Translations under genes and position numbers: made by a program
The notes under the pieces: model-generated
The model's input: only the letters and a program-made list of their open reading frames with translations
Told to the model about the DNA's origin: nothing
Database searches by the model: none
Source of the DNA: Psychrobacter cryohalolentis K5
Lineage (GTDB): Bacteria; Pseudomonadota; Gammaproteobacteria; Pseudomonadales; Moraxellaceae
Assembly: GCF_000013905.1 (NCBI RefSeq)
Contig: NC_007969.1
Coordinates: forward strand, 630,001 to 662,000
Direction: 5' to 3'
Length of the DNA: 32,000 nucleotides
Part shown: one piece after another, positions 1 to 32,000 of the stretch
Layout of the letters: each line of letters begins with the position of its first letter
Numbering within the stretch: position 1 is the stretch's first letter

Positions 1-47
1 ATCAAACGGCAAAAATACGCCATTCTTTAACCAAACACTGCAAGGGC

Positions 48-629
48 GTGTTGTGGAGACTTTCTTTGGCTAATTTGCCTAGGCAGGATGATAGTCTAGA
101 GTCTTCGTCAGAGGGCAATTCATCAAAAGATAACCATCCGTCTTCAGACCCAAGACACAATGAGCCTCGCACGACGTCAAGCGAATCTATCAAAGCAGTA
201 GCAATCTATGAAGTCGTAAAGGGTATTGGCGCACTACTAGGTGCATTGGCTTTATGGTCGTGGCATACCGACCTTGAGCATTGGCTCATTACGGCGACGG
301 CTTCTTGGCAACAAGTATTTGGTCAGTTATTAGCGCCGCAAGTTGACAGTGCGGTACGTATTGCACAGATGGCAAGCAAAAACTGGTCGGTATTCTTATT
401 ATTGATTTTTGCTTATGCCAGTTTGCGTTTTGTCGAGGCATATGGCTTATGGCAAGATAAAACATGGGCTTACTGGTTTGGGGTACTGGGTTATGGAATA
501 TTTATTCCTATTGAACTCTACTATCTGATTGTGAGTCCGTTTGATTGGTTCAAACTTACCATATTGGTGTCGAATATTATTATTGTGATTGTGGTTTATC
601 GTAATATGAAACGAAAGGGTTTAATCTAA
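48..629 (+). CDS. DUF2127-like inner-membrane protein (start uncertain)
   Basis: The C-terminal ~150 aa (from SIKAVAIYEVVKGIGALL) shows four hydrophobic helices and the ...LWQDKTWAYWF... segment I associate with DUF2127 proteins. The N-terminal ~45 aa is Ser/Asp/Pro-rich low complexity. The frame has no stop codon back to window position 3. The real start may therefore be GTG48, a nearby TTG, or upstream of the window. Confidence 0.6.
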   Translation: MLWRLSLANLPRQDDSLESSSEGNSSKDNHPSSDPRHNEPRTTSSESIKAVAIYEVVKGIGALLGALALWSWHTDLEHWLITATASWQQVFGQLLAPQVDSAVRIAQMASKNWSVFLLLIFAYASLRFVEAYGLWQDKTWAYWFGVLGYGIFIPIELYYLIVSPFDWFKLTILVSNIIIVIVVYRNMKRKGLI

Positions 630-659
630 TCAGGTTTCCTTAATTTCAAATGACAATTT

Positions 660-700
660 AAAAAGCCAGCTTAAGATATTTATCTTAAACTGGCTTTTTT
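660..700. terminator. Bidirectional rho-independent terminator between convergent genes
   Basis: AGCCAGCTTAAGATA (664-678) pairs with TATCTTAAACTGGCT (681-695), a 15-bp stem with one mismatch. An A-run precedes it and TTTTTT follows (695-700). Confidence 0.65.
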
Positions 701-721
701 ATAAATAACGTAATCTAAGAT

Positions 722-1996
722 TTATATATTGGCTGTTTTTTCATCAGTACGAATGCTTTTGGCGACCTTGCCTACACTTAACCCTTGTACCAGTATAGAG
801 AATATAACGACTGCATAAGTTAGGGCCAATAGTATATCGCGTTCAGATCCTGTTGGGAGTTGCAATACTAAAGCAACTGAAATACCACCTCGTAGTCCAC
901 CCCATGTTAGCACCTTCCAAGCCCCTGCTGGCAAGTCAAGTTGTCGATGAAAGGTTTTGGTGGTCATGCCGACCACAATAAATCGAGCAAGTAAGGCAAT
1001 CACAATCGTTAAAGCGCCAGCGATAAATAAATTGGCTGAATAAGCAATCATCACCACTTCAAGACCGATTAATACAAATAAAATTGCGTTCAAAATCTCA
1101 TCGATCAATTCCCAAAACAAATCAACATAATGGCGCGTCTTATCACTCATCGCTAGTGCTCGTCCGCGATTACCAAGCATCAGCCCCATCATTACCATTG
1201 CTAGTGGTCCCGATAAATGCCAATGACTGGCCAGCGCATAGCCGCCTATGACACCAGCAAGGGTCAATAGAACCTCTTCTTGATAGCTATCGATGCTTTT
1301 GAGCATGTAATATAAAATCGCGCCAAGTACTAAGCCAAAAATAATACCGCCACCAGCCTCGACTGCCAAGGTGTGCACCACATAATTGGCGGTTGGGATA
1401 TCACCACTCGATAAAATACCGAGCAGCAGTACAAAGATGACGACGCCGATACCATCGTTAAATAGCGATTCGCCCGCGATGACCGTTTCTATGCTTTTTG
1501 GGGCGCCAGCAGAGTCTAAAATACCCATCACTGCAATAGGGTCGGTTGGAGATATCAAAGCGCCAAATAGTAAGCACCATAAAAAAGACAGCTCGAAACC
1601 AAACAGCGGCAACATTAGATATAGAGCACCTGCAATCAGCAGTGCTGATACTAAAGTACCTATGAAAGCTAGAATGCCAATAGGCAGCTTATAACGTTTT
1701 AGATCACCAATATTGACGTGCAAAGCGGCAGCAAATAACAGCATAGACAGCATGCCATCAAGTAAGACTTCAGTGAAATCAAGCTGGCCTAATAGACTGA
1801 CTTCATAATCAATAAGCTGATCAAACCCTAAAAATCCTAAAAATATCGCCCCGATCGACAATAATATCGAGATAACCATTACACCGATAGTTGTTGGTAG
1901 GCCAATAAATCGATGGTTAACGTAAGTTAATAGGGCAGTGATAGATAAAAATATCGCGCTAATTTCGAGTATGGTCAGGCTGCTCGTAGGGTCCAT
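722..1996 (-). CDS. Cation:proton antiporter, CPA1 family (NhaP-type Na+/H+ exchanger)
   Basis: 424-aa polytopic membrane protein. It carries the conserved SPTDP / ESLFNDG segments (ALISPTDPIAV, AGESLFNDGIGVV) typical of Na+/H+ exchanger family proteins. ATG start. Confidence 0.85.
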   Translation of the reverse strand: MDPTSSLTILEISAIFLSITALLTYVNHRFIGLPTTIGVMVISILLSIGAIFLGFLGFDQLIDYEVSLLGQLDFTEVLLDGMLSMLLFAAALHVNIGDLKRYKLPIGILAFIGTLVSALLIAGALYLMLPLFGFELSFLWCLLFGALISPTDPIAVMGILDSAGAPKSIETVIAGESLFNDGIGVVIFVLLLGILSSGDIPTANYVVHTLAVEAGGGIIFGLVLGAILYYMLKSIDSYQEEVLLTLAGVIGGYALASHWHLSGPLAMVMMGLMLGNRGRALAMSDKTRHYVDLFWELIDEILNAILFVLIGLEVVMIAYSANLFIAGALTIVIALLARFIVVGMTTKTFHRQLDLPAGAWKVLTWGGLRGGISVALVLQLPTGSERDILLALTYAVVIFSILVQGLSVGKVAKSIRTDEKTANI

Positions 1997-2030
1997 AAAA
2001 AAGTCTCAAGTGGGTAATAAAAGGTGTCAA

Positions 2031-3668
2031 CTATGCTCTGACTTGTTTCGATTGGGCTTGTAGTGCCTGACGAATATGGGCATCAAAATCACTAACATAA
2101 TGAAAATAGTGTTGCTGGGCGTTTTCACTCATAATAAATTTCTCTGCTTGTTGGCACATTGCGGTCAAATCATCAGCGAGTTGATGGTAATTTAAATTAT
2201 CCGCGCCGGCACGCTCAATCAATTTTATCTCATGTATGAGAGTTTGCTGCTGCGCCTCATTAACCCTAGCATAATTCAAGTCAATCATTGCCTGACATAG
2301 CGCCTTTAATACCATCAAATCTGCTGCCGCATAACGCCGTATCTCACCAAGTGAGCTATCAATAAAATCTGATATTTTAGGGATACGTGTAACAACGGCA
2401 AGGATGGCTGACGGCTGATGGCTGATAGTATCTGGTGTATCTGTCTCATCTAACGGTTTATAAAAATGATACGGCGTCGGCGGTTGACAGCGCATCATAA
2501 TGCTCAGACAGCTGGTCAGCGATTGAACACAGTTAACCGCTGTTTTTGGGTCATTGATACCTGGTGACAATGCGCGGACAGCAATTTCAGTCATTTGCCC
2601 TAAGCTATAGGCAATATCATTAGATTGCGTCAAGCGCTGTTCAAGACGTATACAACCAGCAAAACGTTGCCAAAACAGCCCATCAGGCGAACGTGGCACA
2701 AGCGCCAAATGCGGCGTTTTTGTTTTTTGTAGGTTAGTTGGATGGTCTGCCGGACGCTGATAAAAATAGCCAATCACATTTTTATCGGTGACAAAGTGAC
2801 CGAGACTGCTATTTATTTCTACCACGCCGCCATAATCTTGCGATAGGGTAATGAGCGATTCAAAATAAATCTGCTGCAAATAGCCCGAGTACGGTGGATA
2901 AATAGGCGTCGCAGACCAGTGATGAAATTGTTCGATATCATGATGCTCGATATTACGTTGGTGCTCGATATCGCAGCGGTCGCTGTACCAATAATGAATG
3001 TTTTTAATTGCCTCATTGCTGGCACCTTCAATCACATGCGATGCCTGAATGGCATGTACCATATGCTGTACAAAATAGACCAGTAGAAGGGCACAAATAA
3101 TCGCCATAATAATGGCAAAAGTCACCGACAATTGCGGCACACCAAAACCAACATCGTATTTATGAATGGCTTTTAACACCAGCAAACTATAGCTAAACGT
3201 ACCGATGAACGCGCCCAAAACGAACTGATTGGGCGTATCGGTCAAAAAATTGCGTAGTAATCGGGGTCCAAATTGTGAAGATGCCATCGATAATACAGCA
3301 ATGGTAATCGAGAAAGTCGTGCCTGCCACGCCAAGTACTGCACCAGCAATGGTAGTCATAATAGCGCGCGCTGCGTCATCATCGCCAGTGAAGGCAAAGG
3401 TAATTTCTCTGACCATGTCGCGATCAAAATGCTCATCGATCGTCACAAGGATAGGAGCGAGCAAGATGCCTACCAGCACACAGGCAGTCGGTATAAACCA
3501 GTAAGAGCCAATCAGCTGTTGCCATAAATTCGTTAGGCGATCGGGTAAATTGGTAAGCGTTTTTAGCGACCATAACTGAAAAAACTGCCGCAGTCTTTTG
3601 AGACTTGACGTTGATAGACGGTTAAATAAGTTGTCTTCAGCATGTTTAGTCAACGTGAGCAGCTCCAA
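2031..3668 (-). CDS. DUF2254-like membrane protein
   Basis: 545 aa with four N-terminal TM helices (WFIPTACVLVGILL..., TIAGAVLGVAGTTFSITIAVL...) followed by a large soluble domain. This layout and sequence are reminiscent of DUF2254. It starts at TTG 3668 (another TTG lies 5 codons downstream) and ends 34 nt upstream of the antiporter, so it is probably co-transcribed with it. Confidence 0.6.
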   Translation of the reverse strand: MELLTLTKHAEDNLFNRLSTSSLKRLRQFFQLWSLKTLTNLPDRLTNLWQQLIGSYWFIPTACVLVGILLAPILVTIDEHFDRDMVREITFAFTGDDDAARAIMTTIAGAVLGVAGTTFSITIAVLSMASSQFGPRLLRNFLTDTPNQFVLGAFIGTFSYSLLVLKAIHKYDVGFGVPQLSVTFAIIMAIICALLLVYFVQHMVHAIQASHVIEGASNEAIKNIHYWYSDRCDIEHQRNIEHHDIEQFHHWSATPIYPPYSGYLQQIYFESLITLSQDYGGVVEINSSLGHFVTDKNVIGYFYQRPADHPTNLQKTKTPHLALVPRSPDGLFWQRFAGCIRLEQRLTQSNDIAYSLGQMTEIAVRALSPGINDPKTAVNCVQSLTSCLSIMMRCQPPTPYHFYKPLDETDTPDTISHQPSAILAVVTRIPKISDFIDSSLGEIRRYAAADLMVLKALCQAMIDLNYARVNEAQQQTLIHEIKLIERAGADNLNYHQLADDLTAMCQQAEKFIMSENAQQHYFHYVSDFDAHIRQALQAQSKQVRA

Positions 3669-3843
3669 AAATGATCGTAGTATTTCTTTTGTTGCCAGCA
3701 GTTATATAGAACATGACTGCTGACAACAAAAGCTCTTAAAAACAAATTACCTGATTCACTGCAAATAATCCATTAAAAACAGGATAAAAAATAAGCTCCA
3801 TTTGGAACTTGTTTTTTATAGAGAGGTCTTGTTATTTAAACAC

Positions 3844-5421
3844 TCAAATCGATCTTGGGTTATCGGCTTCAGTAATAATATCGCGTTTAGCATTAGAAAA
3901 ATTAGCGTTTATTTGATTTTTATCGTCAATGCTGTCTTGTGGAATAAGAATTTCACGATTGTGCTCGTCACGCTCTATGTCGCTATCCTTATCATAAGCG
4001 ACTGGTTCAAACTTCGGCATGTCATCCTTACTATCTAGAGGCTCTTGTAATAAATGACTGGAGGTAGCCGCGCTAGATTTCCTAAAAAACTCATTTTTCT
4101 CTTTTTGAAGCTTTTCGTTTTTATGGTTAGTCGATTTGTCATCAGAGGTTTTCTTACGTGGTTCACTATGGGCAAAAATAGCACCGAGCGGCACATTCAA
4201 TTGTGCTTTGGCATAGGCTTCGGTATTTTCAAAGCGATTAACCAATAAGCTAAGCCAAGGTTTTTGGTCTTCTAGGCTCATCTCATCAAGTTCATCTTTG
4301 ATAGGCAATGGATAAGGCAGGGTACGATAAAAATCCCACAAGGTCATTTTGCTCAAATCTCTTTTGAGTACATAGTGCTCATCTTCTGTCATGGTAATCA
4401 AGTTGCTGTCTTGCAGATAATTGATATAGGTATACCATTTTGGCAGCTCTTTACGTCCGAGGACATTGCGTAGCGCTTGTTCGCTCACCGCTTCGCCTTT
4501 TAAGTGATGGGTATAAACAAGATTTAACATATCAAGCAAGCTTAAAAATGGATGGCGCGGATAAACCTCTTTTGTCTCAAATATCGTTAGGGTATAGCTG
4601 ATCTCAACCCCTAATAAAATCAAATTCCATGACAGATATATCCATAATAAGAAAATCGGCAACGCAGCAAATGCGCCATAGATCGCTTCATAGCTCGTAA
4701 AGTTCGCCATCACTGTACCAAATAGATGCTTCATCAGCTCAAAGACAATCGCTACAAAGACACCTGCAATCGCAGCATTTTTTGCTGGTACTCGTGCTTT
4801 TGGAATAAACCAATACATACTGATAAAACCAGCGATCGTAACTGCAATCGATACTATCTGTACCCAAAACGACCAATCAATACCATAGCCGCCAATTTGT
4901 CTATTTAACAAACTCAGGCTTTGGACAGCACTTGAGGCGATGAATGCCGTACCTAATACTAAGGGTCCCAACGTGACGATGGTCCAATAGCGCAACATAC
5001 TTCTCATGCCGCCAGAACGATCTTCTACGCGCCATATTTGGTTGAAAGCGCGCTCAATGGTGGTCAAAGTCATGATGGTAGTAAAAAGTAAGAACATCGC
5101 CCCAATGATGGTGAGGTTTGATGATTTTTCAGCGAAGTTATTGATATATTTACTGACTTGCAAGCTCGATTGTGGCAGCAAGTTGCTATAAATGACTTCA
5201 TAAATCTGCGCCCTAACTGAAGCAAGTGCTGGTACTGAAGACAAAATCATCAGCAGTACGGTTAATATAGGCACAATCGACAACAAAGTCGTATAGGTTA
5301 ATGATGCAGCTTTTTGCTGACAATTATCCTCAAAAAAGTGCCGCGTCAAAAAACGCAAGAACTGAAACCAACGTTGGTGTAAAAAAGGTATTTTTTTTAA
5401 TAGATTTTCCATAACGACCAT
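3844..5421 (-). CDS. yihY: YihY/BrkB-family inner-membrane protein with a long C-terminal extension
   Basis: The N-terminal ~285 aa match the YihY signature as I recall it (KAASLTYTTLLSIVPILTVL, ERAFNQIW, YGAFAALPIFLLWIYLSWNLILLG). The C-terminal ~235 aa are soluble and end in an acidic, Lys-rich low-complexity tail. Confidence 0.75.
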   Translation of the reverse strand: MVVMENLLKKIPFLHQRWFQFLRFLTRHFFEDNCQQKAASLTYTTLLSIVPILTVLLMILSSVPALASVRAQIYEVIYSNLLPQSSLQVSKYINNFAEKSSNLTIIGAMFLLFTTIMTLTTIERAFNQIWRVEDRSGGMRSMLRYWTIVTLGPLVLGTAFIASSAVQSLSLLNRQIGGYGIDWSFWVQIVSIAVTIAGFISMYWFIPKARVPAKNAAIAGVFVAIVFELMKHLFGTVMANFTSYEAIYGAFAALPIFLLWIYLSWNLILLGVEISYTLTIFETKEVYPRHPFLSLLDMLNLVYTHHLKGEAVSEQALRNVLGRKELPKWYTYINYLQDSNLITMTEDEHYVLKRDLSKMTLWDFYRTLPYPLPIKDELDEMSLEDQKPWLSLLVNRFENTEAYAKAQLNVPLGAIFAHSEPRKKTSDDKSTNHKNEKLQKEKNEFFRKSSAATSSHLLQEPLDSKDDMPKFEPVAYDKDSDIERDEHNREILIPQDSIDDKNQINANFSNAKRDIITEADNPRSI

Positions 5422-5640
5422 CTAGCAAGGATAATAGAGTGCGGATAGTGTAGCAAACATGGTCTGTCTGAATCTGCGCGTTAATTGTGTCAATATGCAC
5501 TAGATTGTATTGAGTAGTTAAGTAAAGTACTGCAGATGATTTGCTTGGCTGCTAGGTTAAGTATGCTGCCAAGTAGCAGGGTTTGTTTGCATGTCAGTGA
5601 ATGACTCGGGCATAATGGTCAGTATCTATATTACTGTTAA

Positions 5641-6282
<642 letters not shown>

Positions 6283-6334
6283 TGCACTCATCTATTACTG
6301 TTTGGCATGAACAATTAGGAAATACATACCTCTA

Positions 6335-6817
6335 ATGGCTACTAACCTTTCTCATAATGACAGTCAACAGCAAATATCCGAAACAAACAGTCAATCAACC
6401 CAGCTGTTAAAACCGATTATGCCTGTTCGTCAGCGCCTGATGGTGACATGGCTGGTTTGGCTAACCTTTCGATTGCTTGCTTTGCCTCTTTTGATCAATA
6501 TCTTTAATCCTAGTCACCCTGATATTATCGGCGGTATTGCATGGCAAGCGCTATGGTTAGTACCAGCATTTGTCTTAACACCATCGATACTACGCGGGCG
6601 CTCGCCTTATGCGCTATTAATAGACAGTATGTTTACTTTGGTATATTTAGGGGCAAGTGGGGTTGTATTGTTCACACGTGCTTATGGCAGTAGTTGGGCA
6701 GAAATCGCTGTTTATTTCATTGATTTCGTCCTGCTATTTGCGATTAATATCTGGCTGTTTATCTTATTAAAGCGCCTACCTTCGATGAATAATGTGGTTA
6801 AACAGCCACGCTCATAA
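6335..6817 (+). CDS. DUF2069-like membrane protein
   Basis: 160 aa with four predicted TM helices, lying immediately downstream of wrbA. I recall this pairing as common for DUF2069 genes in gammaproteobacteria. The family call rests on context and topology, not on a search. Confidence 0.55.
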   Translation: MATNLSHNDSQQQISETNSQSTQLLKPIMPVRQRLMVTWLVWLTFRLLALPLLINIFNPSHPDIIGGIAWQALWLVPAFVLTPSILRGRSPYALLIDSMFTLVYLGASGVVLFTRAYGSSWAEIAVYFIDFVLLFAINIWLFILLKRLPSMNNVVKQPRS

Positions 6818-6875
6818 GTCATTGATATCTATTACAATGCTATTCCTCTGTAGTGCTTAATAAAAAATTTACATT

Positions 6876-6911
6876 AAAAAAGCGGCACGCTATTTAGCAG
6901 GCCGCTTTTTT
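6876..6911. terminator. Bidirectional rho-independent terminator
   Basis: AAAAAAGCGGC...GCCGCTTTTTT: the GC stem AGCGGC (6881-6886) pairs with GCCGCT (6901-6906). An A-run and a T-run flank it, and it lies between convergent genes. Confidence 0.6.
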
Positions 6912-6939
6912 AATGTTTTAAACTGTAGAGTTGAGGCTA

Positions 6940-7710
6940 TTAGTTCACTTTAGACAATTCTAAATCCATCTTCTTACCATCATTAATCTGGCTTACTTTT
7001 ACCGGTAAGTAATCTAAGCTTGGTGCCAACCAAAAACTGGTCGAACGGCTATTGTCATCATGGATACGGTCGACACGCACCGTATCAAAGGTACCAGCAG
7101 GGACCGTTATCTTGGTATTACCAGATTTTTTAAACGGCGTTTTTTCAATTTTATCGTGTTTTGCCATGTAGTAATTGCCAGAGAATTTGCCATTTAATAA
7201 GTCTTGGCGAATTTGCACTTCAAGGCTCAAATCATCAAATGCTTGCTGCGCCATATTTAACGTGGTCGACTTGCCTCTATAATTACTCACGACTTTTTTA
7301 CCACGGGGATTAAAATCGAGTTTATGCGTACGACCGATACCCAGTAGTTTATAAGTGGTACTGGCTTGGGTTGGAATAACCGCATTACCGTTAATAGTAA
7401 AAGTACTATGTTGCGCAGCACTTGCGATACCGGCAACCCGTGCATCGACATTATATTTCCACGTGTTGCCTGACTTATCTAAAGCACGAGTGGCGGTACC
7501 TTTATACTTGTCTTCAATCGTAAACGTATAATCGGCGCTCGACGGTTGAATATCTTTTGCACTGGCCATCGTTGGTGCAGCCATACTCAAAGCGCCGATA
7601 GCCGCTATGCTCGCTCCAGTGGTCAACGCAGTTAAGAATTTAACCTTACCGTTATTCTTGTCATTATAATCGGTTATGGATGGTTTTTTATTGGTAAATG
7701 AAAAACTCAT
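6940..7710 (-). CDS. DUF3108-like secreted/outer-membrane protein
   Basis: 256 aa with a signal peptide (LTALTTGASIAAIGALSMAAPTMASA) and beta-rich sequence. The C-terminal FWLAPSLDYLPVKV motif resembles DUF3108 family members as I recall them. Confidence 0.55.
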   Translation of the reverse strand: MSFSFTNKKPSITDYNDKNNGKVKFLTALTTGASIAAIGALSMAAPTMASAKDIQPSSADYTFTIEDKYKGTATRALDKSGNTWKYNVDARVAGIASAAQHSTFTINGNAVIPTQASTTYKLLGIGRTHKLDFNPRGKKVVSNYRGKSTTLNMAQQAFDDLSLEVQIRQDLLNGKFSGNYYMAKHDKIEKTPFKKSGNTKITVPAGTFDTVRVDRIHDDNSRSTSFWLAPSLDYLPVKVSQINDGKKMDLELSKVN

Positions 7711-8063
7711 GAACAGTCCTTAATAGATTGGTATCAAATAACTTATTTAAGTCGATTCGACCTTACTGTTAACTAATATTATATTTTCAATGCTTATAAT
7801 GGTCATACTCTGTTACATTATCAAGAGGGAGAACTTACGCTGACGTTTGGCTCTTGTAGTTGATGTTACTATCTTAAGTAATGCTTGACCTATGAGTAAC
7901 TTGCTGTAAATTTAGTAAGAATAGGCGTATAGAATACTGGTCTTTTCTACTGGATTATTACTCACTTAATGCCTTTATTGCATAATACTCCCAGAGATTC
8001 AGTATCGCTTATCGACAAACACCTCTCTAATTAAGAAATTCTTGTAAATTTTTGGTCTTTACA

Positions 8064-8092
8064 CTTGAAGCTACCTCGCTATGCCCCCACTT
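8064..8092 (+). promoter_or_regulatory. Sigma-32 (heat-shock) type promoter for groES-groEL
   Basis: CTTGAAG (8064-8070) and CCCCACTT (8085-8092) are separated by ~14-15 nt. This matches the E. coli RpoH consensus CTTGAAA-N13-15-CCCCATnT. It lies ~130 nt upstream of groES. Confidence 0.6.
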
Positions 8093-8219
8093 TTTGAAAC
8101 AAGCTCAAGGCTTATCTTAATAAAAGCGTTTTTATAAGATGGCTTTTGAAGATAGGATGTTGAGACTAACAAACCAAATAAATTTTTAACTTAAACAACC
8201 AATTATTGGAGACATATTG

Positions 8220-8510
8220 ATGAATATTCGTCCTTTACATGATCGTATTGTTGTCCGCCGCATAGAAGAAGAAACAAAAACGGCTGGTGGTATCTTGCTT
8301 CCTGGGTCAGCGCAAGAAAAGCCTTCACAAGGTGAAGTGCTAGCAACTGGTAACGGTCAGATTCGTGACAACGGTGAAACTCGTGCGTTAGATGTAAAAG
8401 CTGGCGACAAAGTATTGTTCGGTCAATATGCTGGTCAAACGGTGAAAGTTGACGGCGAAGAACTACTTATCATGAAAGAATCTGATGTATTGGGTGTGTT
8501 AGAAGGCTAG
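8220..8510 (+). CDS. groES: Co-chaperonin GroES
   Basis: [14 protein letters not shown]...ILLP...GEVLATGNG is the canonical Cpn10 sequence. ATG 8220 lies 7 nt after GGAGA (8208-8212). The ORF-track start at 8217 is a TTG one codon upstream. Confidence 0.97.
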
Positions 8511-8598
8511 TCCTTTTTGAGTATTTTTATACTCAGCGCATTTTGACAATATCATTGAAACATTTAATTGCATTCTCATACTTATAATAGTGGAGTAA

Positions 8599-10254
<1,656 letters not shown>

Positions 10255-10258
10255 TTTT

Positions 10259-10358
10259 ACTTCTACTACAAAGCGATTTCTCTTTGTCAGACGTGCTCAA
10301 TGTACAATAGGTACTATTTTCGCGCGTCTTCCTCGACAAATCGATTTTTGCTAGAAGT
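10259..10358 (+). repeat. Long imperfect inverted repeat in the groEL 3' UTR
   Basis: The arms 10259-10293 and 10325-10358 pair at roughly 27 of 35 positions by hand alignment (ACTTCTA...CGATTT...AGACG with CGTCT...AAATCG...TAGAAGT). It sits between the groEL stop codon and the real terminator. Confidence 0.5.
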
Positions 10359-10398
10359 ATGACTTTGTCATAACGTACTTGTTAAACCTAGTTCAAAT

Positions 10399-10433
10399 AA
10401 AACCCCGGTAGGCTGAGCTTATCGGGGTTTTTT
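10399..10433. terminator. Bidirectional rho-independent terminator (groEL / yaaA convergent)
   Basis: CCCCGGTA (10403-10410) pairs with TATCGGGG (10420-10427) around a 9-nt loop. AAAA precedes it and TTTTTT follows (10428-10433). Confidence 0.75.
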
Positions 10434-10458
10434 ATGTGTATCATAAAAGCATTAAATA

Positions 10459-11259
10459 TTACTGATTCACTTCATCCCGTCTAAACGTCCACGTCTTATC
10501 ATCAGAAGCGGTTTCACAGTAATAATATCCCGCTAAATCAAATTGCTTTAGCTGTTCAGCATTGGTCAGTTTATTATCCGCAGCATATTTCACCATCAGT
10601 CCACGTGCTTTTTTAGCATAGAAGCTAATCACTTTATATTGCCCATTCTTTTCATCTTCAAATCTTGGCGTGATAATTTCCGCATTCAAGGCTTTTTTCT
10701 TTACCGCTTTAAAGTATTCATTAGAAGCTAAGTTGATCAATACTTTGTCATCGCTATCAGCCATGCGCTTATTAATAATCTTAGTGACTTCTTCGCCCCA
10801 AAACTCGTATAAATTATCGCCACGCTCATTTTTAAGCTTGGTACCCATTTCAAGTCGATACGGCTGAATAAAATCCAGTGGCTTTAGTACGCCATAAAGC
10901 CCGGACAAGATACCCAAATGTTCATTAACATAAATAGCAGTATCTTTATCCATGTTATACATATCAAGTCCAGTATAAACATCGCCATCGAACAAATAAC
11001 CAGCTGGTTTGGCATTGTCATCCGTAAACAGTTCGTTATCACTCCAAGCCCAATCTTGATTGCGTTTAGCATTTAGCTGCGACAAATCATCAGAGATACT
11101 CATCAGCTCTTGTAAGTCAATCGGCTCCTTCGACTTCAATATCTTCATCAGTGCCTGTGAATGTTCGATTAACTCAGGCTGACTATAGTAGCTGCTAATA
11201 TCCATTGGGGCAGTATCTGTTTCGTTCAAAGATTTGGCAGGAGAGAGTAAAAAATACAT
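10459..11259 (-). CDS. yaaA: Peroxide stress protein YaaA (UPF0246/DUF328)
   Basis: The MYFLLSPAKSLN... N-terminus and overall length match the YaaA family. Confidence 0.85.
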   Translation of the reverse strand: MYFLLSPAKSLNETDTAPMDISSYYSQPELIEHSQALMKILKSKEPIDLQELMSISDDLSQLNAKRNQDWAWSDNELFTDDNAKPAGYLFDGDVYTGLDMYNMDKDTAIYVNEHLGILSGLYGVLKPLDFIQPYRLEMGTKLKNERGDNLYEFWGEEVTKIINKRMADSDDKVLINLASNEYFKAVKKKALNAEIITPRFEDEKNGQYKVISFYAKKARGLMVKYAADNKLTNAEQLKQFDLAGYYYCETASDDKTWTFRRDEVNQ

Positions 11260-11622
11260 AATTATTCCTTATTATAGTGAAGTGATAGACACTCCATTAA
11301 CGTTTCAAGCTTTTTCATTATACGATACCTACAGGTTTAACTTGACTTACGCGTGGCTGTTTTGTACTTTTAAGCCTCATCATGGACATATATCAACTAT
11401 TATAGGCATTGTGATAACTCGTGTAAGCCAATAGCCTAAAGGCTTCAAGCTACTTAAGAATAAATAAAATTTTTTAATATAACAACAAAAGTTATGATAA
11501 TGTTATAAATAGCTAACTTTTATTTTACTTGCGGGTCATCATTAGACAATGAAAGTTGGCAGACGATATATCTATAATAAAACGGCATGATGGCAAACGA
11601 GCTATCATTTATTAAATTGATA

Positions 11623-11668
11623 ATCTTTGGTTTTAAGTATTAAGCTAACCCTGACCAAAGATTTTTTT
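11623..11668 (+). terminator. Terminator-like hairpin in the pntAA leader (attenuator or sRNA end?)
   Basis: A perfect 9-bp stem, ATCTTTGGT (11623-11631) with ACCAAAGAT (11654-11662), encloses a 22-nt loop. It runs straight into T7 (11662-11668). It lies 66 nt upstream of the pntAA ATG, and no + strand gene lies upstream. Confidence 0.4.
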
Positions 11669-11733
11669 GTCCCCTGTGCTTTTTAGAGGTGCGTTAGGGT
11701 ATTAAAAGTAGTCATTAGACGTAAGGAGACGGT

Positions 11734-12891
11734 ATGAAAATTGGTGTTATTAGTGCAGAGAGCGCAAGCGAGAGTCGGGTGGCATTAACCCCAGACGCGG
11801 TAAAAAAGTTACGCAAACTTGGGTTTGAGGTTGTCATCCAGTCAGGTGCAGGTCAAGCGTCTTATTATGCGGATGAATTATATCAGGCTGCGGGTGCTGA
11901 TATTGCCAATAGTAGCATTGACGTCGTCACACAGTCTCAGATTATTACTACCGTCAATGATTTGCCGACGTCAACGACTGCTAGTTTAACGTCTGGTCAA
12001 ATTATTATCGGCATGCTTGATCCCTATCGTAATACCCAACTGGATACTTATGCTGCTAAAGGGGCTACCGCCTTTGCCATGGAGCTATTGCCACGCACCT
12101 TATCACGCGCACAGAATATGGACGTCTTGTCTTCACAAGCCAACCTTGCCGGTTACAAAGCGGTGTTGCTCGCTGCCAATGAATATTCGCGTCCGTTTCC
12201 GATGTTTATGACCTCAGCTGGTACGGTTAAGCCTGCCAAAGTCGTTATTCTAGGTGTTGGGGTTGCGGGTTTACAAGCGATTGCGACGGCGAAGCGTTTA
12301 GGTGCTGTCGTTGAAGCCAGTGATTTACGTCCGACCGCTCGCGAGCAAGTGGAATCATTAGGTGGTAAATGGCTTGATGTCCCGATGAGTGCGGAGGAGG
12401 CTGAGACAGCTAAATCTACAGGCGGCTATGCGTGGACGCCATCTGAGCAATATATCAAAGACCAAGCTGCTATTGTTGATAAAGCCTTGAGCAATGCTGA
12501 CATCGTCATTACGACTGCACAGATTCCGGGTCGTCAAGCGCCGCGTTTGGTACACCAATCAACCATTGCTAAGATGAAAGCTGGTTCGGTACTGATCGAT
12601 ATGGCTGCTGGCACTGGTGGAAACGTTGAAGGCAGTGTCCCTGATGAAACGATTACGACGTCAAATGGCGTGCGTATTGTCGGTGCAGCTAATATTCCAT
12701 CGCAACTGGCAGCGCAGTCTTCAGACTTATATGCCAATAACCTCGTTAATTTTATCACCACTTTAATTGCGTCTGCCGCTACAGATGACGCTACAGCAAA
12801 CACAATGGCACTCAACTTAGACATGGAAGATGAGATTCAAGGCGCATTAGCGGTAACGCATGACAATCAAGTACGTCTTGCTAAACGCTAA
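11734..12891 (+). CDS. pntAA: NAD(P) transhydrogenase subunit alpha, part 1 (dI, NAD(H)-binding)
   Basis: Alanine-dehydrogenase/PNT-like domain: RVALTPD..., Rossmann motif VVILGVGVAGLQAIATAKRLGA, DLRP. AAGGAGA lies 5-6 nt before the ATG. Confidence 0.9.
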   Translation: MKIGVISAESASESRVALTPDAVKKLRKLGFEVVIQSGAGQASYYADELYQAAGADIANSSIDVVTQSQIITTVNDLPTSTTASLTSGQIIIGMLDPYRNTQLDTYAAKGATAFAMELLPRTLSRAQNMDVLSSQANLAGYKAVLLAANEYSRPFPMFMTSAGTVKPAKVVILGVGVAGLQAIATAKRLGAVVEASDLRPTAREQVESLGGKWLDVPMSAEEAETAKSTGGYAWTPSEQYIKDQAAIVDKALSNADIVITTAQIPGRQAPRLVHQSTIAKMKAGSVLIDMAAGTGGNVEGSVPDETITTSNGVRIVGAANIPSQLAAQSSDLYANNLVNFITTLIASAATDDATANTMALNLDMEDEIQGALAVTHDNQVRLAKR

Positions 12892-12971
12892 GTGCTAAAT
12901 GCCAAATTTCAAGTCTTGATACTTTCATTATCGTACATTTGCCAGACACGAACAAATTTTAGGAGGATAAG

Positions 12972-13349
12972 ATGATTGCCACTATTTTAGCGGCAGCGCC
13001 AGCCGGTGCGGCCATGAGTAGCACGCCATTCGTAGCGATTTTTACCGTATTTGTACTGGCTATCTTTGTCGGATACTACGTTGTTTGGGGTGTAACCCCT
13101 GCACTGCATACGCCTTTAATGGCTGTAACCAACGCTTTATCAAGTATTGTTATTGTCGGTGCAATGCTACAGACCGTCACTATTGATGGTTCGATATTTA
13201 CGCCGACCAGTTTACTTGGGGCTTTTGCGGTATTCTTAGCCAGTATCAATATTTTTGGTGGTTTCGCCGTGACTGAGCGTATGCTGTCGATGTTTAAGCC
13301 AAAAGTAAAAAAAGCAGTAGTAACAACGGATACTGGGGGTGACGCATGA
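12972..13349 (+). CDS. pntAB: NAD(P) transhydrogenase subunit alpha, part 2 (membrane dII-alpha)
   Basis: 125 aa with three to four TM helices (HTPLMAVTNALSSIVIVGA motif). AGGAGGA lies upstream. Its stop overlaps the pntB start (ATGA at 13346-13349). Confidence 0.85.
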   Translation: MIATILAAAPAGAAMSSTPFVAIFTVFVLAIFVGYYVVWGVTPALHTPLMAVTNALSSIVIVGAMLQTVTIDGSIFTPTSLLGAFAVFLASINIFGGFAVTERMLSMFKPKVKKAVVTTDTGGDA

Positions 13350-14746
13350 GTGACTTATCAAATATGATTGCGGCTAATGCGGACTGGTTTTATCTGGTCG
13401 GTGCCATTCTTTTTGTTTTGACGTTACGTGGTTTATCTAGCCCAAAAACGGCGATTCGTGGTAATCGTTTGGGTATGGTTGCCATGGCGATTGCCGTTGT
13501 AACAACGTTCTTCCTAGCAGAAGGTCCAGTGCTTTGGTTAATCATCGGTGCGATGGTATTGGGTGCTATCGTCGGTATGTGGAAAGCAAAGACGGTCGCC
13601 ATGACCCAAATGCCAGAAACCGTGGCTTTGATGCACTCGTTTGTTGGTTTGGCAGCGGTGGCGATTGCATTAGCAACGGTACTGCATACTGAACAACAGC
13701 ATGGCGCGGTTGCTCGTGTTGAATTGTTTATTGGTTGTTTCATCGGTGCGATTACTTTCTCAGCATCTGTCTTTGCCTTTGGTAAATTGGCAGCTAAGAG
13801 CTGGGCTAAGACCTTAGTTGGTAGTTGGGTAAAACCAGTACAAGCAGCACTTTTCATTGCGATGATTGCGTTCGGTGGTGTGTACTTTGTCACTGATTCA
13901 TTACCCGCCTTCTATGCGATGGCAGTGATTGCAGTGATTTTTGGTTGGATGTGGATTGCGCCAATTGGTGGTGGCGATATGCCAGTGGTCGTGTCGCTAT
14001 TGAACTCATTTTCAGGGTGGGCAGCAGCGGGTATTGGTTTCACCCTTGGCAACTCGATGTTGATTATCGCAGGTTCGCTAGTCGGTTCGTCAGGTGCGAT
14101 TCTATCTTATATCATGTGTAAAGCCATGAACCGCTCATTACTCAACGTATTATTTGGTGGTATGGGTACATCAGCGGTCGCAGCGGGCGGCGATGATGGC
14201 GCGCCAAAGAATTACAAAGCAGGCTCAGCAGAAGATGCTGGCTTCCTTATGGCAAATGCTAGTAGTGTGGTGATTGTCCCAGGTTACGGGATGGCGCAAG
14301 GTCGTGCACAGAATGCGGTCAAAGAATTGTATGAGCTGTTAAAAGAAGAAGGCGTTAATGTTCGTTTTGCCATTCATCCAGTCGCGGGTCGTATGCCAGG
14401 ACATATGAACGTCCTATTGGCAGAAGCCGATGTGCCCTATGATGATATTTTAGAGATGGATGAGATTAACTCGGACTTCGCCAGTACGGATGTGGTATTA
14501 GTTATCGGTGCCAATGACGTGGTAAACCCATCTGCGAAAGATGATCCGACATCACCAATCTTTGGTATGCCAATTCTAGAAGTGACCAAAGCCCAAACAG
14601 TGATGGTCATTAAGCGTTCGATGAGTACAGGTTATGCCGGTCTAGATAACAGCTTGTTCTATATGGACAAAACCATGATGATCTTTGGCGATGCCAAGAA
14701 AATGGTTGAAGAGATGGTACGTAGTATCAACGGCGCTGGTCATTAA
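13346..14746 (+). CDS. pntB: NAD(P) transhydrogenase subunit beta
   Basis: 466 aa with an N-terminal polytopic region and a C-terminal dIII NADP(H) domain (VIVPGYGMA, HPVAGRMPGHMNVLLAEA, VIGANDVVNP). Confidence 0.95.
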   Translation: MSDLSNMIAANADWFYLVGAILFVLTLRGLSSPKTAIRGNRLGMVAMAIAVVTTFFLAEGPVLWLIIGAMVLGAIVGMWKAKTVAMTQMPETVALMHSFVGLAAVAIALATVLHTEQQHGAVARVELFIGCFIGAITFSASVFAFGKLAAKSWAKTLVGSWVKPVQAALFIAMIAFGGVYFVTDSLPAFYAMAVIAVIFGWMWIAPIGGGDMPVVVSLLNSFSGWAAAGIGFTLGNSMLIIAGSLVGSSGAILSYIMCKAMNRSLLNVLFGGMGTSAVAAGGDDGAPKNYKAGSAEDAGFLMANASSVVIVPGYGMAQGRAQNAVKELYELLKEEGVNVRFAIHPVAGRMPGHMNVLLAEADVPYDDILEMDEINSDFASTDVVLVIGANDVVNPSAKDDPTSPIFGMPILEVTKAQTVMVIKRSMSTGYAGLDNSLFYMDKTMMIFGDAKKMVEEMVRSINGAGH

Positions 14747-14800
14747 TCTTTAAGATAGGTTTTACACATCATTTTTTAAACAGAAGCTTTCACATAAAAA

Positions 14801-14822
14801 AGTCACTGAGGTGGCTTTTTTT
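14801..14822 (+). terminator. Weak rho-independent terminator after pntB
   Basis: AGTCAC-tgag-GTGGCT (one G-U pair) is followed by T7. An A-run lies upstream. Confidence 0.45.
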
Positions 14823-14900
14823 GCGTTAGAGTATTGCCCATCTAAAGCTATCTACAATGTATTTTCTCATTATCAATATTATAAAATAAGAAGGTTTCTT

Positions 14901-15464
14901 ATGAATATGCTGCTGCGTTTCTTTATTATGGTAAGCCTACTCAAACAACAACTTAAGCAGCAATCGACAAGCAATTACCTGAGTATTGAGACATTGACAG
15001 CACCAACTGTGCGTCAGTATCGGGTATTACCACATGACATGGGTTTTCGCGATCATTTGCCTAATTATCGCTATTTATCTTTTATTGAGCTAAATATCAC
15101 CAAATGGCTGATGAACTGCTGTCATCAAAAAGGCATTAAAAATCTCGGCTGGATTATCGCTATGCAGGAGATGGTCTATCTTAAACAAATTAAGTTTCTA
15201 GATAAGATAACAGTCAATAGTATGCTTGTCGGTTGGGATAAAAAATATGTCTATTTTGAGCATCGATTTTTTGTTAAAAACCAGCTGATGGCAGTGGGTA
15301 TGACCAAGTTTGTTTTAACTAATAAGCAAGGTAAGTGCGCAACTGAGGTGATAGATATGACGGGTGAGCATCTGACAGAAGTTATTGAGTCATGGAATCA
15401 GCATCAAGTGGCGATTAAAGCTGCCAAATCTACTGAGTTAACTAAATCAACAAAGGCTGCGTAA
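14901..15464 (+). CDS. Hotdog-fold acyl-CoA thioesterase-like protein (4HBT_2-like)
   Basis: VLPHDMGFRDHLPNYRYLSFIELNITKWL resembles the catalytic Asp / N-x-x-Y-L region of YbgC/4HBT-type thioesterases. I chose ATG 14901, which lies 7 nt after AAGAAGG. The ORF-track start at 14811 would sit inside the pntB terminator. Confidence 0.55.
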   Translation: MNMLLRFFIMVSLLKQQLKQQSTSNYLSIETLTAPTVRQYRVLPHDMGFRDHLPNYRYLSFIELNITKWLMNCCHQKGIKNLGWIIAMQEMVYLKQIKFLDKITVNSMLVGWDKKYVYFEHRFFVKNQLMAVGMTKFVLTNKQGKCATEVIDMTGEHLTEVIESWNQHQVAIKAAKSTELTKSTKAA

Positions 15465-15562
15465 CCAACTTGCCTATAATCCTATGATGAATTTTGGTAG
15501 GATAGCGCATATATATTTTATAATGCCATTTTATGAAAATAATTAAAAAATAAGGAGCTACT

Positions 15563-15772
15563 ATGACCCCGCAGAAGTTAAAATGGACAGACAGCTTAGA
15601 TATTGCCATTGAGCTTTATGAAAAATTCCCAGAGACCGATCCGCAGTATATTCGCTTTACGGATTTGCATCGCTGGGTGACGGAGCTTGAAGGCTTTGAC
15701 GATGATCCGCAACGCTCCAATGAAGGTATCTTAGAAGCGATTCAGATGAATTGGATCGACGAAGCGGACTAG
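15563..15772 (+). CDS. iscX: Fe-S cluster assembly protein IscX (YfhJ)
   Basis: [63 protein letters not shown] is collinear with E. coli IscX as I remember it (KWTDS...VRFTDMHQWI...DFDDDPQASNEKILEAI...W.DEA). Confidence 0.85.
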
Positions 15773-15870
15773 ATTGACCTTTTGACTATTTTTTAGTAAT
15801 TAACATAGCCTTAATAACAAACATAGCTTTAATAAACATAATCTCAAATGAAAACAGGACATATTGTCTC

Positions 15871-16395
15871 ATGACTGCACCAATCCAAGAACTAACCGAC
15901 GTACAAACTTGCACAGGCATCAGCGTACGCACCACCAACACCGATGAAATCAGCCATGAAACGGCAAAGTTAGGCAAGCTATGGCAAAATTTTTACAAAA
16001 ATCACGTGAGCCAACTTGAAAAGGGTCAGGATATCTATGGTATCTATCATAACTATGAGAGTGATGATGTAGGCGCTTTTGATGTGGTTGCGAGTTGGAA
16101 GGTGGAAAGTCAGCAAAAACAGTCAGACAATGACGATACGACCAATACTGTCAAAGCTACTAAGAATAAAAATGCAAGCAACCTAACAACGGTTACTATT
16201 CCTGCAGGAAAATACATGGTGTTTTCTGAATACGGTAACATGCCTAATACCGTGATGAATGCATGGGAAAAAGCGTGGACGTATTTCAATGATCCAAGCT
16301 GTGAGCATACTCGAACTTATAACGTCGACTTTGAGCGTTACGTTGAGGGTAAGTTAGAATATGGTCAAGTCGAGCTGTATATTGGTATTGAGTAA
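15871..16395 (+). CDS. GyrI-like / AraC-effector-binding-domain protein
   Basis: 174 aa with a duplicated beta-alpha-beta-beta pattern (GISVRTTN..., IYGIYHNYE..., TIPAGKYMVF..., NAWEKAWTYF..., DFERY). This is typical of GyrI-like small-molecule binding domains. It carries a ~30-aa polar insertion (ESQQKQSDNDDTTNTVKATKNKNASN). Confidence 0.55.
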   Translation: MTAPIQELTDVQTCTGISVRTTNTDEISHETAKLGKLWQNFYKNHVSQLEKGQDIYGIYHNYESDDVGAFDVVASWKVESQQKQSDNDDTTNTVKATKNKNASNLTTVTIPAGKYMVFSEYGNMPNTVMNAWEKAWTYFNDPSCEHTRTYNVDFERYVEGKLEYGQVELYIGIE

Positions 16396-16414
16396 AGTGA
16401 TTAATATCTATAAT

Positions 16415-16450
16415 AAAAAAGCGCCATCTGTATGAGATGGCGCTTTTTTT
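16415..16450. terminator. Bidirectional rho-independent terminator
   Basis: AAAAAA-GCGCCATCT-gtatg-AGATGGCGC-TTTTTTT: a perfect 9-bp GC-rich stem between convergent genes. Confidence 0.85.
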
Positions 16451-16461
16451 ACTAGTGCTTA

Positions 16462-17685
16462 TTAATCTAATAGTAAATTCTCTAAAATCCCTTCATAAAT
16501 CTGCGCCAATTTTCCTAAGTCGTCTACTTCAACTTTTTCATCAACTTGATGAATAGTGGCATTACGCACACCAAGTTCGACCACTTGCGCACCCGTTGGT
16601 GCAATAAAGCGTCCATCTGATGTGCCGCCAGAAGTTGATAATGTCGTATCGGTTCCAGTCACAGATTTAATCGCTTGCTGGCATGCTGAGACCAATTTAC
16701 CTTCAGGCGTCAAAAAAGGCTGACCAGATAATTTCCAATGAATATCATAAGCTGCTTTGCTATCAGCGAAATATCTATCAAAGATAGCGTGGGTTTTTGC
16801 TTTTAGTTCATCTTCAGACGTTTCTGTTGAAAAGCGGAAGTTAAATACAGCTTCTAAGGTTTCAGGAATGACGTTGGTTGCGCCCGTTCCACTATTGATA
16901 TTAGATATTTGTAGTGAAGTCGCAGGGAAGTAATCATTGCCATTATCCCAAGTAGCATTGGTCAGTTCTGCGAGTGCCGACATAGCCGCATGAATGGGAT
17001 TTGAGGCAAGGTGCGGGTAGGCAACATGACCTTGTTTACCAGTGACGGTAAGTACTGCGCCGAGTGAGCCACGACGACCATTCTTGATGATATCGCCTAA
17101 TGTATCCGTGCTTGATGGTTCACCAACCAAGCAGTACGTAATTTTCTCATTGCGCGCTTCTAGCGTTTCTACTACCTTGACTGTGCCGTTAATAGAAGGG
17201 CCTTCTTCATCTGAGGTGATTAAAAAAGCAATAGAGCCATTGTGCTCAGGATGATTGGCAACGAAACGCTCAGCAGCGACGGTAAAAGCGGCAATACCAG
17301 TTTTCATATCAGCGGCACCACGCGCCCATAAATAGCCATCTGCAATGGTTGGGGTAAAGGGCGGATAGGTCCAATTTTTTTCATCGCCTGTTGGGACGAC
17401 GTCAGTATGACCTGCAAAGCAAATGACTGGATTGGTATTACCGCGGCGCGCCCATAAGTTTTTAACCTCAGCGTGTTCGCCTTTTGCTTGTCTATCACCG
17501 TAATACATAAACTCGCAGTCGAAGCCTGCTTGCGTTAGCCGCTCAGACAATATGTCTTGGCAGCCGTCATCATCTGGCGTCACTGATGGACGTTCAAGTA
17601 GGGCGATGCTTAAGTCCAAGGTTGCTTGTTGATGAGTTGCTTGCGTCTGAGACTGAGTATTTCGGTTTTTATCAAAATCTGACAT
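16462..17685 (-). CDS. dapE: Succinyl-diaminopimelate desuccinylase
   Basis: M20 peptidase. [15 protein letters not shown] matches the E. coli DapE N-terminus (LIRRPSLSPDDAGCQ). Other matching segments are [13 protein letters not shown] and GGTSDGRF. It carries a ~20-aa Gln/Thr-rich N-terminal extension. Confidence 0.9.
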
Positions 17686-17766
17686 GGGAAGCCTTTTTTA
17701 TTATAGAGGGATAGATAGTATGCTTAGATGTAGATGGTAAGAGAGTCTTTATGAATATTACAGTAC

Positions 17767-18525
17767 TTAAATAACGTCTTCAATAAAAGGCACTAAGCCA
17801 TCACGGCGCATCCAAGTCGCGATAGAATAACGCTGACGATGGGCGATTTGCACTTGATGCTGTAAGTCACTATCAAATATTACAAGCCTATTAGCGACAG
17901 GCATTACATTATGATGGACACCATGTTTATCAACGATTTCTAGCGCGCCGCCGTCACTTGCTGACCACTCATCATTAAGATAAAACACTGCCGAGACAAC
18001 GCGTTCATTACGTCCAGCCGGATTATCACTATGCCATAGATAGCCAAAACCTACTGGATAACACGCATAATGCGCCTCGCTATGGCGAATACCAGCGTAC
18101 AAGCTTTGATTGAACAAAGTAGCAAGCGCATTGATACTGTGCAGATAATAAAACCCTGCAAAAAAGTCTTTGGTAATCCAGCGTATTTTATCACCGCGAA
18201 TATCACTGATACGAATACCCGCCGTTAGCTGAGCATCACGATAATCAATAAAGCCACTTTCCGCTTGCAGTGCTACTAAGGCTTTTCGTTCAAAGACATC
18301 GTCAATAATGAGCCAACCATCATCAACAAACGTATCCAACTGTTTATCTGTCAGCTTGTGTTCCCAATTAACCTCAAAATCAGAGGATTGTAATAAATGT
18401 TGGGTCGGCAGCGCCTGATTATTATAGTTAGTAGAATTTAAAGATAACAGTGGCGGATTCTCCTTACCTATTGGATTATCAACCACCAACGTCGTTACAT
18501 CAAGATTGCTAATAATCTTCGTCAT
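17767..18525 (-). CDS. 2OG-Fe(II) oxygenase superfamily protein (prolyl-4-hydroxylase-like)
   Basis: A HxD...H facial triad in the expected context (WHSDNPAG..., VSAVFYLNDEW....GGALEI, LVIFDSDLQHQV) followed by R-x-S (RQRYSIATW). Confidence 0.75.
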   Translation of the reverse strand: MTKIISNLDVTTLVVDNPIGKENPPLLSLNSTNYNNQALPTQHLLQSSDFEVNWEHKLTDKQLDTFVDDGWLIIDDVFERKALVALQAESGFIDYRDAQLTAGIRISDIRGDKIRWITKDFFAGFYYLHSINALATLFNQSLYAGIRHSEAHYACYPVGFGYLWHSDNPAGRNERVVSAVFYLNDEWSASDGGALEIVDKHGVHHNVMPVANRLVIFDSDLQHQVQIAHRQRYSIATWMRRDGLVPFIEDVI

Positions 18526-18675
18526 TTTGTCTCGCTATCGTCCATTATCTGTCATTACACCGTCAATCTATACCTTTACCCGACCAATCTATGCCTTTTT
18601 ACCAAAACCATCGTTATCTTTTAGCCATCCTATGCTACCATAGATGCAATTTTTCTTATTTAAACTTTTGAACTT

Positions 18676-19551
18676 ATGAATTATAAACACGCCTATCATG
18701 CTGGTAACTTTGCCGATGTTGTTAAACACATTCTATTGGTACAACTACTGAACCAAATGGGGCAAAAAAACAAACCTTTTTATGTGCTTGATGCTTATGG
18801 CGGTCGTGGACTGTATTCGCTCGGCAGTGAAGAGGCGCGCAAGACTGGTGAAGCCAAAGGCGGTATCCAAGCTTTGGTAAAAGCCGATGTCGAAAAAGCA
18901 CCAGCTGCCATCAAAGACTATATGGAAGGCATTAAGCAAGCCCGTTTTACCTATGACAAAAAAGTCTATCCGGGTTCGCCATGGTGGATTGCCCATCATG
19001 TTGAAAAAAATCCAGATGCTGGCGTGCGCGGTGAAGCGTTTGAAGCCAAAGCCAGTGAATATGATGCATTGAATTATCAGCTGCATAAATTGCCAATTGG
19101 TATTCATCATCGCAATGCTTTTGAAGGTATCGCTGCCGTGATTCCGCCAAAAGAAAAGCGCGGTTTGATCTTTTTAGATCCTCCTTATGAGCAGGAACAT
19201 AAAGACTTCACGCGTTTGATTGATTTGTTGGTGCATTCTTATAACAAGTGGCCACAAGGCACTTATGCATTATGGTTCCCAATCAAGAACATCGACGCGG
19301 TTGAGCTGTTCTATAAAAAACTCAAGCGTACTGAGATGAGACGTCAGCTGGTTTGTGAGCTAAATATTTATCCTAAAGATATCGCTGTCGGTCTGAACGG
19401 TACAGGGCTACTTGTGATCAATCCGCCATGGCAGTTCGATAACCAAGCGCGTGAGATACTACGTTTCTTACAGCCTGTATTAAAAGTTGCTGATGCACCA
19501 GATTTAACACCTGATAGTGCAACCACCGTCCGCTGGTTGGTTGGCGAATAA
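18676..19551 (+). CDS. rlmJ: 23S rRNA (adenine2030-N6)-methyltransferase RlmJ
   Basis: The N-terminus MNYKHAYHAGNFADVVKH plus the LDPPYE and NPPW motifs are diagnostic of the RlmJ (YhiR) family. Confidence 0.85.
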   Translation: MNYKHAYHAGNFADVVKHILLVQLLNQMGQKNKPFYVLDAYGGRGLYSLGSEEARKTGEAKGGIQALVKADVEKAPAAIKDYMEGIKQARFTYDKKVYPGSPWWIAHHVEKNPDAGVRGEAFEAKASEYDALNYQLHKLPIGIHHRNAFEGIAAVIPPKEKRGLIFLDPPYEQEHKDFTRLIDLLVHSYNKWPQGTYALWFPIKNIDAVELFYKKLKRTEMRRQLVCELNIYPKDIAVGLNGTGLLVINPPWQFDNQAREILRFLQPVLKVADAPDLTPDSATTVRWLVGE

Positions 19552-19561
19552 GGATATTGAT

Positions 19562-20509
19562 ATGACGACTGATCAATCATCACGTAGCCTTGAAAAAAAC
19601 AATCTTGCAAAGGGCAGTCTGGTCACTGATAAAGTGATGAATGACGGTTTGATCAAAGAGCCCTTATTACAAGATAGCGCTGCCACTCAACCGCCCTTTG
19701 TGGATGAGCATGATTTCGATATTCGCTTGGCGGATAATGAGAACTATGATGGGCTGACGTTCGAGGTGATTGAAGCGGAAGTCGCTGAAGGTAAGCGGGT
19801 AGTCAGTCGCGGTGTTTATTTAGCGCCCAACTTGATCACCACTTTATCGCTGCTGTCAGGCTTTTATTCTATTTTAGCCAGTACCCAAGGTGAGTTCTAT
19901 AAAGCCTCTTTAGCGATTTTCTTATCGGCTATTTTGGATGGTGCAGATGGTCGGGTAGCGCGTATGTTAAATGCGCAAAGCCCCTTTGGTGAGCAGTATG
20001 ATTCGCTTGCCGATATGTTAGCTTTTGGTGTCGCACCGGCAATCTTAATTTATAGCTTTGCTTTGCAGCCGTTGGGTCGCATTGGATTGGGCTGTGCTTT
20101 TGTCTTTACTGCCTGTGCTGCCTTCCGTCTAGCACGTTTTAACGTTCAGATTGGTGAGGTTGATAAAAAATACTTTGTTGGTTTGGCCAGTCCGCTTGCC
20201 GCTATTTTGGTCACAGCGGCTGTTATGGTTGCCGTTGATCACAATCAATGGATCGGACAATACGATACGCTTGTGATGTTTTTATTTGCTGCTTGGGTCG
20301 TTATTTGCGGTTTGCTTATGGTTAGCAATGTCAAATACTATAGCTTCAAAGAGTTTGATAAGAAGAAAGTCCCTTTCGTGGTGCTTATCGTTGGTGTATT
20401 GGTCATGAGTATCGTGTTATATGATATTCCAGTCGGCATTTTAGCGATTGGTGTTATTTATGCCTTGTCAGGTATTGTTAGCACCTTACAAGCCAAAGCG
20501 ACCAGTTAA
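19562..20509 (+). CDS. pssA: CDP-diacylglycerol--serine O-phosphatidyltransferase
   Basis: CDP-alcohol phosphatidyltransferase motif DGRVARMLNAQSPFGEQYDSLAD (DGxxARx8Gx3Dx3D) with multiple TM helices. I chose ATG 19562, 7 nt after AAGGA. The ORF-track start at 19517 would overlap rlmJ. Confidence 0.85.
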   Translation: MTTDQSSRSLEKNNLAKGSLVTDKVMNDGLIKEPLLQDSAATQPPFVDEHDFDIRLADNENYDGLTFEVIEAEVAEGKRVVSRGVYLAPNLITTLSLLSGFYSILASTQGEFYKASLAIFLSAILDGADGRVARMLNAQSPFGEQYDSLADMLAFGVAPAILIYSFALQPLGRIGLGCAFVFTACAAFRLARFNVQIGEVDKKYFVGLASPLAAILVTAAVMVAVDHNQWIGQYDTLVMFLFAAWVVICGLLMVSNVKYYSFKEFDKKKVPFVVLIVGVLVMSIVLYDIPVGILAIGVIYALSGIVSTLQAKATS

Positions 20510-20547
20510 TACTATAGCTTTTTATAGTATTAACTTAAGAAACGCAA

Positions 20548-20579
20548 AAAAACCGCTTATTTTTTAATAGGCGGTTTTT
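20548..20579 (+). terminator. Rho-independent terminator after pssA
   Basis: AAAAAAACCGCTTAT-tttttа-like loop-ATAGGCGGTTTTT: the stem ACCGCTTAT (20552-20560) pairs with ATAGGCGGT (20567-20575) with one G-U pair, followed by a T-run. Confidence 0.6.
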
Positions 20580-20791
20580 ATTTGCGTGCTAGTTTTTGAT
20601 TCTATTGGGCACTGAAATATAGCTCTGATAGAGATAAGCACAACAATGGAAAAGTTAAAATAAAACAACACAAATAGCTATTGATTGGGTTCAATATTAA
20701 AGCCTTATACAATGCTATTGTATGCAATCTATATAAAGTTTATACGATGAGCCTTCCTATAACGCCATTTGATAACTAAGCCTAGGTTATT

Positions 20792-21343
20792 ATGCTGAAC
20801 TTACCTATTTTGAATCGCCTATTACCTGTTTCAAGGACCTCAAACAATTTGTTGAGAGGTTTGATGGCAAGCGCTTTATTTTCATTGTCACTTATTTCAG
20901 TCTCTACACATGCCACTACTAGTAATTCAGTAAGTACAATATCTCGTGCTGAAGCTGCCAATCCAGCTAATTTTAAGCATCTAAATATCAATGGTAGTGC
21001 AGTAACTTCCGCATCAGCACCGTGCTCTATTAAAAAAGGGCTGATTGCTTGTGGTCTTGAAAAGCTTAAACTAATCAATAGCAGTATTAACGAAGTAGAT
21101 GCGGATTATGATTTGGCACAAGCTTTTTACTATCCATCAAAATCGCAGCCTAAGACAGCGGTTGTTGTCATTATCCGTTCTGGTCTCATGGATGATAGTG
21201 TGAGTGCAGAACGTTACCGCATTAGTTTTACCTTAAAAGGCAAGCCGTCTGATTTAAATTGGCAATGGGTGCAGTATGGGGTGCAATATCAATGTGTTCG
21301 CGGTAATAAAGTAGGGAAATGGACGAAAAGTCTTTGTCCTTAA
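20792..21343 (+). CDS. Hypothetical secreted protein (signal peptide, 4 Cys)
   Basis: 183-aa ORF with a signal-like segment (RGLMASALFSLSLISVSTHA/TT). The mature part has two Cys pairs. I recognise no family. Coding status is supported only by ORF length and the signal peptide. Confidence 0.45.
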   Translation: MLNLPILNRLLPVSRTSNNLLRGLMASALFSLSLISVSTHATTSNSVSTISRAEAANPANFKHLNINGSAVTSASAPCSIKKGLIACGLEKLKLINSSINEVDADYDLAQAFYYPSKSQPKTAVVVIIRSGLMDDSVSAERYRISFTLKGKPSDLNWQWVQYGVQYQCVRGNKVGKWTKSLCP

Positions 21344-21409
21344 TGGAATATTGCATTGAAAGCCAAGCCTAGTATTTTTAACCAAGTAAAAATAAACCCT
21401 AATAATCTC

Positions 21410-21437
21410 TTGACCCCCTATAAAAACAGCGTATACT
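21410..21437 (+). promoter_or_regulatory. rrn promoter P1 (sigma-70 type)
   Basis: TTGACC-16 nt-TATACT with a GC-rich discriminator (GCCACCC) and an AT-rich upstream (UP-like) tract. Confidence 0.6.
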
Positions 21438-21544
21438 GCCACCCAGTCGGAGAGGAAGGCAGGTTGGAGTGGTTTATCGCTTAGAGAGTTTAGCCAACCG
21501 AAAAAATTACTTTTAAGTTAACTGAAATTAAAATAATTTACTTC

Positions 21545-21572
21545 TTGACTTACTAATTAAAGCGTCTATAAT
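21545..21572 (+). promoter_or_regulatory. rrn promoter P2 (sigma-70 type)
   Basis: TTGACT-16 nt-TATAAT with discriminator ACGCACC and an AT-rich upstream tract. Confidence 0.65.
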
Positions 21573-21663
21573 ACGCACCTCATTAAGACGAACCGGAAGT
21601 AGCTACTGTGTGATTACACAATAACTAACCAGTTAACTTAAAGAAACAAATTAAGAAAAGAAG

Positions 21664-21691
21664 TTGACAGACTATTAAAACATGATATGAT
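21664..21691 (+). promoter_or_regulatory. rrn promoter P3 (sigma-70 type)
   Basis: TTGACA-16 nt-TATGAT followed by GGTCAGC. Confidence 0.55.
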
Positions 21692-22002
21692 GGTCAGCTC
21701 GCTAAATAGGATAAGCCAGATTGGTTTAGCATATTTAGTAAGAATACTCTTACTGGACGACAGTTAGAGACATTATTTAAAAGCATAACTAAAGAACAAC
21801 TTGTGTGGATTTTTGCTGATTCAGAATGTTAAAAAATAAAGTTGGTTGACTATCTTTTCGATAGAATTCTAACTATAAAAATTATCATTTAAGACAGTAA
21901 AAAAACTCAAAGTTAATTCATTACGAACATAATTTTTAGCGATTTTGCCAGATTAGATGAGCCAAGTTTAGAAGTCTCTTTAAAGGACTTCATAGCAAGA
22001 TT

Positions 22003-23541
<1,539 letters not shown>

Positions 23542-23626
23542 TAGATGGCATTCGGTCAGCAAGAATTCACAACAAGTTGTTCTTTAGTTTAAGCTAGTTT
23601 ATTAGCTAGAGGTATATGCCTCGTAC

Positions 23627-23703
23627 AGGCCTGTAGCTCAGCTGGTTAGAGCACCGTGTTGATAACGCGGGGGTCGGCAGTTCAAGTCTGCCCAGGCCTA
23701 CCA
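23627..23703 (+). tRNA. tRNA-Ile (anticodon GAT)
   Basis: 77 nt. Acceptor stem AGGCCTG/CAGGCCT, anticodon loop TTGATAA, T-loop GTTCAAGTC, encoded CCA. It sits in the 16S-23S spacer. Confidence 0.97.
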
Positions 23704-23709
23704 TTATTA

Positions 23710-23785
23710 GGGGCCATAGCTCAGTTGGTAGAGCGCCTGCCTTGCACGCAGGAGGTCAACGGTTCGACTCCGTTTGGCTCCACCA
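23710..23785 (+). tRNA. tRNA-Ala (anticodon TGC)
   Basis: 76 nt. Acceptor stem GGGGCCA/TGGCTCC with the G3:U70 identity pair, anticodon loop CTTGCAC, T-loop GTTCGACTC, encoded CCA. Confidence 0.97.
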
Positions 23786-24155
23786 CATAATAAACTTCTT
23801 TAGATGCTAATAAATAAATAGGTATCAAATAGAAACAAGTGATTCGTCTTAACAAAGACAAGATTACTTCTTTCTGTTTTATACAGAATCTGTGACTCGA
23901 CGAGAGCACAGAGACTATTTAAAAACATAGATATGAGTCTGGGTTAGGAACACGTGTTCACGCGTTGTTTCTAACCTTAATAACTCACTACTTAACGACA
24001 TCAGTTGTTATCCCAGTAGTGAGTTATTAAAAAAGTAAAGAGAACTGAATCAAGCGTATAAAATTAGGTGATATCGTTATCATAATTAGGCTTATATAGC
24101 ACTTAGAAATCTAACTCCTATCTTTAGTAATAAAGGTTAGAGAAAGACTACTTGG

Positions 24156-27025
<2,870 letters not shown>

Positions 27026-27206
27026 ACAACACCCAAGTGGTTTGTATGAAAGCTCTAATTAATCTATCTTGTATAGCCTAGGCTATAGAATATATATAAT
27101 TTCGATATCACCTTTAACCTTGATTCAGTTAGGTTACAAGTTGGTCGACCAATAGATAATATCTTGACGTCAAAACAATAATAATAGACTCATATCTAAC
27201 CCCCTT

Positions 27207-27321
27207 TGCTGACGACAATAGCACGATGGAACCACCTGATCCCTTCCCGAACTCAGAAGTGAAACATCGTCGCGCCAATGGTAGTGTGGTTCGCCCATGT
27301 GAGAGTAGGTCATCGTCAGCT
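27207..27321 (+). rRNA. rrf: 5S ribosomal RNA
   Basis: TGCTGACGAC...CCGAACTCAGAAGTGAAAC...GGTAGTGTGG...GAGAGTAGGTCATCGTCAGC, with terminal helix GCTGACGA/TCGTCAGC. Ends are accurate to about +/-3 nt. Confidence 0.93.
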
Positions 27322-27335
27322 CTCTATTCTGAAAT

Positions 27336-27370
27336 ATCCCCCGACTAGTTATCTAGGCGGGGGATTTTCT
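27336..27370 (+). terminator. rrn operon rho-independent terminator
   Basis: ATCCCCCG-a-CTAG-ttat-CTAG-g-CGGGGGAT is followed by TTTTCTTT. It is a strong GC stem 15 nt after the 5S gene. Confidence 0.85.
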
Positions 27371-27485
27371 TTGCCTGACGTTTTGTTCCGTGCCTTAGAA
27401 CCTAATTAATTTAGATTGTTGAAACGTGTTATTGATGATAGATTTCAGGAATAATAAGTTATTAGGTCTTTTTCTAAGGATGAGT

Positions 27486-28502
27486 ATGATTGAAGTTAAA
27501 ATACCTCAAAATTTATCTCTTACCAATGCGTTAAATTTCTGTAATCGCTTGTGGGATTTAGATGATTCAGATAAATATGCTTTTGATTTTGTTAACTTGG
27601 AGTTTATTGAACCATTTACAATGGCATATGTTGCTAATGAGTTGAAACGATTTAGACAAACTAAGATAGAAAGTGAATTTGTAGCCTTGAATCATCAACA
27701 TAAAACATACGCTGCACATATGGGTTTTTTTAAAGCTTTTGGGCTTGATTGTGGAAATAAGCCTGGTCAGGCAGCTGGTAGTAGTACTTATCTGCCTTTA
27801 ACTATACTTAATGTTGCTGAACTTAAAAAAGAAGCTGCTGATGCATATGATCATGTTGGAAATGTGATTGAATCTAAATCAGAAGATATTGCGAAAATAT
27901 TAACTCGTCAAGAAGAAGGTGATCTGGTTGATACTCTTACTTTTTCTATTAGAGAGATAATTAGAAATATCGTTGAGCACTCTGATTCTAAAGTAATCGA
28001 ATATTGCGCACAATATTGGCCAACTAAAAATATAGTTGAATTAGCTATTCTAGATACTGGTAATGGAATTATGAAAGGGTTATCTACTAACCCCCATTTG
28101 ATTATCAAAGACGAGAGGGATGCTTTGCATTTAGCTATGTTACCAGGAGTATCTGGTAAAATGTATAAAGGTGTCAAAAAGCGAAGAGATGATGAGTGGC
28201 AAAACTCTGGATTTGGTCTTTATATGACAAGTAGGATTTGTAGAAATGGTGGCGATTTCTTTATAGTAAGCAATGATAAAAGTATCTTTTTGGATAGTAA
28301 GTCAAAGCGAGACATCGAATGTAATTATAGAGGAACAGCTTTAAGACTTCGTATAGATACTAGTCGAATATCTACCTATAGCGATATGCTTGCCCAGTAT
28401 CGTAAAGAAGGTTTTGAGGCTGCTAAAAGATTCTCCGGTAAAGATGCAGTTGAGCCATCCATTGCATCTACTATGTTAGCTAGAGATTTTAAAGAAAATT
28501 AA
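27486..28502 (+). CDS. GHKL-superfamily (histidine-kinase-like, RsbW/SpoIIAB-type) ATPase with an N-terminal STAS-like region; function unknown
   Basis: Bergerat-fold motifs appear in the correct order and spacing. The N box is REIIRNIVEH (nt 27951-27980). G1 is ILDTGNGI (Asp at nt 28053). The lid segment is LPGVSGK. G2 is NSGFGLYM (Gly at nt 28209). There is no HisKA/DHp His box, no TM segment and no receiver domain. The N-terminal ~130 aa contain FDFVNLEFIEPFTMAYVANELKRF, which resembles the beta3-alpha2 region of STAS / anti-sigma antagonist domains. I chose ATG 27486, 5 nt after TAAGGA. In-frame alternatives are ATG 27480, ATG 27435 and GTG 27426. GC is low (~32%). Confidence 0.8.
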   Translation: MIEVKIPQNLSLTNALNFCNRLWDLDDSDKYAFDFVNLEFIEPFTMAYVANELKRFRQTKIESEFVALNHQHKTYAAHMGFFKAFGLDCGNKPGQAAGSSTYLPLTILNVAELKKEAADAYDHVGNVIESKSEDIAKILTRQEEGDLVDTLTFSIREIIRNIVEHSDSKVIEYCAQYWPTKNIVELAILDTGNGIMKGLSTNPHLIIKDERDALHLAMLPGVSGKMYKGVKKRRDDEWQNSGFGLYMTSRICRNGGDFFIVSNDKSIFLDSKSKRDIECNYRGTALRLRIDTSRISTYSDMLAQYRKEGFEAAKRFSGKDAVEPSIASTMLARDFKEN

Positions 28503-28582
28503 TAGGCTAATTGAGCGGAACTTTTACCGTATGCTTGGTTTTATCATTTTATAGTTGCTTAATAGAATATCAGGGTCTTAAT

Positions 28583-29161
28583 ATGAGTAAATTAATTAAC
28601 CAAATTTCTATCGGTTGTGCAGTGAATGCTGCAATCATAAATGATGTAATGACCAAAGAAAAAGGAACCTTCAACGATTCATGCATAGAAGTGCCCAAAA
28701 AACATAATATAATCTCTCCCGAGCCTAATATGGCATGGCCTTTTCAAAATGCATCTTGGGAGGCATACAAACTTTATTGCATGATTGTTGTTCCCAAAGA
28801 ACTATATAAACTAGCTAAGGATGATAAATATTATTTGGACTTGGTTAAAGAAGATGTAATGCGTAACTTTACTATTAAAAAACAAGAAAAATCTTTTCAA
28901 GAATCAGCGCTATATCACTTTAATTCTTTACGTAACTCAATATCGCACGTCAATTATTCCATTACAGATGATGGATCTTTTGTAATGTGGGATCATAAAT
29001 ATAGACAGGAAGCTGAAGAGCTTTGGCATTGGCACATTGAAATCAATAAAAGTGATATGGACTTATTCCTTGGCGAAATTAGTAGACACATTTTTAATTT
29101 GTATAATGAAATAGAGCGAGGGCTTCGTGATTCAAATACTTATGCCATTATAACTTCATAG
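28583..29161 (+). CDS. Hypothetical protein with an RNxxxH (HEPN-type) motif; putative RNase effector
   Basis: 192-aa ORF on the same strand, 80 nt after gene A, with the same low GC (~35%). The motif LRNSISH (nt 28931-28948) lies in the C-terminal half inside a predicted helical context (ESALYHFNSLRNSISHVNY). This fits the R-N-x3-H form of the HEPN Rx4-6H catalytic motif. I recognise no other family. ATG 28583 follows a weak AGGG SD. An in-frame TTG at 28511 would add a hydrophobic 24-aa N-terminus. Confidence 0.7.
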   Translation: MSKLINQISIGCAVNAAIINDVMTKEKGTFNDSCIEVPKKHNIISPEPNMAWPFQNASWEAYKLYCMIVVPKELYKLAKDDKYYLDLVKEDVMRNFTIKKQEKSFQESALYHFNSLRNSISHVNYSITDDGSFVMWDHKYRQEAEELWHWHIEINKSDMDLFLGEISRHIFNLYNEIERGLRDSNTYAIITS

Positions 29162-29293
29162 TAGGTGAACCCCTTTCCTAAAAGTAGAAAAACTAAAATC
29201 TTACGTTGCAACCAACAAATCTGAAGTACTTATCATCTCCGAATATCTTATTCAAAACCTTTTAAAAAATTGTAGCCTATCAAAGAGAACCCT

Positions 29294-29704
29294 ATGACAA
29301 CTTCAAAAGTAACCTATCAAGGTGATCTGCGCACTACCGCTATTCATTTGCAGTCAAACAACCAAATCATTACCGATGCACCGACTGACAATCAAGGTAA
29401 GGGTGAGGCGTTTTCACCGACTGATTTATTGGCGACCAGCTTAGCCAGTTGTATGCTCACTATTATCGGTATCAAAGCTCGCGATATGGAAATCGATATT
29501 GCAGGCACTACCGCTGAAGTAACTAAAATCATGGCAGCTGATCCAAGACGTGTTAGTGAAGTACATGTCACGATTACTTTTAATCAGGAGTTAGATGATA
29601 AAACGCAAAAAATATTCTATAACACCGCGCTCACGTGTCCGGTTGCGAAAAGCATTCATCCTGATATTATTCAAAAATTGATTATTAATTCTAAAAGCTA
29701 TTGA
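29294..29704 (+). CDS. OsmC/Ohr-family peroxiredoxin-like protein
   Basis: 136 aa with the two conserved Cys contexts of the OsmC family (SPTDLLATSLASCML and ALTCPVAKS). Confidence 0.8.
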   Translation: MTTSKVTYQGDLRTTAIHLQSNNQIITDAPTDNQGKGEAFSPTDLLATSLASCMLTIIGIKARDMEIDIAGTTAEVTKIMAADPRRVSEVHVTITFNQELDDKTQKIFYNTALTCPVAKSIHPDIIQKLIINSKSY

Positions 29705-29756
29705 TTCCAAGAACTACTAATTCCAAAACCTAGTAACCTCTATAATGGTGATTAAT

Positions 29757-30221
29757 ATGGCTACCAAAACCTTGCTTATCGTTGCTCATGCACCATCGCC
29801 TAATACCAAAAAATTAGCACAAGCGGCTTATGACGGTGCCAATCATCCCGATATAGATATCAATGTCATATTGAAATTATCACAAGATACCCAGCCTGAA
29901 GATGTGCTGGCTGCTGATGCACTGTTATTAGGGACGACTGAGAATTTGGCTTATATGGCAGGACTGACCAAAGACTTCTTTGATCGCTGTTATTATCCTG
30001 TGTTAGAGAAGAAGCAGGGAATGCCATTTGCCTTATATATTCGTGCAGGTCATGATGGTACGGGCACCAAGCTTGCGCTGAAGACGATTACCACTGGTCT
30101 GCGTTGGGAATGGATCCAAGAAGCGCTAATACTGCAAGGCGATTGGCAAGAAGAGTTTACTGAGCAAGTTGAAGAGCTGGCGATGACACTGGCAGCTGGG
30201 GTAGAAGCGGGTATTTATTAG
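29757..30221 (+). CDS. Flavodoxin-like fold / NAD(P)H-dependent oxidoreductase family protein
   Basis: TLLIVAHAPSPNTKKLAQA...ADALLLGTTENLAYMAGLTKDFFDR fits the flavodoxin-like beta-alpha-beta pattern with a phosphate-binding loop. The start is ATG 29757 (GGTGA 5 nt upstream) or ATG 29745 as in the ORF track. Confidence 0.6.
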   Translation: MATKTLLIVAHAPSPNTKKLAQAAYDGANHPDIDINVILKLSQDTQPEDVLAADALLLGTTENLAYMAGLTKDFFDRCYYPVLEKKQGMPFALYIRAGHDGTGTKLALKTITTGLRWEWIQEALILQGDWQEEFTEQVEELAMTLAAGVEAGIY

Positions 30222-30293
30222 TTTTTAATGCTTTGCTTGTAGTCATTATTCCTATCAAAGCTGTGACAGTGTAGACCTATAAGGATGTGAGCC

Positions 30294-30947
30294 GTGTTTA
30301 ATAATGATTCAAATAATACTCAGTCTATTGCTCCTGTTGGTATACCGTTTTCTCAAGCGTGTGAAAATAATAAGCAGCCGATTTTAGAAATTTTACAGCA
30401 AGAACTGCAATATTGTATTCATGTATTAGAAGTGGGTTCAGGGACGGGTCAGCATAGCGTTTATTTTGCGCCAAGATTGACCCATTTAACATGGCAGACC
30501 AGTGATGTGTTAGCCCATCATGCGACTATTAATGCTTGGCATGCTGCTTATCCTGCGCCCAATTTATATGCGCCGCTAACTTTTGATTTGGCAGTCGATC
30601 CATTACCGATTAGTCTTGCTAGCAATCAGCCCTATGATGCGGTATTTACCGCCAACACCCTGCATATTATCTCATGGTCTTTGGTGGAAAAGTTGTTTGA
30701 GTTAGTAGGTGAGGCTTTACCTATCAATGGAAAGTTAATCGTATATGGACCGTTTAATGAAAACGGACAGTATACCAGCGCGGGTAATCAGCAGTTTGAT
30801 AGTAGTCTCAGACAACGCGACCCAAAGAGCGGTATTCGTCATTTAGAAGACATAATAGCTTTGGCAAATACACATATGCTAAAACTATCTGATAAATATG
30901 CGATGCCTGCTAATAACCAGCTATTGGTATTCCAAAAAATTAGATAA
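30294..30947 (+). CDS. DUF938-like class I SAM-dependent methyltransferase-fold protein
   Basis: NKQPILEILQ...VLEVGSGTGQHSVYFAPRLTHLTWQTSD carries SAM motif I (E/DxGxGxG). It resembles DUF938 proteins as I recall them. The start is GTG 30294, 8 nt after AAGGA. Confidence 0.6.
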   Translation: MFNNDSNNTQSIAPVGIPFSQACENNKQPILEILQQELQYCIHVLEVGSGTGQHSVYFAPRLTHLTWQTSDVLAHHATINAWHAAYPAPNLYAPLTFDLAVDPLPISLASNQPYDAVFTANTLHIISWSLVEKLFELVGEALPINGKLIVYGPFNENGQYTSAGNQQFDSSLRQRDPKSGIRHLEDIIALANTHMLKLSDKYAMPANNQLLVFQKIR

Positions 30948-30961
30948 CGAATCTTTGGCAT

Positions 30962-31014
30962 AAAAAGACCTCTTAATCGATCGTTTTAAGATCTTGATTG
31001 AGAGGTCTTTTTTT
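30962..31014. terminator. Rho-independent terminator (convergent genes)
   Basis: AAAAAGACCTCTTAATC...GATTGAGAGGTCTTTTTTT: a 12-bp stem with one G-U pair, with an inner GATC...GATC pairing. A T7 run ends at 31014. Confidence 0.8.
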
Positions 31015-31186
31015 ATATCTATAATTGATCCCAAATAAAAAAGATGCGTTATATTGCAACGCGGAACAGGTATAAATATTTCTGGCATGCTGTGCCTACG
31101 CCGACAGAGGCTGCGAAAAATTTATTCCCATTCCGCTGTATCGTTTTAATACTGAATTTACTATATTTAAATTATATACAGTCAAA

Positions 31187-31996
31187 TTACTTATAGGCTT
31201 CTGCTAAAAAATCTAAATAACGTTTCCAAGAACGCTCATCAGCACGGGCATCATATCTATCGCTTCCGAACACACTAAAGGCATGTGGCGCACCACTATA
31301 GGTTAGCATCTCATGTGGCACTTTTGCCGCTTCTAACGTCTTACCCAAAGTGGCAAAGCTTTCAAGGGAGACGGATTCATCCGCAGAGCCATGAAATACC
31401 AATATCTCGCCAGTCGTTTTATCATAACTTTGACCTATTGGGGTGTCAAAGGCACCATGGAAAGGGACAAACGCTTTCTGTGGGAATCCTGAGCGTGCTA
31501 ACTCTAAAGCAACTGTACCGCCAAAACAATAGCCCATCGTCACGCCTGTGCGTGCATCATTGCCTTGCGCTTGACCGGCGTTCAATGCGCCTTGAAGTAG
31601 GCGGCGCATTTTGCTGCGATCGTCATATAGTGCACCAGTTAGGCGTTTATTGTCTTCAATAGTTGTCGGGCGGATACTTTGCCCAAACATATCAGCAGCC
31701 AGTACGTTATAGCCTTCACTTGCCAACATATCAGCGCGCTTGCGCTCATAATCGGTGAGCCCATCCCAATCATGAATCAGTAATATAAATGGCGCATTGG
31801 GTTTATCTGCTTTGGCGTAATAGCCCTCATAGGGTTGATTATCTACCGTATAAGTGACATTTTTAGTGCTAATCGCTGCCGCTGTTTGGCTAAGTAGTAG
31901 TGCTGTTAAGCCTACAGAGGCGCTGTACAATAACTTTTCGCCGTAGCGCTTAGATGATTTAATAGAAGTGGATGTGAATGTCATGGGTAGCCTCAT
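31187..31996 (-). CDS. Dienelactone hydrolase family protein (secreted alpha/beta hydrolase)
   Basis: Signal peptide (LTALLLSQTAAA), LLIHDWDGL, nucleophile elbow GYCFGG, and FHGSADESV...APHAF. This is the typical DLH catalytic Cys-Asp-His arrangement. Confidence 0.8.
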   Translation of the reverse strand: MRLPMTFTSTSIKSSKRYGEKLLYSASVGLTALLLSQTAAAISTKNVTYTVDNQPYEGYYAKADKPNAPFILLIHDWDGLTDYERKRADMLASEGYNVLAADMFGQSIRPTTIEDNKRLTGALYDDRSKMRRLLQGALNAGQAQGNDARTGVTMGYCFGGTVALELARSGFPQKAFVPFHGAFDTPIGQSYDKTTGEILVFHGSADESVSLESFATLGKTLEAAKVPHEMLTYSGAPHAFSVFGSDRYDARADERSWKRYLDFLAEAYK

Positions 31997-32000
31997 TATG

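What the first reader, a model, noticed from the sequence alone, without database searches (positions are those of the whole stretch)
27371..29293. AT-rich two-gene cassette (GHKL ATPase + RNxxxH/HEPN-like protein) inserted right after the rrn terminator: candidate undescribed defence / abortive-infection module
Everything else in the window is recognisable housekeeping. Between the 5S terminator (ends ~27370) and the OsmC-family gene (29294) sit two co-directional genes, 80 nt apart, that share a distinctly lower GC than their neighbours. Gene A has a clear Bergerat (GHKL) ATP-binding core, but none of the parts of a canonical two-component sensor: no HisKA His box, no TM or periplasmic sensor, and no cognate response regulator nearby. 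Gene B has no family I recognise except an R-N-x3-H motif, which is the catalytic signature of HEPN RNases. An NTPase 'sensor/switch' paired with a small nuclease-type effector in a foreign-composition islet is the standard grammar of anti-phage and toxin systems. GHKL and HEPN domains are also known to co-occur: the sacsin-type architecture was noted in the comparative HEPN literature. I do not recognise this particular pair as any named defence system.
Basis: partly seen in the sequence, partly recalled or inferred. Interest (0 to 1): 0.85.

Follow-up and report, generated by a model that had tools for sequence, protein, structure and literature searches.

The report
VapK-like kinase beside HEPN RNase
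Just after a ribosomal RNA operon, a Psychrobacter chromosome carries a small foreign-looking islet with a protein kinase related to newly described DNA-damage-sensing immune kinases and a predicted RNA-cutting toxin; the two are not a fixed pair, but related strains keep the kinase and replace the toxin with other toxins of the same type.

Summary
Between the rrn terminator (27354-27377) and osmC (29294) lie two co-directional genes 80 nt apart: A (27486-28502) and B (28583-29161). Their GC is 0.33-0.34, lower than any non-rRNA 1-kb window in the window.

- A is not a generic GHKL ATPase. It has a STAS-like domain, a SpoIIAB-like GHKL kinase domain and a conserved C-terminal tail. It is homologous to VapK/CapK, the ssDNA-activated immune kinases described in 2026, but it lacks their STAS substrate partner.
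- B belongs to a catalogued HEPN family (pEK499_p136, PF18736) and its R-N-x-x-S-H motif is invariant.
- The specific A+B pair is not conserved. None of about 125 other A loci carries a B homologue, and none of the three other genomic contexts of B homologues examined carries A.
- A homologues occur alone between housekeeping genes, abutting DISARM drmA, and beside R-M genes, helicases and other nucleases.
- In Psychrobacter the slot just after A's stop codon holds three unrelated small genes that all carry an RNxxxH motif. In Lacimicrobium a Swt1-type HEPN gene sits just upstream of A.

Best reading (about 0.45): a modular kinase-sensor plus swappable HEPN effector, similar to VapKSC but without the antitoxin. 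Main rival (about 0.35): two independent defence genes sharing a hotspot.

The parts
27354..27377 (+). rrn operon terminator-like hairpin; left edge of the islet
   Evidence: Terminator scan. 5S rRNA lies at 27208-27321.
27486..28502 (+). Gene A: 338-aa STAS-GHKL protein kinase homologue (VapK/CapK-like), with no STAS substrate partner
   Evidence: ORF. 100% identical to a P. cryohalolentis hypothetical protein. AF2 model has pLDDT 87. Foldseek best hits are SpoIIAB. hhalign to VapK-like kinases gives probability 92.6-98.4%.
27486..27815 (+). A, residues 1-110: STAS-like domain. E42-P43-F44 are invariant; T45, at the start of the second helix, is conserved in 41 of 45
   Evidence: Foldseek hits to STAS domains: SLC26A7 (probability 0.92), TM1442, RsbS, SpoIIAA. 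Alignment with VapK-like kinases, whose N-domain hits Pfam STAS. Conservation.
27918..28373 (+). A, residues about 145-296: GHKL (Bergerat) kinase domain. N-box at 27951-27980, G1 box at 28053-28067, G2 box at 28209-28220, and the family signature C-A-Q-Y-W-P-T-K
   Evidence: Pfam HATPase_c_2, E=1e-3. Invariant motif residues. SpoIIAB 1l0o_A, E=7e-4.
28446..28499 (+). A, residues 321-338: conserved low-confidence C-terminal tail E-P-S-x-A-S-T-M-L-A-R-D-F, absent from VapK/CapK. It could be a built-in substrate or a docking motif
   Evidence: S325, A327, S328, L331 and F335 are invariant in 45 homologues. S328 is kept even in tandem paralogues 29-54% identical to A. pLDDT is 53-59. The tail is absent in VapK-like kinases.
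28503..29276 (+). Variable slot: the segment replaced by unrelated sequence in related Psychrobacter genomes
   Evidence: blastn homology to L054, L143 and L144 stops at 28502-28505 and resumes at 29277. Homology to L140-142 stops at 28497.
28583..29161 (+). Gene B: 192-aa HEPN-family protein (pEK499_p136, PF18736), a predicted metal-independent RNase
   Evidence: Pfam E=1.4e-5, 25.3 bits against a gathering score of 26.6. All 23 homologues carry precomputed PF18736, and UniRef names the identical protein 'pEK499-p136 HEPN domain-containing'.
28931..28948 (+). B, R117-N-S-I-S-H122: HEPN Rx4H catalytic motif
   Evidence: Read from the sequence. R117, N118, S121 and H122 are invariant in 13 homologues.

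Best explanation
The islet is a small, horizontally acquired, defence-type module with two parts.

Gene A encodes a Ser/Thr protein kinase of the anti-sigma-factor (SpoIIAB) type, fused to an N-terminal STAS-like domain. This is the architecture of VapK and CapK, kinases that ssDNA from phage infection or DNA damage switches on. Gene B encodes a HEPN RNase.

Proposed mechanism. A is the sensor or switch and B is the effector. On an infection or damage signal A uses ATP to phosphorylate a target. The target would be B itself (B has invariant serines S115 and S121 flanking the catalytic R117 and H122) or A's own conserved C-terminal tail. This changes B's RNase activity and arrests the infected cell.

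Unlike VapKSC there is no separate STAS antitoxin, and the toxin is HEPN rather than PIN. The kinase is a promiscuous module. Elsewhere it occurs alone, in tandem copies, abutting DISARM drmA, or beside other nucleases. In Psychrobacter the effector slot after it is swapped among unrelated HEPN-like genes.

Shown here: the domain identities, the homology to VapK, the intact catalytic motifs, the foreign composition and the slot swapping. Inferred: kinase activity, the nature of the signal, the A-to-B coupling and its direction, and any anti-phage role.
For: Identity of A:
- The AF2 model has pLDDT 87. Foldseek gives SpoIIAB for the C-terminal domain and STAS folds for the N-terminal domain.
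- hhalign of the A profile gives probability 98.4% (E=8e-15, 266 columns) to a Streptococcus prophage kinase that is followed by a DUF4325 STAS gene.
- It gives 97.3% to the Deinococcus kinase of a kinase-STAS-PIN operon, and 92.6% (E=4.5e-7) to the experimentally studied Escherichia VapK.
- VapKSC and CapKS function is described in PMC13373217.

Identity of B: Pfam PF18736 and an invariant Rx4H motif.

Coupling of A and B:
- Same strand, 80-nt gap, no predicted terminator between them, and the same low GC.
- Three alleles of the same Psychrobacter locus keep A (85-100% identical). Directly after its stop codon they carry B (RNSISH), a 224-aa protein (RNSIQH; its family is named HEPN by UniRef; motif-level hhalign to B E=0.001-0.002), or a 242-aa protein (RNYFHH; weak HEPN_Cthe2314 hit, E=0.037).
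- A Swt1-like HEPN gene (E=1e-10, above the gathering score) lies immediately upstream of A in Lacimicrobium.
- The R[ND]x2-3H motif occurs in 16 of 103 adjacent co-directional genes against 22 of 416 genes more than 1 kb away (Fisher p=0.001).

Defence context of the A family:
- An A homologue abuts drmA in complete DISARM loci, and the PADLOC DrmA model PDLC02567 contains an A-like region.
- Type I and type III methyltransferases, AAA_13, DEAD helicases, YgjP, DUF4238 and an HNH-like nuclease are neighbours.
- Prophage copies exist, and A matches phrog_3364.
Against: - The A-B pair is unique to this species among about 125 A loci. B homologues and the 224-aa HEPN family mostly occur without A, so neither HEPN family needs this kinase.
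- A occurs with no possible partner between nusB and thiL, and directly after gyrB or lepA, so it can work alone or in trans.
- No STAS or DUF4325 substrate is adjacent, so the one mechanism proven for this kinase superfamily cannot be transferred directly.
- The aromatic residue aligned to VapK F54 (F40 in this protein) is not conserved in the family: F in 9 of 45 sequences.
- The HEPN identity of the 242-aa, L066 and L069 partners rests on a short motif only. The motif enrichment count includes three GHKL N-box false positives and some related loci.
- B's predicted fold found no HEPN structure by Foldseek.
- Nothing here shows kinase activity, toxicity or phage protection.
Confidence: 0.45

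Rival explanations
1. Two independent single-gene defence or toxin genes that happen to share a hotspot. A is an autonomous kinase, acting alone or on unlinked or host targets. B is an autonomous single-protein HEPN abortive-infection gene. The slot after A is a recombination-prone cargo site, with A's conserved 3' end and the osmC flank acting as anchors.
For: A and B are not co-conserved. A occurs alone between nusB and thiL, and after gyrB or lepA. The 224-aa HEPN family sits in classical defence islands without A, near Schlafen-like, SocA/Panacea, Mrr, SIR2 and HerA genes. 92 of 127 neighbours of A are singletons. Another close allele (A 84% identical) has an AAA_13-type ATPase upstream and an HNH-like gene downstream, and no HEPN.
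Against: Three out of three different occupants of the slot directly after the closest A genes carry an RNxxxH motif, all in A's orientation and 30-115 nt from its stop codon. This is unlikely if the cargo were random. A HEPN gene also sits adjacent to A in an unrelated genus. There is precedent for this kinase superfamily controlling an RNase toxin.
Confidence: 0.35
2. A regulates expression rather than activity, in the manner of CapK. It would control transcription of the downstream gene (B, perhaps with osmC) in response to DNA damage, or act at RNA polymerase like an anti-sigma factor.
For: CapK regulates adjacent immune operons. A's kinase domain is closest to the anti-sigma factor SpoIIAB. 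Two longer family members carry a C-terminal PcrA/UvrD Tudor domain, which is known as an RNA-polymerase-binding module; P0341 scores 28.7 bits against a gathering score of 23.9.
Against: There is no CapS-like STAS-wHTH repressor and no HTH domain in A. Similarity to CapK is weaker than to VapK-like kinases (probability 76% over 52 columns). The Tudor fusion is rare, seen in 2 of 10 long members examined.
Confidence: 0.1
3. Ordinary housekeeping signalling: A is a partner-switching stress regulator tied to the neighbouring osmC and catalase stress genes, and B is an inactive HEPN relic.
For: The pair lies next to osmC and, further on, a catalase gene. The STAS plus SpoIIAB-type kinase combination is the logic of general stress partner-switching.
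Against: GC3 of 0.21 and an atypical GC content. Homologues 78-85% identical are scattered over Marinomonas, Agarivorans, Aeromonas, Methylomonas and Vibrio, and others 41-45% identical over plasmids, which indicates horizontal transfer. Contexts are variable and often defence-related. No sigma factor or PP2C phosphatase is adjacent. B's catalytic motif is invariant.
Confidence: 0.05

Closest known systems
VapKSC (VapK kinase, VapS STAS antitoxin, VapC PIN toxin), Chambers et al., EMBO J 2026 (PMC13373217)
   Same: A has the same STAS + SpoIIAB-like GHKL architecture as VapK and detectable sequence homology over both domains. An RNase-type toxin gene is adjacent. Both occur in mobile or defence contexts and in prophages.
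   Different: There is no VapS-like STAS (DUF4325) gene. The toxin is HEPN rather than PIN. A has an extra conserved C-terminal tail, an insertion after the STAS domain and a longer ATP lid. The partner gene is not conserved. The residue aligned to the ssDNA-sensing VapK F54 is not conserved in the A family.
CapK/CapS regulators of immune operons (same paper)
   Same: A STAS-GHKL kinase next to immune genes, often flanked by R-M systems. A homologues also sit beside R-M and DISARM genes.
   Different: CapK has an N-terminal HTH and is always followed by CapS, a STAS-wHTH repressor; A has neither. Similarity is limited to the N-box-to-G1 region (probability 76%).
pEK499_p136 HEPN family (Pfam PF18736; Anantharaman et al. 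2013, PMC3710099)
   Same: B matches the profile and keeps the Rx4H motif. That paper reports the family in R-M, ART/Macro and Pgl neighbourhoods, that is, in defence contexts.
   Different: No association with a GHKL kinase is reported for this family. B scores just under Pfam's gathering score (25.3 against 26.6 bits). Its subfamily is small, with 23 clusters at 90% identity.
paraMORC-Ymh (GHKL ATPase fused to HEPN in R-M neighbourhoods) and sacsin
   Same: They combine a GHKL module with a HEPN module, and paraMORC-Ymh does so in a conflict-system context.
   Different: Those are fusions with MORC-type or Hsp90-type GHKL ATPases (with an S5 domain in MORC). A is a separate gene, lacks an S5 domain, and is SpoIIAB-like (HATPase_c_2) by profile and by fold.
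HEPN-MNT toxin-antitoxin systems
   Same: The concept is shared: a HEPN RNase controlled by covalent modification from a neighbouring enzyme. The HEPN-as-toxin point is; AMPylation by MNT is from my own knowledge.
   Different: The modifier there is a nucleotidyltransferase, not a kinase. No MNT gene is present here. Modification of B by A is not shown.
DISARM class 1 (DrmA/DrmB/DrmMI)
   Same: In Chloroflexota-type loci an A homologue abuts drmA, and one PADLOC DrmA model contains an A-like N-terminal region.
   Different: The window has no drmA, drmB or methylase gene. The link shows only that the kinase module is re-used by other defence systems.

Membership tests
VapK/CapK-like STAS-GHKL kinases | N-terminal STAS domain followed by a SpoIIAB-type GHKL kinase domain | tested here: met
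   AF2 model. Foldseek finds SpoIIAB and STAS folds. Full-length alignment to VapK-like kinases.
VapK/CapK-like STAS-GHKL kinases | Sequence homology to a characterised member | tested here: met
   hhalign to E. sp. E4736 VapK gives probability 92.6%, E=4.5e-7 over 219 columns. To the Deinococcus kinase of a K-S-PIN operon it gives 97.3%. To CapK it gives only 76%.
VapK/CapK-like STAS-GHKL kinases | Intact ATP-binding motifs (N-box Asn, G1, G2) | tested here: met
   N161, D190, G192, G194, G242 and G244 are invariant in 45 sequences.
VapKSC system | Adjacent STAS-domain substrate or antitoxin (VapS, DUF4325) | tested here: not met
   B has no STAS or DUF4325 hit. None of about 58 neighbours of A homologues scanned with Pfam has one. 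The Streptococcus and Deinococcus controls do hit DUF4325.
VapKSC system | PIN-domain VapC toxin as third gene | tested here: not met
   The downstream gene is HEPN (PF18736), followed by osmC.
VapKSC system | Kinase activated by ssDNA; phosphorylation releases the toxin | not testable with these tools
   This needs biochemistry or AF3 with ssDNA. The residue aligned to VapK F54 is F40 here but is variable in the family.
CapKS regulators | N-terminal HTH in the kinase, and a following STAS-wHTH repressor | tested here: not met
   A starts directly with the STAS-like domain. No CapS-like gene is present.
HEPN superfamily, pEK499_p136 family (PF18736) | Match to the family profile | tested here: inconclusive
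   E=1.4e-5, but 25.3 bits against a gathering score of 26.6. The identical database protein and all 22 other homologues carry a precomputed PF18736 hit, and UniRef uses that name.
HEPN superfamily, pEK499_p136 family (PF18736) | Conserved Rx4-6H catalytic motif | tested here: met
   R117-N-S-I-S-H122; R, N, S121 and H are invariant.
HEPN superfamily, pEK499_p136 family (PF18736) | All-alpha HEPN fold | tested here: inconclusive
Two-component sensor histidine kinase | HisKA/DHp domain with phospho-acceptor His; cognate response regulator | tested here: not met
   No HisKA hit. The region N-terminal to the GHKL domain is STAS-like. No receiver-domain gene is nearby.
MORC/paraMORC GHKL ATPases of R-M systems | MutL/MORC-type GHKL (HATPase_c_3) with an S5-fold domain | tested here: not met
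   Only a HATPase_c_2 hit. No S5 domain appears in the model. The best structural match is SpoIIAB.
DISARM | drmA helicase, drmB (DUF1998) and a methylase in the locus | tested here: not met
   Absent from the window. Present next to A homologues in L035, L036 and L041, and drmA at least in L133.
   The B profile finds no hit in the 47 plasmid and genome A loci or the 80 metagenome A loci. B-homologue loci L048 and L050-L053 lack A.

The most novel reading that the evidence does not exclude
The A family (615 clusters at 50% identity at E<=1e-30) is an undescribed, partner-less branch of the VapK/CapK immune kinases. In this reading it works as a one-component, plug-in infection sensor. Its conserved C-terminal S-x-A-S-T-M-L-x-R-D-F tail replaces the separate STAS substrate. 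The kinase directly gates whatever effector is encoded next to it, which can be a HEPN RNase of several unrelated families, the DISARM DrmA helicase, or other nucleases. HEPN toxins would then be controlled by phosphorylation, a mode not described for HEPN.
Probability: 0.25. Interest if true: 0.8.

Novelty: new variant of a known kind. Interest (0 to 1): 0.55.

Why it matters
STAS-GHKL kinases were shown only in 2026 to sense DNA damage and to switch on immune operons (CapKS) or a PIN toxin (VapKSC), and in both cases they act through a dedicated STAS substrate.

The family found here is large and widely transferred. It occurs in plasmids and prophages, and it is physically attached to DISARM in some genomes. 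Yet it has no STAS partner and carries its own conserved tail. If it gates neighbouring HEPN RNases or DrmA, three things would follow:
- kinase-based sensing would be a more general plug-in for bacterial immunity than is now known;
- phosphorylation would be added to the known ways of controlling HEPN toxins;
- the unexplained N-terminal module of some DrmA proteins would get a function.

If the two genes are only neighbours, the locus is still a clean natural example of a defence hotspot at the 3' end of an rrn operon with allelic cargo.

Tried and rejected
- Sequence search of the PDB with profiles of A and B found nothing usable.
- PADLOC gave no named system for the pair. A hits only the N-terminal part of one DrmA model, and B only a weak LmuC match at E=0.019. 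NCBIfam gave nothing meaningful.
- tblastn of B against plasmids and phages found no match.
- I tested whether A's neighbours are enriched in membrane proteins as TM effectors. They are not: 21% against 28% in controls.
- I looked for att-like direct repeats or inverted repeats flanking the islet and found only short chance matches.
- The promoter scan gave no more sites than shuffled sequence, so it says nothing about a separate promoter for B.
- Pairwise hhalign among the putative HEPN partners found only motif-level similarity between the B family and the 224-aa family. It cannot confirm the 242-aa, L066 or L069 proteins as HEPN.
- Transfer of the ssDNA-binding residues from CapK or VapK was rejected as unreliable. 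The VapK F54 position is variable in the A family, and CapK W68 does not align with an aromatic residue.
- I looked for an 'empty' rrn-osmC site in relatives through exact-protein look-ups. Every contig found carries A plus a cargo gene.
- The literature search found no paper linking CapK/VapK-type kinases with HEPN, or a GHKL module with DrmA.
Full report
**1. What is in the sequence**

The window is from Psychrobacter cryohalolentis. Proteins identical to both genes map to a 3.07-Mb chromosome, CP022043.2 near 2.42 Mb. An rrn operon (16S, tRNA-tRNA, 23S, 5S) ends with 5S at 27321. A terminator-like hairpin follows at 27354-27377.

- Gene A has its best start at ATG 27486 and its stop at 28502, giving 338 aa. 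The longer GTG ORF from 27426 is not supported by homologues.
- After an 80-nt gap comes gene B, 28583-29161, 192 aa.
- osmC starts at 29294.
- A has GC 0.338 (GC3 0.21) and B has GC 0.328. None of 90 1-kb windows outside the rrn operon and the islet is as low as 0.335 (mean 0.421, minimum 0.361).

**2. Gene A**

Profile libraries give little. Pfam shows HATPase_c_2 at E=1e-3. NCBIfam shows nothing useful. PADLOC matches only positions 62-272 of one 1750-position DrmA model.

An AlphaFold2 model built on 45 homologues is confident (pLDDT 87). Foldseek against the PDB finds the anti-sigma-factor kinase SpoIIAB as the best match for residues of about 145-296. For the first 100 residues or so it finds STAS domains: SLC26A7 STAS, the RsbV-like TM1442, RsbS and SpoIIAA.

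A STAS domain fused to a SpoIIAB-type GHKL kinase is the architecture of CapK and VapK, described by Chambers et al. (EMBO J 2026, PMC13373217).
- CapK phosphorylates the STAS-wHTH repressor CapS when activated by ssDNA.
- VapK is inferred to phosphorylate the STAS antitoxin VapS and so release the PIN toxin VapC. VapKSC protects against a phage.

Two weak tblastn hits of A in plasmids turned out to be such systems.
- Deinococcus plasmid P5 carries kinase - DUF4325 STAS - PIN.
- A Streptococcus agalactiae prophage carries kinase - DUF4325 STAS directly after the lysin gene.

Profile-sequence hhalign of the A family gave these results:
- Streptococcus kinase: probability 98.4%, E=8e-15, over both domains.
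- Deinococcus kinase: probability 97.3%.
- Escherichia VapK, with the sequence taken from the paper's supplementary model: probability 92.6%, E=4.5e-7.
- CapK: probability 76%.

The N-box, G1 box and G2 box are invariant. A is therefore a VapK-like kinase homologue. It is not a two-component histidine kinase, because it has no HisKA domain. It is not a MORC- or Hsp90-type ATPase either.

It differs from VapK in four ways: an insertion after the STAS domain, a longer ATP lid, the signature C-A-Q-Y-W-P-(S/T)-(K/R), and a roughly 45-residue C-terminal extension. The low-confidence tail of that extension, E-P-S-x-A-S-T-M-L-A-R-D-F, has five invariant residues, of which S328 persists even in paralogues 29-54% identical to A.

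The family is large and almost always a stand-alone protein of about 340 aa. It has 615 clusters at 50% identity at E<=1e-30. Members 78-85% identical to A occur in Marinomonas, Agarivorans, Lacimicrobium, Aliikangiella, Aeromonas, Methylomonas and Vibrio, and more distant members on plasmids and in phages. This points to horizontal transfer.

**3. Gene B**

B matches Pfam PF18736 (HEPN pEK499_p136) at E=1.4e-5. The score of 25.3 bits is just under the gathering score of 26.6. The identical database protein and all 22 other homologues carry that family in precomputed annotation, and UniRef uses the name. F113, S115, R117, N118, S121 and H122 are invariant.

**4. Are A and B a system?**

I collected 44 genome loci and 80 metagenome loci with A homologues, plus three plasmid loci. 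A profile of B finds B only in the window. Conversely, the three other genomic contexts of B homologues examined (51-72% identical to B; five loci, L048 and L050-L053) lack A. They lie near a Fic gene, DUF6156 genes or unknown genes.

The neighbours of A are very heterogeneous. Of 127 co-directional adjacent genes, 92 are BLAST singletons. Some contexts show A truly alone: nusB-[A]-thiL, gyrB-[A] and lepA-[A].

Many other contexts are defence-type.
- In L035, L036 and L041 the A homologue abuts or overlaps the start of drmA (E about 1e-290). drmB follows, and in L035 drmMI lies upstream. L133 also has a large DrmA-like helicase 12 nt after the A homologue. This explains the PADLOC hit: in some DrmA proteins the module is fused.
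- Other neighbours include type III and type I methylases, AAA_13 ATPases, DEAD helicases, YgjP, DUF4238, DUF2971 and an HNH-like protein.
- Tandem A paralogues, both with intact motifs, also occur.

**5. The Psychrobacter locus is polymorphic in an informative way**

Contigs from related Psychrobacter keep 5S-A (85-96% identical) but differ after A's stop codon. Homology to the window ends at 28497-28505. Where osmC follows, homology resumes at 29277, 17 nt before osmC. Three occupants of this slot were found:
- B, with RNSISH, 80-nt gap (the window and L134-136).
- A 224-aa protein with F-G-D-L-R-N-S-I-Q-H, 30-nt gap (L140-142).
- A 242-aa protein with R-N-Y-F-H-H, 109-115-nt gap (L054, L143, L144, L151-156).

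The 224-aa protein belongs to a family of at least 951 clusters. UniRef names some members 'HEPN AbiU2-like' or 'HEPN domain-containing'. It aligns to B only at the motif (hhalign E=0.001-0.002). Elsewhere it sits in classical defence islands without A.

The 242-aa protein has only a weak HEPN_Cthe2314 hit covering the motif (E=0.037).

In Lacimicrobium an 82%-identical A is immediately preceded by a Swt1-like HEPN gene (E=1e-10). Motif-only candidates occur in L066/L068 and L069.

Across all loci, an R[ND]x2-3H motif occurs in 16 of 103 adjacent co-directional genes, against 22 of 416 genes more than 1 kb away (p=0.001). The count is soft, because three of the 16 are GHKL N-boxes of tandem paralogues and some loci are related. 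Membrane proteins are not enriched. Another close allele, with A 84% identical, has no HEPN gene.

**6. Reading**

Both genes are autonomous enough to exist without each other, so an obligate two-gene system is excluded. Two readings remain.

(a) A is a promiscuous sensor or regulator kinase, and the gene next to it is its effector. This resembles the hyper-promiscuous regulator domains of toxin-antitoxin systems. Four things support it: the three-fold HEPN-like occupancy of one slot, the tight co-orientation, the DISARM fusion or adjacency, and the VapKSC precedent of this kinase superfamily gating an RNase.

(b) The genes are independent residents of a hotspot. The solo occurrences of each gene and the sheer heterogeneity of neighbours support this.

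I put (a) at about 0.45 and (b) at about 0.35. The rest goes to a transcription- or RNAP-directed role and to housekeeping signalling. The transcription lead is a PcrA/UvrD Tudor domain fused to two family members.

Within (a), the direction of control and the phospho-acceptor are unknown. The kinase could activate the toxin, or keep it off as MNT does for HEPN. The acceptor could be B's invariant S115 or S121, or A's own tail. The ssDNA signal is only an analogy, since the residue aligned to VapK F54 is not conserved in the family.

**7. Novelty and score**

B is a new member of a known family. A belongs to a recently described kinase superfamily, but it represents a large branch that lacks the defining STAS substrate partner and has its own conserved tail. 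I found no paper describing it, linking such kinases to HEPN, or noting a GHKL module on DrmA.

This is best filed as a new variant of a known kind. Interest is 0.55.

Noticed in passing
L035 5986-12383; L036 21-6396; L041 5986-12361; L133 626-5377: In Chloroflexota-type contigs an A homologue ends within -3 to +12 nt of the start of a DISARM drmA gene. In L035, L036 and L041 drmB follows, and in L035 drmMI lies upstream. PADLOC's DrmA model PDLC02567 contains an A-like region at positions 62-272, so the kinase module is fused to DrmA in some genomes. The DISARM papers I searched do not mention it.
   Followed up: partly
P0341 (455 aa) and P0347 (397 aa), A-family members: Two longer family members carry a C-terminal PcrA/UvrD Tudor domain (PF21196; 28.7 bits against a gathering score of 23.9, and E=1.5e-3). 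This domain is known as an RNA-polymerase-binding module. It hints that the kinase may act at RNA polymerase.
   Followed up: no
L088 2406-4670; L130 2878-5032; L027 5971-7811: Tandem pairs of A-family genes. Both copies keep the N-box, G1 and G2 motifs and the C-terminal S-x-A-S-x-M-L-x-x-D-F tail.
   Followed up: partly
L140 1229-1903 (also L148 4001-4678, L149 4001-4669): The 224-aa protein that replaces B in one Psychrobacter allele belongs to a large family with no Pfam assignment (at least 951 clusters; invariant L-R-N-x-x-Q-H-F). It sits in defence islands next to Schlafen-like, SocA/Panacea, Mrr, SNIPE and SIR2/HerA genes.
   Followed up: partly
L146 3507-4696 (S. agalactiae prophage); phage hits H10-H21: Kinase + DUF4325 STAS pairs without a PIN gene lie directly after the lysin gene of Streptococcus prophages. 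A also matches phrog_3364 (unknown function, E=1.5e-32) and a Coprococcus phage protein (36% identity, 92% coverage).
   Followed up: partly
L015 5427-8054: In Hydromonas duriensis a single A-family gene is inserted between nusB and thiL with no accompanying gene. This is a clean example of one-gene insertion into a conserved housekeeping operon.
   Followed up: partly
L151 1756-2703; L153 214-861: In some Psychrobacter genomes a transposase (Transposase_mut, faint hit) lies just upstream of A on the opposite strand. The left flank of the islet is therefore also variable.
   Followed up: no
window 20400-22000: The stretch upstream of the 16S gene is also AT-rich (GC 0.30-0.39 in 400-nt windows). 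It probably holds the rrn promoter and leader region. I did not examine it.
   Followed up: no

What the first reader, a model, noticed from the sequence alone, without database searches (positions are those of the whole stretch)
27486..28502. Gene A fuses a STAS-like N-terminal region to an RsbW/SpoIIAB-like GHKL kinase core (a possible self-contained partner-switch)
The C-terminal half has motifs in the order and spacing of the anti-sigma Ser/Thr kinases of partner-switching modules: EIIRNIVEH (N box), DTGNG (G1), PGVSGK (lid) and GFGLY (G2). The N-terminal half contains FDFVNLEFIEPFTMAYVANELKRF. By eye this aligns with the STAS segment hDhSGVxFhDSSGLGhLh that carries the phospho-acceptor Ser in SpoIIAA/RsbV. 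Here the equivalent positions read EPFT, so Thr is a candidate acceptor. In classical systems the kinase and its STAS substrate are separate proteins. A single-chain version next to a putative nuclease would suggest ATP- or phosphorylation-gated control of an effector rather than of a sigma factor. No sigma factor or PP2C phosphatase gene is present in the cassette.
Basis: inference. Interest (0 to 1): 0.7.

Follow-up and report, generated by a model that had tools for sequence, protein, structure and literature searches.

The report
Orphan CapK/VapK-like kinase in fossil integron cassette
Gene A really is a STAS domain fused to a SpoIIAB-like kinase, but it belongs to a large uncharacterised branch of the recently described ssDNA-sensing CapK/VapK kinases, it travels alone as an integron gene cassette, and it is not functionally tied to the HEPN nuclease gene beside it.

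Summary
The motifs are present as described. An AlphaFold model (pLDDT 87.7) shows an N-terminal STAS-like domain packed on a SpoIIAB-type GHKL kinase, followed by a conserved ~45-aa tail.

The proposed mechanism does not hold:
- The canonical STAS phospho-Ser position aligns to Pro43, which is invariant in 228 family members. Thr45 is Thr in only 49% of them.
- Gene A is a detectable sequence homologue of VapK (hhalign 93%, E 3e-7). VapK and CapK are STAS–GHKL kinases published in 2026. Their own STAS domain helps sense ssDNA, and their substrate is a separate STAS protein.
- The gene-A family (about 1,600 clusters at 50% identity, dN/dS 0.03–0.08) has no such partner gene.

The family occurs as a solitary gene. 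In relatives it is a canonical integron cassette with matching core sites and a folding attC. It also sits on a 6.8-kb plasmid and beside R-M and DISARM systems.

In the window, A and the HEPN gene B are two independent ex-cassettes with decayed attC sites, downstream of an rRNA operon. Homologues of B occur without A, and homologues of A occur without B.

Best reading: a stand-alone, signal-activated Ser/Thr kinase acting on an unknown target encoded elsewhere, probably in phage defence or stress response. This is a new variant of a known kind, of moderate interest.

The parts
27400..27467 (.). A 68-nt attC-like imperfect inverted repeat (ACCTAAT ... ATTAGGT). It ends exactly where the conserved gene-A cassette begins. 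The core site is degenerate: ATT in place of GTT.
   Evidence: Inverted repeat I1: 25-nt arms, 72% complementary. Relatives carry GTTAAGT or GTTAGGT at the same offset. It folds only weakly: -3.5 kcal/mol, z -0.86.
27462..27485 (+). Conserved 5' leader of the gene-A cassette (TTAGGTC...CTAAGGATGAGT), including the Shine-Dalgarno AAGGA at 27476-27480.
   Evidence: The sequence is conserved from the core site to the ATG in L010-L014, L016 and L070-L072. Upstream of the core site the sequences are unrelated.
27486..28502 (+). Gene A: a 338-aa STAS-GHKL protein, an orphan homologue of CapK/VapK (WP_198010339.1).
27486..27845 (+). N-terminal STAS-like domain (aa 1 to about 120). Pro43 is invariant at the position of the SpoIIAA phospho-Ser. 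The YAAHMGFF motif (aa 75-82) resembles YLNRLGFF in the CapK sequence (resemblance by eye only; the hhalign did not align this region).
   Evidence: Beta-alpha repeat topology in the AF2 models. Foldseek hits to STAS domains. hhalign register. Conservation. CapK sequence.
27855..28361 (+). Linker helix plus a SpoIIAB/RsbW-type GHKL kinase domain (aa about 124-292). It carries the N box E157/N161, G1 D190-G194, a long basic lid (aa 220-240) and G2 G242-Y246. The conserved hairpin QYWPTK (aa 176-181) sits where CapK has its ssDNA-contact lysines.
   Evidence: Foldseek hits to SpoIIAB, probability 1.0. Invariant catalytic residues. Alignments to VapK and CapK.
28362..28499 (+). Family-specific C-terminal extension (aa 293-338): a long helix (298-320) followed by the conserved tail xPS325xAS328TMLxRDF. 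It is absent from CapK; the VapK alignment ends before it (only VapK residues 1-286 were read).
   Evidence: Secondary structure and pLDDT of 69-89. S325 is 91% and S328 90% conserved. The VapK and CapK alignments end at about aa 286.
28494..28568 (.). Decayed attC remnant of the gene-A cassette. Only its first half is still homologous to the functional attC sites of relatives, and no hairpin remains.
   Evidence: Alignment A2. Fold z-score +1.07, compared with -18.1 kcal/mol and z -2.4 for the L011 attC.
28583..29161 (+). Gene B: a 192-aa HEPN protein of the pEK499_p136 family (WP_011512906.1), with the motif RNSISH at aa 117-122. It is an independent former cassette, not a conserved partner of A.
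   Evidence: Pfam PF18736, E 1.4e-5; all 23 homologues carry PF18736. Motif position. Homologues L073-L077 lack A, and L073 is itself a cassette with its own attC.

Best explanation
**What it is.** Gene A encodes a stand-alone member of the CapK/VapK superfamily of STAS-GHKL Ser/Thr kinases. It belongs to a large, strongly conserved and so far unnamed family of about 338 aa.

**Shown:**
- A catalytically intact SpoIIAB-type ATP-binding kinase domain is packed against an N-terminal STAS-like domain.
- That STAS domain cannot be phosphorylated at the canonical site, because Pro43 is invariant there. VapK likewise has Pro57 at this position.
- A family-specific C-terminal helix and Ser-rich tail follow the kinase domain.
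- The gene moves as a single-gene unit. In relatives it is a canonical integron cassette. It is also a lone accessory gene on a small plasmid, and an insert beside R-M, DISARM or Avs-like genes.
- In this window it is a fossil cassette with decayed attC sites, lying next to an unrelated HEPN cassette just downstream of an rRNA operon.

**Inferred, by homology to CapK/VapK:**
- The internal STAS domain is a regulatory or ligand-binding module. Together with the conserved QYWPTK hairpin and the basic lid of the kinase, it forms a groove that senses an infection or damage cue. This cue is most likely a nucleic acid such as ssDNA.
- Ligand binding switches on the kinase.
- No CapS/VapS-type STAS substrate is encoded nearby, so the output would be phosphorylation of a target encoded elsewhere (a host or phage protein), giving a phage-defence or stress response.
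- The neighbouring HEPN gene is not part of the mechanism.
For: **Architecture.** AF2 model with pLDDT 87.7 and pTM 0.86. Foldseek finds SpoIIAB at probability 1.0 together with STAS hits. The domain-only search is dominated by STAS domains at probability 0.9-0.99.

**Homology to the known kinases.**
- VapK: hhalign probability 93%, E 3.3e-7, over 221 columns spanning both domains. BLASTP E 7e-8.
- CapK: N box to G1, probability 77%.
- CapK/VapK biology comes from PMC13373217.

**Active site and selection.** Catalytic residues are 100% conserved, P43 is 100% conserved, and T45 is not conserved. dN/dS is 0.03-0.08.

**No STAS partner.** No ORF like CapS, SpoIIAA or DUF4325 lies within about 5 kb (4-6 kb fetched per side) in about 75 loci. 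More distant tail-less relatives in Streptococcus prophages do have a 99-aa DUF4325 partner.

**Solitary and mobile.**
- Contexts L070-L072 show no conserved partner.
- A lone copy sits on the 6.8-kb plasmid p2OC074.
- Cassette boundaries GTTAAGT/ACTTAAC and GTTAGGT/ACCTAAC are exact complements.
- The relatives' attC sites form hairpins; the window's do not.

**Defence contexts.**
- DISARM, in the order DrmMI - methyltransferase - A - DrmA - DrmB.
- Type I and type III R-M systems, the candidate PDC-S06 and an Avs4-like gene.
- Gene A matches the N-terminal part of a 1750-position PADLOC DrmA model, E 6e-9.
Against: - No biochemical data exist for this family. Kinase activity, as opposed to ATPase activity or simple binding, is inferred only from homology.
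- The ssDNA-stacking aromatic residue of VapK (F54) aligns to position 40 of A, which is variable in the family. CapK W68 has no aligned aromatic either. The ligand may therefore differ.
- Similarity to CapK covers only part of the kinase domain.
- STAS fold matches have modest TM scores (0.45-0.5) and E-values of 0.015-0.1. hhalign against SpoIIAA is not significant.
- No substrate has been identified.
- Many neighbours in integron arrays are unrelated cassettes, so guilt by association with defence genes is weaker than in ordinary operons.
- PADLOC v2 has no dedicated model for this family, so a defence role is untested.
Confidence: 0.55

Rival explanations
1. Gene A is a self-contained partner switch: the kinase phosphorylates Thr45 of its own STAS domain in cis, and this gates the adjacent nuclease, gene B.
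For: - The STAS plus SpoIIAB-like kinase architecture is real.
- A HEPN gene follows 81 bp downstream on the same strand.
- A single-chain partner switch with autophosphorylation has a precedent in Rv1364c.
Against: - Thr45 aligns to SpoIIAA Gly60, and the acceptor position is the invariant Pro43.
- Thr45 is Gly or Ala in 37% of members.
- The A-B linkage is not conserved in either direction.
- Both genes are separate integron-type cassettes, divided by an attC remnant.
- In CapK/VapK the fused STAS domain is a sensor, not a substrate.
Confidence: 0.05
2. In this particular genome A and B work together as a kinase-controlled HEPN toxin module. It would have been assembled by chance from two cassettes, analogous to VapK-VapS-VapC but without the STAS adaptor.
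For: - The two genes share a strand, an 81-bp spacing and a low-GC islet (0.34-0.36, against about 0.41 in the flanks).
- The attC between them has decayed, so they are now inherited as one unit.
- Other family members sit beside nuclease genes: HNH in L007, HEPN_Swt1 in L013, RE_endonuc in L032 and L033, and a HEPN_RES_NTD1-like partner in the alphaproteobacterial branch.
- VapKSC shows that a relative can control an RNase toxin.
Against: - No co-conservation: B homologues at 53-71% identity lack A, and A homologues at 83-84% identity lack B.
- B has no STAS domain or recognisable acceptor module. Its HEPN domain occupies aa 64-170 of 192.
- Nuclease genes are common cassette cargo, so adjacency inside an integron array carries little weight.
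Confidence: 0.12
3. A is not primarily a kinase. It would be an ATP-dependent binding protein, similar to an anti-sigma factor, that sequesters or remodels a component of the transcription machinery such as a sigma factor or RNA polymerase.
For: - The closest solved folds are anti-sigma factors that bind sigma F.
- At least 12 of 150 representative family members carry a C-terminal Tudor-like domain of the PcrA/UvrD type. One of them, P0182, passes the Pfam threshold for PF21196 at 28.7 bits; the other eleven were recognised by the motif GxxVxHxxFGxGxV or by inspecting the sequence.
- From general knowledge, this domain is an RNA-polymerase interaction module in PcrA/UvrD.
- A solitary gene with very high cross-phylum conservation fits a conserved host target.
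- Some RsbW homologues lack kinase activity (PMC7693655).
Against: - All residues needed for ATP binding and phosphotransfer in kinase-active SpoIIAB/RsbW proteins are invariant.
- The nearest sequence relatives with experimental data, CapK and VapK, act through phosphorylation.
- The window protein itself has no Tudor domain.
Confidence: 0.13
4. The conserved C-terminal tail (Ser325/Ser328) is a built-in substrate or pseudosubstrate that replaces the missing STAS partner. A would then be a true one-protein switch whose autophosphorylation releases or activates an output.
For: - The distribution is complementary. The relatives that were examined for partners (CapK, VapK, the Streptococcus prophage proteins) lack an aligned tail (VapK read only to residue 286) and have a separate STAS substrate gene. 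The tail-bearing family has none.
- S325 and S328 are about 90% conserved.
- The tail motif EPSxAS resembles the helix-N-terminal acceptor motif (D/E)-S-S of STAS domains (sequence inspection).
Against: - No structural or biochemical evidence.
- A few full-length members lack both serines.
- The tail may simply mediate oligomerisation or partner binding.
Confidence: 0.15

Closest known systems
VapK and CapK: ssDNA-activated STAS-GHKL Ser kinases of the VapKSC toxin-antitoxin system and the CapK/CapS immune-operon regulators (Chambers et al., EMBO J 2026, PMC13373217)
   Same: - Same STAS to GHKL order in a single chain.
- Detectable sequence homology across both domains to VapK (hhalign 93%, E 3e-7) and across the N box to G1 region of CapK.
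- Pro at the STAS acceptor position in both A (P43) and VapK (P57).
- CapK carries a similar-looking motif (YLNRLGFF versus YAAHMGFF in A; by eye only, not aligned).
- Association with R-M systems, defence islands and mobile elements (paper).
   Different: - No adjacent CapS/VapS STAS substrate gene.
- No N-terminal HTH, which CapK has.
- No VapC PIN toxin.
- An extra conserved C-terminal helix and Ser-rich tail of about 45 aa.
- The ssDNA-stacking aromatic residue (VapK F54) is not conserved at the aligned position. CapK K237/K239 correspond to a conserved QYWPTK hairpin.
- Only about 22% identity to VapK.
- The gene is usually solitary and cassette-borne.
- No Psychrobacter, Lacimicrobium or Aliikangiella entries occur in the paper's datasets. 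This was checked by organism name only.
SpoIIAB/RsbW anti-sigma Ser kinases with their SpoIIAA/RsbV STAS antagonists (classical partner switching)
   Same: - Best structural matches for both domains.
- N box, G1 and G2 motifs intact.
   Different: - Kinase and STAS are fused here.
- The STAS acceptor Ser is replaced by an invariant Pro.
- No sigma-factor gene and no PP2C phosphatase gene lie nearby.
- The context is mobile-element and defence related, not developmental or stress-sigma related.
Rv1364c of M. tuberculosis: a single-chain sensor - PP2C - GHKL kinase - anti-sigma-antagonist protein (PMC7693655, citing Greenstein 2009)
   Same: A GHKL kinase and a STAS domain lie in one polypeptide. 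This is the precedent for a self-contained partner switch.
   Different: - Domain order is reversed: in Rv1364c the STAS domain is C-terminal to the kinase.
- The Rv1364c STAS domain is phosphorylatable and is autophosphorylated.
- Rv1364c has PP2C and sensor domains.
- Gene A has none of these features.
Integron gene cassettes that carry phage-defence genes (for example 'Mobile Integrons Encode Phage Defense Systems', bioRxiv 10.1101/2024.07.02.601719)
   Same: - Relatives of A and of B are single-ORF cassettes bounded by GTTRRRY core sites.
- The stop codon lies inside the RYYYAAC box, followed by a hairpin-forming attC.
   Different: - In the window the attC sites have decayed, with ATT or ATC cores and no hairpin.
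- No integrase was found among the ten larger window ORFs scanned with Pfam.
- No defence phenotype has been shown for this family.
DISARM DrmA variants with an N-terminal extension (PADLOC model PDLC02567)
   Same: - Gene A matches positions 62-272 of that 1750-position DrmA model (E 6e-9).
- In L064 the free-standing A homologue lies immediately upstream of DrmA, which matches positions 558-1724 of the same model.
   Different: - The window protein is free-standing and has no DISARM genes nearby.
- The role of the module in DISARM is unknown.

Membership tests
GHKL (Bergerat-fold) ATPase/kinase, SpoIIAB/RsbW clade | N box (E...N), G1 (DxGxG) and G2 (GxGL) motifs in order; fold closest to the anti-sigma Ser kinases rather than to MutL/Hsp90/MORC | tested here: met
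   E157, N161, D190, G192, G194, G242 and G244 are 100% conserved in 228 members. The four top Foldseek PDB hits are all SpoIIAB, probability 1.0. A MutL-type N-terminal domain (3h4l_B) reaches only TM 0.17.
Classical partner-switching module (SpoIIAB-SpoIIAA-sigma F, RsbW-RsbV-sigma B) | Cognate sigma-factor gene, a separate STAS antagonist and a PP2C phosphatase encoded with the kinase | tested here: not met
   The islet holds only A and the HEPN gene B. The downstream genes are OsmC, FMN_red-like and DUF938. No SpoIIAA-like or CapS-like ORF occurs in the window or in about 75 related loci.
STAS domain (SpoIIAA/RsbV type) | Four- to five-stranded beta-sheet with an alternating alpha/beta topology | tested here: met
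   Secondary-structure order is beta-alpha-beta-alpha-beta-alpha-beta-alpha. The domain-only Foldseek search is dominated by RsbS, TM1442, SLC26 STAS and SpoIIAA at probability 0.9-0.99, but with TM only 0.45-0.5 and E 0.015-0.1. Support is therefore moderate.
STAS domain (SpoIIAA/RsbV type) | Conserved phosphorylatable Ser/Thr at the N-terminus of helix alpha-2 (SpoIIAA Ser58) | tested here: not met
   The position aligns to Pro43, which is 100% conserved. Thr45 aligns to Gly60 and is only 49% Thr. That Ser58 is the acceptor was checked against the 1tid_B S58A sequence.
CapK/VapK STAS-GHKL kinases | STAS followed by a GHKL kinase in one chain, with sequence homology to the founding members | tested here: met
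   hhalign against VapK: probability 93%, E 3.3e-7, 221 columns. BLASTP E 7e-8. CapK: probability 77% over the N box to G1 region only.
CapK/VapK STAS-GHKL kinases | An immediately adjacent gene for a STAS-domain substrate (CapS or VapS). All 443 capK genes are followed by capS, and VapK lies in the three-gene vapKSC operon. | tested here: not met
   No such ORF was found with phmmer, hmmsearch or jackhmmer in any locus. Pfam scans of 20 immediate neighbours gave no STAS or DUF4325 hit. A distant prophage relative does have a DUF4325 partner.
CapK/VapK STAS-GHKL kinases | Activation by ssDNA bound between the STAS and GHKL domains, with a conserved stacking aromatic residue (CapK W68, VapK F54) | tested here: inconclusive
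   VapK F54 aligns to position 40 of A, which is variable (F 22%, R 18%, H 13%). The hairpin that corresponds to CapK K237/K239 is a conserved QYWPTK, with W178 at 94%. Binding itself cannot be tested with these tools.
Integron gene cassette | A single ORF bounded by GTTRRRY core sites, with an attC whose R'' (RYYYAAC) and R' boxes are complementary and which folds as a hairpin | tested here: inconclusive
   Met in relatives: L010-L014, L017, L041 and L070-L072, with ACTTAAC/GTTAAGT and ACCTAAC/GTTAGGT as exact complements. The L011 attC folds at -18.1 kcal/mol, z -2.4. In the window only remnants survive: ATTAGGT at 27461-27467, a half attC at 28494-28568, and no significant fold.
Integron (complete) | IntI tyrosine recombinase and an attI site next to the cassette array | tested here: not met
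   The ten window ORFs scanned (250-470 aa) are housekeeping genes; no Phage_integrase hit appeared. The array abuts the rRNA operon. Smaller ORFs were not scanned.
HEPN superfamily, pEK499_p136 family (gene B) | An Rx4-6H catalytic motif and a match to the family profile | tested here: met
   RNSISH at aa 117-122. PF18736 gives E 1.4e-5 at 25.3 bits, just below the 26.6-bit cut-off. The source databases annotate it, and all 23 homologues, as PF18736.

The most novel reading that the evidence does not exclude
The gene-A family may be a genuine one-protein signalling and defence module that has dispensed with the separate STAS substrate of CapK/VapK.

In this reading, a nucleic-acid cue binds the groove between the STAS and GHKL domains and activates the kinase. 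The kinase then phosphorylates its own conserved C-terminal tail (Ser325/Ser328), components of the transcription machinery, or both. A transcription target is suggested by the roughly 8% of family representatives that carry a C-terminal Tudor domain of the PcrA/UvrD RNA-polymerase-binding type.

The result would be a single-gene, integron-borne abortive-infection or stress switch.
Probability: 0.15. Interest if true: 0.75.

Novelty: new variant of a known kind. Interest (0 to 1): 0.5.

Why it matters
CapK/VapK kinases were described only in 2026, as two- or three-gene systems in which the kinase needs a dedicated STAS substrate.

This family keeps the sensor-kinase chain but has lost the partner and gained a conserved tail. 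It comprises about 1,600 clusters at 50% identity and occurs from Gammaproteobacteria to Chloroflexota and Firmicutes, with more distant relatives in prophages. It is under very strong purifying selection and moves as a single-gene integron cassette.

If it is an active defence or stress kinase, three things would follow:
- The STAS-GHKL sensor can be rewired to outputs other than STAS phosphorylation.
- An abundant class of integron cassettes and defence-island genes of unknown function would gain a function.
- It would provide a compact, one-gene system for studying how anti-sigma-type kinases are switched on by ligands.

The case also illustrates that adjacency inside a former cassette array is not evidence of an operon.

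Tried and rejected
**Searches that did not name or place the family**
- Pfam, NCBIfam and PADLOC gave only a sub-threshold HATPase_c_2 hit and an N-terminal match to one DrmA model.
- A profile search of PDB sequences found nothing useful.
- hhalign of the N-terminal domain against SpoIIAA is not statistically significant (E 0.04). It was used only to fix the alignment register.

**Search for a conserved partner gene**
- All-against-all BLAST of 151 neighbouring ORFs gave almost only singletons.
- No neighbour resembled CapS, SpoIIAA or DUF4325.

**A-B operon hypothesis: rejected**
- Contexts of three close A homologues and three B homologues show no co-occurrence.

**Other checks**
- The promoter and terminator scan of the islet was no better than shuffled sequence. 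Only the rrn terminator and one weak promoter-like site upstream of B appeared.
- Pfam scans of members with N-terminal extensions (P0123, P0121, P0124) found no domain in the extensions.
- A MORC/MutL-type GHKL assignment was considered and rejected.
- Thr45 as the acceptor was rejected on register and conservation.
Full report
**Setting.** The window comes from Psychrobacter cryohalolentis; the gene-A product is identical to WP_198010339.1. An rRNA operon occupies 22003-27321: 16S, two tRNAs, 23S and 5S. It ends in a terminator hairpin at 27333-27368. Directly downstream lies a low-GC islet (0.34-0.36, against about 0.41 in the flanks). The islet holds gene A (27486-28502) and gene B (28583-29161). 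After it come housekeeping-type genes: OsmC, an FMN-reductase-like gene and DUF938. The ten other window ORFs I scanned (250-470 aa) are also housekeeping genes, and none is an integrase.

**The observation.** The motifs are not chance matches. The Mg/ATP-binding residues E157, N161, D190, G192, G194, G242 and G244 are invariant in 228 full-length family members. Against seven relatives, dN/dS is 0.03-0.08 with synonymous sites near saturation. The family is large: 919 hits in the 90%-clustered database and 1,592 representatives at 50% identity with E ≤ 1e-3. Nearly all are about 335-345 aa and annotated as hypothetical. Pfam sees only a sub-threshold HATPase_c_2 match, and NCBIfam sees nothing.

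**Fold.** An AlphaFold2 model built on 25 homologues is confident, with pLDDT 87.7 and pTM 0.86. It has four parts:
- a beta-alpha-repeat domain, aa 1 to about 120;
- a linker helix;
- a GHKL domain, aa about 141-292;
- a long helix followed by a short tail, aa 293-338.

Foldseek against the PDB puts four SpoIIAB chains first, at probability 1.0 and target TM 0.62-0.69. Further down it lists RsbS, SpoIIAA, TM1442 and SLC26 STAS domains for the N-terminal part. A separate model of residues 1-122 gives a hit list dominated by STAS domains: RsbS 0.99, TM1442 0.97, prestin and SLC26A7 0.99, SpoIIAA 0.92. TM scores are only 0.45-0.5 and E-values 0.015-0.1. Support is strong for the kinase domain and moderate for the STAS domain.

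**The proposed acceptor.** However, the SpoIIAA acceptor is Ser58, the first Ser of DSSG; the S58A crystal variant 1tid_B reads DASG. That position is Pro43 in gene A, and Pro43 is 100% conserved in the family. It also starts helix alpha-2 in the model. Thr45 aligns to Gly60 and is T 49%, G 26%, A 11% and S 8% across the family. The fused STAS domain is therefore not a canonical phospho-acceptor.

**Closest known relatives.** A literature search found Chambers et al. (EMBO J 2026, PMC13373217).
- CapK (HTH-STAS-GHKL) and VapK (STAS-GHKL) are Ser kinases resembling anti-sigma factors.
- They are activated by ssDNA, which is predicted to bind in a groove between their own STAS and GHKL domains.
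- They phosphorylate a separate STAS protein. Phosphorylated CapS releases DNA and de-represses an immune operon. Phosphorylated VapS releases the VapC toxin.

I took the VapK and CapK sequences from the paper's source data. The gene-A family profile aligns to VapK over both domains: hhalign probability 93%, E 3.3e-7, 221 columns; BLASTP E 7e-8 at 22% identity. It aligns to CapK over the N box to G1 region at probability 77%. VapK also has Pro (P57) at the acceptor position. By eye, CapK has a motif (YLNRLGFF) resembling YAAHMGFF in A; hhalign did not align this region. CapK N218 corresponds to A N161. The CapK ssDNA-contact lysines K237/K239 fall on A's conserved hairpin QYWPTK, in which W178 is 94% conserved. 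The stacking residue VapK F54 aligns to position 40 of A, which is variable. Gene A is therefore a distant homologue of VapK, and possibly of CapK, in a distinct family. Its ligand may differ from theirs.

**No partner gene.** All 443 capK genes are followed by capS, and vapK lies in the vapKSC operon. Around gene-A homologues I found no such partner.
- Neighbours in about 60 genome loci are almost all unrelated to each other.
- Searches with phmmer, hmmsearch and jackhmmer, using CapS, SpoIIAA, a DUF4325 protein and the family's own STAS profile, found no separate STAS ORF within about 5 kb (4-6 kb fetched per side).
- Relatives at 83-84% identity sit alone among unrelated genes.
- A 41%-identical homologue is a lone accessory gene on a 6.8-kb Acinetobacter plasmid, next to BrnT/BrnA.
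- In contrast, more distant, tail-less relatives (25% identity, 298 aa) in the accessory end of Streptococcus prophages are followed by a 99-aa DUF4325 STAS-like protein (Pfam E 9.6e-11).

Presence of the C-terminal tail and absence of a STAS partner thus go together. The tail carries S325 (91% conserved) and S328 (90%).

**Why the neighbours vary: integron cassettes.** Upstream of the start codon, the close relatives share sequence only from a GTTAAGT core site onward, about 20-26 nt before the ATG. Their stop codon lies inside an ACTTAAC box, which is the exact complement of GTTAAGT. An attC of about 100 nt follows and ends in GTTAGGC or GTTAGGT. A 42%-identical homologue (L041) has the compensating pair GTTAGGT/ACCTAAC. 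The L011 attC folds as a long hairpin: -18.1 kcal/mol, z -2.4.

A B homologue (L073) is likewise a cassette, with ACCTAAC at its stop codon, GTTGGAT at the end of its attC and a folding attC.

In the window the same boundaries survive only as remnants:
- an attC-like inverted repeat at 27400-27467, ending in ATTAGGT where the conserved cassette leader starts;
- an A-B spacer that is homologous only to the first half of the relatives' attC;
- none of the three spacers folds better than shuffled sequence.

The 'cassette' is therefore a fossil two-cassette array without an integrase in view. B homologues at 53-71% identity occur without A. The A-B adjacency is an accident of the array, not a conserved operon.

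**Other contexts.** Outside integrons, family members lie in several defence settings:
- in the DISARM order DrmMI - methyltransferase - A - DrmA - DrmB (L064; L056 likewise has A followed by homologous ~1150-aa and ~500-aa genes);
- next to a type III restriction enzyme (L033, and L019 with a type III methylase);
- next to type I HsdR/YgjP or HsdM and the candidate PDC-S06 (L027, L015, L037);
- next to an Avs4-like NACHT protein (L046) and helicase/PLD genes (L053).

Gene A itself matches the N-terminal part of a 1750-position PADLOC DrmA model (E 6e-9). This mirrors the paper's observation that 88 of 443 capKS pairs follow an R-M system, and it supports a role in defence or DNA-damage sensing.

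At least 12 of 150 representatives carry a C-terminal Tudor-like domain of the PcrA/UvrD type. P0182 scores 28.7 bits for PF21196; the other eleven were recognised by the motif GxxVxHxxFGxGxV or by inspecting the sequence. From general knowledge this domain binds RNA polymerase, which hints at a transcription-linked target.

**Mechanism.**
- *Shown:* an intact SpoIIAB-type ATP site; a fused STAS domain that cannot be phosphorylated at the canonical site; homology to ssDNA-activated kinases; single-gene mobility; no adjacent substrate gene.
- *Inferred:* the STAS-GHKL groove senses a nucleic-acid or damage cue and switches on phosphorylation of a target encoded elsewhere, possibly including the protein's own tail. 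The likely outcome is defence or a stress response.

I put the overall reading at about 0.55. The rivals are rated as follows:
- cis-Thr45 partner switch gating B: 0.05;
- an ad hoc A-B toxin module in this genome: 0.12;
- a non-kinase, anti-sigma-like binder of the transcription machinery: 0.13;
- tail autophosphorylation as a built-in switch: 0.15.

**Novelty and interest.** The architecture is no longer new: CapK/VapK were published in 2026, and Rv1364c is an older single-chain partner switch. What remains is a very widespread, strongly constrained, partner-less variant with its own tail. It is frequently an integron cassette, and I found it neither in the one paper that describes the superfamily (checked by organism name) nor as its own PADLOC family. 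That makes it a new variant of a known kind. I score the interest at 0.5.

Noticed in passing
window 27400-27467, 28494-28568, 29162-29293: The islet downstream of the rRNA operon is a fossil integron-type array of two cassettes (A and B). Its core sites are degenerate (ATTAGGT, and TCAGGGT in place of GTTAGGG), its attC sites have decayed, and no integrase is in view. It resembles a CALIN (a cluster of attC sites lacking an integrase) that has been immobilised beside the rrn operon.
   Followed up: yes
P0132, P0151, P0156, P0170, P0173, P0182, P0185, P0193, P0196, P0218, P0254, P0256 (family members): About 8% of the listed family representatives carry a C-terminal domain of about 60 aa (motif GxxVxHxxFGxGxV in most). 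It matches the PcrA/UvrD Tudor domain; P0182 passes the Pfam threshold for PF21196. P0182 appears to have two copies. This suggests a link to RNA polymerase or transcription.
   Followed up: partly
L064 5-11010 and L056 (Chloroflexota MAGs): A free-standing STAS-GHKL gene lies between the methyltransferases (DrmMI plus a small methyltransferase) and DrmA/DrmB of a DISARM system. One PADLOC DrmA model (PDLC02567, 1750 positions) contains the same module at its N-terminus, so some DrmA proteins appear to be fused to it.
   Followed up: partly
L080 3001-4190 (Streptococcus phage phiGBSVK-D_GBSInt8.1, and other Javan-type prophages): In the accessory region of the prophage, between an ORF annotated 'integrase family protein' and paratox, lies a 298-aa STAS-GHKL protein. 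It overlaps a 99-aa DUF4325 STAS-like gene (sequence ...ISEVSSSF...). This looks like a prophage-borne CapK/CapS-like pair.
   Followed up: partly
L079 5774-7618 (Phaeobacter plasmid pP129_f) and L028 (Pseudaestuariivita); L026 (Maritimibacter) has an upstream gene with no Pfam match: In the alphaproteobacterial branch of the family, a gene of 239-272 aa lies 4-6 nt upstream. Two of these three proteins weakly match HEPN_RES_NTD1 (E about 5e-4); the Maritimibacter one gave no Pfam hit. This may be a lineage-specific two-gene version.
   Followed up: partly
L004 3430-4884: A 484-aa ORF two genes upstream of an A homologue ends in a HEPN-like RNSIAH motif. Gene B has RNSISH, and the Lacimicrobium neighbour, a HEPN_Swt1 protein, has RNPIAH.
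   Followed up: no
L011 6121-6546, L016 6056-6736, L041 6134-6814, L068 3549-4172: Several ORFs immediately downstream of A homologues look like small membrane proteins with hydrophobic segments and have no Pfam match. Most are probably neighbouring cassettes of unknown function.
   Followed up: no
window 27480-27488: Two in-frame ATG codons (ATGAGTATG) are conserved across the cassette relatives. Some databases call the 340-aa form. The spacing from the Shine-Dalgarno sequence favours the second ATG, at 27486.
   Followed up: partly
window 28511-28582: The mechanical ORF list extends gene B to a TTG at 28511 (216 aa). The homologues and the cassette boundary (about 28566) indicate the ATG at 28583 (192 aa). 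A weak sigma-70-like site (TTATCA-16-TAGAAT, 28541-28568) lies inside the attC remnant.
   Followed up: partly
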